A stretch of 63,585 bases of DNA, counting the filler, from Bigelowiella natans CCMP2755 (taxonomy: Eukaryota; Protista; Cercozoa): NCBI GenBank assembly GCA_000320545.1. It is 4 parts of 4 records of this genome, joined end to end, with 100 filler letters (N's around TTAATTAATTAA, not from the genome) between each part and the next. Parts side by side here need not be neighbours in the genome. Positions count along the whole stretch, not along the records: positions 28,800 to 52,735 come from ADNK01000975.1; 3 more parts are not named here. One strand, 5' to 3'. This document shows, piece after piece, positions 1 through 63,585 of the stretch. Each line of letters begins with the position of its first letter. The stretch's first letter is position 1. A program made the position numbers and the translations under genes. The notes under the pieces are model-generated. The model had not been told where the DNA came from and ran no database searches. It saw only the letters and a program-made list of their open reading frames with translations.

Positions 1-118
1 AGCTGTAGTATCAACTAGTGGTGTACGAGGACTACACATTACTACTACTACTATTATTACTACTACTACTTCATCTATTACTGGCCACGTATTGTACGAC
101 TATACCAACACCACCAGC

Positions 119-149
<31 letters not shown>

Positions 150-246
150 TGGATACGTGCTAGGTGTGTCTGCTACTGCTACTACTGCTCGTCCTACTAC
201 TAGATTATCACCCCTTAAATATTATTATTGCCATTTTCACCTACAG

Positions 247-371
247 GCGGCTGTCTAGAGCACATTGCAATAGTAAGCAAGATTTCCGCAGCTTCAGAAC
301 GGTAAAGTGGTCTATCAAGCTCAGATGGCATCGTCACGTTGGGAGGAGACATTGGCTATGAACACTGACGA

Positions 372-407
<36 letters not shown>

Positions 408-602
408 GCACTTGCTTACAGGTCCTCTACTTTGTCCGCGTGATCGTCGCTAATGCTTTGAGTCACGACACGAAGTCCTGGGCTACCTACTACCAAAACT
501 ACAAGTCAGGCTCCTACAACAACCAGGTCCCTGTGATCATATAGCAATAATACGCATATAACAACCAGCAACTTTTAATAAATACTACATGCTCCCGCCA
601 TC

Positions 603-642
<40 letters not shown>

Positions 643-1408
643 GTGTGTGTGGTCAATAGTAGATTATCTGCACCTCTTCTGCTCAGCAGCAATGTTTGTC
701 TTCGTTGTTTCGCATGCTGTCGTGCACAAAATGACTCTTCGTGCGTATTATCATATTATCACCATGGCCCTTGATATGCAGTGGATGGTACTTGACCTGG
801 CCAAATTTTCGCCGGGGCAAAAACCTTTGCCAGCAGATTTATTTATGGTTCTCGAAGAGGTATATTCTAATATTTTCGTGCATGTTTCCTCTTTTTTGGT
901 TTTCATTTTAGGAGGGGGGGGCGGGGGGGCGAGATAACCATTGTCGTTGTCTAACCGTTAAGATCTGCGTTGTTTGTGTGTGTATGAGAGGTGGTAGTTT
1001 GTGCAGTACTGGCTGCATTAACGGTGGTGAATACGGCGTTGTTGATGATCAGGCACCTGGCCTGATATATGCAGAGGATATGACGTCACATCTGGAATAT
1101 CAACGGTAAACTCATGCGATTTCCATGAAACAACATCGTTTTATAATAACCATCGTCGTCGTCGTCATCATCAATCATCAATCATCAATGATCAAGCATC
1201 AATCATCACCAATCATTATCACCATACCGTATCGCTTTCTAGCTTGGTTTCAAATCACGTGTTGTGGGTAGGTACTGGCCGTCGTTCAACGTAGCTTTCT
1301 TTCCCAAGATAAGAGCTATAACTGGGGAACGAAGTAATGTAGATAATACCCTTCCAAAGAGGGAGACTTTACACGCGCGCGCGGTGCGTGTCTGTCTGTC
1401 TGTCTGTC

Positions 1409-1449
<41 letters not shown>

Positions 1450-1496
1450 TAGAGATTCTGTGAGTGGCGCGTCGTGCGTATTCGCCACCATCGTTC

Positions 1497-1533
<37 letters not shown>

Positions 1534-2545
1534 ATTTCGCTGGTTCATTTGTGTTTACAGCTAAATGGGACGAAGCCGTCCGCTATAGACTATTCAGGTA
1601 CTAGTAGTACTGGTAGTAGAAGTCGTAGTCGTAATAATGATGGATAACAGAACCCACTTCCAAGCTCTTCTTCGCCGAGACAGAATCGCGCATGTTTGTG
1701 ATGATAGCAATTTACTGTTTGCGTAGCTCGTTGGAGTCTTCGGTGTCCGATCTTTCCTCGATGAAAAAGGTACTCTTAAGGAGAATACGGGGTTGTAGTG
1801 AAAAGGCTCAAGTATTCATTTCATCGTCTTTCAATGTATATCTGTTGTTGTCATTTCTTACCGGATGCAATATGTGCAGGTGATGGGGTGGAACCTTTTC
1901 CAGAAATCTCCACTCTCTACCTCGGCGAATGATGCTATCATGGCCCGCGGGGATCTGGGTACATTGCCTCGAGAATATCATCATTTATATACATATACAC
2001 ACACATCACTTTTCATACAAATTCACGTGCGCGCGCGCGCGCGCACATGCATATGTACGTGCACACCCACACTGTTTTCCATATCCAATTCGTCCAACTA
2101 CAACACATCCAGAGTCTGCCCGTCCTCAATCCCTGTATTTTTATCGCAGTGGGAAGCGGCAGAGCAGGGGGGGGGATCGACAGCAAGGCAACGTCAATCA
2201 TGACCATCAAACGCGGAGGGGCTCTCACCACAGCCGCACGAGCAGGTGCATGCATTGTGAGGAATGGGATGGGGAACATGGGGTGGTTTGTCAAGGGAGA
2301 TGGGTAGGGATGATAGCGTGATGATGATGGAAAGACGATGGTTTCCCCTGTCGCAAGTGTGGAAACTTTACCAACGGGGTTTCACCCCCGCGACAGAGCG
2401 AAAGTGCCTACATCGTCGATGATATCATCATTACCCGAGAATTGCACGGGATCCGATCATCCTCTGCTCTGTTGTTCTTCTGAGACGGCTTCTTTTCTCA
2501 GAAGATGCAGAGCGCATTTGTGTGTGCAGCTTTTAATTGTGCGTG

Positions 2546-2579
<34 letters not shown>

Positions 2580-2704
2580 TTCTTCTCATTCTCACCATAG
2601 GCCCGACAAATGACGATCAGGTGAATGCCATAACACACTCATAGATATATCATCATTGTCAGCACACACACACATCGCATCACATACACTCCCAATAATG
2701 GACG

Positions 2705-2744
<40 letters not shown>

Positions 2745-2871
2745 GCATGATAGTAACATATAGCGGATAACGTAATCAGCCGCCATTTTGCTGGACGCCT
2801 AGGTTTGCAGGAACACCACACGCTGGTAGTTATTACGAGTATTCGATGATAATGATACTGACTGCAATTGA

Positions 2872-2912
<41 letters not shown>

Positions 2913-3398
2913 AACGATTTGGACGTTCTCATTGAATTTGAAGGGTTGACCTTGCTTGTTGGTTTGCCATGGAGCTGACTGCACAAAAATATTGATATCC
3001 ATAATCGGATATGCCGTCGTCGCGTATGTGCGTGTGCCTTTGCTCTATGAGCACACTACAGCAGCAGCAGCAGCAGCAGTTGATATTCACAAATCCTTTT
3101 CATATGCACCACAACCACCTTCTTTGTAGCACCCACCTCCTACCTCGTCGCTATCATCATCGTGTCCTCTTCCTCTTAATCATCGTCGCCTTCATCGTCA
3201 TTATCATCATTTTTTCCCCCCTTATTTTCTCCGTGACAGGTCATCCGCACTGCTACGACTTCTCCTGGCAGTCTTTCGAGCCGAAACTATCGTGGTTCGG
3301 CGGCCCCTCATCACCTACCGTCCCCCCCACCGGCAAAGACGATAAAGAGAAGGGTGATGCTACTGCTGTGAAACGTAAGCATTTGTTTGGTCTATAGC

Positions 3399-3436
<38 letters not shown>

Positions 3437-3660
3437 TGCGTGTATCATCGAGGTAATAAGCTGAAAAGGAGAGTGAATATACATCAGGAGAGTCGTCGGT
3501 GGGAGGTTCGTTTGTTTTCCCCAGCGTTACGTGCGGCCGGGATAATGCAGCGCAGCTCGACAGCAGCCTCAAAGATGTCCTGGAGCAGCGAAATCCTAAA
3601 AGTAAGCTGGAGATCATGCTAGTGATAGCGGATGGGAATGATGATGAAGAGGAGGAAAAA

Positions 3661-3697
<37 letters not shown>

Positions 3698-5164
3698 GGC
3701 CGTCGTTGTCGTCGTCATCGTCGTCGTGGTTGTCTTGCTCGAGAGTCCTTTGTTGTGAAACGTATGTTTTTGTGTAAATACCGCCCCATTATCCGGAACG
3801 ACTCCCGACTCCCTCGGGTGGTTGATGGCGCAGCGTCGGCAAGCGTCAGCACCGGATGTGGAGCAAGCGGTGTATAGAAATATAATATGTTAATATCAGA
3901 GAAAGAAGAAGAAAATATCTGCTTGCTTTGTTGTTGTTGTTGTTGTTGATGATGATGATGATGATGATGATGCCAAAGATTATGATTTATGAGGATCAGG
4001 GACCGATCTTGTACAATGTCGCTGTTTCGTTTCTCCTTCATCTCCTCTCAATCTTCGTCATCAGCTTCTTCTCTCTCTTATCCCCCCCCCCCCTTTCTTA
4101 TTTACCTCCTTTCCTCCAGTGGTCACATCGGAATTCCAAGTTTCTGGACTAACCCTCGACGACGCGACGGTTTCTTTCAGAATGGAGGAGGGGGGGGGGG
4201 ATGGGTTGGAGATTTCAGAAGAATGAATACGTGTGCAGGAAGTTGCTCTTGCCTCTTTTATGATCCCTTTATGTATATGGATATGATATTAGTCCTTTCT
4301 TTCTCCTTCGGTATCATCGTTTTGATGGCAGACGTTTGTCGCGAATGCGGAAAGCAACAATGTCACCGCGTTGGTGGGAATATCCTTCGAACAACGGTAA
4401 AAAGAATGCATGCTATGTGTGATGAGAAAGTGGGGGGGGGGGGGGGGATATCCTTCAGACGAAGGTAAAAAGAATGCATGGCACCGCAGCAGAATCAAAC
4501 AATGCGCGTCCTTTGTAAGCGTTTCAAAGGGTCATGATGTAAAGTACCCTGGGATAGTGATGGTGAATAAAGAACGGGTTAGGTGTTCTTTATCGTGATC
4601 CGACACACAGAGATGCAGTCGTCTTGTTCAAAATTAACTCGGTCTTTTCTTCGGGCCCCCTCCTCCTGTTTCCGCGGCTGCAGATATGGCAGTATCCGAG
4701 TCGGGGCTGTGCACATTATTCCAACGGAGAATGACGGGCTGCACAATACATCGGCAAAGGTACTAACACGAAAACTGGAAACCTGCATCATCAACGCAGC
4801 AGCGGAGAGATATAGCAATACAGCGATAAACATGTCGCACCCTCGTACAACGGCCAAGCTCATAATGCCTCTTCCTCGCGTGCTTATGAACTCTCCTTCT
4901 TCTTCTTCTTTTTCATCTTCCATGTATCTCCCGCGTCTTCTCCTAATTCGTGGGAAACAGAAGAGACTGGGTCGTGGGTTGGGGTCGCTGTTTAGCGTTG
5001 TCGTTGGGACAATCGCAGGGGTCTGCATCTTCCTCGCAATGCTGCGTCATATGGTCAAGGGAGAAAGTAATAACTCCAGCGCGAAGGTAGGAATTTGCCA
5101 CTGAATGCATTATTTGCATATTTCGTTTCATAATACATAATATTTGTGCGTGTGCGTGTGTGCG

Positions 5165-5210
<46 letters not shown>

Positions 5211-5583
5211 CATCTACATGTTTTCCCAGGGGAACGAAGTGCCACACGTTGAATTGCAAAACATGGAAGACGATGATTACGACGACAACGGTGAAGAGGG
5301 CCCTTCCATTGCTACTGCTGCACTTCAGGGGGGGGGCTTCACTCAAAGCCTCGCGTCTTCATCCACATTGGATTCGAACTTAAATTCGGGGATAAAAGCT
5401 GATATGATCACCACCGCTGTTGTTCTCCAATCTGCTGAAGAAGGGGAACAAGTTGGCTATCATCATCATCATCATCACCATCATCAAGTCGCCGCCGCGG
5501 TAGTAGTTGGAAGCGATAATGAGGATGATGATGATGATGATGTGCTGACGGTGGGGTTTAGGGAAGCCGGTGATGATGGCTAG
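247..5583 (+). CDS. Phospholipase B-like (PLBD/Ntn-hydrolase family) protein, 5'-truncated, multi-exon, with C-terminal extension containing a TM helix and acidic tail
   Basis: Spliced exons give VRVIVANAL...YKSGSYNNQ (422-526) | WMVLDLAKFSPG...VLEE (782-859) | APGLIYAEDMT | YWPSFNVAFFP, then AIMARGDL, GGIDSKATS, GPTNDDQ|PPFCW..F..TPHA|GHPHCYDFSW. This matches the PLBD motif order (NSGTYNNQWM, YW.SYN.P, I.ARGDL, G.ID.K, GPT, GHP..F.F.W). Later exons give TM LFSVVVGTIAGVCIFLAML (~4990-5045) and stop at 5581-5583. Extension exon boundaries are approximate. Confidence 0.85.
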
Positions 5584-5749
5584 ATGTGTGTTGTTAATGA
5601 CACTGATTATGATGGTGATGGTGACGGGTGATGATGATGATAATGATGAGGGGAAATACTACTTAAGGTAGGCCAACAAGGCACATGTAAAGATATGTAA
5701 ATATTGATCGGAAGAAATTATATCATAAAGCCACCAATGCAAGCGTATT

Positions 5750-6480
5750 AGACTATGTGCAGGTATTGTTTCGCATCGTAACGCGTGCCATGATAGCTAG
5801 ATAGATGGCTGTGCGTTCGTTTCAGCTATAGATATCATTACACGAGTAGGCGCTAGCCTGTCGATGTGTGCGCCTGCACTCATGACATGCACGTCACTGT
5901 GCTTGTATAATTAGCTTATTAGTTGCGATGCGGATGCACTAGCTGCGCAGTTAGTCGTTCGTTCTAGCGTTGCTGTCAATCACATCAACGCCTAGCATCG
6001 GTAGCATATAGCCTAGCAGCGTGTAGCGTCGATGAGTAGCTGGTGTGGCGCACAGCTAGACACTGGAGACTGTGTCACTCACCGTTGTAACAGTGATCAC
6101 TGTTACAATATATCATATGTAGGCACATACCGCTGCATAGGATATGATTATATTTGTATGTCTATCATCTGCCCGTATTGTACGACAGCATCAGCTAATA
6201 CATGGACGACAGAGCAAATAGATGCTTTTAAATGCATGAAACACATAGTAGACGAGACAAATAGATATAACCTAAGCGCTGTATCCTCTGCTTTACATAG
6301 CTACATTAGGATGACTATTGAAAAGATCTAGAGATTAAATCACTTTATTACATAATAGACACAGTAAAATCCCATCGCATCTGCTAGCAAAGTATTGTGT
6401 CATAATAGTCTACTATTCTCATATGCGCATTGCAAGCGTTGCTAGGCTAGTAATTAATTAACTGAGCGGCACGTAACGCT
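5750..6480. repeat. CTAG/TGCA/CATG-rich degenerate repeat tract in convergent spacer 1 (contains repeat copy A at ~6200-6330)
   Basis: About a dozen CTAG sites in ~730 nt by hand count; 6200-6330 aligns with the reverse complements of 37110-37290 and 37650-37790. Confidence 0.7.
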
Positions 6481-6488
6481 TCCTGTTT

Positions 6489-9400
6489 TTATCTTCGTGG
6501 TGGTCTCACTCTCTCCGGAGCCTCACCTTTTCTTTTCATCTTCAGGACCTTGTTGGCAGTGTTCTCCAACGAACTCAATGTTCCGCTCGCACATGTGGCG
6601 ATTCCAGCTGTGGGCTTCGCAAAGACTCCAAGCAATCCCTTGCCGACACCTTTAAAGAACCCTTTCACACCTCCTTTTTTTGCACCTTTCAAAGGATCAG
6701 CCACCAATCCCTTCACCCCACCCAGGATTCCTCTGCCTACCACTTCGGCTCCAGACAGCAACCCCACCCCTATGTGCCCTTTCTTCGCCCTCTCATTGGC
6801 ATTATTGGTAGCACGAATGAAATCATCGTCCATGGAGAGCATCGCAAGCCCCTTGCCCAGCGTGCCCGTGACTTTACCAGCAGCTCCCACAGTGCTGACG
6901 ACAGTCTTCCCCAGAAGAGTTTTCGTGCCCCTGCGCACCCCTTTGGCGAATCCGATGAGACTAGGATCCTCCACGACGCCTTCGATTGGGTCCTTAAAAA
7001 ACGATTCCACCCCTTCTGCCATGCCGGTCAAAAGTCCAACAGGATTGCCGAAAAGATCTGCCCCGAAGATGATCCTCATGCATTGTCTTCTCATGTCATC
7101 TATGTACTTCTGCGAAACCTTATCAACAAGCGTGTTGGACGAAAGATTGACGTTATGCATCTTGACGTGGTCGAACATAATCTTGGAATCTGTGATGGAC
7201 GCCAGATTCATCAGCGCATAAACGCCCCTTCCCCTCGTCGAGGAGTTACACTGGAAGGACAACGACAGGAGAATACTATGAAGCTCTAGAAAGGCTATGA
7301 CGATGCTACTCTCGTCAGCACTAGGAATAATGTGAACATCACAAAACCGTACATACGATTTCGGGATAAGACCACACTGCTTTTCCATATCATCATCTCG
7401 AAGCGTGAGGACAATGGTTCGACTTAGCAGTCTAAATTCTTCATAAACACTCCCAAGGCGTTTCAAAAAATCAAATTCTAGCCTCACGTCACATGCCTGC
7501 AAGAGTACACTTACATAAGAAAACACCATGCTGTTCCATCTAAGCCTGCGGTGCAAACAGCCAGCCTGTGGGTTCACGACTTCCTCTAGTGAATCATCGC
7601 CCTCCGGGTCGAAATGGTGCATTCTACGGCCTAGCGGCCTGTTGTGCGATGTGGGAATCGTATATTTCGAGACTCCGAAGTCCATCTTCGAACGATTGAG
7701 CGAGACCTGGAGAATGTGCTTGGAGGAAGTTTTTGAGCGGTGGACAATCACTGGGTACAAGGCATCTAAGCGCTGGTTGTCAATCTGCACGCGCGCGACG
7801 TCAATTTTTAGGGTCTCCTGCTCAATGCTATCCGTGTGGACGGCACAAATGCCATGCACGGAGAGATGCAGCAGCTCCATCTCTTCTCCCATCGCGACAT
7901 TTTCAGTCAGCAGTACTCCGACCCTGGGAAGGTGCAGCGATATCTTTTTACCCCAGTGAGTGTTTGGAACGTCTCGCACCTCTTGCACAAGTTGGACATC
8001 AAGATTCGACTGACCATCTGCACCTCTCAACAGCGAATGCCACTTCGTCACTCGGACGTCCCCGCCCATTCTCAGGTTAACCGATGCGGACGCAATGATG
8101 TGTGAATTCCAACCGCAGCCATGTGACCATGGGACACGTAGTCGGGCCTGGATCGTCATGCGCTTGCGCTCATCGTAGAGAAATGCTTTGGGAATTCTGA
8201 ACGAGAAGTCGACATCCTCAACATTAATCTTACCATCCCTGCAGAGATCGAAGCACACACTTTGCATAGTGGCTTCAATCACCACGACACAGACTAAGCG
8301 GTTTAATGCCTCTGGCCCTAAAAGATCATAGTCATTCAGCAGTGCGCCGCGTACTCCTCTGACCTTACAGAAGACAGAGACAGTTGACATTGAGATGTAT
8401 GAGTTCCCGGCAGTAGCTGCTAGCTTGGACTCCATACCAAGGTCTTCTAGCCTCTTCTTCTCGCAAATAGCGAGATCGTAGAACCGTCTCGATGTCATTA
8501 GCTTGGGACGAAATAGGTGAAACAATCTAGCACGCTGTTGATGCATGCGCTCGACCGTGGAGTACTTGTCTAGTATTGAGGAATGGGTGGCGCCTTGAGC
8601 AGATTCCTCGTGGCCAAGCTTGGACTTAATTTTTCTCATTTGTTCTCGTAGCACAACTATGGACGTCTTAAGGTGGTGTAGTTGCCTCTCCAGAACCCTC
8701 ATTTCGCGAATCTGCAGCGGAGCCACTCCGAAAGGGCTGATGGGCTGTACGTCCGGAGCGTCCTCAGATATGCAAATCACCTTCACCGGGCCCATGATGT
8801 TCACGAAGACATGGACGTCATAGGGCTTTAATCCGCTCCACTTGGGCTGCAGCCTTAGTGTCATCCTTCTCATCTCAGTGCCACTTGTAAGCGTCAGCAA
8901 CAGAAAATGTTCGGCGGTGGAGTCAGAGTTTGCATCGTCGAGGCGAATCACGATCTTCGGTTCCTTGGGATGCGTGAAGACATCCGTTAGCGCGAATTGG
9001 ACGTTACGGAGCGGGGGCACGCACATGCATCGCGCGTCCATCTTCGGGACGTGCTGCTGGACAAAGAACGACTCACGCATGCAGCGGTTCTCCACCCTAT
9101 AAGGAAGGGTAATGGGGATCTCGCTGCCGGATGTACCAACAATGGAGATGAATACAAAGATTCTCGGCGTACGGCAGCGCACCTCGATTTTTGCGAAGGT
9201 TGTGAGTTTTGATTTTTTGTCGTAGAGCTCCAGTATGAACTCCGTGGGTTTGTCGATTCGGAAGAAACCCGACCATCTACAGACCTTCCTCTCCGACTCC
9301 AGCGACGAAAGCTCCCCATCTCTTTCGATGCAACGAAATCGCAGCGCCCTCTCATTCTCTATACTGGGCCAGTGAAATGCGCAAGAGAACTCCGCAGGGA

Positions 9401-11574
9401 TCTGGAATGCGTCGGTTTTGAGGTCTGTTCCGTGCTGCATTAACTGGATGTCGGAGTGTGCGTTATTCACGATTGTCACGGCAGGGAATAACGACACGAT
9501 GTTCGTCATTCCCCAGGTTTCATCACCCTTAGTCACAGAGTGTCCGATGCTATAACAGGGCACAAACTTAGACCCTACAGATTTTCTCTCCGCGGGGATT
9601 GTGATTACCCCCTGCTCTCCCTCCACGTCCGCTGATATTGCTTGGTCGCTCCACATGGAAGCTACGGCTTCTCCGCCCTCGATATTGCTTCTGAACGATA
9701 GATTAAGGATCTGTAGAATGACTAAATTGTAGAATTTTGCGGCAGCGTGGTCCCAGAACTCGATCTCCTCTCTTGAGCCGTTTTTGTTGATGAATTCGAT
9801 CCTGCTCGAGCCTGACTTTGTCGAGCTTTGGTGTTGTGTGTGCAATATATCCGCCAGCCTGATGCGTTTCTTCATCGAGGCACTTGAGAACACCAAGACG
9901 CTTGACTCAGTGAGGATGATGGAAATCTTCGTCTTGCGACTCCCGCCCCTCCCCGCCGTCCTAACTCGGAAATAGTAAATTGGATCTTCCTTTGCTCCCA
10001 GGGAGTTGTCCTTTAGACATGACAGCATGAAACCCAATGCATTCTTGGCGGCCTTGTTCCATCGCAGCACTGACGATGGGCATGTACCGATCGATAAAGA
10101 GTGCTGCTTTCGGTTCACGGAGGGCTGCGCTCGGATGTATATGCGGCGCCTCTGTTTCTTCGAGTGAGGTCGTTGAAACGAGAACATCTCGGCAGACGCA
10201 ATCCGCGCTCCGCTCTCAATATCTATCTTTTCAGCATTTGATACGTGCTTGAAGGTGTTCATATTCTTCCCCCTTCGTGGGAGAAGTTTCGATTTGTTTT
10301 CAGAAAGAATGAGGTTGAGGCCTGTTGTATCGAAGATCCAGAGGTCTACCGAAAAGGTGACGAAAATGGTGCTATTAATCATATCAACCGTAGCAGTGAC
10401 TTTCAGCTCCTTCCCCAATGGATCCACCAGCACGATGTGTCTCTGCTCGCTGATCTCAGTGTTCTCACTACAGGGTCTGAGCGCACCAAACTCCAGCTGA
10501 TGGGAAAATCTCTCACCCACCGACGGCATACGGATTCTAATGGCGAACGCCTCCTCCGTGGAGAGGCAGGTCACGTTCGCGCTGGCTCCTGGGTGCAACG
10601 ATATCTCTCGCAGCCCGACGTTCTTGCGGAGGCATCGGACATCAACGAGATCAGGCAGACTATTCTTGATGCACATCGCCGGAAACAACTTCACTTCATC
10701 CATCCTTTCATCGCTATTCTCCACATACTGTACAATCGTAAACCACGGGATCTTGCCTTCAGAATGGACAATCACATTTGTTTTTTGCGGTTTCGGACAC
10801 ACCGACATTCTTGACCATCTATACTCACCCCCCGCAGGTCTAAAGTACATCTCGACACCCTGCATGCGGGATCCGAGACCAGATCCTATGAGTGTCGGAA
10901 GATGCACTGAAGTCTTGGCTGGAACTGTCTTCCAAACTCCACAGTCATCGTCGTCTTGACCCGACGAAATCGGCATGCCTTGCGACAGCAGCCGAATCTC
11001 TACAGCACAAGACATGGCATTAGTGACTAGCCATTTGGAGTGGAACCTCATGCTTTTCTTTCCCTTCAAAACCTCCACTGAACACCGTAAGCCAAGGTCA
11101 ACGCCATCCAGTTTTAGTACTGAGGTCGATACTTTGTCAAGATCAACAGAGAAGACAGCAGGCAATAGCTTTGCATCATCACTGGTGCTGGGAAGATAAC
11201 GGACTCTGCTGCCGCCGCCGCCGCCACTCTTTATGTCTAGCGGCAAGTTATCGACTCTCATGACGACCTGGAACCTCTCCCAATCTCCGCGATTCTTCCC
11301 ATCGCACCTGACGATGCCGTTGGGCGTGATTTGCAAAGTATTTCTAGAGGAGCGAGACAAGAAGAAGAAGAAGCCGTCTCGCTCTTCGATCAACCAGTGT
11401 GACAAGGGGACGAATTTTCCTCTTTCGGTTTTCGGCTGGAATGTGCAGGCACCATTTTGAAGGCAGTATAGGTACGTATTGTCCTTGAGGGACTTAATCA
11501 TGTAGAATCCTACTACATCTGCTGCCCTTTCAATTTTTATAGCTTCCCATTCATCCTGAAAGTTGTAAGATATG

Positions 11575-11610
<36 letters not shown>

Positions 11611-13217
11611 ACTCAAGGCATCCAGGTCCCTCCTCCCCTTCTTATTACCTCCCCCTTCTGTATATAGCATACTGCTCACTTCCTTAGCCCTCGCCCACAC
11701 ATGCAACAGGGAGAAAAAAGGAAAAAGGAAAACCCATTCGAATAAATAGCGTACCAGATTCTCATTAGCAGCCCTAGCCACACCCCTGCCCGCATTCTGT
11801 ACCACTAGTCCATCTCGTCCCTTAAGGTACACAATCCTGTACGTGATTAAGCTGACCTCCCTAGGAGTCATGTACACCCTTATGCTTTCCCATTCCATTC
11901 GATTGTGGTTCTCACACCTCACCACTCCGCGATTCTTTGTAACCTGTAGCACTTTACGGCTCTGTGCAGATACGAAGTAGTGATATCCATTCCTAACCTC
12001 AACAATCCATTGATCCCACGTGAAATAATTGCGTGAGTTGTCAAATCTACACACGCCGGTTTTAGAGCATTGAAGATGTCTATTGTCTCTCTGAGACACA
12101 AGGATAAAACGCCCGTTTGGAAGCATTGCCGCCCTCATCCTCTCCCAGTCGCCCAAGTTGCGATCATTGGCGACCGCGTTGTTGTGGTTTCTATTCTGTA
12201 GCATTTGGCCAGTGTGGCACTGGAGATATATCTCCAAGGGCCTTGGTAAGGGCTTATTGCCACCCCCCATCTCCCGTACGATTAAAGGCCTAATTCGAGC
12301 ACGCCTAGTGCTGTCTGTAAGCTTGACTGAACTAAAGGGGCCGACGATAATTCTCTTTCCACTCTTCTTTTGATCGGCGGATTCGATCACGATGGGTATC
12401 TCGGTTTCGTTCGAGATGGTCTGTGCATCGGATGTCTTCTCTTCGTCGATGCCGATGAGTCCCAGCTCCTCCCGTTTCCCTTCCCGGTTTTCATTGAAGA
12501 TCCTTGTGTGCTCTCTCATGGATCTAAGCAAGCCTTGTGTTAGGTGAAGATCGACCGTGCTACCAGTGGTAACAGACATCGAGTGGTGGGTCTTGGCGGT
12601 GAGAGCGTTGCGATTCTGCATGAATTGCTTAATGGATTGCAGCATGTCCTGCGGCTCGACTGTGGGGTGGACAATCGATCTTACCGAGAGTGTCGCTCCG
12701 AACAACGGGATGAGGTGTCTCCACTGTTGGCGTTCTACGTCGTTGAAATCGAGAGAAATATTGACTGACAAGCCCAATGATGTGGAATGAGAGAATTTTT
12801 TGGTCTCCATGTGTGAATTCTGCACCATGAGCCTGCAGACGGGAATCTGAAGGTTGGAAAGATCATTTACGAGTGTTAAGCGTAGTTCCTTGGATTCCAT
12901 CTCGAAGTTCCAATCGAAAGAAGACTCTGAACAAGGAGAAGATTTGAGTTATGATATAATGTAAGGACGTGTATATTCATGTATATATATATTTATGAAC
13001 GACTATCAGGATAAGTATTAGCCAAATTCACAAGAATATCGACGGCGCTACAACCCAATTGAAATCGTTTGAACGAAACGAAATGCTTGAAATCGAACGA
13101 AAGGACACCTTTTGTTGGAACAATGTTCCTATTCTCCACTTGGGCGTTTTGCTCTTCTGAAGCGATTTTACCCTTTGCTTCGTCCTCTGCCAAGCTCATT
13201 ATATCCCCTTTCACCTG

Positions 13218-13252
<35 letters not shown>

Positions 13253-13258
13253 AGAATT

Positions 13259-13299
<41 letters not shown>

Positions 13300-16200
13300 T
13301 TCTCTCTCTTTCCGTATATAATATTTATGTATATAGAGTTTAAAAATCTTTCTCGAACCTCCTTCATCTCCACGCTGCTATCGCCGGTAAGAGACTCGCG
13401 TATGTTTTTGATCACGTCCATGATCATGGAAATCTCGCTGAAACGTAAATCAATATAGATGGGCGTCACAGTAATTTTACAATACGATTTGTCAACCACA
13501 GCTTCAGGGCGTTCTGAATTTCCATGGCCAAAAAGCATCGCCTGAAACTGTTGTAAGTCCATGTTGACAGTAAACTTCTGAACAATTGGCTTCTGGTTGA
13601 TCACCACACCCAGACCCTTTCGTTCCCCGTCCTGTCCCTTCTCCTCCCCGTCTACCCAGATGTGACATAACTCAGCGCTTTTTACGCTGACGGAGCAAAC
13701 AGCACTCTCTATTGGCCTTGACTTTGACTCATATCGAACATTCAGCCCGCCAGCTAAGGTAATCCCGTCCGTGGAATATTCGTAAGGTTTGCGAAGAACG
13801 ATCGCCTGCGCCTTCACAAACTGGCACTGGAATCGCAGCGACGAAGACGTAATCAGTGAAGCGTCGGCATCTCTTGCCCGCGTGAGATCAAGTCTTCTTT
13901 TCAAATCTGCAGCTATCGCGGAAAACTTCGTCAGAGCTGACAACCAGCGGCTCCTCTCCGCATGAGACCGAAGATGGAGCGTGCATAGCAGCCCTTCCTT
14001 GTCGTGACTTCGATGCTTGATGAGGATGTCTTGAGAGGCCTCGGGTACCACAGAGACATCGGCGAGGTCGATGGTGTGGATGGCAACCCCTCCAGTGTCG
14101 AGGCTAGAAGTCAGAACGTATGTTTCTCGAATCGATCCCTCATTGACGTGCTTTAGGGCTAAATATCTCTGCAGCATTTGAAACAACGGGGCATTTGATT
14201 TTCCTGCCCAGCCGTCCATGATAAGAGTGCATGGTAGCTCGAAGAAAGAGATGAGCCGCAGAAGACACCTTTCCAGAAAGATGAACCGAAGGTTGGAGAC
14301 AAGCATGTCGCAGTCGTACTCAGTCTGACCCATCGGCAGCGTCTCCAGATTCAAGCTCCCGAGATTAACGCCGCCGTTTTGTATTAGCGAAAATTGCAAC
14401 GGTGCCTCATCCTCGCTGGAAGTTTCAGGCTGGACTAGCAGGATCTCTCGAAATGGCTTATGAATTCTTCTATCGTCCGTGACGGAGTCAGATATGTTGG
14501 TGAGCGAAGCACCTTTGCGGAGGTTTAGCAATAGGGTAAGAAGATGAATGATCTATGACGAAGGTGCGGAAACACTTTGTGCATTGAGGTGATAGGTGTG
14601 TGAAATATGGGAGAAGCAGTCGGGTCAAAAAATCAAAATATGTCTGCACATTATGTTTTCCTTTTCAAAAACTAAGGAAATTTCGTCACCTGTGCAAGAG
14701 AACTCAGATGTGAAAGCAGACTTTCCGTCGGAACCGGATGTGAGGTAGCGAACGTAGTTGTAGATGCTGCAAACACGAAGTTTCAACAAGTTGTCTTTGC
14801 TCGACTGAGGGCTGAACTCCGAAGCATCATTCAGCATGAATGAGGCCCTTGGGATATTAATGCCGATAAAATAGAGGATCGATGTCGATGGGGATGCCGC
14901 TTTTAATGGCATCGCGTCTGTGTCCATGGCAGTAGTAGAGTTTTTCTCTTCCTTTGCATCATTGACAAAAGGTGGAGCATGAACCTCGGCGGTATTCATG
15001 ACGACGCACCGCTCCTCGCAAAGATTTCCCATAGATATACTCAAAATAGAGCTGTACTGCATCTTTGTAAGCGTCCCTTCGATGCCATCGACGCTTATCC
15101 AGCACCCACCCAACGACACGCTCGGACATTCCCAGCTATCGTAAATCACCTTGAGCCTTGTAACATCCAGCAGGTGAGCTCCATGATGCTGAGCTCTCGA
15201 CCCATTGTGAGACAGTATCGAAAACGTGGAAACGTCAATCTGATACCTCAGAAAGTTTCTATCGCGAACGAATTTGAAAAAGTCGGCCCTCTTTGCGACC
15301 GCCTCAGGACTTGATGCCTTAATCTCCAATGTCCTTCTCGAGATCTTTGATGTAACTAGTACCGATCCCAGTTCAGCAGAGACACCTTTGTGGCTGATTG
15401 AGTTCTCGGGGAGGACCAAGTGAATGCCTGTGAGCTCGAGTTTTATGTCTAAGAAGTCAGGCTTTGGGTCTGTGCAGAGCGTAGTGTCTACACTATGCTT
15501 CTTATCAGAACGACCACTTATCTTATTTTCCATCTTTGTTAAGTGTTTTCTGTCGATATTTGGCTTTGAGTGGGATCGTGTTGGTGGTTGGACGTTCGAT
15601 GAAGATAGTAGGCGTGTGAACGGCTCCCGAGTGAAGTAGGTCTGGATTTCGTCGTTGAATCTAATGTTTTTAGTTGGACATTAGGCGTGCGTGAGTAGAG
15701 AACATGCACAAAAAGCTGCGCTCCTGTCTACAATCATGTGAACTAGTGCAGTAGTTGCACGCAGAAATTTTTCCTCAAAAATGTCTTTAATTTCCCAGAT
15801 CGAATTTACACAAAAACATAGTAAAAAACACTTCGCATAGGAACATGAACACACACACAAACACACGTGCGTGTCGATGGAACTCCGAACATCATACCTC
15901 TTCGTGTAGACAATTTCCATACCCTTGAAACTACCGTATAACCCAGAGCTAAATCCAGGGTACTCAACTTCATGCGGATCGAACGTGCTGTATGTCAACT
16001 TTAACAACCCCACTGCAGACTCACTTTTTCTTGTGCTTATCATATTGCGATGCACGCGCCCCTTAGGTGTTTGATCCACGACGTTAATCCCGGCGAGAGA
16101 AATATCTACGTCTTGACTGAATTCGTAATTCTTGACGTCTAATGCGGCACCTTGCATTCTCATGTGAGCAACCGACTGGTCTTTCCACCTCAATAGGAAA

Positions 16201-19200
16201 CCCAACTCATCGATCCTCGCGGACATTCGCGACTCCACTCTGTGCCTTCTCTTTACCTTTGCCTCTGCGAATGGAATGATCAGCGGGCTGCCATCTTTCG
16301 GGTGGCTGGTGAAAACCCAACCTTCTTGATCGCCCTCGACAATTTTCAGGAAGATATGACCGTTTCTTTTCACTCGTTTTGCTGCCTTGAACACTGATCC
16401 TGGTTCGATTAGCAAGCCAGTCTTGAGGCTCTTGTCAGTGGACGGTTCAGATCTAAGATTAATCTTTAGACCTCGCTGGAGGAGATAGTAACAGTCCTGA
16501 GAATTAGCGTCGCACCATATCAGTAAAAATAACATCCCAAGCTGTTGAAACACAGGTGCCATGTGCATAAATTAAAACAAAAGAAATACGCATTGATTGC
16601 GCGCTATGTAGCAGCAGAAACGCAAATCACATCACATTACAGTATTGAACTGTGCATCAAGAGCACAAACCTCTTCGTCATGGTCTTGCAAAATGTTGCT
16701 GAGAGTGCTCGTCTTGAGAACCATTGTCTTCAATGATTCCCCGAACCCCTTGCTACTAGGCGAACTGAGACCATGGAAACCATCTTCCCCGAGGAGACTC
16801 TTTACAAGGAACTCTTTCGTTCCTTCGATTCTATGAGGCTCAAAGTCAACTAAGATTCTTCCAAGTCTGATATCTGTCACTACTGGAGCCGCGGATTCCG
16901 GAAATATCGGAGCATCACTCATGAAACTGTTATGCTCAAGAACAACGAAGTTGTTCTCAATACCACTATTGTGGCTTTCTCCTTTCTCCTCGACTCTTGT
17001 GGTGATTAGAGTGGGGGACGGACTTTTACAATCAAAATCATCAACATCAATCGCAGCGATAGTAACCTTGGACCAATTCTGAAACGGCAAAAATGCCATT
17101 GCGCACTCCATATCACGAATTGTGCACATCACACGCGCAATGCTGGGTTCGTGACTCCCGCTAGAACTTCCTACCAGAACTGACAGGCTTCCCATGCGCA
17201 GATCGACATGAAAGTCGACTGTGCGTTCAAGCCTCTTCAATCTTCCTGCCCACCAGTCGCGGATCTTCTCTGCGGGAATTCCGCCCCTCGTCCCCTTAGC
17301 CTCTTGAAGAAGTGCTTGTGCTTCCCGGTCCACATCAACGAGGTGTCCCAATGCGTGCTGCAACTCTGCATACGTTTGGTTGCTTTTCTCATCAAGAATG
17401 TTGTCCCTCAGCTCTCCGTCACTATATTTGCTTATTCCTCTTGGATTCTCATTGGTGTAATTCTTTGCAGTGCTTCGCACCCGCTTCGCTGGAAGATTTG
17501 TACGTGTGTCCAATCCCTCGCGAAAGACTCTCAGGATGCGGTCAAGCTTCTTCATTTTCTGCTGATCCACGCCAAACGTGATTTTCGATACCTCTCCTTT
17601 CACACGAATGGTAGGAATTGAAGCACCGAGCACCATCGATCGTGAAAAGGTTAGAGAGAGATCGAACGGGGCAAGCAAGTTCGACGGAGAGAAAGATACG
17701 ACGTTCGGTCCTTTTCGGAATCTCATCATCTCTTTCGATTTGGCCTCCATCTCCAAGTCGGCCCTGCGCTTTTGCCTCCAGTTTTCTTCAGCCTTTATAA
17801 TGAAAGCCTCAAAATTGCTCCCAGTGATGGAATAGGAGTCGTAACACCTGTTGTAGTCGTCTAGAGAGAGCTTTTTCCCTTCCCAACATTGCTGATGCTG
17901 GCCGTCCTTCCCTAGGAGTCTTAGATTGATGGGAGCATGGAGATTGTCTCTTAGGATCTGCTCTAATACTTGTTGCATCTTCTCTCTCTCTCCAAGACTT
18001 GTTGAGAGCTTGAACGAACCCGTCTCAACGACTAGCATGTCTGCACCCCTAGATGTCATGCTACTTGGGAACATGATTGTGGGCGCATCGAGGGACAAGA
18101 ACACATCAATCTGCTTGTAATTCTCGAGTGACTGTTGCACGACCGTCGTTGATGCGTCGAACGCGCGCTGGGCTTGGTTCAAAGTCCATTCCGACACGAG
18201 AGCTACACTCCTCTGAGTTTTCGCTGGGGAAGCGAAGAAGTTGGAGATGTGACTTAGTAACACTGAGTTGACGATGACAAAAACCTTCTGCAGAGTAAGC
18301 CTTAGCTTTAGATCCGCCGGACTATCGATGGGAGGAAACTCTCCATGAAATTCTAAAAGGTGGGTCACTTCGCCTCCCTTCGTGTCGTCGTGATATACAA
18401 TGTTTTTAAATGCCGTGTCTGGCGTGAACATATCCCGTACGAACAGCCCGGTGAGCCGACCTTGAACTACAGTCTGTCCCATGTTTAGGTGTGTCGTCAT
18501 GTCAACATCGCTTGCGCATGCGGTAAGTTCAGTTTCCCACGACTTGGAAAGCATCCGCAGAACGAACTCCTTCAGCTTGAACTGGACCACCACATAGGGG
18601 TAGTCTTTTGGCAATTCCCTCTTCTTTGCCTCAATTTTTAGCTCCTCCTCAGGGTCGAAGCGAATCTCGTCGTAAAGTTCCTGGACATCCCTCTCCGAAA
18701 TCTTAGGGTTCAGGTTTTCTCTCGACCCCCCCGCCCCTTCTCTCCCTCCCCCCCATAGCGAGGAGATTGAACCGATCCAACTCGTGCTCTGCTTTTCCTG
18801 CTCAAGTTTCAGAGCTGCCTGTCGAATCATGACAGTTTCCCCCTCCTTAAGCTGGTGGCGGAGCTGAGCTATCGCTTGCGCTCTACACTTAGCCAGACTC
18901 GAGAACGTGAGCTTTCTCTCAATTTCAGACAGCCTAGCCTCCCCTTTTTCATCCAGCGCATCGAGCCACATGGCGTTCAGCGTGCGCTTATACAGGCGTG
19001 TGTACTCCTCTCTCTCCTCGCTGCTACCTTCGCAAAATGAAACTTTCGATTGCGAGTCACTCATCCTCGACTGCGCGTTCGAGAGAGATAGTAGAAGCTG
19101 GAGGAAACACACGTACTGGCGCCGGGCAAGAGAAATGTCGATCTTGTCGACATTGCATGAGAGATGGTAGTGCGGCAGTCTAGAATCGAGAGGAGGATCA

Positions 19201-19829
19201 TCGTTGATGTAGAGGATAGCCTCCCCTGAGACCGGATTCAATATATGCTTGAAGTACTCTGGCTGACTGCTGAAATAAGACTTAAGATGCCTTGCGTCAT
19301 TCACAACGCGGGATCGAGTGTTCAGATAGGCACTGAGGCCCTCAAATTTCATTTTTTTGTAGAAGATCTTGGCGTTTGTATCGGTTACGAAAGTTTCATT
19401 TCCTTCTTTATTTGTTGTACACACCGAGAGTTCTCGTAAGCACAAACCGACAGCTGGCGTTCCGTTTTTACTTTCCGATCCTGGAGAATAGCCCTCGAAT
19501 CTACGGAAGAATAACACCCACAAAACTATCTAAGTACCCGTCTGTGCATAAAGTCAAGGGAACTTCTCTTAAATCCCCCATGCGCGTTTTTAATTCTTCA
19601 AAAATAAGGTTACTACCGGAAATGGATATTTCTTATACTGATCTTTAGGTTCTTCATCACTGCGAAAGCTAACTTCTCGTACAAACCGGCATCCTTGTTC
19701 TTCTGCAAAAGAGGGGGGTGACAGTTAAAAATCAAATTCTTGGAGCTACTTTTATTTGAATACAACCTTTAGATGAAGGGGCAGCCAATCGAATACTCTG
19801 CCAATCCGCGAGTTTCCTTCATGTTAATG

Positions 19830-19899
<70 letters not shown>

Positions 19900-20189
19900 A
19901 TACGAATTTACAGACACACATGCACATCGATGCACATCAGCAGGAAAAAGGCACAATTTCTGCAAGATATTGAATTGAATAATTTGCATACCTCAATTTT
20001 GACGTGATGGCAACCTCAAGAGCAGCCTTGACATCGCACCTGATATCCGAGCGTGGCCGGGCTACGAGGTACAAATCTTCAAGTATCACCTTCACAGGTT
20101 CGCTTTGTAGCTTCCATGACATCTGGATCATCACCTATATGAAGCAGAAATAAAGACGAGTTATGACTATCGAATCGCAGTTAAGGGTG

Positions 20190-20249
<60 letters not shown>

Positions 20250-20333
20250 GTGCAAATATTTAATCTTAAATATACATAATAGATTTATGTGGGTGTGCGA
20301 GTGATGAAAGTGTCTTTGTGAGAGTCTTCGTGT

Positions 20334-20369
<36 letters not shown>

Positions 20370-20390
20370 ATGTATGCCAGAGAATGTATA

Positions 20391-20434
<44 letters not shown>

Positions 20435-20436
20435 TT

Positions 20437-20476
<40 letters not shown>

Positions 20477-21074
20477 ATTTGTGTGCATTTGTGTATGCTT
20501 ATGAATGACATTTCCAACGGCCCCTGAAATCACATCGATCGGAAGTTGCAGAAAGTCCAACGCCTCGGTTTTGAGCTACAGTTAAGACGATCGAGTAATT
20601 CAGAATATAGAGCAAACTTGGTTCAAAAGAGAATAAGAGTAAACACTGAAAAATGGGTGTATCCTCTTGGGGTGATAATTGTAGAATGACCTTAACATTC
20701 TGAAGTTTAAGCTTTCCTGAAAAGGCGGCTGTCTGGAGGTCATGTGCTTTTACTCCTTCTATAAATCGATGCAAATACTGGTCCATCGCAAACCAGGAAA
20801 ATATCAGGAAATTAGAACGATGATAAGTCTCAGAGTTGCCGCAGGCACAATCCTGCTTTCTCGTTAGCCGAAACTAGGAGTGAGTTGATATGCGCACACG
20901 CGCATAGACAACGAATATTCAAATCTAGCTGTGGGCAATTTTTGAAGAACTCCGTAGGTATTTGGAGCGGCATTTGAAGTGATTGCACTAAGCTGATACA
21001 AAATCGACTACAGGTTTTATGTAAAAAAATCCTCTCACCTTGTTCAGGAAGTAGGCCGCCAGCCCTTCAAACAT
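6489..21074 (-). CDS. VPS13: VPS13-family bridge-like lipid transfer protein, multi-exon
   Basis: Exon 21074-21039 MFEGLAAYFLNK splices in phase to 20777-20691 YLHRFIEGVKAHDLQTAAFSGKLKLQNVK, then LKTEALDFLQLPI and NLKISIRNIHF (chorein_N). The middle has DLDAP-like FLSLDAPTIMFP; the VAB/SHR-BD region has WSGFFRID and PYRVENR; the C-terminus has FGADLFGNPVGL and GVGKGLLGVFAKPTAG (APT1/ATG2_C). Stop TAA at 6491-6489. Confidence 0.95.
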
Positions 21075-21754
21075 CCTTCTCTTCTTTCACCCGCCAAGGC
21101 CAAACTCACGCCGGTGATGCGTAGAGATAGTTAGCAAGAGCAGCCAGGATGGCAACGGAGGAGAGAAAGCCAGAGCGCTGGGTTGGAACACGCAGAATGC
21201 TCTCGGCTGGAGGGAGAGCGGCGGCGGGAAAGAGGCTCTAAGAGAGAGCGAGCGAGCGTGTTATGTGTCGCCAATCTGTTTCCCGTCACACGCAAATACA
21301 AACGAAACTGACACCAATCTGCATTAGGTTTTTTTGGGTGTTTTGGGGTGGTGATTTTCACGGATTTTTGCTCGTCTAAACGCTTTCGTTTTAAAATGTT
21401 TGAATTGATATCAAATTTGGACAAAAAATCTGTGGATATGTTGTCGATGCTGTTGCGATCCATTGTTTGGAAACATGCCCATCGCAATCGACGTCAATCT
21501 CGAATCTCGACTAGTGGATCTCTGATGTGTGTAGATGTTTTTTGGGTAGCAATCCATCATGTTGACCGAAACTCCACACCTTGGCCGTTGAATCCAAAAA
21601 AACTGTGGTTTCAGCCTCATGCATGTCTGTCATCACCACAGAAAAGGTGCACGCTGTGGTGGATCACTCATCGAACGTTGATGTGAAGGAAACTGTGAAA
21701 CCATCAATGTGTGCCTCAAATGGTGTCTTCGTTGAAAATGCCTCTTTTGTGTAG

Positions 21755-22285
21755 ATGAGTCCCACACCAACCGTTGGATCCATTGACGATTCGATGACGT
21801 CAGTGAGTGAGCCTTCCCACGTTTCTGAAAGTGGCACGGATGAAACAGATGATGCAACAGTGGTGGGCAAACTGCGTGCGATGAGTGGGATGGACTTGAA
21901 GAAATGGCCACACAAAGGAAAACGATGTGTGCGCCTGATCGATCGAAAGGAAATGGCAAGAACCAGAGGAGCATCGCTAGATCGGTTGAACCTGGCCATC
22001 AAACACGTCAATGGTGAAGTGATGAGGAGCAATTCAAGCAGGAGAACAAATCACATTGGCGAGCTGATGCGCTTGCATGGCAACTGGCCATGCGTGTGCG
22101 CTCACGACAATCATTTGTTTGTCACGCACGCGACGTCGCGCTTTTTGAGGCAAGCTGCAATTTGTGCAATGCATGCCAAATCCACGCTCGTGATGCATTC
22201 CATGATTTTTTCCACAAAAAAAAGTGGAAAGAATCCTGTTGAGGTTCTCCAAGTTCGCCCCTTGCTAGCTTGGTCCCGGCTCTGA
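21755..22285 (+). other. Unexplained 176-codon ORF, possibly a decayed mobile-element ORF or an orphan exon
   Basis: Frame is open from 21623 except for one TAG at 21752-21754, which also looks like a 3' splice site (cctcttttgtgtag). No recognisable family motif. Runs directly into the CTAG-rich tract at 22290. Confidence 0.25.
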
Positions 22286-22289
22286 TGTG

Positions 22290-22860
22290 TCATGTTGGAC
22301 TTAGCAGTTGCAAGTGCTAGACGAATGGACTGAGAGAGATCGCAGTCCTTGTGAGATCAAGATCGGCGCCGTCAACATGCTGTGGTACGTCGTGTTCGTT
22401 CAAAGCTAGAGTCAAAGTCACAGCTAGCTAGCTAGCTAGACACTAGCTAGCTAGGACAGCTAGACAGGTTGAACATTTGCTTCCTTCTGACATGCATTTT
22501 CGCCTGCGTGTTTTTTCTCATCATTAAAATGCTTGGTTTTGCTACGCGTAGCATGTGTCTTTGCGCTGCGCATCTGCGCGGGAAAAACTGCCGGCGTAGC
22601 GGTTGTAAGTCCGTTTGATACATGATGTATACATGTATGTACACATGTGTGTATGTTGTCGACGGTATGTGACACTCTTGTGCACACACATACATCTAAA
22701 CACAGAAGCTAATAAACGAAAAACGGGCGTATTAGGACAATGATGATATTCACCCATTCACGAGCCCTACCAAACAAATGTCGCGAAATAAGCTGCTAAC
22801 AATACGCAGATAGTCCTATGTGCAATCTAGAGATACATATATTACAAATATACGGTACAG
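22290..22860. repeat. CTAG-rich degenerate tract downstream of the SmE 3' end
   Basis: (GCTA)n run cagctagctagctagctagacactagctagctaggacagctag at ~22420-22462, plus frequent CATG/TGCA/GTAC. Confidence 0.6.
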
Positions 22861-22986
22861 TACACATGTGGAAATTTTGACCAAACTCTGATACTTAAAT
22901 TTTACTTAACAATCCAACGACATTTTTATTCCTAGCACATTTAATTCGAATATTGACGTCCCAGGGGTTTTATCCGCCTTGATGTT

Positions 22987-23880
22987 CTACTTGCTGCCTC
23001 CCACTTGCATAAGAAGAGTGATATTATCGCCCTTCAATAATATGCGCCCTTTCACATAAAATAAGGGTCAGGCAAGACACAAAGCTCAACTAATCAAATT
23101 ACAAACCTAACGAGGTCTTCTGCTTTTTCTTCATGTCAAGTTCCTCCGCATCATCGAGGACTAGATTCATGTATTCGTCGAAGCCCTAGCAAGAAAGAAA
23201 AGAGGGTGATTGATTCAGACTAGGGATAAAAAATGGAAAGATGAACATCAATATATTATTTATAATGCGTGTGCGTGTGCGTGTGTGTATGTGTGTGTGT
23301 GTGTGTGTGTGCGCGTGCTTGCTTGGATGATAGGGAAAAGAGCAAGCTTCCCAACCATATAAATATTCTATATACACAACTGCCATGTGTATTTGGGAGT
23401 ATATATAATTATGTGAATGCGCTCAGTATTTAGAGATGTTATCATTTATTCTATTTGGGGTATTATTTACTTACAATTATGACTCCTTCGATCCGCATGT
23501 TTGTTTGCTCGTACAACATAATCTGGATCCTAGATTTCTGTAAAGTGGTATGAAATTCTATCAAGCGTTACTGCTTACTTGCAGTGGAATCATAATAATA
23601 CAAATGTTAATGTTAACTTACGTTCTGGAGCAGCCGAAAAATCTGGTTCTAAGTTCACATCATGAAATATCGTGCGTTAACACAAATTCTACGGAAGCAT
23701 AATTCACATAGTAGTAAATATTTAACAGAATCCACACTTTACACTGCGCCACCACAACCAACTCAGCCGGAATTACGCAAGTGACTGTTTCGAGGGTTTT
23801 GCATTAACATGCTTTCTGTTGCGAGATTGTGAATGTCTACTTACGATCGGCTGCGTCATAACTTTCTTTCTCTGCGACAT
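22987..23880 (-). CDS. SNRPE: Small nuclear ribonucleoprotein E (SmE), 5 exons
   Basis: Spliced: MSQRKKVMTQPI|NQIFRLLQN|KSRIQIMLYEQTNMRIEGVII|GFDEYMNLVLDDAEELDMKKKQKTSL|GRILLKGDNITLLMQVGGSK*. Sm1/Sm2 motifs closely match known SmE; GT-AG junctions are in phase. Confidence 0.97.
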
Positions 23881-25173
23881 GGTAGCTATTTTTTTGTGTC
23901 CCTTGGACTAAGCGGGGCTATTTTCAGAGGTACTGAAAATGGAAAGGTGAGGGAAGGGGAAGGTGTTGGCGGAATGGAGGTCCGTGGGATTTCGCGTAAA
24001 AGTGTGCAGATCCCTATCTTACTTCATGCAGACAATTACTTTCGGTTGTCGCTATTCACAAATGAACGATAGTATCGAAATATGACAAAAATCCCCTTTG
24101 ATTGAGGTCTCTTCGGCAAGTGCGGATAAGATAATTCAGCCATCATATGGATCTGTTGAATATTATTATATGCTTTGTATGAATAATTGCGAATACTGTG
24201 ATTGACGTTTATAAAAATCTATATATATTTTAGAATATCATTTCAATATTATGATGCTTATATATCTCAAATATGAAATGCGTATTTGACAAAGTCTCTC
24301 AATACCGGCATTATGATAATTACATTACACTTAGTAAATACCAGATGATTTATCGATAAATATTTGTCCTTCATCTCCGATTCAAATAAATAATTTAAAG
24401 GGCGTTTATGTTTCAAATTCCTTCGAATACACCAGATTATTTCAGTGATGTAGTACAATACTGCAAAATTTCTATCTCGGCAATCTTTACCTCTTTCCTC
24501 TCTTGTGGAACGGGCCGACGGGATTGATCATCTCAGATTTGTAGAAAATAGGCCCCTATTTAGCATAAAGGTTCAATAGTTGGGCAACAATTAAACCAAA
24601 TCGAGTTTCAAGGCTGTCCATCGACGTGTCACTAGTTCTGAGCTTTTCAAATCTATGCTCCGACGAGTATAGCTTTATTCAGATGTATTAAAATACCTAC
24701 GGCAAGAAAATATTGTTAAAAAGAGCATATCTGTAGGAGATTCCGTACTAAAATATTGATTCGGTATCTCCATATAATGCTTAGAATATGGCTCCAGGCC
24801 ACGTGATTTACCAGCTTAAAGTGAAATTTTCAAATGAGAGACTTTCTCGAAAATATGTTCACCGTCAACTTTATTATTTTGTCGTACAGTAATTAATAGT
24901 GTATTTATTACATTATTAAATACCAAAAAATAACTTAGCTTGAATTGTAGCTCTGAAAGCGACGCAGGCGGCGCCTTTCAAAACGTTGAATTTAATTGCT
25001 TGAATATGAGATGTCCTGGTCGTCGTTAATTTTATAATAAAATTTATGATCTGTACAAGTCGTATATATTTATACACATATATTTTATATTTTCTTTTCA
25101 AATTATGTTCAATAATTTTAGGACTGAATCCTATCAGCCCCGACCTACTACGCAAAGACCAAAAAAAGCAACC

Positions 25174-26167
25174 ATGATCGCTCCCGCCCCAGCAAAGAAA
25201 AGCTCCCAGTTCCTCGTCATGGCTTCTGTTGCCCTCAACGTTGTCCTTCTCGCTGGCATTGCTTTCATGCTCTGCTCCGGTACAATCGCAAATAAATGTA
25301 GGGGTTGCAAATAAACGCATGTTGGGGGTGGGATGCAAACAAAATTAGGGGATGGCAACAGGATGATAATGAACATTCTGCTGTCTATTTTCCAGATGGG
25401 CGATCTACTAACTTACTCTCCTAGATATAATTGAAAGAAATGAGAACCTTTAATGCTGAATCGACTTTCCTATGCTGATTTAACAGCGAACCAGGTTGGC
25501 GCTCCTCTCGTGCGCAGAGCTGTGTCTTCCCGCACTGGTAAGTTGGATACTCCATAACATTCAGAACAACATTTCCTCGGTCTTAAAACTAAAAATGACG
25601 AATTCAATCAACAGCTGCACCTGTTCGTAACCTCGCTGCATATGCTAAGCCTCAACAGATGACCTTCCAGAAGGTGGTTGATTCAATCTAGCAGTTGGGA
25701 TTTAGGGGCTGTTGCTTTTAAATCTGTTTGTACACGATTCTTGATGCCGAACGTCCTTCGAACACATGCTTATATGTATATCCTCTACGCTCGATGTCTC
25801 ATTCGCATCTCGAAACATAGGGTGCTAAGATGGCTGGTCTTTCTGCTGCTACAAGCGCTGCTCTCATGCAGGGTGTTGCTCAAGCTGCTGAGAACGCCGA
25901 ACTCGTTAGTCGACTTTTCATTTCTTTGATACAACGAATATAGCATGTTAAGTGTACCTTGAAAGTGAGATGAGGATGTAATCGGAGAGAGAGTACAGGG
26001 AAGAAAAGTCACATGACCGATTCTAAGCAGACATTGACCATCAACTCTTTTTATAGATCTACCAGGAAGGACCTAACCCACCTCTGGTTGAGTTTGCATG
26101 GGGAATGTTCGGAGCTATGTTCACCTTCTCCATTGCTCTTGTCGTCTTCGGCCGCAGCGGTTTGTAA
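25174..26167 (+). CDS. petN: Nucleus-encoded cytochrome b6f subunit PetN precursor (136 aa, 5 exons) with signal, transit and thylakoid-type leader
   Basis: Exons 25174-25279, 25487-25537, 25615-25673, 25821-25904, 26057-26167 sum to 411 nt. C-terminus LVEFAWGMFGAMFTFSIALVVFGRSGL* matches PetN (W..L...FTFS.SLVVWGRSGL). N-terminal hydrophobic MASVALNVVLLAGIAFMLCS is followed by an R/A/S-rich segment. Confidence 0.93.
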
Positions 26168-26439
26168 ATGAGTTCAACGCTAGAATAATGGCGTTTCACT
26201 TTAGTTAGCCAAGGGGTCGGTCGGTATCCTTTTCGTGGCAGAAAGAAGCCACAGGAAGCACCAATGCAACATAATATGTATCCTCAGAGAATTTAGACCT
26301 TCTTAGGAGGCATATGCTTTGATCTTCGTTGTGCATACTGTGGTGATCATTATGTCACATTATTAGAAAAATTCCTAATGTACCTGGATTATATTCTCTG
26401 CTAGTACCTGCGTTTCTGATAAAATATTCATACAATTAC

Positions 26440-27260
26440 TTCGCAATCATCTAGTTGATCCACTACGTATATATGTAGATCTAAAGATGTATTGATCGCA
26501 GCTACTACGTACATATGTACATACGGCAGTGCCTCAGATACGACGGCGCATGAATACCATGTTAGTTGCATCGTTGGAACACTTCTAGCATAGCTGGACC
26601 GCTGCTTGTGATGATAGCATATACATACATAACATAGCGTGCGCAGACAAGTGTACGTACATGCGCTTTGAATAATGCATATGGCTATCTAGCCATGCCT
26701 ATCTAGCTAGCGGCTATTCGTTCAGTACTAGCTAGCTAGAGTAGTACATTGCACTGCATACGCTGCTGCTACATGCTAGCAGCATGTTGCATAGTACGTG
26801 TGCGTAGTCCTGCTAGCATAATGTCCGTATTGTTGTGCGTGTGGTGCGACAAGCTAACAAGAGGCGATGCGATCAATCAAACAAAAGCTAACAAGCAGAC
26901 CTACTAGACACGGCAGTACGTGATCGATATTCATCACTTATTAGGCGACATCCAAGTGTGCCCTTCTAGCCGTGCTGCTAGGTCTAGCATAGAGCTTTCT
27001 GTGCGTTGGTCGCACGCCCTAATCTGCATAGCTATGAGCTAGCAAGCTACACTAGTACGGCTAGACGGCTGCGATGCTATGTGCAGATAGTGCATTTAAA
27101 CTTAATAATCCTTTTCGTTTGCATTTTGCCGATGCGATGTTAAGCTATAACATTGAGCCCGTACATGTTGGTTAATCTGAACAACTTTGCTACGTAATGT
27201 GGCTTCGTTATTAGTAGCCGCTTCTGCCTAATTCATCTACGATTGTACAGTATGTGGTGC
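26440..27260. repeat. CTAG/GTAC/TGCA-rich degenerate tract in convergent spacer 3
   Basis: atctagctag (26701), ctagctagctaga (~26728), acatgctagcagcatgt (26771) and many more 4-bp palindromes; no coding signal. Confidence 0.6.
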
Positions 27261-27412
27261 GCCTGCACATGCTAATTATTTTCTCTGATTATCATCCTTT
27301 TCTTGCGATGTTGCCGAGGGCGACGATTTTGTTGTCCATATTACAGCCCCTCCGATGTTTTCGCCCCCCAATTCCAATTTTTCCTGGCAGGAGGGAAAAA
27401 TGAATTGTTAAC

Positions 27413-28205
27413 TCATCGCAACCGATATTGCTCGGGCAATGCGCCGAAAATAAACCGCAAGATCATTTGCCGCGTTTTGATGAGATGCATGCCAAGACAT
27501 TCTGGCATTTCCTAAGGAAAAATCAAAATGCTACGTACGCACGAGATTTAACGGATGCAAGTACAACCTTTGGTTTTGACGTAATCATGATTCTTGCACC
27601 TCCCTCCTCCTCCCAGGACTCGGTAGGATCAGCCACCTCTTGTCTTAAGATAGATTATTATCATAAAAGTATTGGTACTTAACGATCGAATAGCCTTGCT
27701 GGGGACACAAGCAAAAATAATAGCAGGGTAACCATGATTCCCCTCCCCTCCCTGCAATCGCTCATCGTCGTGCTAGCAGGCAAGCATCTCGTCGGGCCTC
27801 TATTACTACTACTACAACTACTACCACTTCTACTATATTTTACCGCGGTCTCAATGTGACAATCCGCGCACCGCCGCTCTCATCCCAGGTCTCCGTTGGA
27901 TTTGACCTCTCGACCCTATGTATACATGAAACGAACGAGGGGGGGGGCACAGGGAGACTGAGTGATGAAAGCTCACCAGAAATGATAACGTCTTGCATAC
28001 GCTTACGTAAGTGTACGTGTTGCTCCTGTGTGTGCGTGTGTGTGTGTGTGCGTGTGTGTGTGTGTGTGTTTGGTGTAGTAAATTTGCGATGCGTTCGCAG
28101 TGCATGTTGTTCCGTTCTATTGAAGTACATAGATGACGAGCGTAATCAAACAAAAACAATCACACATCTACCATCGTATCTTTCGCATAGGCGACATGTG
28201 TAGTA

Positions 28206-28256
<51 letters not shown>

Positions 28257-28699
28257 TATTACCCTGCCTTCTTTACCACGACCCTGGCCCCACCAATGAC
28301 ATCCCATTCGTCGGTTGGGTTCGTCTCAGGTGACCTATAGCAGCAGCAGCAGCAGCAGCAGCAGTAGGAGAAACAGTCTGATCTCCCACAAATTCACTCA
28401 TTTGCATATAGCGATAGGACATGCCATCAATATATCAGCACTACATATGTTCAGCCCTTGCGAGCGAAATAATCTTTCAGTGATTGCACGTAACGTACCT
28501 GGGCTCGGACATGACAAACGCTCCGCCTGAGGAGTCCCAGCTCTGAGCAGGCAGAGCAGCATATGGCAAGAAGCATCATCCACAAGTTGTGAATTACGCG
28601 TGGTAATTAAAAAAGGAAGAAAGGTCGTCACTGTATTAGTAGCATTGACAGTAGTATTTTCATTCTTAGCCTTCAGCAGGAGCAGGGGCGCTGCTCATA
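27413..28699 (-). CDS. 3' part of a gene made of tandem ~24-aa exon-encoded repeats (probable C-terminus of the RusA-like gene)
   Basis: Exons 28542-28499 (SWDSSGGAFVMSEP), 28334-28263 (72 nt, SPETNPTDEWDVIGGARVVVKKA), 27915-27844 (72 nt, VERSNPTETWDESGGARIVTLRP) and 27643-~27568 (QEVADPTESWEEEGGARIMITSKPK) splice in phase. Final exon and stop are uncertain (27413 in one model). Linkage to RusA across the gap is inferred. Confidence 0.6.
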
Positions 28700-28799
28700 N
28701 NNNNNNNNNNNNNNNNNNNNNNNNNNNNNNNNNNNNNNNNNNNTTAATTAATTAANNNNNNNNNNNNNNNNNNNNNNNNNNNNNNNNNNNNNNNNNNNN
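28700..28799. other. Artificial assembly linker N44-TTAATTAATTAA-N44
   Basis: Exactly 100 nt with a six-frame stop 12-mer at 28744-28755; identical to the other two gaps. Confidence 0.97.
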
Positions 28800-28825
28800 T
28801 ATGTATATGAATAAATATATACATA

Positions 28826-28872
<47 letters not shown>

Positions 28873-28893
28873 AATATGACAATTAAGTATAAC

Positions 28894-29149
28894 ATGCCTT
28901 GGAGCCCACGGCTTGAGGTCGCCATTCCTCTTACTAAATTGATTCTTGGCTCGCTTAAGATGAAACTCGAGACGCATTGCTACTGCTCCTGACAATAATC
29001 ATCGATACAGCAAGGGCATCATCAAAGTACAACCGGTGATATATGCATATTACATGGCTGTACTCATGAAGATACCATTTCTACCCACTTAGGGTCGTGA
29101 AGAATAAGCGAAACGAATATGCACATACCCAATACACACACACACACAT

Positions 29150-29212
<63 letters not shown>

Positions 29213-29230
29213 GGGAGATGGAAGGTATAT

Positions 29231-29272
<42 letters not shown>

Positions 29273-30760
29273 CACAATTCCTCGATTCCCCCCTTTTCCT
29301 CGATTGTACCCTGTGGGATCTCCTTGGGCAGAATTGCGTTACAGCGGCGAATAAACTCATCCTTGTCTTTCTTGCTAGGGTCATATCTGTTTGCACGTCA
29401 TTTGTGTGTCAGGTCTGTGATGATCACCTTTTGTAACACTGCCAACCACCCACCCCACCCCCCTCACTCCTGTTTCTCTCTGGTTTCTCTTTCTGCCTAC
29501 GTGTGTCCAAAACGTGTGAAGCGTGCCCGCCTAAGGGGACATGGATCGCCCTGATGAATGGATAAAGAGGGGGGGGGGGGGGGGGGGGGCTGAAAAGGAA
29601 TTCTACTCAAACATTATTCCCGCATCATTGACCCGTAGATGTACATTATAATATTATCCCCTAACCTTTTTTTTTCGAAATAAATAATATACCAACCGGT
29701 ACAATAAGCTCCCACCACGTTCCCGGTGCTGGCCCGCTGAGGGACGAGTTTTCGCAGATTCTCGCTGGCTCCAACGTGCTCTTACACAGCCAATCACATT
29801 CGTAATCCCAACTCAGAATCACATGCATAATCACATTGAAAAGCACACCGAGCTTTTTGTTGTCCCTCCCACGTATTTGGGAGAATGTACATAATGTCAA
29901 TTAATTCACCTCTTTCGCCTTTTTCTTCGCCTTCGTTCCACCGATGGCCGCACTCTTTGTTGCCGGTTTTGCCTTTGCGCAAGCATCCTGCTTGACGACT
30001 ACCCTCCTTATCTTCTCTCTCTTCCGCAGCAACGGCACACGTTTTCTGGTTCTGACTCTTGGTGTGGCAGCCCCGCTTATAGACATGGCGCTAAGGATAA
30101 TTGAAAGCAGCATGTGTACAGTAGTTGTATAATCGTGCATTCATTAGGTTGCCTCTCGCTCTATTCGTCTCCTTCGAACCTAATCATGTCACTAAGCTCG
30201 CCGTCATCCTCTTTCTGCGCCATATTTGCTGCTTCCACCTACGATAATCGTCTTTAGTGATGACTCGAAGGAAAAGAGAAACCAGTGCGTTACCCCCCCG
30301 TTCTCAGCGCCTCTGGCCTGACCCTGGGTTGCACGAAATGAGGGGTTAAAACAACAACAACAACACGATCTTGTGCCATGACATCTCAGAGTGTGATTCG
30401 ATACACAGGTTCCAGTTTTGATTCGATAGGTACAGCTGTTGACTATTTGATGGCACTGATCTCATATTGCTCACCCCTCGGAGGTAAAGAGCTCGCTTAG
30501 GCACAGCAGCTGCTGTTTCCGTCATTCGGCAACCGTCGCCGCGGCTGCCACTGGAAGCAAAAACAAGCAAAGGACAGTCACCACTTTCTTCAGATAATCG
30601 TCAAGTTAGAATGAACTCATGATATTCGCGAATATCAGTGTTTCTTCACTTGAAGTCGTCCCCCCCCCACAACAAACGGTCGCGCAGCATGCAGCCACCT
30701 GTGCATCACTGCGAAGACGACGAGGAACAAGGCCCGACAGGTACGAATCCCTCCGGACAT
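28894..30760 (-). CDS. rusA: RusA-family (Holliday junction resolvase-like) protein with N-terminal signal peptide/organelle leader, 5' part (9 exons)
   Basis: Exons 30760-30699, 30550-30475, 30323-30294, 30238-30180, 30090-29910, 29780-29697, 29550-29501, 29386-29310, 28988-~28894 are all phase-compatible. They give MSGGIRTCRALFLVVFAVMHS...LYLRGG...WELIVPGDPCPLRRARFTRFGHTYDPSKKDKDEF...IPQGAVAMRLEFHLKRAKNQFSKRNGDLKPWAPRH, matching RusA N-terminal motifs (ipG.P....R.R....G..Y.P; G.v.l.l.F...rpK). The catalytic PDxDNxxK/DD motifs are not visible and are presumably in the gap. Confidence 0.75.
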
Positions 30761-31103
30761 GCGTTGAACAAAAATCTCTATCGACGTCACTGCCTGACCA
30801 TGCGTGTTCCTGGTAGTCCCCACCCGCCTTCTCTGAGTCTCCAGTGCCGATCCCGAAGGTCTAATTTCGGGTGGGACGGGCTTCTCAGCGAGCGGCGGTT
30901 CGCCTTGTCGTCCTATGGGAATTGCGCGGCAAATAGGATCCACAAGTGTTGTCGCTCTTTAGAATTGAACGGTCAATCTGGTCCGTATTAGTTGTCGCAG
31001 CTTAAAATTCTCCCCCTGCTGCATTTTTCCGTCCCTCTCCTTATTCCGACCATTTGCTCGCCCCTCGTGCTTGCCACGACGGGAAGGGGCAGTCATCGAG
31101 AGG
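30761..31103. promoter_or_regulatory. Short (~340 nt) divergent intergenic region, probable bidirectional promoter for RusA-like and GTF3C3
   Basis: Two head-to-head start codons (30760 minus, 31104 plus). Function inferred from geometry only. Confidence 0.4.
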
Positions 31104-34100
31104 ATGGCGAGCATAGAGGACATCCTTGGGGAGATCCAGGCGGAGGAGGGAGGTGATAGCGGGGGACCGTCACAAGTAGAAGGTTCGAAAGTATGCGTGT
31201 CAGAAGGGTGAGTAGAAGTAAACTGATGCATGATAAATACACCTTAAAACAGCTCCGCAGCCTACCCCCACGCCAAGAGGAAAGAAGCGAGGGATCGGAA
31301 GCCTTTTCAGGGGAGTTGATGATATTAAAGCACGGAAGAAAAGGGACACTTTGAAGCGGAAACGGGGGTAAAGCGATCCCCACTAATAATCTGTTATTTA
31401 CTTGTACGTTCTAACTTACTTCATGATTAGTCGCAAGAAGGGAAGCGGGAGCAGCAACACGCGCCTGTCTCCAGAGGCGCAAATTTTATGGGGCAAAGCA
31501 AACTCAGCCATCATTGACCAGAACTTCGCCGTTGCAATAGACTGCTGCAAGCAGTAATGATGATCCAATCGCAACGACGGCATCATCCTTAAGTTGACTG
31601 AATGATGCTTCTCAGGGTTATCGAGCTGTCTCCCAAGGCGCACGAGCCTTACAAAACTCTTGGCTACATTTTTGAGCAAGTATGAGGCGAATTCCCACAC
31701 TCATCACAACGTTTTCAAACACTGTTTGTTTTGTTGTCAGAAAAACGACATGAAAGGGGCGCTGCAGATGAAGAACATCGCTGCTCATCTACATCCAAAG
31801 GTCTCGAATTTTCGTGCGCAAAGCCCCTGTGAGTCAATGATTATCCATGTTCTACTCGTAGGACCTGGACTTGTGGCTGGAGGTCGCCGATTTTCAAGAG
31901 AGGCTCGACAACAAAAAAGATGCATTGTATTCGATACAAAGAGTGATTCGTCGCCAGGGTAGCAGCAGCATCTATCTCATGCGGAGAATCACAGCACATG
32001 CAAAACGTCACAATAAACTGAACGCCGGCCATACAATAGGAAAATTTCCAGATGCTAGTTTACTGATGTGGCGAGGACGTTTATACGAGGATCTACACCA
32101 GAGCATTCAGGCCATCCAAACCTACGAAAAGCTGCTCAAAATATGTGTGTTTCCTATCCTAATTATTACCTAGATCCTCTCTCTCTCCCTCCCTCCCCCC
32201 CCCCTTTCTTGATTCTCCATCATTCCCACATATTGCTCGCTCCTTCCTTTCATTTGCGGATGATAATTTAGACCCAGGATATGAGAATGATCCAACAGTA
32301 GTCACCAAACTCTGCAAGCTCTACTACCCAAATCCCTCCAAGCGGACTCGAGTCGCTACGATGTTGCAAAAAGTAGCGATTAATTTGTGTGCTTGTGATG
32401 TGGCGGTGGTGTGGGGGGGGGGGGGTTATAATGTGACTTGCAGCTGTACAGAACTCGCACATCAAAAAATGTTCTTTCTGAGAAACGGTTGGTGCTTGCT
32501 AGTGTGTGGACTCCGAAGGTGCAATGGCCGATGAGAATATGGTTAACATGCTCGTGGAAGTTTTGCTGGAATCGAAGGAATTCTTGAAGGCAGCAAAAAC
32601 GATAGAGAGGCACATTGACCGCATAGAAGGGGTAAGCTTGGGGCTCTAGCCTGCAATTGCGTCCGCATCATGCCTTGTTACTCAAAGCTAAGACGAGTCT
32701 CTGTTTCTCTTCGAATCCACACTCAGCGAAAGGGAGAGGATAGCAAATGTGATTATCAATCTCTGGTTCTGAAGTTGCCAATCGATCTTCAGGTTGGGCC
32801 TCTTCTGACAGCACAACGCATTGCCTCGATTCGAGCTGATTTTCACGCCTATGCGCGCATTTATTGGCTGCATGTCTTAGGTAAAATATGGAGTCGCGTT
32901 GCTCCAGATGCATCCCCTACCTAGCAGCAGCACTGGAAATAGCATCATTAGCGCCAAGGAGGAGGGGGCAGAGAACCAGAAGGATGTCCACACAGAAGAA
33001 GAAAAGCAGGATGATTGGAAGAAACCGATCCCCCGTTGGCCTGAGAGCTGTTTTGCAAGCTTACTGAAGCACGATGCGGTACGGACCATGCATGCCGAGA
33101 ATGTTTCTGCTACTGACCTCCCCGCTCCTCGGTTCCGTTGCTGCGTCCTTCTTTCTAAAGCCGCCATTCTCCTTTTGCCTCCTCTTCTTGTGCTTATTGT
33201 GACAGGATACGATGCACGACCTCCATCGCGACGTAGCAGATGCTTGTGACGCTACGAATCGCTACGTGAGAACCACGCTCACGCTGGCCTTGCTGATACC
33301 GTGCCCATCCCCCTCCTCACCGGGCATGGATGATCCTCTCGATAATATCCCTGCCCCCCCCCTCCCTCCTCTTCAGCCAGAGATTGCACACATGTTGGCC
33401 CGTGCTTACTTGGGGGTTGCTCACAGACTCGCGAAAGGCATGCATGCAGCCCACGAGGGCGAGCTTAGCCCTGGACAAAGCCTGAGGGACCTGAAAGTCT
33501 TCGTGCTTTCGAAGTCTATGGCGGTTCCTGCCACCGCCCTCACAGCGGAAGGGCTTGCTAAAGAAGCTTACCACATGCTCGTGTCTACTGGCGAGGAGGA
33601 GACGCCAGAGAAACTACGGATGCTAGTAAACGCGTACGTCTTTGCAACAGTTGTAGGAGAGAGAGAGAGAGCATGTTAGATAGCAGCAGTAGTAGCGGTG
33701 GTGGTGATGGTGGTAGTAGTTGTAGAAGTAGTGGTCGTCGTAGTGGTAGTAGCTGTTGTTGTTGTTGTTCATTTCTCGCTTTGCCTTTCAAGCTGTGACT
33801 TAGCTGGGTGGAAGGAGAAAGCCGCTGCGATTCGCAAGAGATCCCGCAAGCGAAGAGGTGAGGGCTATCGAGCTCCATACAAAGGCAGCCGAGGCCAGAT
33901 TGCTCTGAGGGACAAGTGCCCTGAAGCGATGGCAGACATTGCTGGCATCGTTGCGGCTGTTAAGAGGGCGAAGTCTCAGTTTGAAGCTGGGATGTTTGAA
34001 GAGGTCAGCCGACCCTCCTCGATGACGATTGACGATTAGAAAACCTTCAATGATGATGATGATGGTGGTGGTGGTGGTGGTGGTGGGGGTGATGGTGATG

Positions 34101-34263
34101 GTGACGATAGCGTGTACATTTTGTTCGCCCTTCTCGCCTGGACGTTTCTCACGAACAACGCTTCGGCGCTGTTGTGTGCATGCGTCTATCACAGGTCGCC
34201 AGTATCGATGTCTGCAGCACTATGGGAGCCATTTTACTTGAATTTACCTCTTCCGAAAGCAGT

Positions 34264-34295
<32 letters not shown>

Positions 34296-35713
34296 TCCTG
34301 TGCGTGCTACGAGTAGCGAGGGGGCGAGCAAGGGATATCCCAAGGCCCCAGAGGGCTCACTGCGTCCTGCGACGAACATTGAAACACATGTAAGCAAAAC
34401 GAGTGCTAGCATAGAAAGCCCAAGCCTACATATAAAGGAAAATGCCTCCTTGCTCATCACGCAAGAACTCAGTAGCGACGATAATAAGACGACGATTGCC
34501 GGTTCAAGAAGCGCTCGTAGCAGCAGGTCGCTACGGGGCCCTCATGTGGACGAAAATGAGAAGGTGAGAACACAGCAGCAGCACTGCCACCACCACCACC
34601 ACAACCACCACCAGCATCAGCATCAGCATCAGCATCAGCAAAATATGCGAAACTATATGTTGTTCCTACTTCACACTTACGAAGAAAACAGCATGTTTCT
34701 TCTACTTACCCTGCTGCTGCTGCTGCGAGACTTCTGAGAATGCTGTGATAATTTGCGTGCTTTAGATTATCAGAGCCTACCTATCTGGGCCCTTTACAAC
34801 CCTCGTGATGTTAGTCATGCAGGTACCACACAAATTCGCTCAATCAAACATCGCACCCTGAAATCACCAGTTTCGCCCGTCTTCTCCAAAGCAGCAAATC
34901 AACAACCCCCCCCCCCCCCCATTGCAACCCTTGTTATTAAGGCTTTGGCACACATCGGGCAGCTGGAGCAAGCTGCAACGGTCTCCAAAATCTATGAGAA
35001 ATGTCGGGCGGAGACGCCGAGAATTCTGAAAGAATTCGTAGCCAACAATGGATTGAGCACGAGGGCACTAGCTGCGATACGAATAGCAGGAGCGCACATA
35101 TTCATGGAAATGGTCTGTGGATTTGTTGATGCATGATAGCGTTAGCACCAGCTGTAGCAGCGTGTAATAATTCTGACGAAAGTGGGTGTACCATTAAAAA
35201 AAGGGGGACCCAGAAAGCTCCTACGATCTGCTCCTCAAAGCATCGAAGGCATGCACACGCGCTTTTCGCTGATCGATGGGGCTGATTGGCTGATAAGAAT
35301 GTGCACGTTTCTTTCGATAGGTTCACCCACTCCCATTTGGGGCGCTCAAGCTATTTCACAAGATCGTCGAGCTATTGGGTAGACAGACGCCGCGCATAAC
35401 ACTTTCCATATGATATGAAATCCTTCTTCTTCCTCACCGTAGCTTTCATCACGTCCCCCCTTTAGGTTATCCAAAGAAATGCCAGGGTTTCCTGCAAAGA
35501 CAGTTGGAAAAATACACCGAATCTCCAGGTGCTAGCGTGTAAAGAGACTTCGTCGTTTTAGAATGCTACCATGCGTTTTGATAAATTCATATGTTGACTG
35601 TCTCGAGAAAGAATGAGCAGCTTCTCACAACCATCTTAAATTTGCAGAAGCTGCGGGGTATTTTGTTCTCAATGGCCATGTTCATTTGTCCAAAGGCAAA
35701 TTTGGGGTATATT

Positions 35714-35751
<38 letters not shown>

Positions 35752-36635
35752 ACACGTATTATGATACAGAATTTACAAATGTTGCATTCTGATTAACGTT
35801 TGGAGGAAATGAAGATACCTCTTATTATACACACGCTGTGCAGGATGCGATCGACGCCTATGATCAGGCTGCGAGCTTGTTTCCGAAGAATTCTTTCGTA
35901 ATACCAGTCTTATGTACTAATTATCGACCAGAGGTAGACAACAGTTGACTTAATATGATTTTAGATGCCCGTGCTGCAAGGATCTGTCGTGCTACAGCAG
36001 GTAAGAAAGGCCGTTATTTCACTAGATACGACAGCACAAGCATACTCATTCATATTCATTTCTACCCTTAGGGAATGGCGACTTCGGGTTCGGTTCGTCA
36101 TGCACTCATTTTTCGTGCAATGTCATTTTTTTTGCATGAGTACAATGAAGCTGCGGAGGCATATTACAAGGCTGTGCAAGGCAAGGTAGACTCTAAAATT
36201 AGAGGCGACCACGGTTCTTGTGCGAAGAAGCTCCGAATGACAATTGGTACTATTCGAAAATCATTCAGATCTTGGATGTAGTCCTCGTATTTTGTATGTA
36301 TTACCTTCTGTGGGTACTCACTTAGTTGCTTCCATTTATTTCCATCAGCCCTCTATAATCTTGCCCGCGGCTTTCACTACTTGGCACTGAATCATCTTTC
36401 GTTTCAGTTTTATGAACAGGTTATCATTCTGAGATTGCTCTGACATATTCACATATAAACAATCAGCACTTTTTCATTTCCTTCCCAGGTTCTTCAGTTG
36501 CAAAATCACATGCTATCACACGGCGATATCTGTGGTTTCACATGTGATGCTGCATACAACATTATGACAATTTTACAAGATTCTGGGGCATGGGAAATTG
36601 CTAGGAGATTGTCTATGGAGTACATCAAGATATAG
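31104..36635 (+). CDS. GTF3C3: TFIIIC TPR subunit (Tfc4/TFIIIC102), multi-exon
   Basis: LSPEAQILWGKAN...VIELSPKAHEPYKTLGYIFEQ...NIAAHLHPK...LWLEVA parallels the GTF3C3 pattern LMGEAN/APLAYEPFSTL/IAAHLNP/W..LA. Also LPIDL, and C-terminal ALYNLARGFHYLAL and AAYNIMTILQDSGAWEIARRLSMEYIKI* (stop 36633-36635). Start at 31104 is likely but not proven. Confidence 0.9.
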
Positions 36636-36759
36636 CATTAGGCAATTGGATACGACAGGCTGAGCATTTAGAAGTGGTCATAAAAGGCTGCGACAAAAAT
36701 ATTGGCGCCGATGCGATAAATGTTATTTCGATTCTGAGAAACACACCGCTTAGACCATG

Positions 36760-38060
36760 TACGTACATTGAATTGTTGTCTGCTAGCATGGGCGATGTAC
36801 GTACTCAGCTTGTGCGATGGATGCGACTATGAACGCTGGATGCAAACACGAGCACAGTGTCTTGCGGTGCTTGCAACTGCATCGGCACACTCTAGACAGT
36901 GCAAAACCCATCTCCGCGTGACGCCTAGACGTCAGCTAGACGTGCGCGCGTGCAGAGAGTCTAGCTCGGCTAGATGTGAAGTGCACGACGATGCTATGTG
37001 CACATTGTACAGTTCTACATTGGGAGGACCATTCATGCAATTTGATTTCATCATTCCATCCATCTAGCCATCTCTAGATCTAGCCATCTGTGAGAGCGAC
37101 AGGATGCAATGAAGTTGTCGATCAAACCTTTTCAATGCATGGCCATCCCAATGCATGCAGCCATTCTAGCATGCTAGCGTGCACAGCAGCGGTTGCAGCG
37201 CTGTCTAGCTGTGGATTGTGTCCACTTGCTGTCTCGCCTGTTGTGTGTTTCGTGCACTTGAAAGCATCTCCATCCTGTCGTCCATGCATGGACTTGCAAG
37301 TCCCTACGAATGCACCATGACACGTGTACACGCGTGCAAACACATGTGCATGCCCGTTCTTCATGTGCACTTGAAAAGCACGTCTAGACGTGTCCTCTTT
37401 TCATGTCCACACATGCACCAAACAAGTCACGATGCACGTCAAGACGTGCATGCACTGACAATTCTGGAATTGTCATGTGTTGCAATGCACACATGCTAGC
37501 ATGATCGAATGCACATGTTCATGCGTGCACGCTGACTTGTGCTACATGCTAGCATGCTTGTAAGGCACAAGTCCCATTGCGTCGATGTCGTGCGCACAGC
37601 GGTGCGCGCAGCGGTCCGTGCCTCTTTTTCAGCTGCATTGCGCATTGTGAGACGGATGCAATGAAATGTTTGAATTTTTTCAATGGTCATCCTGATGTAG
37701 CAGCTGTGCAGTGCAGCGGTTACAGCGCTTACATTGTGTCTGTTTGTTTCCTTGGTCACGTGTTGCATGCATGAAAATGCATTGCGATTTGGTCTAGCAT
37801 AGCAGTTCAGTCAGTCGTTTCGATTCATGATGGCATTCAGTTGGTTTCGCAATCTGAGCTGTCATTGCTGTTCGTGTGCCGCACATTGAAGGAGATGATT
37901 CTGAGGATCCATGTCTTTTGTGACACCACCTGCTAGCCGCCTGTCTTATATGGACATATATGTCCCTATAGTCTCACATGATCTAGACAGCTAGACGCGA
38001 CGACAGCCGCATCGAGCGCGCACAGTCCTACACATAGCTATGGTACCTGGCACATGTGAA
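36760..38060. repeat. CTAG/CATG/TGCA-rich degenerate repeat tract in convergent spacer 4, with two diverged copies ~550 nt apart (C 37110-37290, B 37650-37790, minus orientation)
   Basis: About 20 CTAG in 1.3 kb by hand count (~5 expected at uniform composition). Shared segments such as aagcgctg, atgaccattgaaaa and cattgcatcc also occur in copy A at 6200-6330. Confidence 0.75.
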
Positions 38061-38331
38061 CATCTAGATGCGACCACGACGTTAATATGCGCGATTGTTA
38101 TTTATTTTGGCGCCCGAACACAAGCTTGCTACACCACAATAGAGGCGACTATGGAGAAGAACATTACGACGGAGACCGTGAACAATACAACGGAGACCGT
38201 AAACGCGGTGCTAGCTGTCTATTGTGATTTATGAGGTCTATGTGTGTAATAATTGAATGTTAAGTTTCAATCTTTGCGTAAGATATGATCGATGTGACAT
38301 TCAAACCGATAGGGGGATAGAAGGATCAAAT

Positions 38332-39065
38332 TTAGTTCGTGACTTCCTCATACTCAATATTCGACTTATTATTCTCCTTTGCAGTGTCTAACTCATTTTC
38401 GGCTGGAGCAGGATCATATCCCCACTTTTTGTCATAAACCTCTATTAATCCCCATTTGTCTACATTCAAACGCATGTATCCCTTATACATTCTGATGAAA
38501 GCATTCCGAATAATCAAATCCGCGCCCTCTTTCACCGTCTCGTGTTGCTCTGTATGGAGAAGAGTAACACATTGCGTTCGTCAGAGATGTAACACATTGC
38601 GTCAGCTACACACGTACAGTACAAGTGCATAAACGAGTCCAGGCTAACTACCTTCCGTCCTGCAGGTGAGAATTAGTGACCCAGTTTTGTCTGCAATGGT
38701 CGCTTCTGAGATTTTGGACTAAAGATGTAAAAATCATTTCTCAGTATGATATGGTTATACAAGATGTCACCCCCTAAAAAAAAAGGAAACTAATCATATA
38801 GTAAATGAAGTTTCAATTTCAAATGTCTTAGAGGATCGTATACCACATCCTTTTTAACACAATTTTATCTGCAGTTCGTAAGTAGGTATGGAATTTAATC
38901 ATGCACCTTCGATTCGGGGCGAGCGGGTGGTACGGAAGTAACTTTTACCACTTTAACAATTAAGTTTACTCCCCTATCTTCAGGATTAAGATCAGAGATC
39001 TGTACGAATGTTGGCTTTAGAAGCTTTGCCTCCTCCTTCTTCTCCACAGGCTCTTGTCCATCCAT
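38332..39065 (-). CDS. Small OB-fold nucleic-acid-binding protein (At4g28440-like / SSB-like), 3 exons
   Basis: MDGQEP...LLKPTFVQISDLNPEDRGVNLIVKVV | ISEATIADKTGSLILTCR | KEGADLIIRNAFIRMYKGYMRLNVDKWGLIEV...NNKSNIEYEEV*. Matches the family pattern KPVF.KV..L.P..G..L.VKV / E.LVGD.TG / RNAKI.M.KG.MRL.VDKWG / NN.S..EYE. Confidence 0.88.
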
Positions 39066-39792
39066 TGTTAAAAAATTAGATCTAAGAATACTTTTCAAGG
39101 CAATGAATCTTCGTATATTTTCACTATATCCCGTATTATTTGGTAAAATATCACCAAAGTACCCTACATTTATACATTACAGTATTAAATTATATGTCAT
39201 GTTCGCCTTACGGGAGCTTGCTGTTTTCGCACTTTGTCCTTGTCGCGAGAGTCCTTATCCTTTTTGATTTTTTCCCCTAGTTCTGTGCAAGGCATTCGAG
39301 TTTTTCATGGAAGTTGGCAGGAATATTTTTAGACCGTGAACCAATGCATATGTTGGTGTTGTTGCGAAAACTAAATTGGGACTGACTCCCAAGAAGGAAT
39401 ATCTCTGAAATACTGGGTATATTATTGGACCTTTCCTCAGAGAAGGAGCGTAAAGTAACATAATTTTTAGATATATTTCGCATTGTTTTTCCAAAGTCTC
39501 GAGACATTAAGGAAGCCCCTGCAGCATATAACACGCTGTCGATGCCTGCTCCCCCGGGTGCGTTGTGAGTGCTCGTATTAATGGGTCCGATCGATTTCAT
39601 TTCCCGATTGTAATTTGAGAAGTCTGATGTTCTACCGAGCAAGGAATTGTTTTGGAACGAACCTTGCTTAAACACATGATAAAAAAACTGAGAAAATTAT
39701 GCGGAATCAGGGCGGGTCTCGACAATGCATCGATTCGTGAAAGATGTCCTAGCTGACAAGATTTTGGTCTGGGTGTGAAGTCTAAGATCAAG

Positions 39793-52622
<12,830 letters not shown>

Positions 52623-52735
52623 TAATTGACTAAATGCCTAAATATACACACATATATATAAAGAGTGAGAGAGAGAGAGAGAGAACATATGGTGGATGCA
52701 CACATATAACACGATTGCTGATTTTTTATGCTCGT

Positions 52736-52835
52736 NNNNNNNNNNNNNNNNNNNNNNNNNNNNNNNNNNNNNNNNNNNNTTAATTAATTAANNNNNNNNN
52801 NNNNNNNNNNNNNNNNNNNNNNNNNNNNNNNNNNN
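52736..52835. other. Artificial assembly linker N44-TTAATTAATTAA-N44
   Basis: Same 100-nt structure, with the 12-mer at 52780-52791. Confidence 0.97.
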
Positions 52836-54179
52836 CGGGTGGTACCATTGATGATAGAGTTAGTGCCCATTCGGGCATTGATCATGACGGTATTGGCGAT
52901 GAGAATTCATTGACCCAAAGACCGATGAAGACCGATAAGACAATAACAGCTATGGCAAGTGCCAGGAAGAAGAAGAAGAAGAAGAAGAAGAAGAAGAAGA
53001 AGCAGGAGAATATCGGTAGAAATGCAGCAGCAGCAGCAGCAGCGGATATGAAGAGCGATGTAGCGTTGAAAAGGGAGAAGAGCACCAAGAAAAGGATTCG
53101 GCGGTCGCCGCATCAAACAAGTCTGCGGCAGTGGTTTTCGCCCAAAACTACTCGGTTTTCGATAGGGTCAACAGATTCGTCGTCCTCCTCCTCCTTCGCC
53201 CCCTTCCGCATATCGGCGCCCTCTTCAGAGGCAAGGACCCAGCACCAAAAAACAAGGTATTTGTAGGGAAATTAGGGAAGGGTTAGATGAATGGGGGATT
53301 AGGGGGTGCGGGTGGTGTGAATGTGATTGTGTGATGCTGATGTGTGCACGCGAACACCAGAGAAGCGCCCAGCACTTTGTCCACAACACGCTTGATTTGC
53401 CCAAGCCAACTCCTGCTAACCCTTACGTCTGGTATGTGCTGTTTTCTCCTTCACGACATGGTTGCACGGCATCAGCAGCGGCAGGGGCGGCATCTCTGCT
53501 TCGATAGGAAGCTCTTCTCGCAGCACCAGCTCTGGGATTGGAACCACGGCCAAGAAACGAAGGCGGGCCCCTATAACTACTTCTCTCACAAGAAGTACTG
53601 CTGCGAAGAGCAGAGCGAACGTAAAAGGGGGGGGGGAGAGGACCAGCTCCTCCAGCTGGAAGCAGCGTCTAACTCACCGCAACAGTACTGCCGGCGCTGC
53701 TGCTGCTGCTGCGGCTGCTGCGGCTGCTATACCATCAATAGATACGGCAAGAAGTATAGAGACGAAAATGAAGGTGAAGGAGGCTGCTTTGAAGAAGACC
53801 ACGGTAGCAGCGCTAGTGACACCGAGTAGAAGGCGAAGAGATGATGAACGATCTTGCCAGGAGAAAGATACCGATGATGATGATGATGATGATGTCGACG
53901 ACTACGTGCTTGCAACGACGTCAGTAGATGTGGCGCCGACAACAGAGCCTCATATCACTACCACGAACACCACAGTGAAGCCTACTTCTGTAAGGAAAAG
54001 GAGGAGGAGAAAAGGAAGTGGGTTAGAAGGAAGAGAAGTACTATCATCCTTGACAAGATTGACGAGCAACAATCACAGCAAGAGGGTGGGGATGGTGGTG
54101 GACGTCAAGAAACAAAGGTAAATTAGCATGCTCCGCTTTTACGAAATCCAAACGCACGGCAGCGTCTTTATGCAATGAG

Positions 54180-54210
<31 letters not shown>

Positions 54211-55129
54211 AACACATACACACACACACACACACACACATCCCATCATTTAAGTCACCAATCGCAGTCACTTTTACCTCGTCGTGGTAATAATAACTAG
54301 CCACTTGTAAGATCGAACGCTTCTAACTTAACCGCATTGTCGTGTATTGCCCTAGGGGTCGTTACGCCGCCCCTCCTTTGACCGGCATCATTACCGATTC
54401 GCAAGCCTTTCAAATGCCCGTAGCGACGACCGCGAGAAGGCCTTCCTCAGCCTCCTCCGCAAGTATGATCATTAGCGATTCCCAAGCCTTTGAGGTACCG
54501 ACGACAAGGAGGAAACCATCGGCAACAACGGCAAAACGAGCAGCCTTTTTGGCGAAGCAGAGGTCTTTCCGCTCTCCTTGCCCTTCATCCGCAATGAAGA
54601 TCACGACAAACAATCACGAAATGACTACATCGGCCGGCAGAGGGAGGTAATTTCTCGTCTTTTTTTCCCATATCTCAAAATATATGATAACCCGACCCAA
54701 GGAAAAAAAAAATGCCACAAGTTTCCCAATGAGGAGAGATTGCACCAAACGGTTTCAGAAGCAGCAGAGGACAGACGTATTTGTCCTCTTAAGTGTTGGT
54801 GCGCCATGCCTCTTTTTAGCAGGCATCGCCTCACTTTTTTGTTCTCTGGAAAAAATTCGCGACATTTCGAATCGATGTGTTTTTCAATCGACACTGGCCA
54901 TAACGCAATCGTGTCTTCTTGAAGCCCCCTGCACCATTTCACTGACCGTTCCTCTTCCTCCGCAATCAGCAATCGGTCATCATCGTCATCGATGGATTTG
55001 CGACAGACTACCATGACTCAATGCTTAGACCCGCTGCTTCTCGAAGATCTCTCTGCTGACGATGATATTAATGATTGCAACGAGGACGGTTTGGAAGCCG
55101 CTACAGTAGAGGAAAGCCAGGTTTGGTAG
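52836..55129 (+). CDS. 3' part of an unknown, largely disordered nuclear protein (poly-K, PIP-box-like QTSLRQWF, repeated DSQAF)
   Basis: Open reading segments bounded by GT donors (e.g. 53258, 54118, 54647), ending ...LLLEDLSADDDINDCNEDGLEAATVEESQVW* (55127-55129). No catalytic domain visible. Confidence 0.6.
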
Positions 55130-55134
55130 GCTAC

Positions 55135-56060
55135 GAGATGATAACAACTACTCGGCACACAGCTTCACGATCGTGTAATCTAGCAATGCCCTTCATCACA
55201 TGGCTACAATGATGCATAGCTAGATAGAGTGTATGACATCATACGTTACGCAGTATTATAGCACAGAATACGCATGCTAGCATGATGCAATTGCCGATAT
55301 CGATCTGCATTCACCAAACACGGCTAGACGGGCTAATAATGCTGCAATCTAGCAATGCTACAATGCGGAAGATAGACATCTATGGTAATAGCTAACGGAC
55401 TGTTTTTTGCTAGTTGGTTTGCGCACCTCAACGTGAATGATAGGAACATCAGTATATATCTAGATATGTGGAGGTACACATGTACGTATCTAGATATCTA
55501 GATATGCTAGACGATAATAAATGATGTAGGAGCTCTGACACGCAATGTGCATTATCCATTCATATAATTACATGCTCATGCTAGCATCCGTATGGCTAGC
55601 TAGCTAGATGGCACTAACACTATGATACATACTAGTATACTGCGAGTGTATTGAAATTTGATAAATTTGGCGAGTTGCGCGTAGCGCGCGCATGCACAGT
55701 TAGAGTTACATTAATCCGCGTATCATGTCATGACAAACAACTGCACAAAAACAAGAATACTATACAGCTAGAACTAGAGAACGCTGATTTCCCTGCACAA
55801 GCGTGTTGTACATCATTAAATAACCGAATGATTGATATTGTTTCAAATCCAACTTCTGATCGATTGTAGACGCGCATGCTCTTATGTGGCGAATGTCAAA
55901 CACTATACAATACTAGAATACGAACGCCCCATGAGTCCACTCTATCTTCTATGTTCATGGTGTACAGGTGCGCCTTCGCCTTTGATCACATTTGTGGTCG
56001 ATGCACTTTGTGCAAACGTGTCGTCTTGTTGTCTAGATGGGAGGAAGCTAGGAGTCAACC
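55135..56060. repeat. CTAG/CATG-rich degenerate tract in convergent spacer 5
   Basis: catgctagcatg (55273-55284), tatctagatatctagatatgctaga (~55487-55510), gctagctagctag (~55596); no coding signal. Confidence 0.6.
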
Positions 56061-56413
56061 AAGGTCATGATATCTTTCACAAGTTTGAACAATTGTAACG
56101 TCGATCACCTGTGATTTTTCACACTTTGTCCGCTGGATTACCGCGCCGCAGCTGAAACACAACACATGCAAACAACTACACAGCGAGCCTGTGCATATCA
56201 ACACGCAACAATGTTAATATCATTGTCATTATTATTGATATTATTATCAATTCGCTTTTCTATTTGTTCAAGGGTTTACATTGAATCATTGAAGACGATT
56301 CCAGTTTAAGGATACTAGAGCTGTTTGAAATAAAATGCAAGAGTTTCTTTTAGGGTTGGAGGGGAAATGTATTATTCGAGTCCTACCTTTTGCAGCCGGA
56401 GCAATGAGAATCT

Positions 56414-56903
56414 CTATGTAAAGCGCATCTTCGTTCGTCTGCCTCCGATAGGAATGGAGCCTCGCAAACCTATCAAATGGGCCGTCATCGGTATCTTAAA
56501 AGGAATGCATGGTTTGATTATTATAAGGAAGGACCTCGCAAAATCGAGATCTTGCTCCACATTTCTTGCACAGAAGCTCATCATCCTCAATATCGTGAAG
56601 GCTGGAGGGCCTGTGTTGGCATTGACTACATATAAGCTTGTTGAGCCCCGACGAAGTGCTCAGTAATGTAGCTTTTAGCTTTTCCGTGATGCAATCAATG
56701 CTCCTTAACAACTCTCTATCAGTCTGAGTGCTTCGACGATCCTCATTGTAGCAGTATACTCTAGTTTTCTTCTCTCTACTTTGATGGGGGTCGGCCCGCT
56801 CCCCCCTCCGATCTGCTACAGCCATGCTATTTGTAGATGAGCTGCTCAAATCCCTGCTAGGACAGTGCGAAGTTTTTCTCAGCTTCTTACGAACACCGCT
56901 CAT
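56414..56903 (-). CDS. Hypothetical small protein with a C-terminal Cys cluster (CxxC-x13-CxxC Zn ribbon-like)
   Basis: ORF MSGVRKKLRK...LICSQCQHRPSSLHDIEDDELLCKKCGARSRFCE with AAAATG start context. 3' exon structure is ambiguous (stop between ~56260 and 56496). Confidence 0.5.
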
Positions 56904-57459
56904 TTTAAGTATCTATGTGCCTTTTACTCCGAATGGGGTGGGGGGGAGGGAAGGGCTTCTTCGTCTTGATGAAATGAGATTTTCCCGCCAAGGCTCCGTC
57001 AATGTGGCTCTATTTCCCCACATTTTCCGGCCCCTTTCCTTGTCGCAGATGCTGGAAAGCACTCCATTTCTCACTCTGCAATGAGGAGACTAATGTCGGA
57101 AGCACGGTGTAGGACACATGTAATTGTGAAAAATGCCCTGCGTTTCTGCATTGAGCGTGACGTTTTTGGCGAGTTTTTAAGGTTTTTTTTGCGACTACAG
57201 CGTTCCGACAAAAGCAAAAGAAACAGTGGCGACCACCCCCATCCCCATCGCCAACTTGCGACCGAAGAGGAGAAACGTAATAGATCAGAGCCGAATACCG
57301 TCCACTCCAATATCCGTATGTGCTTAAATGGCAATGAGCCGTGACCGTTTTGAAGGGTTCAGAATGTGGAGATCGATGCTGTGCTACTGTGCTATCACCC
57401 TGCTGCTCCAGCCTCTTTGTGCAGAGCGGCCTCCAGTCGCCTCACCATTCCGAGTGGGC

Positions 57460-59341
57460 ATGCGACGGACGTTCTCTACACCTCATGGGAACCTGCACCA
57501 CAATACAGTTCTGAAGCGTCTAAGACTGCTGTCATCTGCGGCTAGATCGCCGCCTTTGGCTGGATCGGTAGGTTGCTAAGTTCCTGAGAGAGCAATGTCT
57601 CTTATCTATATCAAATGGTTTCGTGAACATTAATTTCGAGGTGAGATAGTCTCCCATTCTCTCCATGAATACCGTGACGTGATCAGACGCGTGTTGTTTC
57701 CTGTGCGCAGGCATCATCCTCATCGTCTTCTCCCCCTCCTTCACCGAGCGATTTCCCGACTCTTGATCCTTCTGTGACAGTGGAGCTCAAAGATCCGTAT
57801 AAGCTGTATAAACAGCTGGTACTTAGATACCGCTTTTCCCTCCCCTATACTGTTGGCTGCTGTGTTCGAAGATTCTACCTAACCTTTCTGCCCATTCCTG
57901 AAACAACAAGAAGTAGAGGGCAGACTTATCCCCCCTCCCTGGGTGCTTATTCAACGTCCTCTTCCATGATTCTTCTCTCCTTTCTCAAAGGCCTTCTGTG
58001 ACGACGCTACTATCGCTGGGGCTATTTCGAGGAGCCTAGACATCATGCTACAGGTAAGGGAGGAGTGCAGTTCCACTTGCAGTAGTAGTAGCAGCATCAA
58101 TAGCAACGTAGTCAAATTATCTCCTCGTTATTACAGGCCCCTCTCCCTCTCTCTTGCTGTGCCCTTAACGTTCCCTTTAGGCATTCCGACTGTACGGCCC
58201 CGAGGGCGTGATCGTGTCCTTCAACGGCGGGAAGGTCACGTTATAGTGTACGGCATTGGGAAAGAGAGAGCAGAGGGGGGGGGGGGGGTCTTAGAAGAGA
58301 GTGGTAGATTGGGTGAATCAAAGAAGAAACCATCATCATTCTATATGTACAAGTACAAAAGCAAGGTATTATGTACTGTTCTTGCCAAAATCACGTTCTT
58401 TCACCTACGTACCACCCCATGTATATAGCCTCACTGTGATCATATAAAGGACGCCGTTGTTGTGATGCACCTTGCGCGAGCTGCCTTGGCCAAATACAAA
58501 CGAGACCGCGCGAAAGAAGAAAAGGGGGCGGAGAAGGAGGAGGAGGAGGAGGAGGAGGACGAGCGTCTTCGCGTGATATACTTTCTATCCGAGAAGAATG
58601 AATTTCCAGAGGTGCGTGTGGTAAAGAATACTGTACTATTACAATACAACAAAAGACTCTTTCCCATACCACCACATCACATCATCTGCCCCCTCTCCCC
58701 TCCCCCCCTCACGATTTTCCCATTTGCCAACGTAGGTGAGGAACTTCGTCCAAGAACAAGTCGACCGCTACAGTCTCAACATCCAAACGTACATATATAT
58801 TAATATATATATATATATATATATAATATAACATATATATCAAAGAGCCAATCTAATAATCTATCGCTGTCATTGCTGCTGCTGCTGCTGCCGCTTCTTC
58901 AGTTGATAACACACATGCATGTCCACGGTCCCCTCCCCCCCCCCCTCCCCCGGCAGGCACTGCACAGACTTCGTCTCGGGGTTGACATCTTGTATCGATG
59001 AGGAGCAAAAGAAGGTTAAGCTGTAACAGTAGTAGTAGTAGTAGTAGTAGTAGAGGTATATATTTATACACTTGCTCATATCGTACAGATCGATGCTAGC
59101 GCCTCCTCCCCCTCCGCGAACAAGAAGACAGTACACTTGGGCTTTGTCCTTGGGACAAGAAAGGTACGGTGCTACTCGGCGATGATGGATGGCAATGATG
59201 AACATGATGATGATGATTATGGTGATAACGGCAATGGAGATGTTTGCCAATGATGATGACGACTACCATGGCGACGACGGTGAAAGCATAGCAATTGAAA
59301 AGCAAGAGCTTTGCAGGAATAGACTATTGATAATCTATATA

Positions 59342-59372
<31 letters not shown>

Positions 59373-59705
59373 TAAATATATATATATATTTTAATACACC
59401 GTGTATTTGCAACAATAGGGAGACCCAAATTGCGGAGATCAGAGGTACTTCGAGCCATCGTCCACATGGCTGCCCCCCTTCATGAGAATCAACCCCATTC
59501 TAGACTGGGATTATGGCCAGGTGTGCTGCTGCTGCTGCTGCTGTCTCATGTTGCTAATTCTACCATCCTCGTCATCATCCTCGTCATCATCCTCGTCATT
59601 GTCACCATCATCCTCATCATCGGCACCACCATTATCACCACCATTATCATCATTATCATCATCATTATCATCATCATCATCATTATCATCATCATTACCA
59701 CCATT

Positions 59706-59739
<34 letters not shown>

Positions 59740-61410
59740 ACATTATCATCATCACGTGTGCTCAGATTTGGCGTTTTTTGCTCTGGCCTGGAATCGAGTA
59801 CCCATCCCTATACGACAACTGGTAGTAGTGGGAGAAGGAGCACCAGCAGCGCCAGCAGTAGTGGTAATAGTTGGCTCTCTTCTTTTTTTTCTCCGCCTAA
59901 CCTCTTCCCCCCCCCCCTCAATGGTACTACAACCACAAATGTCTAGATACACATCAATAGGAGGAATGCGAGACTCCTGGAGGAATCCCCACCTCAAAAA
60001 GCCAGACGACTCCTATTTTCCAGCGCACATGCTCTCCGATTGGTCACTTGAGCGAGCGGTAGTACGCTGAATCGACGACGTCATTTTTTATGATGATGCC
60101 TCTTGTGAGAGAGGGGGGGGGGGGGGGGAGGCACGATCACGACGACGACGAAAAACGGCAATGATGATGATTATGATGATGCTAGTTTCCGGTTGATGTA
60201 TGTGGAAGAAGTGAGAGCCGGCGAAAAATCATGTGAACGGTGTGCAGATAAGGATTATACATGTCATACATAATATAAATATATATTGATATTATATTAT
60301 ATTGTTATTCCAGGGCCGGTCAAAGCGGCAAAGGAGCTCAGTAGACTGCGAGTTGGAAGCTGGCGCAGATGACCAAAGGTATGAATAACGGAGGGTATCC
60401 CCCACCCATCCATTTGTTCCTTCATCACCTTGTTGGAGAGTGAGAGTCCTGCTTGTAAACAACTTGCAATCCTGATTACTTTCTTGATTGAATCTCATCA
60501 ACGTTGTCGCAACCCTCGTTATAAACCTCATCACTCTTGTAGTAAAGCTTGTTTTGCTCATTGTTTCCTCTCCCACCCCCTTTTGCCTCTACCCCCCCCC
60601 CTCCCTCCCCTCCCCCCTTCTTCCTCTCTCCCTTCTCATATGGTATTATTCAGATTAGGTAGCGAGATAAAAACCGCTGGCCTATCGTTGTAGGTAACGA
60701 GATCCTTAAAGGTGCGCTCACTCCTCCCCCCCCTCCTCCTCCTCCTCCTCCTCCTCAAGGACTCTGTCTTTGTGAATACAAGATGAAGAGAGACCTTGGT
60801 GGAAGTCGTTATCACTCTCCATCTCCTCCGCTAGCATAATGTTCATCAGATGTTTTGCAAAATGAGCCCCTTCTAATTACGAACAAAAATTGTCTTTTGG
60901 GGGGGGCGGGGGGGTACACGCAATACAGGGATGACGCCTGACACCAACACGCCTTTCGCGGTAGTACTGTGACAAATCTCATTGTCCTTTCAGAGTTAAA
61001 TAATGCTTAAATTTTCATTATCATCATCATCGTTATCACCATTATCATCATCATCCTTATTGTTGTCTTGTTAATCATCATCTTCTTCTTCTTCTTCTTC
61101 TTCTTCTTCTTCATCATCTTCTTCTTCATCATCACCGTCATCATCGTCGTCCTGTCGTGTATCATCGAATCATTTTCCTCTCACTCTCCCTATGCGGAGC
61201 ACTCACCAACAAATACCTGATGACGATGAAAAAATGATGACCATCAACGTGTCGCCCAACATCAAGATGGCCCTGCTCAAGCAAAACGGTGTCGCTCTCA
61301 AACGCGTCTCGGTAGTGCTGCTATGATTTTACGATATTGGGCCAGCTTCTAATTGATGAAGAGAGCGCCAGGGGAGGGAGCTAAAGTGAAAGCAGGGAGA
61401 AAGGATAAAG

Positions 61411-61461
<51 letters not shown>

Positions 61462-61574
61462 TCACCCAGACCTCAATCTTAGCACTGCTATTGATTGAGT
61501 CCGACTTAGTTCTATCTGATGTATGCGTCCATACTTGCAAAGTTTGCTCCCAAGCTCGTTTGACCTTGCCAAAG

Positions 61575-61608
<34 letters not shown>

Positions 61609-61962
61609 AAGCATTGTCGCCATCATCATCATCATCATGACCGTCGTTATCCCTCCCCCCCCTCTCCCCTCCCCGTTGTTGCTGTCTATCTACCATGAAA
61701 GCTTATCTCCGACAAAGAGGACGACATCGTAGATGAGATACGACGCCAAGTGTCTGCATGCGACGTTGTCATCACATCGGGTAGACGAACCACGGTGTGC
61801 TGCGTTGCTGGGCTTCTCTCTTCCTTCCTGCATCTTTTTGTTGTGTGCGAGCCGGGTGCTAGTAGTCGTCGTCGTCGTCGCCGTAGCATTTCCCCCCCGT
61901 GTTTTTTTTGGCTCACTTCCAGCGACGAACGAAGGCGCGATCGCCACCAATGTGTATCATCG

Positions 61963-61993
<31 letters not shown>

Positions 61994-62240
61994 CCATCAT
62001 CATCATTATCATCATCACCATACCATCATTATCATTTCACCACTATCATCACCACCACCATCATCACCATCATCGCCGCGACAATGATCCTTGCTTCTCT
62101 TCTTCTTCTTCTGACATGTGCGGGCAATCAATACAACAACACAGGAGGGTTAGGCCCCACTCACGACGACGTGACCCTTTATGCAGTCGCTCGAGCCCTC
62201 GGTAGGAGCATCAGCAGCAGTGTTCTTTTGCAGCAGTAGC
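57460..62240 (+). CDS. FLAD1: Bifunctional FAD synthase: PAPS-reductase-like FADS domain followed by MoCF_biosynth/CinA-like domain; 3'-truncated; two apparent lesions
   Basis: LYGPEGVIVSFNGGK|DAVVVMHL, VIYF..KNEFPE|VRNFV, LGTRK|GDP, PFMRINPILDWDYGQ|IWRFL..YPSLYD|.YTSIG, RNPHL, PAHML..ERA|GR; then IVVGNEILK|G..PDTN, LLKQNGV, GGLGPTHDDVT. Putative mitochondrial leader MRRTFSTPHGNLHHNTVLKRLRLLSSAARS from 57460; an upstream start (57081) is possible. Confidence 0.92.
59546..59755. repeat. Compound (ATC/CAT)n microsatellite inside an FADS intron; representative of dozens of (CA)n, (TA)n, (GA)n, (CAT)n, (CTA)n arrays in this window
   Basis: Seen directly. Other examples: 40-200 (CTA), 372-405 (CA), 20195-20245 (TA), 61950-62075 (CAT/CAC). 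Confidence 0.95.
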
Positions 62241-62348
62241 AGCGCAAAAGATTTATGATTATATCATGTGTGTGTGATCCCCGTGCCCCTATTCGCCTCG
62301 TAGGTTGAAATCATGTGCTCACGAGAGGCAATCAATATATGTATAATC

Positions 62349-62448
62349 NNNNNNNNNNNNNNNNNNNNNNNNNNNNNNNNNNNNNNNNNNNNTTAATTAA
62401 TTAANNNNNNNNNNNNNNNNNNNNNNNNNNNNNNNNNNNNNNNNNNNN
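62349..62448. other. Artificial assembly linker N44-TTAATTAATTAA-N44
   Basis: Same 100-nt structure, with the 12-mer at 62393-62404. Confidence 0.97.
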
Positions 62449-63193
62449 CCTTTTCCCCCTTGAAGGGGTACAAAATTAGGGTTTCCGGTTCCCCCCCCCC
62501 CCCCCCCCCCCTCTTCCGTTGCGTCTCTCACCAACCTTGAAGGCAGTAAGAGTCGTCGCGTAGGTACTGGATTTGTAGAACTTGTATACGGACTCCAGCT
62601 GGAAGCTCTCCCTCGTGACCTCGAATGTGTGCTTTCGCAGGGCACGCTCTAGCTCCACGCTAACGGGAGACTCCTCTGTGAGGAATGGAAAGCCGCGCGG
62701 GCTTGATCCCATGAAGCTTGCCCAAGAGGCCAGGAAGGCTTGGTTGACGCTGTGCGAGTGGCTGACGATGTTCAGGTATTGCTCGGGCCTACGACGATTA
62801 ACAAGCAAGCCAAAACAAAACAGACAGCGTGTCATGATTCCGTCATCTGCAGCGTTGCATCCTAAGGGCCTTCTTCTTCTTCTTCCTCCTCCTCCTCCTC
62901 CTTCTCCTCTGCCTCCCATCATTGGTAGCCACTATCATTATCATTATTGTGTTTCCGAGGAAAAATAACGTACTCAATGCACCTACCCACTCTAGATACC
63001 AGAGTATTGATGGGTGGCGGGAGAGGGATGGTGAAGGAAGACCATCACCACTACCACCACTACTACTCTGCTACTTCTCTTTCTTCTTCTTCTTCTACTA
63101 CTACTACTACTACTACTACTTTTCATATATGAAACGTGCGAGCGCCTCAACGATGATCTTGATGTTTCGTCCAAGAACCTATTTCATGTTGCA

Positions 63194-63234
<41 letters not shown>

Positions 63235-63560
63235 GACAGAGAGAGAGAAAGAGTTGAAGGGAGAGAACCTTTTTAAGCTGCTAACAACTGATCTATCAAC
63301 CTTCTACTTCTTAAATCGCCGTATCTATCATCGCTTCATACGCTCAATGCAAATATATGAATAAATCACACAGCGTCCTTATCCCTCGCCCCCCCTCCCC
63401 TCTCCCCTCCTCCTCCTCCTCCTTTTCCTACTGATACTACAAGCAAAATTACCTCTAGCGATGTTAGCTTGAATTGGTCAAATATGGACCCTCCTGAGAA
63501 AAGGGGCTTTGCCTCCCGGTAGTTGCAGACCGTCACTGCCGTGATACGCTTCTTGGTGAA
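62449..63560 (-). CDS. NCLN: Nicalin (M28-like ER translocon BOS-complex subunit), internal fragment
   Basis: Exons 63560-63453 FTKKRITAVTV...GGSIFD and 63178-63136 VLGRNIKIIVEALA parallel nicalin F..RR.PA.TL...SSI.D...L.RN.KII.EAL. Downstream WASFMGSSPR...ELERALRKHTFEV...YKFY...TLTAFK parallels W....PR...LE..L......F.FY......A..VK. Confidence 0.8.
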
Positions 63561-63585
63561 CTATAAGCGAAAGGGAAAGGAAGGG

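What the first reader, a model, noticed from the sequence alone, without database searches (positions are those of the whole stretch)
28894..30760. Intron-rich eukaryotic RusA-like resolvase with an organelle-targeting leader
Seen: nine phase-consistent exons encode a signal peptide (MSGGIRTCRALFLVVFAVMHS), a mixed-charge linker, a K/R-rich stretch (RVRTRKRVPLLRKREKIRR) and the RusA N-terminal half. Established: RusA is a prophage/bacterial Holliday junction endonuclease; eukaryotic nuclei use GEN1/MUS81/SLX1, and green plastids use MOC1 (RuvC-like). Inference: a horizontally acquired, fully domesticated RusA imported through the ER into the plastid or periplastid compartment/nucleomorph, where it could resolve recombination or replication intermediates. 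The basic stretch could act as a nucleoid- or nucleomorph-localising signal.
Basis: partly seen in the sequence, partly recalled or inferred. Interest (0 to 1): 0.82.

Follow-up and report, generated by a model that had tools for sequence, protein, structure and literature searches.

The report
Intron-split RusA-like gene in a protist
A nuclear gene of an intron-rich protist (probably a chlorarachniophyte alga) encodes the front half of a bacterial/phage RusA-type DNA-junction-cutting enzyme behind a long N-terminal extension, but the catalytic half lies beyond the end of the sequence and its cellular address is only guessed.

Summary

RusA homology is real but not visible to Pfam. The spliced fragment gets no Pfam hit. 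Against a profile built only from bona fide RusA proteins it scores 25-29 bits, with a per-test E of 8e-10 to 4e-11. The best of 2000 shuffles scores 8 bits. All 25 checked members carry PF05866, and their profile finds E. coli RusA structures. One splice junction rebuilds the family motif GHT|YDP.

The 24-nt mini-exon is probably not real, so I prefer eight exons.

All catalytic residues (D-x-D-N, K, DD) fall about four codons beyond the piece edge, so activity cannot be judged.

The neighbouring BEACH gene's closest named homologue is from the chlorarachniophyte Amorphochlora. A signal-plus-transit leader is therefore biologically plausible.

The N-terminus is still ambiguous. Two internal ATGs would give a nuclear-type or a presequence-type start instead. 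No localisation predictor or transcript was available.

Verdict: a eukaryotic, intron-bearing RusA-family gene is well supported. Organelle or nucleomorph targeting and resolvase activity remain inference.

The parts
30699..30760 (-). Exon 1 (model): ATG plus the signal-peptide-like N-terminus MSGGIRTCRALFLVVFAVMH(S)
   Evidence: First ATG of its frame, with donor AG|GTGGCT. It holds the only strongly hydrophobic window of the protein. The Kozak context is weak and a 4-codon uORF lies about 30 nt upstream (read). Not validated by homology.
30475..30550 (-). Exon 2 (model): GSRGDGCRMTETAAAVPKRALYLRG
   Evidence: Strong pyrimidine-rich acceptor (ttgcttgtttttgcttccag) and GTGAGC donor. Only one frame is open across it, and that frame matches the phase left by exon 1.
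30294..30323 (-). Exon 3 (model): GQARGAENGG
   Evidence: CAG acceptor and GTAACG donor, phase 0 to 0. Weakly supported.
30180..30214 (-). Exon 4 (model): acidic KEDDGELSDMI. An alternative start ATG lies at 30223-30221, immediately upstream and in frame
   Evidence: Best codon-usage score per codon of all exons. Its acceptor is purine-rich. The in-frame ATG at 30223 has A at -3 and G at +4, so this could be the first coding exon.
29910..30090 (-). Exon 5: K/R-rich region with RVRTRKRVPLLRKREKIRR and KAKKKAKE. It contains an internal ATG at 30086
   Evidence: Lies in a stop-free stretch of 79 codons. Net charge is +17 over 60 residues. It joins the RusA exon in phase 0.
29501..29589 (-). Exon 6: Pro7 (from a C21 run), then SLSIHQGDPCPLRRARFTRFGH(T), the start of the RusA-like domain
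   Evidence: Top-scoring segment of 979 six-frame segments of the whole piece against the RusA profile, E 0.048. It aligns to the family's P-x-P-x-x-R-P-R-F-t-r-G motif.
29387..29500 (-). Intron inside the RusA domain (114 nt, GT..AG, phase 2)
   Evidence: Removing it rebuilds GHT|YDP. The same motif is contiguous in bacterial RusA P0350 (RFTRQGHTYDP) and in L008.
29310..29386 (-). Exon 7: YDPSKKDKDEFIRRCNAILPKEIPQ
   Evidence: Collinear with RusA profile positions after the motif. Good codon-usage score.
29064..29087 (-). Doubtful 24-nt mini-exon (VGRNGIFM), probably part of a 321-nt intron
   Evidence: Its length is a multiple of 3. Leaving it out raises the profile score from 25.2 to 29.2 bits and restores the conserved Gly before the beta-strand.
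28894..28988 (-). Last visible exon: (G/R)AVAMRLEFHLKRAKNQFSKRNGDLKPWAPRH, ending just before the expected catalytic K-P-D-x-D-N motif
   Evidence: Aligns to the family's 'G-p-l-k-v-e-v-t-F-y-i-k-x-P-k-s' strand and loop. Family members have His 3-4 residues before PDxDN.
28800..28893 (-). Start of the next intron (GTTATA donor, (GA)19 microsatellite), then the piece edge
   Evidence: No coding continuation is visible. The catalytic half of the gene is outside the available sequence.
30761..31105 (.). 345-bp divergent intergenic region shared with a plus-strand TPR-repeat gene that starts at 31106
   Evidence: ORFs and weak TPR Pfam hits on the plus strand. The layout suggests a bidirectional promoter; this is inference.

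Best explanation
This is a nuclear gene of an intron-rich protist, most likely a chlorarachniophyte such as Bigelowiella or a relative. It was acquired from a bacterium or prophage and now carries spliceosomal introns, at least two of them inside the acquired domain.

Its product has about 135 residues of eukaryote-specific N-terminal extension. The extension comprises a hydrophobic signal-like start, a mixed or acidic patch, a very basic K/R-rich region and a Pro7 hinge. A RusA-family domain follows.

By homology, the complete protein would be a small homodimeric, Mg2+-dependent endonuclease that resolves Holliday junctions by paired nicks, using an Asp cluster and a Lys that lie in the C-terminal half.

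The extension most plausibly sends the enzyme out of the cytosol to a DNA-containing compartment. If the first ATG is used, that is the complex plastid, periplastid space or nucleomorph, reached through the ER.

Shown: the gene structure of the domain part, homology to RusA, and the eukaryotic context. Inferred: catalytic competence, the true start codon and the destination.
For: Homology:
- BLASTP to the annotated RusA-like protein of Streptococcus phage 7A5 is collinear over four model exons, at 27.7 bits.
- All 120 homologues of that phage protein carry PF05866.
- A profile of 122 diverse representatives, retrieved without using the window sequence, scores the spliced fragment at 25.2 bits, E 7.6e-10. 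The eight-exon version scores 29.2 bits, E 4.4e-11. The best of 2000 shuffles scores 8.0 bits.
- 25 of 25 representatives checked, including the closest ones, are PF05866. Their profile hits E. coli RusA 1Q8R and 2H8C at E 1e-10.
- 6 of 8 conserved N-half columns are kept.
- An unbiased six-frame scan of the 24-kb piece ranks the first RusA exon top.

Eukaryotic gene:
- All introns are GT-AG, and the junctions restore the family motifs GHT|YDP and Q|G|AVAM.
- The neighbours are a TPR gene and a giant BEACH gene.

Host:
- The BEACH protein's nearest named homologue is from Amorphochlora amoebiformis.
- Gene architecture fits the B. natans statistics in PMC12730881.

Leader:
- There is a single hydrophobic stretch at residues 7-19. 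The 35 residues after it have net charge +3.
- Chlorarachniophyte plastid, PPC and nucleomorph proteins use a signal peptide plus a transit-peptide-like leader (PMC3542566).
Against: - Pfam's own RusA model reports nothing for the fragment or for single exons, even at E<=10. PHROGs reports nothing for single exons.
- The catalytic half is missing, so the protein could be inactive.
- Exons 1-3 have no homology support.
- The ATG at 30760 has a weak context and a tiny uORF upstream.
- The in-frame ATGs at 30223 (good context) and 30086 would give proteins without a signal peptide.
- The acidic patch KEDDGELSD is atypical of transit peptides.
- No SignalP/TargetP-type predictor and no transcript data were available.
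- No eukaryotic orthologue was found, though the tools could not really search for one.
Confidence: 0.6

Rival explanations
1. It is the same RusA-family gene, but translation starts at an internal ATG. A start at 30223 gives MAQKEDDGELSD...; a start at 30086 gives MSISGAATPRVRTRKR.... The protein then has no signal peptide. The K/R-rich region would act as a nuclear localisation signal or DNA-binding tail (host nucleus), or as a mitochondrial-type presequence.
For: - The ATG at 30223 has A at -3 and G at +4. The modelled acceptor just after it is purine-rich.
- Exon 5 has net charge +17 with RKR...RKREKIRR and KAKKKAKE.
- The 30086 start yields an S/T/A/R-rich, acid-free N-terminus.
- Exons 1-3 lack homology support and score near zero on codon usage.
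Against: - Exon 2 has the best splice sites of the gene. It is open only in the frame set by exon 1.
- Under ribosome scanning, the upstream ATG at 30760 would be used if it is in the transcript.
- The divergent promoter region lies upstream of 30760.
Confidence: 0.25
2. It is a RusA-derived relic. The gene is truncated, catalytically dead or a pseudogene, and is kept, if at all, for DNA binding only.
For: - The catalytic half is not visible.
- Two conserved Pro positions are Ala.
- Pfam does not recognise the fragment.
- Microsatellites and a C21 run lie in or next to exons.
Against: - There are no in-frame stops in any domain exon.
- Splice sites are clean and the junctions restore the motifs.
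- 6 of 8 conserved N-half positions are retained, and the profile score is 29 bits.
- The truncation coincides with the edge of the assembled piece, not with a biological end.
Confidence: 0.1
3. The RusA resemblance is a chance match produced by picking exons to fit.
For: - No Pfam or PHROGs hit.
- The fragment is short and basic.
- The exon choice was guided partly by eye.
Against: - Per-test E is 4e-11 to 8e-10 against an independently built profile, and shuffles reach at most 8 bits.
- The first domain exon is the top hit of 979 unspliced six-frame segments.
- The alignment is collinear and starts at the family's N-terminus.
Confidence: 0.03

Closest known systems
RusA family crossover junction endodeoxyribonucleases of Firmicutes prophages. 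Examples: Streptococcus phage 7A5 RusA-like protein, Atopobacter phocae WP_025728437.1, Apilactobacillus micheneri WP_140924955.1
   Same: The N-terminal half is collinear: beta-strand, then D/E-P-x-P-x-x-R-x-R-F-T-R-x-G-H-T-Y-D-P-x-K, a helix, G-x-hydrophobic strand-F, a basic loop and His before the catalytic motif. Single-sequence phmmer scores reach 20 bits.
   Different: The window protein is encoded by a spliced nuclear gene and carries about 135 extra N-terminal residues. Two conserved Pro positions are Ala. The C-terminal catalytic half is unseen. The bacterial and phage proteins are 120-160 aa, single-domain and intronless.
E. coli RusA (DLP12 prophage; PDB 1Q8R, 2H8C, 2H8E)
   Same: Same Pfam family as the intermediates that link them (PF05866). 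The expected mechanism, homodimeric Mg2+-dependent Holliday junction resolution, is taken from this enzyme (established knowledge).
   Different: There is no detectable pairwise similarity to the window fragment. E. coli RusA lacks the RPRF...YDP motif type. Its catalytic residues have no visible counterpart here because of the truncation.
MOC1, the RuvC-like Holliday junction resolvase of green plastids (PMC7078210)
   Same: Possible functional analogy: a nucleus-encoded junction resolvase serving an organelle genome.
   Different: It belongs to an unrelated fold and family. No sequence relationship was tested or expected. Whether this host also has MOC1 was not examined.

Membership tests
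RusA (Pfam PF05866) | Match to the Pfam RusA profile at or above its gathering score | tested here: not met
   The 88-aa spliced fragment and the single exons give 0 families even at E<=10. The fragment covers only the weakly conserved N-terminal half.
RusA (Pfam PF05866) | Significant, collinear homology to bona fide family members | tested here: met
   An independent profile of 122 representatives gives 25.2 bits (E 7.6e-10), or 29.2 bits (E 4.4e-11) without the mini-exon. Shuffles reach at most 8.0 bits. 25 of 25 members are PF05866. The profile hits 1Q8R and 2H8C.
RusA (Pfam PF05866) | Conserved N-half residues (P, R, P, R, G, Y, F, P in the alignment of 25 members) | tested here: met
   6 of 8 are kept. 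The two differences are Pro to Ala.
RusA (Pfam PF05866) | Catalytic acidic cluster and Lys (D-x-D-N...K...DD; Asp70, Asp72, Lys76, Asp91 in E. coli RusA, numbering from memory) | not testable with these tools
   All these alignment columns lie beyond the last visible residue. The exon ends at 28894 and the piece ends at 28800.
RusA (Pfam PF05866) | RusA fold and homodimer; cleavage of four-way junctions | not testable with these tools
   The spliced protein could not be handed to the structure or remote search tools. The activity test needs an experiment.
Bipartite plastid/PPC/nucleomorph leader of chlorarachniophytes (signal peptide plus transit-peptide-like region) | N-terminal signal peptide | tested here: inconclusive
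   The n-region has 2 Arg. The hydrophobic core ALFLVVFAVM has a Kyte-Doolittle mean of 3.28, followed by small residues H-S-G-S. No dedicated predictor was available. The start codon is unverified, with alternative ATGs at 30223 and 30086.
Bipartite plastid/PPC/nucleomorph leader of chlorarachniophytes (signal peptide plus transit-peptide-like region) | Transit-peptide-like region with net positive charge after the signal peptide | tested here: inconclusive
   The next 35 residues have net charge +3, followed by an acidic patch (net -4) and then a +17 basic region. The literature states that plastid and PPC/nucleomorph leaders cannot yet be told apart (PMC3542566).
Bipartite plastid/PPC/nucleomorph leader of chlorarachniophytes (signal peptide plus transit-peptide-like region) | Host organism has a complex plastid | tested here: inconclusive
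   The nearest named homologue of the neighbouring BEACH protein is from Amorphochlora amoebiformis, at 43% identity. GC content and intron statistics resemble B. natans. The organism itself was not identified.

The most novel reading that the evidence does not exclude
The enzyme is imported through the ER into the periplastid compartment. Its basic region then takes it into the nucleomorph, where a phage-type RusA resolves recombination or replication intermediates of the relic eukaryotic chromosomes. A bacterial-virus resolvase would then be serving a eukaryotic (endosymbiont) nucleus that has lost its own junction-processing enzymes.
Probability: 0.1. Interest if true: 0.8.

Novelty: new member of a known kind. 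Interest (0 to 1): 0.5.

Why it matters
RusA is regarded as a bacterial and prophage enzyme. [quoted passage not shown] I found no paper describing a nuclear-encoded RusA.

An intron-bearing RusA gene with a targeting-type extension in a chlorarachniophyte-like alga would add a case of a horizontally acquired phage or bacterial DNA enzyme recruited for organelle genome maintenance. It would also give a concrete candidate for how junctions are resolved in a complex plastid, a mitochondrion or a nucleomorph. That candidate is testable, because chlorarachniophytes have a transfection system (PMC3542566).

The theme of bacterial or phage enzymes serving organelle DNA is well known, so this is an interesting new instance rather than a new principle.

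Tried and rejected
- Pfam and PHROGs on single exons by reference gave nothing. Pfam on the 88-aa spliced fragment gave nothing.
- The search for homologous proteins with the fragment found no candidate. Its length window (48-154 aa) excludes full-length eukaryotic orthologues.
After that I sent it to no other remote tool. No structure prediction and no library-wide search with the protein itself were done.
- E. coli RusA and the SPP1 'gene 44' product showed no useful pairwise similarity.
- I aligned exon fragments onto a RusA scaffold to build a mixed profile. MAFFT misplaced the fragments, so I abandoned this.
- A brute-force enumeration of all splice paths timed out.
- I tried to recover DNA beyond 28800. 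The window's own BEACH ORF (P0001) is not in the contig index.
- Related loci from a metagenome (L002) and from Amorphochlora (L007) show no synteny and no RusA gene.
- The search for related loci rejected the exon queries as too short.
- A wobble pattern for exon 10 found nothing in metagenomes.
- The motif pattern found one AT-rich intronless RusA (L008) and the Atopobacter-type prophage copy (L009). Neither is an orthologue.
- A candidate extra exon at 29780-29666 breaks the phase and was dropped.

Full report
**What is there.** The feature lies on the minus strand. From the ATG at 30760, a chain of exons with GT donors and AG acceptors can be joined in consistent phase down to 28894.

My nine-exon version is 30760-30699, 30550-30475, 30323-30294, 30214-30180, 30090-29910, 29589-29501, 29386-29310, 29087-29064 and 28988-28894.

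After 28894 come a GTTATA donor and a (GA)19 microsatellite, then the edge of the piece at 28800. The gene is cut there by the assembly, not by a stop codon.

A candidate extra exon (29780-29666) breaks the phase and was dropped.

A codon-usage score trained on the large BEACH exons gives +19.8 for the chosen frame. The other two frames score -67 and -95. The in-frame score beats the off-frames in eight of nine exons. This is modest support, because phase-consistent GT-AG paths are easy to find.

**Is it RusA?** The direct tests were negative.
- Pfam reports nothing for single exons or for the 88-residue spliced fragment, even at E<=10.
- PHROGs reports nothing for the exons.
- There is no pairwise similarity to E. 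coli RusA.

I then fetched annotated Gram-positive phage RusA-like genes. The Streptococcus phage 7A5 protein aligns collinearly with the fragment across the exon junctions, at 27.7 bits and 30% identity over 64 residues. All 120 listed homologues of that phage protein carry PF05866.

A profile of 60 of those homologues scores the fragment at 9.4 bits, per-test E 7e-5. The best of 2000 shuffles scores 4.3 bits.

To widen the profile without using the window sequence, I searched the 1.84-billion-protein representative library with the N-terminal halves of 20 of them. I built a local profile from 122 of the resulting representatives.
- The fragment scores 25.2 bits, E 7.6e-10 for the single test. 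The best shuffle scores 8.0 bits.
- Run against all 979 stop-free six-frame segments of the 24-kb piece, the same profile ranks the first domain exon (29613-29500, minus strand) top, at E 0.048. The last exon also appears, at the right profile positions.
- Twenty-five representatives, including those closest to the fragment, are all PF05866. Their profile hits the E. coli RusA structures 1Q8R and 2H8C at E 1e-10.
- Six of the eight conserved N-half columns are kept: P, R, R, G, Y and F. Two Pro positions are Ala.

I conclude that the fragment is homologous to the N-terminal half of RusA-family proteins. Pfam misses it because most of the family signal sits in the C-terminal half.

**Gene structure of the domain.** The 114-nt intron 29500-29387 splits the motif GHT|YDP. 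That motif is contiguous in bacterial members, as RFTRQGHTYDP in Atopobacter phocae RusA and RFTRNGHTYDPSKKKK in metagenome contig L008. This validates the intron.

The 24-nt exon 29087-29064 is a multiple of three. Omitting it keeps the frame and gives ...EIPQ-G-AVAMRLEF.... It restores the conserved Gly before the strand and raises the score to 29.2 bits, E 4.4e-11, with an almost gapless alignment. I therefore prefer an eight-exon model of 215 visible residues.

These introns, plus the neighbouring TPR and BEACH genes, rule out bacterial contamination.

**What cannot be seen.** In the family alignment, the last visible residue (His) sits three to four positions before K-P-D-x-D-N. All catalytic columns (D, D, N, K, D, DD, K) lie beyond the edge. 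Catalytic competence is therefore untested.

I could not extend the sequence.
- The window's own ORF is not in the contig index.
- Related loci show no synteny.
- Pattern scans of metagenome and viral collections found only bacterial or prophage relatives.

**Host.** The best non-self hits of the BEACH ORF are 43-45% identical. One of these clusters contains a protein of the chlorarachniophyte Amorphochlora amoebiformis.

The window's GC content is about 0.4-0.57. Its introns are short (75-320 nt) and dense, and its exons are short. This resembles Bigelowiella natans (GC 45%, 7.8 introns per gene, mean intron 184 bp) and not Amorphochlora (GC 27%), according to PMC12730881. The host is thus probably a chlorarachniophyte or close relative, but this is not proven.

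**The leader.** Residues 7-19 form the only strongly hydrophobic stretch, with a Kyte-Doolittle mean up to 3.28. They are preceded by two Arg and followed by H-S-G-S. The next 35 residues have net charge +3. An acidic patch follows (net -4), then a 60-residue region of net +17, then Pro7.

In chlorarachniophytes, plastid, periplastid and nucleomorph proteins all use a signal peptide plus a transit-peptide-like region. The classes cannot yet be told apart (PMC3542566).

However, exons 1-3 have no homology support. The ATG at 30760 has a weak context and a 4-codon uORF upstream. Two in-frame ATGs further down would give proteins without a signal peptide:
- 30223 has A at -3 and G at +4 and would start the protein MAQKEDD....
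- 30086 would start it MSISGAATPRVRTRKR....

The first looks nuclear and the second presequence-like. No predictor or transcript was available to decide between them.

**Comparison with what is known, and novelty.** The closest named relatives are RusA proteins of Lactobacillales prophages. That ranking is biased by my choice of seed, and the N-half is too short for a reliable tree.

In the searchable literature I found no description of a nuclear-encoded eukaryotic RusA. One paper states that RusA homologues are absent from almost all eukaryotes (PMC3403352). From memory, domain databases list scattered eukaryotic RusA-domain proteins, but I could not check this.

I file this as a new member of a known enzyme family in an unusual host and architecture. 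The family assignment rests on the N-terminal half only.

**Confidence.**
- RusA-family homology: about 0.9.
- Real spliced nuclear gene: about 0.9.
- Active resolvase: about 0.55.
- Routing to the plastid complex through the ER: about 0.4.
- Nucleomorph specifically: about 0.1.

Noticed in passing
window 40428-52735 (+): A giant BEACH-domain (neurobeachin/LRBA-like) gene runs off the end of the piece. It includes single exons of 726 and 2179 codons, rich in homopolymeric amino-acid runs (S, G, D, Q, M, T). Its closest named homologue is from the chlorarachniophyte Amorphochlora amoebiformis at 43% identity. That orthologue spans 36.7 kb of genome.
   Followed up: partly
window 31106-35200 (+): A multi-exon gene diverges from the RusA-like gene across a 345-bp spacer. 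One ORF gives weak TPR hits, below the Pfam cut-offs. By eye it resembles a TFIIIC TPR subunit, but this was not tested.
   Followed up: partly
window 29569-29589 (-): A run of 21 C, read as Pro7, sits exactly at the start of the first RusA exon. A homopolymer length error would shift the frame. An alternative in-frame acceptor at 29550 would skip it, at the cost of the first beta-strand.
   Followed up: partly
window 28831-28868, 29150-29218, 29226-29269: (GA)n, (AG)n and (TA)n microsatellites plus a (GT)n tract fill the introns of the RusA-like gene. One of them abuts the piece edge, which may be why the assembly breaks there.
   Followed up: no
L008 1-401 (+), JGI metagenome contig Ga0074045_10269048: An AT-rich (38% GC) intronless RusA-family ORF, cut at its 5' end. 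It shares RFTR-GHTYDPSKK with the window protein and has an intact KPDTDN...DD half. The rest of the protein is diverged, so it is not an orthologue.
   Followed up: partly
L002 250-2340 (+), ENA metagenome scaffold: The compact, apparently intron-poor eukaryote-like scaffold that carries the 45%-identical BEACH homologue also encodes a protein with an Anthrax_toxA (adenylate cyclase-type) Pfam hit. Only the precomputed annotation was seen.
   Followed up: no
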